A stretch of DNA of 5,182 nt from Nitrososphaerota archaeon (GTDB lineage: Archaea; Thermoproteota; Nitrososphaeria; Nitrososphaerales; UBA57). Shown here piece after piece: positions 1 through 5,182 of the stretch. A program made the translations under genes and the position numbers. Numbering within the stretch: position 1 is the stretch's first letter; every line of letters starts with the position of its first letter. The stretch covers positions 1-5,182 of the forward strand of contig JACAFS010000060.1 of NCBI GenBank assembly GCA_013378385.1, read 5' to 3'. The notes beneath the pieces are model-generated. The model ran no database searches, had not been told where the DNA came from, and saw only the letters and a list, made by a program, of their open reading frames with translations.

Positions 1-22
1 AAAATATAATTTTCAAGAATCC

Positions 23-94
23 GAAAAATTTTCAAAAATTGAAAAATTTTCAAAAATCGAAAAATTTTCAAAAATTGAAAAATTTTCAAAAAAA
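23..94. repeat. Tandem array of four 18-bp A/T-rich units GAAAAATTTTCAAAAATY, each carrying the 11-bp palindrome GAAAA-A-TTTTC. A degenerate extra copy lies at about 4-22, and the array may continue beyond the window start.
   Basis: Units at 23-40, 41-58, 59-76 and 77-94 are identical except for the last 1-2 bases (TT / TC / TT / AA). Positions 4-21 match the unit at about 14 of 18. A5 tracts start at 24, 34, 42, 52, 60, 70, 78 and 88, so spacing alternates 10 and 8 bp. The array lies 90 bp upstream of the mdh ATG. Confidence 0.9.
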
Positions 95-153
95 ACGATT
101 TGTGAAAATAAGAGTATTAGCCTGAGAATCTGGATTTAAAGATAATCCGACTG

Positions 154-161
154 TTTATTAG
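154..161 (+). promoter_or_regulatory. TATA-like box (TTTATTAG) positioned for a leaderless or near-leaderless mdh transcript
   Basis: The centre of the box is about 26-27 nt upstream of the A of the ATG at 184. That is the usual TATA-to-TSS distance in archaea. AT-rich background makes this weak evidence on its own. Confidence 0.3.
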
Positions 162-183
162 TATACAAAATCAGAGTATTCAC

Positions 184-1095
184 ATGATTTCAATAATAGG
201 TGCAGGAAATGTAGGAAGCACTGCCGCATTACAAATATTAAGTCACAATCTAGATGATGTAACATTAATAGATATTGCAGAAGGAAAGGCCGAAGGAGAA
301 GCAATGGACTTTTCACAAATGGCATGTGAGATGGGAATTGATAGAAAAATTTTAGGAACTAACGATTTTAGTAAATTAGAAGGATCCGATATAATAATTG
401 TTCCAGCAGGCATGGGAAGAAAACCTGGAGAGACACGTATGGATCTTCTTCATAAGAACATGAGTATTGTAAAATCAGTAGGCGAGAATATTAAAAAATA
501 TTCGCCAGAGTCCATTGTATTGATGATAACAAATCCGCTTGATGCAATGACATATGTTATGTATAAAATATTAGGTGTTAATAGAGAAAAAGTATTTGGA
601 ATGTCAGGTGCATTAGATAATTTAAGATTTAAGAATGTACTTTCAAGTAAATTAAATGTGTCAAGAAAATCAATAACTACATTAGTAATTGGAGAACACG
701 GAGAAGGAATGCTCCCACTTGCTAGATATTCAACAATTAACGGCATACCTTTGAATAAATTTGCCAGCGAGGAGATTTTGAATGAATGTTATGCAGATAC
801 TATTGGTGCAGCTGCAAAAATTATTGGGTTAAAAGGCGCAACATTTTATGCGCCATCTATGGGAATATATTCAATGGTAGAAGCAATAAAATTAGATAAA
901 AGAATTCTCATGCCTGCATCCACTTTCTTAAAAGGAGAATATGGACAAGAAGGAATATGCATAGGAGTTCCAGTAATATTGGGCAGCAATGGAATTGAGA
1001 AGATAATTGAACTTGATCTAAATCAAAAAGAATCAGAACAGTTCAATAAAGGCGTTCAAAACTTAAAAAATGCTGTAAAAGAAACTAATTTGTAA
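184..1095 (+). CDS. mdh: Malate dehydrogenase, LDH-like (archaeal/tetrameric type), 303 aa
   Basis: ATG at 184 and tandem stops TAA TAA at 1093-1098. Motifs seen: Rossmann motif IIGAGNVGS; LIDI..GKAEGEAMD; the loop AGMGRKPGETRMDLL with Arg at the substrate-discriminating position (Arg for oxaloacetate/malate, Gln for pyruvate/lactate in this family); ITNPLD; and the catalytic His in IGEHGE. Confidence 0.9.
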   Translation: MISIIGAGNVGSTAALQILSHNLDDVTLIDIAEGKAEGEAMDFSQMACEMGIDRKILGTNDFSKLEGSDIIIVPAGMGRKPGETRMDLLHKNMSIVKSVGENIKKYSPESIVLMITNPLDAMTYVMYKILGVNREKVFGMSGALDNLRFKNVLSSKLNVSRKSITTLVIGEHGEGMLPLARYSTINGIPLNKFASEEILNECYADTIGAAAKIIGLKGATFYAPSMGIYSMVEAIKLDKRILMPASTFLKGEYGQEGICIGVPVILGSNGIEKIIELDLNQKESEQFNKGVQNLKNAVKETNL

Positions 1096-1246
1096 TAATT
1101 TTACTGCAAGAATCATGTTTTGATTTATGAATAAAGCAGTATATCGTTGAACAAGATTTACATTTAAAGTAATATTCTTTGTTTAGATGTTTACCGCAAT
1201 AATTGCAAATTATTGAATCTAAATCAGTTTGTATCGAACTAATCAT
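1085..1246 (-). CDS. Small (53 aa) cysteine/histidine-rich protein, AN1/HIT-like cross-brace two-zinc finger. Not present in the supplied ORF track.
   Basis: Minus-strand ATG at 1246-1244 and TAG at 1087-1085. There is an in-frame stop upstream at 1291-1289 with no ATG/GTG/TTG in between. Translation: MISSIQTDLDSIICNYCGKHLNKEYYFKCKSCSTIYCFIHKSKHDSCSKIITN. Ligand spacing is C-x2-C-x11-C-x2-C-x4-C-x2-H-x3-H-x2-C. The first six ligands fit the AN1 pattern C-x2-C-x(9-12)-C-x(1-2)-C-x4-C-x2-H-x5-H-x-C. TAATAACTATTTT (minus strand, 1280-1268) lies 22-34 nt upstream of the ATG. T4 and T6 runs follow the stop (A-runs at 1077-1080 and 1065-1070 on the + strand). The ORF overlaps the mdh 3' end by 11 nt, convergently. 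Confidence 0.6.
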   Translation of the reverse strand: MISSIQTDLDSIICNYCGKHLNKEYYFKCKSCSTIYCFIHKSKHDSCSKIITN

Positions 1247-1260
1247 GTATATTACATGAT
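1242..1260. repeat. Perfect inverted repeat ATCATGTA-TAT-TACATGAT (8-bp arms, 3-nt centre) that embeds the ATG of the 53-aa zinc-finger ORF
   Basis: Arms at 1242-1249 and 1253-1260 are exact reverse complements. The start codon of the minus-strand ORF (1244-1246) lies inside one arm. Confidence 0.8.
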
Positions 1261-1310
1261 ATCCGGGAAAATAGTTATTACGACATGTCTAATATTTCAA
1301 CGAATAAAGT

Positions 1311-1318
1311 AAAAAAAA
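1311..1318 (-). terminator. Oligo-T (T8) tract immediately after the stop codon of the 192-aa ORF, an archaeal-type intrinsic termination signal
   Basis: A8 on the + strand at 1311-1318 is T8 on the minus strand. It directly abuts the TAA stop (1321-1319). Archaeal RNA polymerase terminates at T-runs of five or more. Confidence 0.45.
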
Positions 1319-1897
1319 TTATAGTGAAATTACCTCATCTACTGTGAGTGATAAACGATCAATCAAACGTCTTTCTCTTCTTGATATTCCAGTATTATAA
1401 TCTGAATAAGGAAATTTTGCTCTGAAACAAGTGCCAATAAATGTTGAAGATTTAGAAATAGATTCCATTAGCCAGTGTATAGTTCCCATATGAAGATAAA
1501 AATTTAATTCATTAATGAATAGAAGTCTAGTGGGTCTTTTTCTAAATTTATCTAAACATTCGATGAGGGCACGCGAATTTTGAACAGATAACTGTATTGC
1601 GTCTTTAGGATTATTGGCATATATACGTGGCCAATGAACTACTTCAGGTTTTATATAATTAAAATCACTGATATTATCTATATATTCTGATAATTGCGCT
1701 GCAAATTTAATATTTTTGAATGATGTTTTATCAGGGCACATTTCAATAATAGAAATTCTACTATCATAGTCATTATTGATTGCGTCTTTAATCAAATCAG
1801 CTAGAAAGGCATTTCTGTTAACAGAAATATCACTATCTATACCACCAACAATCAATGTGTTTTTACCAGAATAATAATCAAATGTTTTTTTATTCAA
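1319..1897 (-). CDS. Hypothetical protein, 192 aa. Possible RecA/KaiC-like alpha/beta fold with a degenerate (non-functional) P-loop.
   Basis: Long ORF in an AT-rich context. The start codon called by the track is TTG (1897-1895), two codons after the in-frame stop at 1909-1907, and there is no ATG before Met53. GKNTLIVGGIDSDISVN occupies the place of the strand-then-GxxGxGK[ST] Walker A of RecA/KaiC-like proteins, but the Gly-Lys-Ser/Thr residues are missing. TRLLFINELNFYL resembles a Walker B strand (hhhhD/E). The C-terminal end ...LSLTVDEVISL resembles the family's terminal strand. No family is recognised with certainty. Confidence 0.65.
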   Translation of the reverse strand: MNKKTFDYYSGKNTLIVGGIDSDISVNRNAFLADLIKDAINNDYDSRISIIEMCPDKTSFKNIKFAAQLSEYIDNISDFNYIKPEVVHWPRIYANNPKDAIQLSVQNSRALIECLDKFRKRPTRLLFINELNFYLHMGTIHWLMESISKSSTFIGTCFRAKFPYSDYNTGISRRERRLIDRLSLTVDEVISL

Positions 1898-1933
1898 TTT
1901 ATTTAATTAGTAATTAGTGAATAATCATATATA
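1898..1933. promoter_or_regulatory. 36-bp divergent intergenic spacer that must hold both promoters. Contains the tandem heptamer TAATTAG-TAATTAG and two TATA-like elements.
   Basis: Sequence is TTTATTTAATTAGTAATTAGTGAATAATCATATATA. TAATTAG occurs at 1904-1910 and 1911-1917. ATTTAATTAG is centred 27-30 nt upstream of the ATG at 1934. TATATAT (read on the minus strand, 1933-1927) is about 33 nt upstream of the TTG at 1897. Confidence 0.35.
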
Positions 1934-2179
1934 ATGTGGACATTGCTAGCGGTCTATGGAATTGTAACAATCCTTTCAGGCATATTTCTATTGGCAATAA
2001 CTGGAGTTTTTGGAATGGTAATTGGATTAATTGGAGTAATTATGTTAGTGCTTTCAGTATTTCTATCAGCTCCTAAATCTGAACAACCTGATGATCAATC
2101 TAAGAAATATTGTACATATTGCATAGCAGAGATTAACAAAACAGATATTACGTGTCCTATATGTCAGACCGAACAATGA
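1934..2179 (+). CDS. Small membrane protein, 81 aa: two N-terminal TM helices plus a C-terminal CxxC...CxxC zinc ribbon
   Basis: ATG at 1934 and TGA at 2177-2179. Residues 3-46 are two Gly-rich hydrophobic stretches (LLAVYGIVTILSGIFLLAITGVFGMVIGLIGVIMLVLSVFLSA). An acidic linker PKSEQPDDQSKK follows, then C60-x2-C63-x10-C74-x2-C77 (nt 2111-2164). Confidence 0.7.
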   Translation: MWTLLAVYGIVTILSGIFLLAITGVFGMVIGLIGVIMLVLSVFLSAPKSEQPDDQSKKYCTYCIAEINKTDITCPICQTEQ

Positions 2180-2183
2180 CAAA

Positions 2184-3359
2184 TTATTTCAAGATTTGAG
2201 AGATTGCGTCAGTAACAGTGCCTTTTTTAATTCTATCATCATATTCAGATAATATCGTTTCTAGACCAGTTAAGAAACGGCCAACCTCATTAGGACCAAT
2301 ATTAGCCATATGACCGACTCGTAAAGCGTTATTTTTCATTTCGCCGAATCCACTTGCTACTTCTACATTAAAGCGAGATTTTAATTCAGATTGAATATGA
2401 ATAGATTTTCCTGAAGGAACATGGAAACCTGTAACTGTATAAGCTCTATAATTTTCTTCGGCAACAAAATCTAAACCAAGAGATTCAACACCCGCATGAA
2501 TCGCGTTAGCGACATTTTTATGACGATTCCATCGATTTTCTAAACCTTCTTCCATAATCATTTCAAGTGCGGTTTTTAATGCAACCATTACTTGAATAGC
2601 AGGAGTAGCGATGTATGTTTTAGGATTATCCATATGAACCTTCCATTTTTTAAGATTTAGATAATATGAAGGAATAGTTGATTTACGGTTTTCAAGTAAC
2701 TCAATAGCATTTTGTGAGAGCATCATAAGCCCTGCCCCAGGAACTGAACCGATTGCTTTTTGAGATGTAGTTAATACAACGTCTGCTCCAAGCCTGTCAA
2801 AATTCAATTCACAGCCTCCAACACCGCATACAGAATCAACTATTGCAAGAGAATTATTATCTTTAACAACTTTAACTAATTCATAAATATTATTCATAAC
2901 TGTAGAAGAGGTATCAACATGAGTGATGAAAACTGCATCATATTTATTTTTCTTAAGTTCAGTTTGTAGAATATCAGGATCTGCATGGCTGCCAAAATTA
3001 AAAGACAAAGTATTTGAATCAATACTGTAACAATCAAGCATTTGACCAAAACGTTGTGCGAAATATCCAGTATCTACAATAAGACCTGTATTATTTTGTT
3101 CTAATAAACTTAAAACAGTCGCTTCCATAGCAATTGTTCCAGAACCGGTAATTACGAAAGGCGAACCGGTATCAGTCCCGAATAATTTTTTTGATAAAAC
3201 AAGTAATTTATTAAAGTCGTCGGTAAATTCTTCGCTCAAATGTCCCATTTGGTTGTTACTCATAACATTTCTTACTCTTGAATCCACTACAGTAGGTCCA
3301 GGAACCATTAGAAATGAATCATATGGATCGCGATTATCTTCTTTAGACACGTTATTCAC
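2184..3359 (-). CDS. Class V PLP-dependent aminotransferase (alanine/serine-glyoxylate or serine-pyruvate aminotransferase family), 391 aa
   Basis: Motifs seen: N-terminal LMVPGPT; GSGTIAMEA; FITHVDTSS; IVDSVCGVGG; and the PLP-binding Lys in TTSQKAIGSVPG (Lys201, nt 2757-2759). The start called by the track is GTG (3359-3357), one codon after the in-frame stop at 3365-3363. The next start is ATG Met18 at 3308, directly in front of VPGP. Confidence 0.9.
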   Translation of the reverse strand: MNNVSKEDNRDPYDSFLMVPGPTVVDSRVRNVMSNNQMGHLSEEFTDDFNKLLVLSKKLFGTDTGSPFVITGSGTIAMEATVLSLLEQNNTGLIVDTGYFAQRFGQMLDCYSIDSNTLSFNFGSHADPDILQTELKKNKYDAVFITHVDTSSTVMNNIYELVKVVKDNNSLAIVDSVCGVGGCELNFDRLGADVVLTTSQKAIGSVPGAGLMMLSQNAIELLENRKSTIPSYYLNLKKWKVHMDNPKTYIATPAIQVMVALKTALEMIMEEGLENRWNRHKNVANAIHAGVESLGLDFVAEENYRAYTVTGFHVPSGKSIHIQSELKSRFNVEVASGFGEMKNNALRVGHMANIGPNEVGRFLTGLETILSEYDDRIKKGTVTDAISQILK

Positions 3360-3413
3360 TATTCAAATGTTGTTTAAAAATTGTTGGAAAAATTAAAATT
3401 TATAATAATAACA

Positions 3414-3475
3414 GGTAGCTCGGTCAAATGCCTTCTCGTCATAATTCTACGTAACTCTGAGTCCTCATTGCTACC
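3414..3475 (-). ncRNA. Candidate archaeal box C/D sRNA (62 nt) with variant boxes
   Basis: The minus strand reads GGUAGC-A-AUGAGGA-CUCAGAGUUACG-UAGA-AUU-AUGACGA-GAAGGCAUUUGA-CCGA-GCUACC. In order these are: a 6-bp terminal stem (3475-3470 pairing with 3419-3414), a C-like box (3468-3462), a 12-nt spacer, a D'-like box (3449-3446), a 3-nt loop, a C'-like box (3442-3436), a 12-nt spacer and a D-like box (3423-3420). All four GA dinucleotides needed for the k-turn and k-loop are present. The region is locally GC-richer than its flanks. TTATAA (3501-3506) is centred about 28 nt upstream of the 5' G. T5 and T4 runs lie downstream (A-runs at 3388-3392 and 3395-3398 on the + strand). Confidence 0.55.
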
Positions 3476-3500
3476 ATGTAATTATCTATCATGATGTTGA

Positions 3501-4163
3501 TTATAAGTTCATATTTTCTTTAACCTGAATTACTCTATTAGCAATATTCAATATACGTTCATCATGAGTAGTAATAAATACAGTTTTTTGATTCATAATT
3601 GAATCTCCTCGAATTAATGACAAAATCATCTCAGAGATTATCGGATCTAAGCCTTCAGTTGGCTCGTCCATTAATAATATCGGAGGGTCATTAACCATAC
3701 TACGTGCGATGGATACAATCTCAGATTCTCCAACACTTAATGTACCGGCTAATCGATCACTAAGAGAAATAAGACCAAGTTTATCTAAAGTTTGATCAAC
3801 AATTGATTGTCGTTTGTTTTTATCAATACCGCTGAACATTAATGGAAGTTCTAAATTTTGTGATATTGATAATTCAGGAACTAGATTTGATTTCTGAGGT
3901 ACTATACCAAATATTTTTGCGCGCAATGTAGATAATTTATCTGGTGAAAGCTTAGTAATATCATACTTATCAATATAGATTCTTCCAGAATCAGGCTTCA
4001 TAATTCCACATATTAAATTAAGTAATGTTGTTTTACCCGAACCAATAGTTCCTTTGGCAGCAATAATTTCACCTGATTGAATTTCTAGATTTACGTTTGA
4101 AAAAATGGTATTATTTTCATAACTCATTGTGATATCCAATAATTTTATTATCGGAATTTGCAT
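3501..4163 (-). CDS. ABC transporter ATP-binding protein, MJ0796/LolD/FtsE/MacB-type, 220 aa
   Basis: ATG at 4163-4161. Motifs seen: Walker A GTIGSGKTT (residues 38-46); Q-loop GIVPQ; signature LSVGESEIVSIARSM (a divergent form of LSGGQ/EQQRVAIARAL); Walker B ILLMDEPT; D-loop EGLD; and H-switch FITTHD. It starts 6 nt after the permease stop codon. Confidence 0.9.
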   Translation of the reverse strand: MQIPIIKLLDITMSYENNTIFSNVNLEIQSGEIIAAKGTIGSGKTTLLNLICGIMKPDSGRIYIDKYDITKLSPDKLSTLRAKIFGIVPQKSNLVPELSISQNLELPLMFSGIDKNKRQSIVDQTLDKLGLISLSDRLAGTLSVGESEIVSIARSMVNDPPILLMDEPTEGLDPIISEMILSLIRGDSIMNQKTVFITTHDERILNIANRVIQVKENMNL

Positions 4164-4169
4164 AGATAA

Positions 4170-4694
4170 TCACTGATATAAATTATTTTGTTTGAATGAT
4201 TGAATAATTGCAGCATATGAACCAATACATATGCCAATAATTGTCAAAATTGAAATATATAATATAGAATTTTGTAATATATTTGGAATAACATTTAGTG
4301 GAAGCTGTAAAGTATATACAACACTTGAGCCAATAATTATACCACAAAATAATCCAATTAAACCAACTATTATGAATCTAGATATTATAATAGAAATTAC
4401 CGAACGAGTCTGTGCTCCAAGTTGATTAAATAACATCAATTTACTTTTTGATGATTCAATAGTTTGCTTTGTAAGTAGATATTCTGAAACAAATACAAAA
4501 CAGAAAGTAATTACACTAGTAAATATAATTCCAGGACCAGTTAACAGACTAGATAATATTATTGCATTAATAGTAGTCATAGCAATTATTAATATTGCAA
4601 GTCTGGATTGGGCTTTACCCATTGTTAATCCAGTAGTAATTAATTCTAATACCAAATTATTACCAGCTAGAATTATTCGAAAGATATTTTCCAA
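4170..4694 (-). CDS. FtsX-like ABC permease, minimal 4-TM form without an extracytoplasmic domain, 174 aa (150 aa if the ATG at 4622 is used)
   Basis: GKAQSRLAILIIAMTTINAIILSSLLTG resembles TM1 of MacB/LolC/FtsX permeases (K.RS.L..LGI.IG.A.VI...SLG.G). It runs directly into an FtsX-domain-like region: ITFCFVFVSEYLLTKQTIESSKSKLMLFNQLGAQTRSVISIIISRFIIVGLIGLFCGIIIG, comparable to ...R.REIGILKALGA.R..I......E.....G..G...G. One more TM helix follows (ILYISILTIIGICIGSYAAII). The start called by the track is TTG (4694-4692), and the first ATG is Met25 at 4622-4620. Confidence 0.75.
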   Translation of the reverse strand: MENIFRIILAGNNLVLELITTGLTMGKAQSRLAILIIAMTTINAIILSSLLTGPGIIFTSVITFCFVFVSEYLLTKQTIESSKSKLMLFNQLGAQTRSVISIIISRFIIVGLIGLFCGIIIGSSVVYTLQLPLNVIPNILQNSILYISILTIIGICIGSYAAIIQSFKQNNLYQ

Positions 4695-5182
4695 CCGTTA
4701 TCAGTACGTTCAGATTTAGGCATTGGTTTATGTTCTTTATTTGTATCAGGTTTATTATCAGGAATTGATCCATCTTCCATAGGACTTAGATCAGGATGTT
4801 TATTTGCAAAATCTGTAATTTTTGAAATAAATGAATCAGTAGAATCATTATTCTCAGGTTCCTCAAATAATTTAAAATCAGTGTGTTTATCATCATTTGA
4901 TGTTTCTATTTCACTTGCAGCGGCATGAGGACGTTCAGTAATAATAAATGGATGTGATTCAGGTTCAAATTCTGGATCAATAGGTACGATAGTAGGATGA
5001 ATTTCTTTATCTTCTGTAATAGTGTCAGGACCGTCTTCAATTATTTTATTCTGATTCATAAGTAATCCTGAATCAGGATTATAATCTGGTTCTACAATTG
5101 GTTCTGGTTCTACAATTGGTTCTGGTTCTACAATTGGTTCTGGTTCTACAATTGGTTCTGGTTCTACAATTGGTTCTGGTTC
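4673..5182 (-). CDS. Acidic Glu/Asp/Pro-rich low-complexity protein with N-proximal perfect (EPEPIV)n repeats. 5'-partial, since the ORF is open to the window edge.
   Basis: The track ORF starts at ATG 5059, but the same frame stays open for all 41 codons up to 5182. That stretch reads EP(EPIVEP)x5-DYNPDSGLL-MNQNK... The unique part contains a degenerate echo of the repeat (HPTIVPIDPEFEPESHP), which argues that the repeat is translated. Stop TAA at 4675-4673. There is no recognisable catalytic motif. Confidence 0.6.
   Translation of the reverse strand, partial: EPEPIVEPEPIVEPEPIVEPEPIVEPEPIVEPDYNPDSGLLMNQNKIIEDGPDTITEDKEIHPTIVPIDPEFEPESHPFIITERPHAAASEIETSNDDKHTDFKLFEEPENNDSTDSFISKITDFANKHPDLSPMEDGSIPDNKPDTNKEHKPMPKSERTDNGWKISFE
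5063..5081. repeat. Perfect inverted repeat TAATCCTG-AAT-CAGGATTA (8-bp arms, 3-nt centre), 3 nt upstream of the internal ATG at 5059 and at the junction of the repeat array with unique sequence
   Basis: Arms at 5063-5070 and 5074-5081 are exact reverse complements. The repeat lies in-frame within the open reading frame, encoding YNPDSGL. Confidence 0.8.
5087..5182. repeat. Perfect 18-bp tandem repeat TGGTTCTACAATTGGTTC, 5.3 copies, truncated by the window end
   Basis: Units at 5087-5104, 5105-5122, 5123-5140, 5141-5158 and 5159-5176, plus a partial unit at 5177-5182, with no mismatch. The internal substructure is TGGTTC / TACAAT / TGGTTC. The minus-strand translation is EPIVEP per unit. Confidence 0.95.

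Follow-up and report, generated by a model that had tools for sequence, protein, structure and literature searches.

Zinc fingers of the AN1, ZZ, B-box and RING-like classes are modules typical of eukaryotes, in which they are linked to ubiquitin, the proteasome and helicase complexes. A further eukaryotic finger, at the C terminus of p44 (GTF2H2), is a protein–protein interaction module in TFIIH, a helicase-containing repair and transcription complex. Among archaea, the stand-alone zinc-binding micro-proteins of the Haloferax HVO_2753 type, of ∼50 to 60 aa, are often missed or left unnamed. The AN1 consensus is C-x2-C-x(9-12)-C-x(1-2)-C-x4-C-x2-H-x5-H-x-C, a spacing that is also seen in PDB AN1 chains. 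The domain has a Cys6His2 ligand set in the order CC-CC-CH-HC with cross-brace topology, and carries a conserved Phe that directly precedes the penultimate Cys and lies between the zinc sites; one such domain has been characterized through its binding partners, the proteasome and Cdc48 (PMC5035049). Our literature searches turned up no work on archaeal AN1 micro-proteins.

We analyzed a 5,182-nt stretch of DNA (the window) from a heterotrophic marine thaumarchaeon (HMT, or pSL12-like, lineage). It encodes a 53-aa protein that belongs to an uncharacterized family, which our sequence searches place in Thaumarchaeota/Nitrososphaerota only. By profile comparison the family is AN1-like, yet it is a Pfam-level member of no known family. 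We favor, with a probability of roughly 60%, the reading that this is a genuine gene and that its product would be a binuclear, AN1-type cross-braced finger that docks as an adaptor on a larger machine.

A conserved reading frame downstream of mdh

The original prediction placed a 53-codon ATG-to-TAG reading frame on the minus strand, in a 223-bp gap downstream of mdh. Its coordinates, start and stop all agree with our ORF listing and translation, and the recomputed gap has the same length. The features of the locus are as follows.

184 to 1095, plus strand: malate/lactate dehydrogenase gene mdh (Pfam Ldh_1_N, 1.5e-38; Ldh_1_C, 1.2e-25), the convergent neighbor
1085 to 1246, minus strand: zinc-finger CDS, with its ATG at 1246 to 1244 and TAG at 1087 to 1085
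1085 to 1095: 11-nt convergent 3′ overlap of mdh and the zinc-finger gene, found also in the related loci L001 (3905-4072 vs. 4062-4973) and L022
1106 to 1207, minus strand: zinc-finger core, C14 to C47, with the ligands and the invariant Tyr36 before C37; putative cross-brace
1271 to 1279, minus strand: AT-rich block AATAACTAT, −33 to −25 from the ATG; candidate archaeal TATA box
1285 to 1291, minus strand: block TAGACAT (T[TA]GAC[AT]T), −45 to −39 from the ATG; candidate BRE-like or regulatory element
1319 to 1897, minus strand: gene for a 192-aa protein, unannotated and co-directional, its stop lying 72 nt before the zinc-finger ATG

The gap runs from the mdh stop (1095) to the stop of the 192-aa protein gene (1319) and has a GC content of 24.7%. 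Past the upstream in-frame stop, no start codon comes before the ATG at 1246, and the 53-aa product is MISSIQTDLDSIICNYCGKHLNKEYYFKCKSCSTIYCFIHKSKHDSCSKIITN. Its Cys and His residues are C14, C17, (H20), C29, C32, C37, H40, H44 and C47, in exactly the predicted arrangement C-x2-C-x11-C-x2-C-x4-C-x2-H-x3-H-x2-C. Within the overlap with mdh lie the zinc-finger stop codon, the codons of T52 and N53, and two bases of the I51 codon; the predicted sharing of the last three codons and the stop is thus nearly exact. The T-runs that had been pointed out 3′ of the stop are present; however, they fall within mdh, which is encoded on the opposite strand, and so are no independent evidence of a terminator. 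On the other side of the gene, the AT-rich element claimed at about −22 to −34 exists, and its core AATAACTAT at −33 to −25 is conserved across lineages: of the eight marine lineages described below, most have AATAAYTAT in this position. The block at −45 to −39 is conserved in all eight, including L022, whose protein is 55% identical. Both blocks are candidate promoter or regulatory elements, and the zinc-finger gene probably has its own promoter. The spacing of the −33 to −25 block would fit a leaderless or very short-leader mRNA.

The length of the ORF is by itself only mildly unusual, as 2.2% of shuffled versions of the 280-nt region contain an ATG-initiated ORF of 53 aa or more. What sets the frame beyond chance is its conservation. 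Among heterotrophic marine (pSL12-like) Thaumarchaeota, eight diverged lineages have the ORF at this position, and the order 192-aa protein gene, zinc finger, convergent mdh is kept, with the frame open, in L001-L006, L007-L011 and L022/L023. Across all 21 pairs dN/dS is 0.06 to 0.41, with dS reaching and exceeding 1, synonymous sites being near saturation; in the zinc-finger core pN/pS is 0.02 to 0.38. Variable columns number 20, 18 and 33 at the first, second and third codon positions, respectively, so most of the variation falls on third positions, and the codons of the ligands swap synonymously (TGC/TGT, CAT/CAC). The frame, which the original prediction proposed to check in relatives for conserved ligands and a dN/dS below 1, is open and syntenic in all close relatives.

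Could there nevertheless be no gene here, with a chance AT-rich frame conserved only as an overlapping regulatory element, the mdh terminator or a noncoding RNA? We consider this extremely improbable. It could draw on the 2.2% of shuffles that yield an equally long ORF and on the absence of the exact window product from a collection of 15 billion proteins, but it would have to accommodate eight diverged lineages in which the frame is open under the dN/dS values above, third-position variation that dominates, and ligand residues preserved through synonymous codon changes. Moreover, distant Nitrososphaerota homologs lie in unrelated genomic contexts, and a local regulatory element therefore cannot account for the conservation. 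No Rfam family matched in the gap after mdh, which rules out a known structured RNA there, and a chance ORF is effectively refuted by the combination of synteny and dN/dS. Judged by these substitution patterns, 1085 to 1246 on the minus strand is a genuine protein-coding gene. It is kept in genomes of ∼1 Mbp (genome size, PMC7300363), and this retention suggests that it is useful. The gene had been described as hidden, a label that fits poorly: gene callers have already called its homologs in many assemblies, always unnamed or as "hypothetical." A real conserved gene thus fills a seemingly empty region; for the gene list this is a genuine gain, if a modest one. The case suggests that ORFs of 50 to 60 aa overlapping a convergent gene merit a profile of their own.

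The zinc-finger family and its nearest relatives

The family comprises 120 distinct sequences, all from Nitrososphaerota. Twenty-five representatives were recovered at E ≤ 1e-3 among 1.84 billion proteins, and all 75 profile matches were to Thaumarchaeota/Nitrososphaerota proteins labeled "hypothetical," none with a precomputed Pfam domain. Searches with NCBIfam and PADLOC gave no match to the zinc-finger protein, and the family is captured by no curated model (Pfam, NCBIfam). The long multi-repeat matches of the exhaustive search (P0007, P0010, P0011, P0024) reflected composition, being to Cys-rich or fn3 proteins, and were set aside as uninformative. The members are stand-alone archaeal proteins of 50 to 116 aa. 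In a 26-sequence alignment C14, C17, C29, C32, Y36, C37, H40 and H44 are invariant, and the spacing of the first seven ligands is kept in 120/120 sequences. An eighth ligand follows H44 after 0 to 4 residues, again in 120/120 (90 Cys, 30 His), and the forms H-x2-C, H-x1-C, H-x2-H and H-x1-H all occur inside the marine clade. These data set apart a family of AN1-like two-zinc fingers that is confined to one lineage and whose eighth ligand is unusually flexible.

The original prediction called the protein AN1/HIT-like. The first half of this label stands as a resemblance: 24 of the 26 members have zf-AN1 (PF01428) as their best Pfam match, with a best E of 2.5e-4, and so does the window protein with 16.4 bits (E 0.01), but every one of these matches falls below the gathering threshold of 27.9 bits, and they therefore indicate likeness to AN1, not membership. 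The second half has little support. The window protein had no zf-HIT (PF04438) match at E ≤ 10, HIT was matched by 2/26 members with a best E of 0.033, and the HIT chain 1x4s gave an E of 0.31 against the family profile, which leaves a HIT finger essentially unsupported.

AN1-type fingers include those of ZNF216/ZFAND5 (1wfl), plant SAP (1wfp and 1wfh) and yeast Cuz1 (5IJ4). The window ligands C14, C17/C29, C32/C37, H40/H44, C47 fit the CC-CC-CH-HC order, the spacings of the first six ligands (x2, x11, x2, x4 and x2 in the window protein) fit as well, and an aromatic residue directly precedes the fifth ligand, Tyr36 in the family and Phe in AN1. By contrast, the family tail is H-x3-H-x(0-4)-[C/H] (H-x3-H-x2-C in the window protein), compared to H-x5-H-x-C in AN1, and its eighth ligand may be His. 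Furthermore, the family proteins stand alone in archaea, whereas AN1 is a domain of a larger eukaryotic protein. In hhalign comparisons, an alignment of three PDB AN1 domains was matched with a probability of 42% (P 2.6e-4) over ligands 1 to 6. The original prediction had confined the AN1 match to the first six ligands, and the profile–profile alignment stops exactly there. The plant AN1 domains (SAP, 1wfp and 1wfh) reached probabilities of 62 to 65%. Shuffles with the ligands held fixed did as well in 2/200 cases for 1wfp, 1/200 for 1wfh and 55/200 for the AN1 domain of ZNF216/ZFAND5 (1wfl). When the family profile was searched against the PDB, no chain was significant and no AN1 chain appeared at E ≤ 10.

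The C-terminal finger of TFIIH p44 is, by sequence comparison, at least as close as AN1. It was the best single template in hhalign (score 25.5, probability 69%, P 4.3e-5, 34 columns), and 0/200 ligand-fixed shuffles reached its score; its PDB hmmsearch E of 0.06 was not significant. The p44/GTF2H2 finger (1z60, 5o85_B) has the spacing C-x2-C-x11-C-x2-C-x4-C-x2-[C/H], identical to that of the family through six ligand positions. It differs in carrying a Cys at the sixth position and in that the His pair can be aligned only with an insertion of 5 residues; it also belongs to a eukaryotic protein of 395 aa, whose C-terminal domain it forms. The p44 Pfam family is absent among the top Pfam families of the members.

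These comparisons bear on whether the protein might be a true, divergent AN1 finger with the job of ZFAND or Cuz1, that is, one that recruits or regulates the archaeal proteasome or a Cdc48-type AAA+ unfoldase under stress. The top rank of zf-AN1 in 24/26 members, the CC-CC-CH-HC order with an aromatic before the fifth ligand, and plant AN1 scores that exceed those of ligand-fixed shuffles would all fit such a role. However, the gathering score is reached by no member, the H-x5-H-x-C spacing is not found, the ZNF216 match is no better than ligand spacing gives, and the p44 finger scores at least equally. In addition, no proteasome or Cdc48 gene adjoins any family member examined. We regard this role as very unlikely.

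An AF2 model of the zinc-finger protein has a pLDDT of 73 (78 to 85 in the core), and Foldseek likened it to ZZ, B-box and AN1 cross-brace domains with TM scores of 0.5 to 0.68, all at E > 0.1. The best structural matches were ZZ (p300, 6ds6; p62/SQSTM1, 5ype; CBP, 1tot) and B-box domains (PML, 6imq; TRIM5alpha, 5k3q), with TM scores of 0.58 to 0.68 and probabilities of up to 0.99, likewise at E > 0.1. Both are cross-braced two-zinc modules of ∼45 to 50 residues, as is predicted here, but the ligand set differs (C4-C2H2). The p62 ZZ domain gave an hhalign probability of 6% over 20 columns with four ligands aligned, a score equaled by 25/200 ligand-fixed shuffles. With sequence similarity no better than ligand spacing gives, ZZ kinship reduces to resemblance of fold. 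The HVO_2753 type (PF07754), with its paired C(P)xCG zinc knuckles or ribbons, is another fold class, and PF07754 matched neither the window protein nor the family. In the AF2 model H40 and H44 share one predicted helix, and a ligand pairing other than the cross-brace may for this reason be possible.

A proposed docking finger and its candidate partners

In the mechanism that we propose, a single binuclear, cross-braced treble-clef finger of AN1 type (CC-CC-CH-HC) would make up nearly all of the 53-aa product. By analogy with AN1 topology (PMC5035049), C14, C17, C37 and H40 would bind Zn1, and C29, C32, H44 and C47 would bind Zn2, with the invariant Tyr36 packing between the two metal sites like the conserved AN1 Phe. 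As almost nothing lies outside the finger, the protein could only be a binding module. Most likely it would act as a small adaptor or regulatory subunit that docks onto a larger protein machine. This role is suggested by the nearest relatives, which dock (Cuz1/ZFAND through their AN1 fingers onto Cdc48 and the proteasome, and the p44 finger in TFIIH), and by a sister subfamily that is tightly coupled to the HerA ATPase.

In one soil clade, zinc-finger genes of that sister subfamily (subfamily A) are part of nurA-herA operons; they share 4 bp with the end of herA, and the two are apparently translationally coupled. The neighboring nurA and herA both pass Pfam thresholds, and the zinc-finger genes lie between nurA-herA and a gene for an HTH_3 regulator. 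The HerA-linked loci represent one closely related clade, with HerA at least 90% identical. Subfamily A proteins are very Arg-rich and end in the tail SSANV; the window protein has no such tail, and the gene upstream of it is not herA. The window protein belongs to subfamily B, in which neighborhoods vary (PGK/GAPDH, a Fer2 protein, small ORFs). A coupling to HerA as a family-wide rule is thus ruled out, as it is seen in a single clade and the contexts of subfamily B differ. Literature searches found no zinc finger tied to HerA/NurA in Thaumarchaeota.

The composition and setting of these proteins would also be consistent with direct contact to DNA or RNA, for example as a regulator or as a repair accessory that binds DNA ends or single-stranded DNA, in place of docking on a protein. 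The window protein is Lys-rich (7 Lys vs. 4 Asp/Glu), the Arg-rich subfamily A proteins are encoded between nurA-herA and the HTH_3 gene, and the IMG name of one family member reads "predicted nucleic acid binding AN1-type Zn finger protein." That putative name, however, was carried over from the annotation of an orthologous group, positive charge by itself says little, and Pfam and NCBIfam searches gave no match to DNA-binding families. The binding partners by which one AN1 domain has been characterized, the proteasome and Cdc48, also argue against it (PMC5035049). On balance, we hold direct nucleic acid binding to be a tentative and rather unlikely alternative to the docking of a small adaptor.

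For an adaptor encoded in the window, the adjacent 192-aa protein is of interest. It is clade-restricted, with no Pfam family and no PDB sequence match. Its AF2 model has a pLDDT of 58, and the Foldseek matches, to KaiC, Rho and DnaB, have TM scores of ∼0.4; on this model it is a possible degenerate RecA-fold protein. By sequence it does not look like a truncated HerA, as comparison with HerA was non-significant both in BLASTP (E 4.5) and in hhalign (probability 0.2%). A broader proposal, which we consider decidedly doubtful, is that these Nitrososphaerota-specific binuclear treble-clef micro-proteins would be small subunits of RecA-fold hexameric ATPases, namely of HerA in soil lineages (HerA-NurA end resection) and of the Walker-A-less 192-aa protein in marine HMT. 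Were it true, the micro-proteins would do in archaea what the AN1 and p44 fingers do in eukaryotes, where they plug into Cdc48/proteasome and TFIIH. More generally, stand-alone archaeal relatives, with one branch in a nurA-herA operon, offer a simple system for asking about the roles of such fingers before eukaryotes. For the marine branch, the 192-aa protein, whose gene precedes the zinc finger in every marine lineage, is possibly the first candidate partner.

Conservation of the 53-codon ORF downstream of mdh

The 223-bp gap between the stops of mdh (1095), a convergent malate/lactate dehydrogenase gene, and of a minus-strand gene for a 192-aa protein (1319) has a GC content of 24.7% and matched no Rfam family. 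The 53-codon minus-strand ORF that the original prediction placed there is present, overlaps mdh by 11 nt and translates as MISSIQTDLDSIICNYCGKHLNKEYYFKCKSCSTIYCFIHKSKHDSCSKIITN. The features of this region are as follows.

Minus-strand features of the gap and its upstream gene
1085..1246, minus: zinc-finger ORF, ATG to TAG, 53 codons
1271..1279 (−33..−25), minus: AATAAYTAT block, kept in most of eight marine lineages
1285..1291 (−45..−39), minus: T[TA]GAC[AT]T block, kept in 8/8 marine lineages
1319..1897, minus: 192-aa protein gene, co-directional and upstream of the zinc finger

The Cys and His residues of the product (C14, C17, C29, C32, C37, H40, H44 and C47, with an extra, nonconserved H20) reproduce exactly the predicted spacing, C-x2-C-x11-C-x2-C-x4-C-x2-H-x3-H-x2-C. 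The length of the ORF, taken alone, is only mildly unusual, since an ORF reaching 53 codons arose in 2.2% of shuffles of the region.

A called homolog, P0001 (55 aa, 73% identity), occupies the same position on six marine metagenome contigs, in the order ABC ATPase, aminotransferase, 81-aa gene, 192-aa gene, zinc finger and convergent mdh, the last two again overlapping by 11 nt; P0003, a 55% identical homolog from a further lineage, shows the same synteny as the window. As an unbiased test, loci of relatives were retrieved via mdh rather than via the zinc-finger ORF. The ORF was open and unchanged in position in all five close reference metagenome-assembled genomes (MAGs) (mdh 82 to 94% identical); no zinc-finger ORF was found at the mdh locus of a Nitrosopumilaceae genome (mdh 48% identical). 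Nei–Gojobori dN/dS values were 0.06 to 0.41 across 21/21 pairs, with dS often >1, and pN/pS in the C14–H44 core was 0.02 to 0.38 (28 pairs). Variable alignment columns at codon positions 1/2/3 numbered 20/18/33, and the ligand codons showed TGC/TGT and CAT/CAC swaps that kept the residue. Thus, selection on the ORF is purifying; it diverges at about the rate of its 192-aa and 81-aa neighbors. We put the probability that this is a real gene and that it encodes a two-zinc finger at about 90% or higher.

The 72 nt between the stop of the 192-aa gene and the zinc-finger ATG contain the two conserved blocks. The center of an archaeal TATA box lies about 26 to 27 nt upstream of the transcription start, so the position of the −33..−25 block would place the start at or very near the ATG. 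The proposed leaderless geometry fits this block but is suggestive only, because similar AT-rich stretches occur at other genes of the window. The T-runs noted after the stop are present but lie inside the mdh coding sequence and hence are not independent evidence.

Among the relatives are "Thaumarchaeota archaeon isolate ATL," UBA223 and ASW2_bin45, the last a pSL12-like MAG (bioRxiv 10.1101/2019.12.22.886556). Matching by name alone suggests that ATL belongs among the heterotrophic marine Thaumarchaeota (HMT) MAGs, whose estimated genomes are about 0.84 to 1.05 Mbp (PMC7300363); by this link, the zinc-finger gene would have been kept in a strongly streamlined genome.

The protein family and its relation to known fingers

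Exhaustive searching of 1.84 billion representatives with HMMER returned 25 proteins at E ≤ 1e-3, and a profile search gave 75 family matches. Apart from one IMG entry, "predicted nucleic acid binding AN1-type Zn finger protein," all named matches are Thaumarchaeota/Nitrososphaerota "hypothetical protein" entries. The family falls outside every curated model (NCBIfam and PADLOC, no match; Pfam, all below threshold). The gene has no known name, yet its homologs are already predicted by gene callers. C14, C17, C29, C32, Y36, C37, H40 and H44 are invariant in the 26-sequence alignment. An eighth Cys (90 sequences) or His (30) follows 0 to 4 residues past H44 in 120/120 distinct family sequences, and the marine clade alone contains H-x2-C, H-x1-C, H-x2-H and H-x1-H forms, the behavior expected of a real, sterically tolerant metal ligand. 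The family has two branches: subfamily A is longer and Arg-rich with a tail ending in SSANV, and subfamily B comprises short forms, including the window protein. A SANV terminus (mostly SSANV), preceded by an "LLLAG"-like hydrophobic patch, occurs in 59/120 distinct sequences.

In Pfam, the window protein matched zf-AN1 best (E 0.01; 16.4 bits against a threshold of 27.9), with residues 14 to 45 aligned to model positions 1 to 32 of 40. The AN1 half of the proposed AN1/HIT affinity was borne out in that zf-AN1 was the best family for 24/26 members, but none of the 26 exceeded threshold; only two matched zf-HIT. Searched with the family profile, the full set of PDB sequences gave no significant match, and AN1 chains were absent from the results; over the full domain, the C-terminal finger of TFIIH p44 aligned best (E 0.06). 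For hhalign comparisons, the AN1 and ZZ templates were genuine domain sequences taken from PDB alignments. Probabilities were 69% for p44 (P 4.3e-5), 42% for three AN1 domains (P 2.6e-4) and 6% for p62 ZZ; the AN1 alignment spanned only ligands 1 to 6, precisely the extent of likeness first claimed. When template Cys/His were fixed and all other residues shuffled (200 shuffles each), the real score was reached by 0/200 for p44, 1/200 and 2/200 for AN1 1wfh and 1wfp, 55/200 for ZNF216 AN1 and 25/200 for p62 ZZ. An AF2 model (pLDDT 73; core 78 to 85) contained two short strands, a helix at residues 38 to 44 and a C-terminal strand, and gave TM scores of 0.5 to 0.68 against ZZ, B-box and AN1 domains, with every Foldseek E-value >0.1.

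By the published definition, an AN1 domain has Cys6His2 ligands ordered CC-CC-CH-HC that form two cross-braced clusters, and a Phe is conserved directly ahead of the penultimate Cys (PMC5035049). The family shares this ligand order and has an invariant aromatic, Tyr36, whereas its terminal ligand spacing does not fit. On these comparisons and the predicted structure, we place it in the binuclear cross-brace treble-clef class as a family of its own that lies about as close to AN1 as to the p44-type finger; it is AN1-like but not an AN1 member by Pfam criteria. It is a recognizable variant of a well-known fold class.

Genomic neighbors and possible function

Subfamily A genes of one soil clade share a 4-bp overlap with the stop of herA (503 to 505 aa), which itself follows nurA, and the order nurA-herA-zinc finger-HTH_3-DUF92 recurs.

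Subfamily A genes overlapping the herA stop by 4 bp (locus, coordinates)
L016: 4001-4261
L018: 4001-4351
L019: 4001-4195
L024: 3501-3824
L028: 3501-3794

Both neighbors passed Pfam thresholds (HerA, 32.8 vs. 23.2 bits; NurA, 23.0 vs. 21), and PADLOC HerA models agreed with the HerA assignment. The HerA proteins of these loci are at least 90% identical to one another (90 to 96%), and the loci therefore count as one lineage. Despite this identity, subfamily A tails vary greatly in length (proteins of 64 to 116 aa). At locus L025 (1367-3504) of one MAG, nurA and herA are broken into four ORFs (216, 158, 203 and 116 aa), 83 to 92% identical to intact copies elsewhere, through either frameshift assembly errors or pseudogenization; the zinc-finger gene there is undamaged and continues to overlap the final fragment.

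Subfamily B neighbors vary: PGK/GAPDH, a Fer2 protein or a conserved 46- to 55-aa ORF. This ORF (…EEQLLRELRVLYANRPMQFTKLIMKYYKGERAK…; L026 3353-3493 and L031 1049-1216, 80% identical) immediately precedes the zinc-finger gene on the same strand, and a conserved divergent gene of 148 to 150 aa lies past it. In the window, the upstream 192-aa protein has homologs only in the HMT/pSL12 clade (50 to 99% identical) and no Pfam family. Its low-confidence AF2 model (pLDDT 58) matched only RecA-fold hexameric ATPases (KaiC, Rho and DnaB-C; TM about 0.4); it lacks the Walker A lysine and has a Walker-B-like motif, LLFINE. Comparison with HerA was not significant. This protein may be a degenerate pseudo-ATPase.

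The window protein comprises hardly anything beyond its single finger, so binding to something must be how it acts. The analogy with AN1 and p44 fingers, together with the herA coupling, leads us to favor tentatively a role as a small adaptor or regulatory subunit that docks onto a protein, a reading we hold at less than even odds; the main rival, direct nucleic-acid binding by the window protein, we consider only slightly less likely. The finding in the window is solid but modest, and the sister subfamily in other genomes, coupled to herA-nurA and with the SSANV tail, offers the more interesting lead.

Other small elements of the window

Elements outside the gap
8..92: 18-nt tandem array, 4.7 copies of AATTTTCAAAAATCGAAA, about 90 nt upstream of mdh (184..1095, plus)
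1934..2179, plus: 81-aa ORF, hydrophobic N-terminal half, C-terminal CxxC...CxxC motif
3410..3476, minus: ~67-nt element in the 3360..3500 intergenic gap, TGGTAGCAATGAGGACTCAGAGTTACGTAGAATTATGACGAGAAGGCATTTGACCGAGCTACC
5085..5182: 18-nt tandem array, perfect, 5.4 copies of TCTGGTTCTACAATTGGT, reaching the window end

The 81-aa ORF, 52 to 91% identical within the clade and with subthreshold RING and zinc-ribbon matches, is a candidate for a second small unannotated zinc-binding protein. Across six HMT lineages, the ~67-nt element is almost invariant (87 to 98% identity), even though synonymous sites in the zinc-finger ORF have reached saturation between them. Its features are a 6-bp terminal stem (GGUAGC/GCUACC), two 12-nt spacers and box-like motifs AUGAGGA, AUGACGA and CCGA, and it scored only 21.6 bits against Rfam sR17 (gathering score 36). 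Its predicted pairs are all invariant in the six lineages, with no covariation. The element is probably a C/D-box sRNA with noncanonical boxes. Read on the minus strand, the 5085..5182 array gives an in-frame (EPEPIV)n repeat ahead of a 128-aa acidic ORF (4673..5059), whose product may thus exceed its listed length.

Follow-up and report, generated by a model that had tools for sequence, protein, structure and literature searches.

A candidate dual-guide box C/D sRNA of an uncultured marine thaumarchaeon with two predicted target adenosines in 23S rRNA

With a probability that we put at about 0.85, the 62-nt element described here is an archaeal box C/D sRNA with two guides, encoded by an uncultured thaumarchaeon of the sea (Nitrososphaerales MAG lineage), and would direct ribose methylation at two adenosines of 23S rRNA. 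We regard it as a further example of a known RNA type and not as a new kind of system. The element was found in a stretch of 5,182 nt of DNA, which in its whole length is called the window in the following. The proteins encoded in the window were recovered on marine metagenome contigs. The closest genome records are the MAGs Langseth_MAG_00051, ATL, UBA223 and ALOHA_A2.5_79 (Nitrososphaerales or Thaumarchaeota archaeon), and a UniRef entry carries the name "uncultured marine thaumarchaeote". In the literature searched, almost nothing on C/D sRNAs in Thaumarchaeota was found, with 4 papers naming both.

Anatomy of the element and its orthologues

An ABC transporter ATPase gene and a class-V aminotransferase ORF are separated by a gap of 141 bp, and the element is located in this gap (Table 1). 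A preliminary description had placed it there, and the minus-strand anatomy given there (3475 to 3414) turned out on direct reading to be correct to the base. The C box is of the RUGAUGA type, has U2, G3 and A4, which are invariant in all orthologues, and departs from the consensus only at nucleotide 5, where published sRNAs show wide variation. U2 is the flipped-out L3 nucleotide, G3 and A4 enter the sheared pairs, and G5 is position 3b of the k-turn. The D box is of the CUGA type with its GA dinucleotide and with the 5' C which pairs with G6 of the C box (4b.4n). A terminal stem of 6 bp unites the C and D boxes, and the D' and C' boxes form an internal k-loop (UAGA or UUGA, a loop of 3-7 nt, AUGAC(G/U/C)N). 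Both guide spacers are 12 nt long, here and in every orthologue; the range expected in archaeal C/D sRNAs is 10-12 nt (PMC7994747). The GA dinucleotides are intact in 4/4 boxes. The G+C content of the element is 47%, against 31% for the whole window. For the RNA alone the stability of the fold is unexceptional (z = -1.1), as expected since the C/D fold is protein-dependent.

Table 1. Features of the element and its surroundings, in window coordinates
Feature	Position	Strand	Basis and remarks
ABC transporter ATPase gene	3501..4163	-	Pfam ABC_tran, E 1e-31; conserved upstream neighbour of the sRNA
Candidate TATA-like element TTATAA	3501..3506	-	26-31 nt upstream of the sRNA 5' end; putative role
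Complete box C/D sRNA, 62 nt	3414..3475	-	direct reading; covariance model 94 bits; sole descriptor match in the window
Terminal stem, 5' half GGUAGC	3470..3475	-	pairs with 3414-3419 in 5/5 variants
Spacer A between 5' stem and C box	3469	-	direct reading
C box AUGAGGA	3462..3468	-	direct reading
D' guide CUCAGAGUUACG, 12 nt	3450..3461	-	antisense to 23S helix 69 loop; predicted methylation target opposite U3454
D' box UAGA	3446..3449	-	direct reading; GA dinucleotide invariant
C'/D' k-loop, 3-nt loop AUU	3443..3445	-	direct reading
C' box AUGACGA	3436..3442	-	direct reading; AUGAC invariant
D guide GAAGGCAUUUGA, 12 nt	3424..3435	-	antisense to 23S H70/71; predicted methylation target opposite U3428
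D box CCGA	3420..3423	-	direct reading; C2 is k-turn position 3n
Terminal stem, 3' half GCUACC	3414..3419	-	stem-pairing analysis
T-rich run TTTTAATTTTT downstream of the sRNA	3388..3398	-	possible oligo-T termination signal
Class-V aminotransferase ORF	2184-3359	-	other side of the 141-bp gap

Five sequence variants of the element, with 83-100% identity, were found in three lineages of marine Thaumarchaeota, in which the flanking aminotransferase is 56-96% identical. The flanks diverge, with an identity of 56-64% over the 25 nt upstream and of 48-85% over the 60 nt downstream. Members of the window clade, whose aminotransferases are 73-96% identical, have an identical or nearly identical element next to 25 nt of upstream sequence with 56-64% identity, and in L006-L008 (aminotransferase 59%) and L016 (56%) it is 83-85% identical with a downstream flank of 48-52%. 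The preliminary description expected the boxes to be conserved in relatives, and they are, across three lineages with diverged flanks; it saw the G.A pairs intact in both motifs, and the GA dinucleotide is invariant in all four boxes among the orthologues. A covariance model built from the five variants found 13 copies with 75-94 bits in the three lineages and nothing else in 1.07 Mb. It found no copy in 60-odd more distant Nitrososphaerota loci, which means little because these loci were centred on the aminotransferase rather than on the ABC ATPase. When the ABC ATPase was used as a protein query, all relatives obtained had at least 84% identity, and the family was not extended.

The terminal stem is 100% paired in the five variants, compared to 0-50% in slid controls. 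Its third pair covaries from U-A to C-G (GGUAGC/GCUACC to GGCAGC/GCUGCC); this one compensatory pair is supportive rather than statistically strong because it represents a single evolutionary event. The boxes vary within limits. The C box AUGAGGA is invariant in the window clade and L006 and reads AUGAAGA in L016, and the D' box is UUGA instead of UAGA in L003-L005. The C'/D' loop has 7 nt in L003 and 5 nt in L016, against 3 nt in the window, and the C' box is AUGACUU in L006 and AUGACCU in L016. The D box is CUGA in L006 and CAGA in L016, with C1, G3 and A4 invariant and C, U or A as nucleotide 2.

The k-turn position 3b.3n is formed by C-box nucleotide 5 and D-box nucleotide 2 and is usually U.U in box C/D k-turns (PMC5689011). 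The G and C found here were first read as a compensated change, a reading which the orthologues do not support. They have G-C in the window clade, G.U in L006-L008 and A.A in L016, and therefore no Watson-Crick pair is maintained; a single substitution suffices to go from G.U to G-C. Watson-Crick 3b.3n pairs block the folding of k-turns in metal ions alone, and a natural U4 k-turn (3b.3n = G-C) and a box C/D k-turn both fold on binding of L7Ae (PMC4382518). The k-turn in the 5' stem-loop of human U4 snRNA naturally has G-C at 3b.3n as the element does, although it belongs to a spliceosomal RNA and not to a methylation guide. It is unfolded in Mg2+ alone and folds when an L7Ae-family protein binds (PMC4382518). 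This agrees with the protein-dependent folding which is thought to suit C/D RNP assembly (PMC5689011).

Published guide RNAs carry the same boxes. Among the sRNAs tabulated by Dennis et al. (2015; PMC4644070), UGAGGA was counted as a substring 169 times and UGAUGA 258 times. IHOsR83 of Ignicoccus hospitalis combines AUGAGGA with CCGA and thus has G-C at 3b.3n, IHOsR92 of the same organism has the same non-consensus boxes, and MKAsR6 of Methanopyrus kandleri has the same GAUGAGGA/GAUGACGA/CCGA box set; the guides and targets of all three are unrelated to those described here. MKAsR6 is abundantly expressed, with a coverage of 26900 (Dennis et al., 2015; PMC4644070). The G-C at 3b.3n is therefore nothing new but a variant which is tolerated and has been documented before. 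It is correct that every box is off the textbook consensus, as was pointed out at the outset, but this is not notable: what looks odd in the boxes is ordinary variation that published guide RNAs of archaea also show.

Complementarity of the two guides to 23S rRNA

Archaeal LSU rRNAs were gathered in two ways, by a pattern scan of metagenomes and by way of an ORF predicted in antisense across helix 69 to H71. The metagenome pattern (GTAACTYTGR-N12-16-TYAAATGYYTT) demands a U opposite guide position 1, so that the common CCAAAUGCC form falls outside it; it gave 98 matches, mostly by chance, of which 4 were LSU rRNA. A combined two-target pattern found nothing in the viral contigs which were scanned with it. 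Contigs with the antisense ORF yielded full 16S-23S operons, the lineage of which is only loosely established, none being assigned to the host lineage. One such operon adjoins a gene with the Pfam domain "Thaumarchaeal output domain 1", and tblastn searches with the genes flanking the rRNA operons gave no matches in the thaumarchaeal loci. The ORF itself, a spurious 94-aa reading frame antisense to 23S domain IV (motif DKAFGYL(E/K)RVRVTP), is routinely gene-called in the archaeal LSU loci (L103-L199) and forms clusters of up to 45 members in a public protein collection; an NCBI-derived copy (P0135) is on a 2-kb contig. This ORF antisense to helix 69-H71 is a database artefact.

All archaeal LSUs retrieved contain GGGAGUAACUCUGAC...AAGGUAG(C/U)CAAAUG(CC/UU)UUG. 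On the complete operon L187 the D' guide forms 10 contiguous Watson-Crick pairs through guide positions 2-11 with the target AGUAACUCUGAC (LSU 2011-2022), and the D guide forms 10 through the same positions with CCAAAUGCCUUG (LSU 2036-2047). For both guides this is the single best site in the LSU of L187, the next-best runs being at most 8 bp, and the 16S of the operon has nothing comparable for either guide. Shuffled guides reach 10 bp in 17/2000 trials. A distance of 25 nt separates the two sites, which belong to the intersubunit-bridge region of domain IV. Complementarity of at least 9-10 bp including the N+5 nucleotide was found on related archaeal LSUs, and we would expect the same pairing in the host's own 23S.

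The two targets predicted in the preliminary description exist in related archaeal 23S rRNA as the 10-nt cores GUAACUCUGA and CAAAUGCCUU, which are conserved in 8 divergent archaeal (metagenomic) LSUs. The same cores are present in the 23S rRNAs of four cultured Crenarchaeota (Pyrobaculum, Thermoproteus, Sulfolobus and Ignicoccus) in a seven-species alignment, in which the euryarchaea Methanococcus and Methanopyrus have GUAACUAUAAC instead (Dennis et al., 2015, Additional file 3; PMC4644070). A tRNA T-loop target for UCAAAUGCC was considered and rejected, by reasoning only, as it would violate the conserved G53-C61 pair.

The natural variants of the guides all agree with these targets. The D guide is invariant in all orthologues except for nucleotide 1 in L014, where the change G1>A stands opposite an already unpaired position. 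In the D' guide the variant A4>G (L003/L004) faces a U and gives G.U, and C3>U (L014) faces a G and gives U.G, and the pairing is kept by wobble in both. Position 2 of the D' guide varies between C, A and G and pairs only in the window clade; the D' duplex is 9 bp in L006 and L016, assuming the same sequence in their 23S.

Two rRNA genes among those retrieved have unusual arrangements. The 23S gene of L195 (9242-13047, minus strand) has an insertion of ~790 nt encoding a LAGLIDADG homing endonuclease (intron ORF 10255-10926). It is located exactly between the helix 69 loop and H70/71 target sites, which are 788 nt apart in this gene. In the metagenome contig L149 (1-322, 367-2493) an LSU 3' end, with the best match to positions 2956-3401 of the eukaryotic model, is found 45 nt upstream of an archaeal LSU start; tandem rDNA, gene permutation and misassembly are possible explanations.

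Under the N+5 rule the nucleotide chosen by the D' guide is the second A of GUAAC in the helix 69 loop (A1913 in E. coli), and that chosen by the D guide is the third A of CAAAUGCC at H70/71 (A1938 in E. coli). That the N+5 nucleotides are adenosines, as was proposed from the element itself, holds for both guides on archaeal 23S. The numbering was derived from the sequence GGCCGUAACUAUAACGGUCCUAAGGUAGCGAAAUUCCUUG carried by E. coli 23S; the rrl copy used is 2898 nt long and its positions are 6 below those of the standard 2904-nt numbering. When E. coli genomes were searched by BLAST with the helix 69 region of archaea, only two small records came back. Both nucleotides have methylated equivalents in eukaryotes. 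Yeast Am2256 (snR63) precedes Psi2258, the equivalent of E. coli 1915, by two nucleotides, and its human equivalent is given as Am3749 (PMC2794176); from this distance to the pseudouridine it follows that Am2256 equals A1913. At H70/71 yeast A2280/A2281 are methylated by snR13 (PMC4174444), and A2281 equals A1938 using the same offset of 343. H68-71 is a recognised hotspot of archaeal methylation, and dual guides usually target sites less than 100 nt apart (PMC7994747; PMC4644070).

Known RNAs have nearly the same guides. The D guides of Sac-sR113 from Sulfolobus acidocaldarius (CUCAGAGUUACU-CUGA) and of IHOsR91 from Ignicoccus hospitalis (AUCAGAGUUACG-CUGA) are each 11/12 identical to the D' guide described here, and, with the same register to the box, they are predicted to target this adenosine of helix 69 as well. 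In these RNAs the guide is in the D position with an unrelated D' partner, whereas here it is in the D' position, and their hosts are hyperthermophilic Crenarchaeota whereas ours is a mesophilic marine thaumarchaeon. The D guides of Sac-sR125 (AAAGGCAUUUGU-CAGA) and IHOsR109 (GAAGGCAUUUGU-CUGA) are 10-11/12 identical to our D guide and also target CAAAUGCCUU at H70/71, but their D' guides target other sites. Sac-sR125 has the C box AUGAAGA and the D box CAGA, exactly the boxes of the L016 orthologue. All four sequences are from Dennis et al. (2015, Additional file 1; PMC4644070). Both guides of the element end directly at the box, as in these counterparts, with the same antisense element in the same register. 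The likeness to Sac-sR125 and IHOsR109 lies in the shared guide, and it may reflect either orthology of the whole RNA or convergence on the same site. By alignment yeast snR63 (Am2256) and snR13 (Am2280/Am2281) serve the same two rRNA nucleotides, with the same RNP mechanism. Eukaryotes use two separate, longer snoRNAs, mostly with a single guide each, where here one 62-nt RNA has both guides.

The element might instead be a C/D-shaped RNA which binds L7Ae and has a main role other than methylation. It might be a folding chaperone of rRNA which bridges helix 69 and H70/71, and the distance of only 25 nt between the targets as well as the chaperone function discussed for dual guides (PMC7994747) would fit this. 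It might also be a regulatory k-turn in the 3' UTR of the ABC operon or in the 5' region of the aminotransferase; L7Ae-binding k-turns are known in mRNA leaders (PMC6298567), and in every case the sRNA is closely linked to the gene of the ABC ATPase. We consider such a role improbable. The strict 12-nt spacing puts N+5 on adenosines which are methylated in eukaryotes, the sRNAs of Sulfolobus and Ignicoccus which share these guides are themselves predicted to guide methylation, and a purely regulatory k-turn needs neither two conserved spacers antisense to rRNA nor a second C'/D' motif.

Transcription, gene neighbourhood and the role of chance

The sRNA is presumably expressed as an RNA of roughly 60 nt from its own TATA-like promoter. 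An A/T-rich motif of the CTTA(U/A)A type is found 26-31 nt upstream of the 5' stem in all lineages, at -29 to -31, as TTATAA in the window clade and as CTTAAGG in L006 and L016. The copy in the window overlaps the stop codon of the ABC ATPase, and the copies in L014, L006 and L016 are outside coding sequence. T-rich tracts follow the element in most orthologues. A second motif in the gap, AATTTTTAAAC (window 3372-3382, minus strand), ~15-25 nt upstream of the GTG/ATG start of the aminotransferase, is invariant in the window clade while its surroundings diverge; probably it serves as BRE/TATA for an mRNA with a short leader or none.

The ABC ATPase gene precedes the sRNA by 25-100 nt in each of the three lineages, including those cases in which the aminotransferase has another location. 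The upstream neighbours are a conserved cluster of a small FtsX-like permease and the ABC ATPase, an FtsEX-like pair (window 3501-5059, minus strand; L006 7619-9682; L016 5934-7966). In L006-L008 and L016 the cell-division gene CdvA is immediately upstream of this pair, and an FtsEX-like pair adjoining CdvA in Thaumarchaeota might be linked to cell division. About 5 kb from the sRNA three tandem 83-aa ORFs with no Pfam match are present in L003 (15742-16569) and L004 (7545-8372), and in L006-L008 a single 83-aa ORF comes after the sRNA.

The location invites the interpretation that the element has no function of its own and simply forms the 3' UTR or a terminator hairpin of the operon with the FtsX-like and ABC ATPase genes, the case which the preliminary description had named against itself. 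The element does begin 25 nt after the ABC stop codon, T-rich sequence follows, and the position downstream of the ABC gene is conserved. A terminator would, however, keep its stem and T-run and not 50 nt of "loop", and it is this loop, the boxes and guides, which is most conserved and matches rRNA. A mere terminator fails to explain rRNA-complementary guides conserved across lineages. The fold is moreover not unusually stable, and the TATA-like motif at a fixed distance suggests a promoter of its own. Even if the sRNA were transcribed together with the ABC operon and then processed, it would be functional, and its function would be unchanged. We regard the hairpin interpretation as very improbable.

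How often such a layout arises by chance was estimated with a relaxed descriptor (RUGANGA, 10-13 nt, NNGA, 3-9 nt, NUGANNN, 10-13 nt, CNGA, and a terminal stem). It accepts all the deviant boxes and was written after the element had been seen, so its figures are indicative; the evidence from conservation is independent of it. In the window this site is the sole match. Dinucleotide-shuffled windows gave a match in 1/2000 cases with a stem of at least 4 and in 0/2000 with a stem of at least 5, and in 1.09 Mb of thaumarchaeal loci all matches were orthologues of this element. This agrees with the early judgement that the combination is very unlikely by chance.

No Rfam family reaches its gathering score on the element. 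The best matches are the generic C/D families sR17 (RF01144; 21.6 bits where the gathering score is 36, E 0.086) and sR14 (RF01145; 16.5 bits where it is 38). They share the generic archaeal C/D layout with the element and have unrelated guides; with these sub-threshold scores the element belongs to neither of them. A consensus-driven scan could indeed miss it, as had been anticipated. A further weak match in the window, to snoR25 (4834-4901, minus strand; 27.3 bits against 50, E 0.41), is inside a 128-aa ORF (4673-5059). It has AUGAUGA and CUGA motifs, and it is probably due to chance because its spacing is not archaeal-like.

A chance resemblance, or a decaying sRNA pseudogene whose four off-consensus boxes and sub-threshold Rfam matches would mark loss of function, is strongly disfavoured and barely credible, as neither the shuffles (stem at least 5) nor the 1.09 Mb of related DNA gave false positives, the lineages have these "deviant" boxes in fixed form in spite of diverging flanks, and identical variants occur in abundantly expressed published sRNAs such as MKAsR6.

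Proposed mode of action and significance

For the dual-guide sRNA we propose the following model, which is built on the established C/D sRNP. The 6-bp terminal stem would unite the C box (AUGAGGA) and the D box (CCGA) into a k-turn, and C' (AUGACGA) and D' (UAGA) would form the internal k-loop. Both motifs would be bound by L7Ae, after which Nop5 and fibrillarin assemble. The 12-nt spacers would pair with 23S rRNA through positions 2-11, and fibrillarin would 2'-O-methylate the nucleotide opposite guide position 5. By analogy with the known particles, binding of L7Ae, Nop5 and fibrillarin and methylation at the two predicted sites are thus to be expected. Because the sites are 25 nt apart in the intersubunit-bridge region, the RNA may also help this region to fold.

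A more far-reaching hypothesis, which we hold to be unlikely though worth stating, is that this one RNA is an ancient, selectively retained dual guide for A1913 and A1938, two specificities which Crenarchaeota and eukaryotes distribute over separate guide RNAs, and that in a streamlined mesophile with very few sRNAs it serves mainly as a clamp by which the domain IV intersubunit bridge is folded. If this were true, the boxes and D guide shared with Sulfolobus sR125 would represent orthology back to the TACK ancestor, and both sites would be among the oldest guided rRNA methylations shared with eukaryotes.

Two specificities (A1913 and A1938) which are split over separate RNAs in Sulfolobus and Ignicoccus are combined here, which amounts to a re-pairing of guides. 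The orthologues provide a natural series of G-C, G.U and A.A at 3b.3n within one orthologous k-turn. This series fits the biophysical data, according to which the position tunes ion-dependent folding and is unneeded for folding driven by L7Ae. For annotation, the element would add a well-supported box C/D sRNA gene, missed by consensus scans and Rfam, to an uncultured marine thaumarchaeal lineage. The model predicts two 2'-O-methyladenosines in the intersubunit-bridge region of its 23S rRNA, at the same nucleotides which are methylated in yeast.

Follow-up and report, generated by a model that had tools for sequence, protein, structure and literature searches.

Background

Cell division based on the Cdv/ESCRT system is poorly understood in Thaumarchaeota. 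CdvA is a division protein of the cytoplasm that associates with the membrane (PMC5840170, PMC8970359). In Thaumarchaeota it has a putative MIM2 motif in place of the CdvB-binding E3B/BWI peptide of Crenarchaeota, and its gene lies away from cdvB and cdvC (PMC8970359). With no CdvB-recruiting peptide and with cdvA apart from cdvB and cdvC, a link that joins CdvA to the membrane and to the other division proteins is missing, and a pair consisting of an ATPase and a membrane protein encoded directly after cdvA readily suggests itself as a candidate.

The closest described relatives of such a pair are the type VII (mechanotransmission) ABC systems. In MacB, LolCDE, HrtBA and YtrEF, a Porter/Sabre domain or another extracytoplasmic domain inserted between the first two transmembrane (TM) helices of the permease does the work, and in bacterial FtsEX the extracytoplasmic domain of FtsX binds EnvC, PcsB, RipC or CwlO.

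Here we describe a 5,182-nt stretch of a Nitrososphaerota contig (JACAFS010000060.1; hereafter the window). One region of it covers the 3' end of a gene cluster that is conserved in Thaumarchaeota (Nitrososphaerota): cdvA, then a small FtsX-like permease gene, then the gene of an FtsE/LolD-like ATPase. The cluster suggests that the archaeal ESCRT-type division machinery has, in the two ABC proteins, an FtsEX-like partner so far unrecognised. In the literature we found no report of a link between CdvA and an ABC module, although an unremarked listing in an earlier review or survey is possible, and no description of a type VII permease with nothing outside the membrane.

Genes of the cluster in the window

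The coordinates of the features are given in Table 1. By sequence, the acidic ORF that runs to the edge of the window encodes the C-terminal tail of the archaeal cell-division protein CdvA, since its 169 residues align throughout, with 83% identity, with residues 241-415 of a complete CdvA (locus L029) carrying the CdvA domain PF18822. This domain scores 65.6 bits in L029, 68.9 in L031 and 68.6 in L004 (cut-off 30), and is found in L001 too. The PRC-barrel N-terminal domain and the coiled coil of the window's own cdvA lie beyond the window edge, and PF18822 was matched in orthologues with C-termini similar to the window ORF. The tail is acidic and rich in Pro and Glu (26% D+E, 15% Pro) and carries the (EPEPIV)n repeat, as noted in the original prediction.

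Table 1. Features of the cdvA-permease-ATPase region of the window
Feature	Positions	Strand	Evidence
ABC ATPase, MacB-NBD/LolD/FtsE/MJ0796 clade, 220 aa	3501..4163	-	Pfam, NCBIfam and PDB matches
Mini FtsX-like permease, probably 161 aa with a TTG start at 4655	4170..4655	-	Homologue conservation, profiles, AlphaFold
cdvA, 3' part: C-terminal 169 codons and stop, open to the window edge	4673..5182	-	
(EPEPIV)n repeat DNA, perfect 18-nt tandem, 5.4 copies, truncated at the window edge	5085..5182	-	
Clade-specific CdvA C-terminal motif SFISKITDFANKHPDLSPMEDGS...PKSERTDNGWKISFE	4676..4834	-	Conserved in L004, L029, L031 and L001

The permease ORF at its longest (4170-4694) encodes 174 aa from a TTG at 4694, or 150 aa from an ATG at 4622, and ends 6 nt upstream of the ATG of the ATPase gene; these coordinates agree with the size and spacing first predicted. 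Homologues keep about 12 residues upstream of the ATG and do not keep residues 1-13 of the 174-aa form; therefore, the likely start is the TTG at 4655, 17 nt past the cdvA stop. The 22-nt overlap with the acidic ORF that was also predicted holds with the TTG at 4694 only and disappears with the likely start.

The ATPase, originally described as similar to MJ0796 and LolD, matches Pfam ABC_tran (1.2e-31). Its best NCBIfam models are FtsE, LolD and MacB, and its best PDB matches are 5xu1, MJ0796 (1.4e-35), MacB, YtrE and FtsE, in keeping with that description. An exact look-up of its sequence gave no recorded match. The motifs are GTIGSGKTT (Walker A), VPQ (Q-loop), LSVGE (signature), LLMDE (Walker B) and TTHD (H-loop). 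Walker A, the Q-loop, the D-E of Walker B and the H-loop are invariant in all 43 unique members of the family, the Val of the signature being kept in 43/43 as well. Judged from these motifs, the ATPase is catalytically intact.

Conservation of the cluster

Neighbourhoods of thaumarchaeal cdvA were collected by a cdvA-seeded metagenome scan of the best-scoring 80 CdvA relatives, many of them from a few soil and peat projects. The permease follows cdvA in 47/47 loci having enough downstream sequence, a count that overstates independent sampling, the permeases forming 25 clusters below 70% identity; the permease and the ATPase both follow cdvA in 32/32 loci. Look-ups seeded with cdvA also found the trio in all cases, and distant homologues retrieved with the permease as the seed all adjoin cdvA. 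An exhaustive HMMER search with a narrow permease profile gave 12 clusters, of which every one examined is linked to cdvA; with so narrow a profile, this count is no measure of the reach of the family beyond Nitrososphaerota. A search of genome contigs with a profile of the close permease family found five MAG loci, all of which end inside the cdvA repeat and provide no upstream context.

The distance between cdvA and the permease gene is 13-96 nt (median 62); the gap from there to the ATPase gene is far shorter (median 2 nt), and in many loci the two ABC genes overlap by 13 nt. The GC content of the trio loci ranges from 27 to 66%, the trio is kept at CdvA identities down to about 36%, and the flanking genes represent at least six contexts (UbiA/aminotransferase; V-ATPase; TiaS; zf-AN1/BNR; LUD/DCC1; Hef/M17/GcvP). 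In other words, the three genes stay together as neighbours while the surrounding genes change. Among the outcomes that the original prediction had named as speaking against it, neither an unconserved trio nor a permease family with no FtsX match was found.

An unlikely but by no means negligible alternative is that the two ABC proteins work as an ordinary small exporter, or as an extractor of lipids or hydrophobic compounds resembling HrtBA or the antimicrobial-peptide exporters, that they have no role in division, and that their adjacency to cdvA is inherited synteny. Although some of the neighbouring genes in the marine loci (UbiA ... aminotransferase ... mdh) are syntenic too, inherited synteny fits poorly with a trio that persists over this range of CdvA identity and GC content and through at least six replacements of both flanks, with the linkage to cdvA in all of the 47 and 32 loci, or with the dozen HMMER clusters, each one examined being cdvA-linked. 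An exporter function agrees with the placement of the ATPase in the clade of the MacB, HrtA, YtrE and BceA exporters, with HrtB being among the best structural matches of the permease, and with the one source annotation, which names a homologue "transport permease" (P0040); however, the substrate-handling extracytoplasmic domain of the known type VII systems is absent here, as described in the next section. The pair may also transport or flip a substrate embedded in the membrane.

Fold of the permease

The permease starts with a short, conserved amphipathic helix of the ARSLK type, which is followed by four TM helices; TM1 and TM2 are joined by a 5-residue loop, TM2 and TM3 by a coupling helix (..LFNQLGAQTRS..), and TM3 and TM4 by a short loop. 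The helices of the AlphaFold model span residues 14-37, 41-68, 83-116 and 123-156. The mean number of K+R residues is 2.8 at the N-terminus, 3.4 in the TM2-3 loop and 1.0 at the C-terminus, as compared with 0.04 in the TM1-2 loop and 0.16 in the TM3-4 loop; on the basis of this distribution, the four TM helices are predicted to have an N-in/C-in topology. The TM1-TM2 loop has exactly 5 residues in 25/25 permease representatives, which leaves the protein without an extracytoplasmic domain, and Pfam matched neither MacB_PCD nor any other extra domain in the window protein and 25 diverse relatives. Thus, the family has no large domain between TM1 and TM2 as in other type VII permeases, and the partner-binding domain of FtsX is likewise absent.

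Assignment to the FtsX fold holds at the level of the family, FtsX (PF02687) being matched in 13/17 close and 19/25 diverse relatives (best 3.9e-6) as the sole Pfam family that recurs across the members, whereas the window permease alone scores 21.6-22 bits, under the cut-off of 25.5. A broad profile of the family matches LolE (9e-6), LolF (1.6e-5) and MacB (3e-3) in the PDB, and also HrtB, YtrF and FtsX, the last weakly (E=0.74). These PDB matches are exclusively type VII permeases and fall on the stretch from TM2 through the coupling helix to TM3, where the LxxLGA motifs align; a narrow profile gives E ~0.5 only.

AlphaFold models were built from 17 close sequences (pLDDT 57) and from 23 more diverse sequences (pLDDT 76.8). 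With the latter model, the top 13 Foldseek matches are all type VII permeases, with probabilities of ~1 and weak E-values (0.015-0.4), and the model superposes on the TM bundle of FtsX with a TM-score of 0.68-0.70 (8x61) and a TMq of 0.74 (8tzj). Both models retrieve FtsX, HrtB and LolC/E first. We conclude that, as originally predicted, the permease belongs to the type VII ABC proteins of the FtsX/MacB fold, has four helices and no extracytoplasmic domain, and is encoded next to a partner NBD of the MacB/LolD/FtsE clade.

We consider it very improbable that the small membrane protein is instead a generic glycine-rich four-helix protein and the ATPase an orphan or otherwise paired. The subthreshold Pfam score, the NCBIfam result for the window permease (LolC/E at E ~0.5 only) and the poor first model would fit such a protein; the recurrence of FtsX alone among Pfam families, the confinement of the profile matches to the type VII core, the agreement of both models and the overlap of the permease and ATPase genes in many loci would not.

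The repeat tail of CdvA

Both the EP repeats and the long CdvA tail are confined to one marine clade, in which the tail has 120-194 aa; in most CdvA lineages it has 14-40 aa, and the permease is still domain-less. The repeat unit varies in length and sequence between close relatives, short-read assemblies are interrupted in this linker, and the SFISKITDFANKHPDLSPMEDGS...PKSERTDNGWKISFE motif is absent from the CdvA lineages outside the marine clade. In CdvA of this one clade, the EP repeats make up a disordered linker that evolves fast and is no part of the ABC mechanism.

The CdvA homologues contain no signal peptide, TM helix or other hydrophobic segment, the maximal 19-residue Kyte-Doolittle mean being at most 0.78 as compared with 2.60 in the permease. 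The proposal of the original prediction that the acidic EP-repeat protein, which is encoded by an adjacent and conserved gene and is Pro-rich and probably extended, supplies the missing extracytoplasmic domain of the permease in trans, or once supplied it in cis, has next to no chance of being right, because this protein is the cytoplasmic CdvA (PMC5840170), without signal peptide or TM helix, and because the permease is domain-less in all lineages, including those with short tails.

The EP pattern (xPxP-phi-phi) resembles the MIM2 motif, phi-P-x-phi-P-x-x-P-phi-P, only loosely, and to regard the repeat as a multiplied MIM2 (Vps4/CdvC-binding) motif is speculation. Beside the repeats, the HPDLSPMEDGSIP stretch of CdvA may be another putative MIM2 candidate.

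Possible role of the ABC pair

Our best reading is that the two ABC proteins would serve CdvA, to which gene order links them, as an ATP-driven partner or regulator in the membrane. The two proteins would form a (permease)2(ATPase)2 complex. Since such a complex would have nothing outside the membrane, outward mechanotransmission of the kind used by bacterial FtsEX, MacB and LolCDE should be impossible. Its output would lie on the membrane or cytoplasmic side and would consist of ATP-driven dimerisation of the NBDs and movements of the TM and coupling helices. By these means the complex could anchor, position or switch the CdvA assembly at the division site; the functional analogue would be the cytoplasmic side of bacterial FtsEX (FtsE-FtsZ and FtsX-FtsA).

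On balance, we lean towards a conserved cluster whose ABC complex anchors, positions or switches the CdvA assembly, gene order providing the link to CdvA. More tentatively, the mini-FtsX/FtsE-like pair could be a core component of the thaumarchaeal Cdv divisome that uses ATP to anchor or switch CdvA polymers at the division site. The lack of the E3B/BWI peptide in thaumarchaeal CdvA may be relevant to the role of the pair. If the pair is such a core component, a relative of bacterial FtsEX has lost its outside domain and become coupled to ESCRT-type machinery, which could explain how CdvA without a CdvB-binding peptide is attached to the membrane and regulated, and which would be a notable parallel between FtsZ-based division in bacteria and ESCRT-based division in archaea.

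Comparison with known systems

MacB, LolCDE, HrtBA and YtrEF provide the best sequence matches of both the ATPase (5xu1, MJ0796, MacB, YtrE) and the permease (LolE, LolF, MacB, HrtB, YtrF). In contrast to these systems, all 25 representatives of the permease described here lack the domain that does the work between TM1 and TM2, and the size of the permease is 150-175 aa as against about 290-650 aa.

As in bacterial FtsEX, a four-TM permease of the FtsX fold is encoded together with an FtsE-like NBD, the predicted TM bundle superposes on that of FtsX, the gene pair is linked to a gene for cell division, and no transported substrate is apparent. Unlike in bacterial FtsEX, the loop of the mini-permease has 5 aa in place of the ~100-aa EnvC/PcsB-binding domain of FtsX; the window ATPase is far under the cut-off of the FtsE equivalog TIGR02673 (152.8 vs 264.85 bits) and has the signature LSVGE, not LSGGE/Q; and the division gene beside the pair is cdvA, which belongs to the ESCRT-type Cdv system, and not the gene of FtsZ or FtsA, in a host without peptidoglycan.

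CdvA itself, as read in the orthologues, resembles that of Crenarchaeota and Thaumarchaeota in having a PRC-barrel and the PF18822 coiled coil followed by a Pro-rich tail (PMC8970359). Whereas crenarchaeal cdvA belongs to a cdvABC operon and encodes a CdvB-binding peptide at its end, the sampled thaumarchaeal cdvA is followed by the ABC pair, and the marine clade represented here differs from other CdvA lineages in a tail that has grown to 120-194 aa, contains hypervariable EP repeats and has a C-terminal motif of its own.

Gene layout

Three minus-strand ORFs occupy 3501-5182, and ORF, Pfam and repeat checks found their original description accurate. The window as a whole is AT-rich (G+C ~30%).

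Features of the window, in window coordinates
Feature	Position	Strand	Remarks
AT-rich tandem repeat	8-92		period 18/36 nt (AATTTTCAAAAATCGAAA), ~4.7 copies, 92-95% matches
Malate/lactate dehydrogenase gene	184-1095	+	ordinary housekeeping gene
Zinc-ribbon protein	1085-1246	-	53 aa, double CxxC; small/unannotated ORF
192-aa protein	1319-1897	-	no Pfam match; small/unannotated ORF
81-aa protein	1934-2179	+	hydrophobic N-terminal half, C-terminal CxxC...CxxC; small/unannotated ORF
Class-V aminotransferase gene	2184-3359	-	ordinary housekeeping gene
ABC ATPase	3501-4163	-	220 aa ORF
ATPase signature LSVGE	3733-3747	-	
Small hydrophobic permease ORF	4170-4694	-	174 aa from TTG, or 150 aa from ATG 4622
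3' part of cdvA (acidic ORF)	stop 4673-4675, open to window edge	-	169 C-terminal codons and the stop
Marine CdvA C-terminal motif	4676-4834	-	
EP repeat	5085-5182	-	18-nt tandem unit, 100% matches

The permease ORF lies upstream of the ATPase ORF and ends 6 nt from it. Residues 1-13 of its 174-aa form (TTG-4694) show no conservation among homologues; about 12 residues before the internal Met (..LxELITxGLTM..) are conserved, and the Met position itself is Ile or Leu in distant members. The start is likely to be the TTG at 4655, which gives 161 aa, the called length of several relatives. Since this codon sits 17 nt past the upstream stop, the 22-nt overlap with the acidic ORF that had been described is probably not real.

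The aminotransferase and dehydrogenase genes are syntenic with the cdvA cluster only in marine lineages (related loci L001, L004-L007 and L104), and the 192-aa and 81/82-aa genes are conserved in both place and size at the syntenic marine loci L001 and L004-L007. The repeat at 8-92 lies ~90 nt upstream of the dehydrogenase gene and could be a regulatory or promoter-region repeat.

Identification of the acidic ORF as CdvA

Syntenic contigs reached through permease homologues run beyond the window edge. At L004, the gene upstream of the permease encodes a 320-aa protein that matches PF18822, the CdvA coiled-coil family (68.6 bits; cut-off 30) and shares the C-terminal tail ...ITKITEFANNHPDLSPIEDNS...PKSEKTETGWKISFE with the window ORF. 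The nearest complete relative, at L029, shares 83% identity with the window ORF across all 169 residues and matches PF18822 at 65.6 bits. These relatives begin with a PRC-barrel-like MHAQALxKLVKKPVKDTYGR... domain. Judged from these alignments, the acidic ORF (26% Asp+Glu, 15% Pro) is CdvA, the protein that initiates Cdv/ESCRT division, which is found only in archaea and is cytoplasmic and membrane-associated (PMC5840170). A 19-residue Kyte-Doolittle scan of the CdvA relatives found no hydrophobic stretch (maximum mean at most 0.78, versus 2.60 for the permease). The original prediction was that the acidic repeat protein supplies in trans the extracytoplasmic part that the permease lacks; this is contradicted, because a cytoplasmic protein without a hydrophobic stretch cannot serve as such a domain.

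Five perfect EPEPIV units open the window ORF. The corresponding unit is EPEPIVHA at L029 (24 nt x 6.7, perfect), PEPEPIAV at L031, TPEPTP at L004, QPEPEPMT at L001 and PEQVAV at L028. The repeats are a clade-specific linker of CdvA that changes rapidly; perfect units (18, 24 or other nt) that vary even among close marine relatives indicate that it evolves by very fast slippage. Marine-clade short-read assemblies systematically break or gap within this repeat (window 5085-5182; L008-L012, L024-L030; L001:9540-9700): each of the five GTDB loci begins 400-560 nt upstream of the permease, and in L001 an N-gap occupies the repeat position.

In most other lineages, CdvA has a P/Q-rich tail of only 14-40 aa ending ..QVAQPPVQKAAQATAQ, presumably the "putative MIM2" described for thaumarchaeal CdvA (PMC8970359). 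The marine-clade C-terminus carries a private, well-conserved motif, ITKITDFANKHPDLSP.ED...PKSERT.(N/T)GWKISFE, also found at L004, L029, L031 and L001 and absent from the other thaumarchaeal CdvAs compared. This motif may serve as a peptide that binds CdvC/MIT or the ABC module.

Conservation of the gene trio

Among 1.84 billion representatives, an exhaustive permease-seeded HMMER search recovered only 12 clusters, and all distant permeases with readable context (P0029, P0032, P0035, P0036) lie between a PF18822 cdvA gene and an ABC ATPase gene. With a CdvA profile as an independent seed, gene-context look-ups for four homologues (P0154, P0109, P0054, P0060) gave cdvA, then a 155-161 aa protein without a Pfam match, then ABC_tran; P0154 was also found on a 1.8-Mb contig. 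A CdvA-seeded scan of metagenome contigs yielded 80 loci, which are the best-scoring relatives of the profile, many of them from few projects. The mini-permease is directly downstream of cdvA in 47/47 loci with at least 560 nt downstream, and permease and ATPase are both present in 32/32 with at least 1300 nt, in a sampling that left out named cultured genomes and crenarchaeal loci. These loci span G+C contents of 27% to 66% and CdvA identities down to ~36%, and the sources of the trio sequences are named as Nitrososphaerales, Nitrososphaerota, Thaumarchaeota or Nitrosopumilales MAGs.

What surrounds the trio changes from lineage to lineage: marine lineages have UbiA on the upstream side and aminotransferase V on the downstream side, and elsewhere there are V-type ATPase subunits, TiaS, zf-AN1/M50 and BNR, LUD/DCC1-like, or Hef/M17 and GcvP. 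The three genes are a conserved unit and are closely packed. With start codons chosen heuristically, 13-96 nt separate cdvA from the permease (median 62); between permease and ATPase the median distance is 2 nt, and many of these pairs overlap by 13 nt.

The permease and its ATPase

Database labels for the permease are "hypothetical protein" or none. The window protein alone scores 21.6-22 bits against Pfam FtsX, just below the cut-off of 25.5. Among its relatives, FtsX is the sole recurring Pfam family (13/17 close and 19/25 diverse permeases; best 3.9e-6). A search of PDB sequences with a profile built from 25 representatives (under 70% identity) matched LolE (9e-6), LolF (1.6e-5) and MacB (3e-3), and also HrtB, YtrF and FtsX. 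The matches always cover TM2, coupling helix and TM3, where the L..LGA motif, invariant in the family, lines up with the Lol LRTLGA motif.

An AlphaFold model (23 sequences; pLDDT 76.8, pTM 0.72) begins with a short helix, which is followed by TM1 and TM2, then by a short coupling helix, and last by TM3 and TM4, and the positive-inside distribution predicts an N-in/C-in topology. In a Foldseek search of the PDB, all top 13 matches were type VII permeases, with probabilities of 0.9-1.0 and E-values of only 0.015-0.4: E. coli FtsX TM bundles (8x61_C/D, TM 0.68-0.70 over 160 columns) and V. cholerae FtsX (8tzj_C, TMq 0.74), and next HrtB, LolC/E and YtrF. These matches agree with the predicted FtsX/MacB-type permease and contradict a reading as a non-FtsX four-helix protein. 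All 25 representatives have a TM1-TM2 loop of exactly 5 residues, and the TM3-TM4 loop has 7-17, so that the predicted lack of an extracytoplasmic domain holds. The stripped-down FtsX architecture is real and belongs to the family as a whole rather than reflecting a truncated gene in this genome.

The ATPase matches Pfam ABC_tran at 1.2e-31. Its best NCBIfam models are FtsE, lactococcin-972-type exporter, LolD, MacB and DevA, all far under equivalog cut-offs, and its closest solved structures are S. pneumoniae 5xu1, MJ0796 (1.4e-35), MacB NBDs, YtrE and FtsE, in line with its description as MJ0796/LolD-like. Walker A (GxxGxGKTT), the Q-loop Gln, the Walker B Asp-Glu, the D-loop and the H-loop His are invariant among 43 unique family members; this strong purifying selection at the catalytic residues speaks for a working enzyme. 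The other motifs are canonical, but the signature is LSVGE in 43/43 cdvA-linked ATPases, with invariant Val, versus LSGGE/Q of relatives.

Proposed function

In type VII ABC systems such as MacB, LolCDE and FtsEX, ATP hydrolysed in the cytoplasm drives the movement of an extracytoplasmic domain. The mini-permease family retains the engine (NBD, coupling helix and four-helix bundle) without the outside part, and the host lacks peptidoglycan; the family's work would therefore be confined to the membrane and the cytoplasmic face. In the contexts examined, cdvA is the sole constant partner gene of the ABC pair, and the CdvA protein has to assemble on the membrane at mid-cell. Thaumarchaeal CdvA has no CdvB-binding peptide, and cdvA is not encoded with cdvB or cdvC (PMC8970359). 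From the confined output, the constant partner and the missing peptide, we infer that the permease-ATPase complex may anchor CdvA to the membrane or regulate it, switched by ATP. An exporter or lipid extractor unrelated to division is less likely. Anchoring or regulation of CdvA would mirror the cytoplasmic side of FtsEX in bacteria, with its FtsE-FtsZ and FtsX-FtsA interactions, and candidate contact surfaces are the NBDs and the permease's conserved basic N-terminal helix (..ARSLK.TR..).

Comparison with known systems

Our literature searches, incomplete in coverage, found no paper connecting CdvA with an ABC, FtsE or FtsX-like module, and no description of a type VII permease without an extracytoplasmic domain. 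The module is not an orthologue of FtsEX: it reaches 152.8 bits with the FtsE model, whose cut-off is 264.85, and there is no extracytoplasmic domain. By sequence and model, it is a structural member of the type VII ABC superfamily and would work like one, although the superfamily's hallmark, the extracytoplasmic domain, is missing from the mini-permease family.
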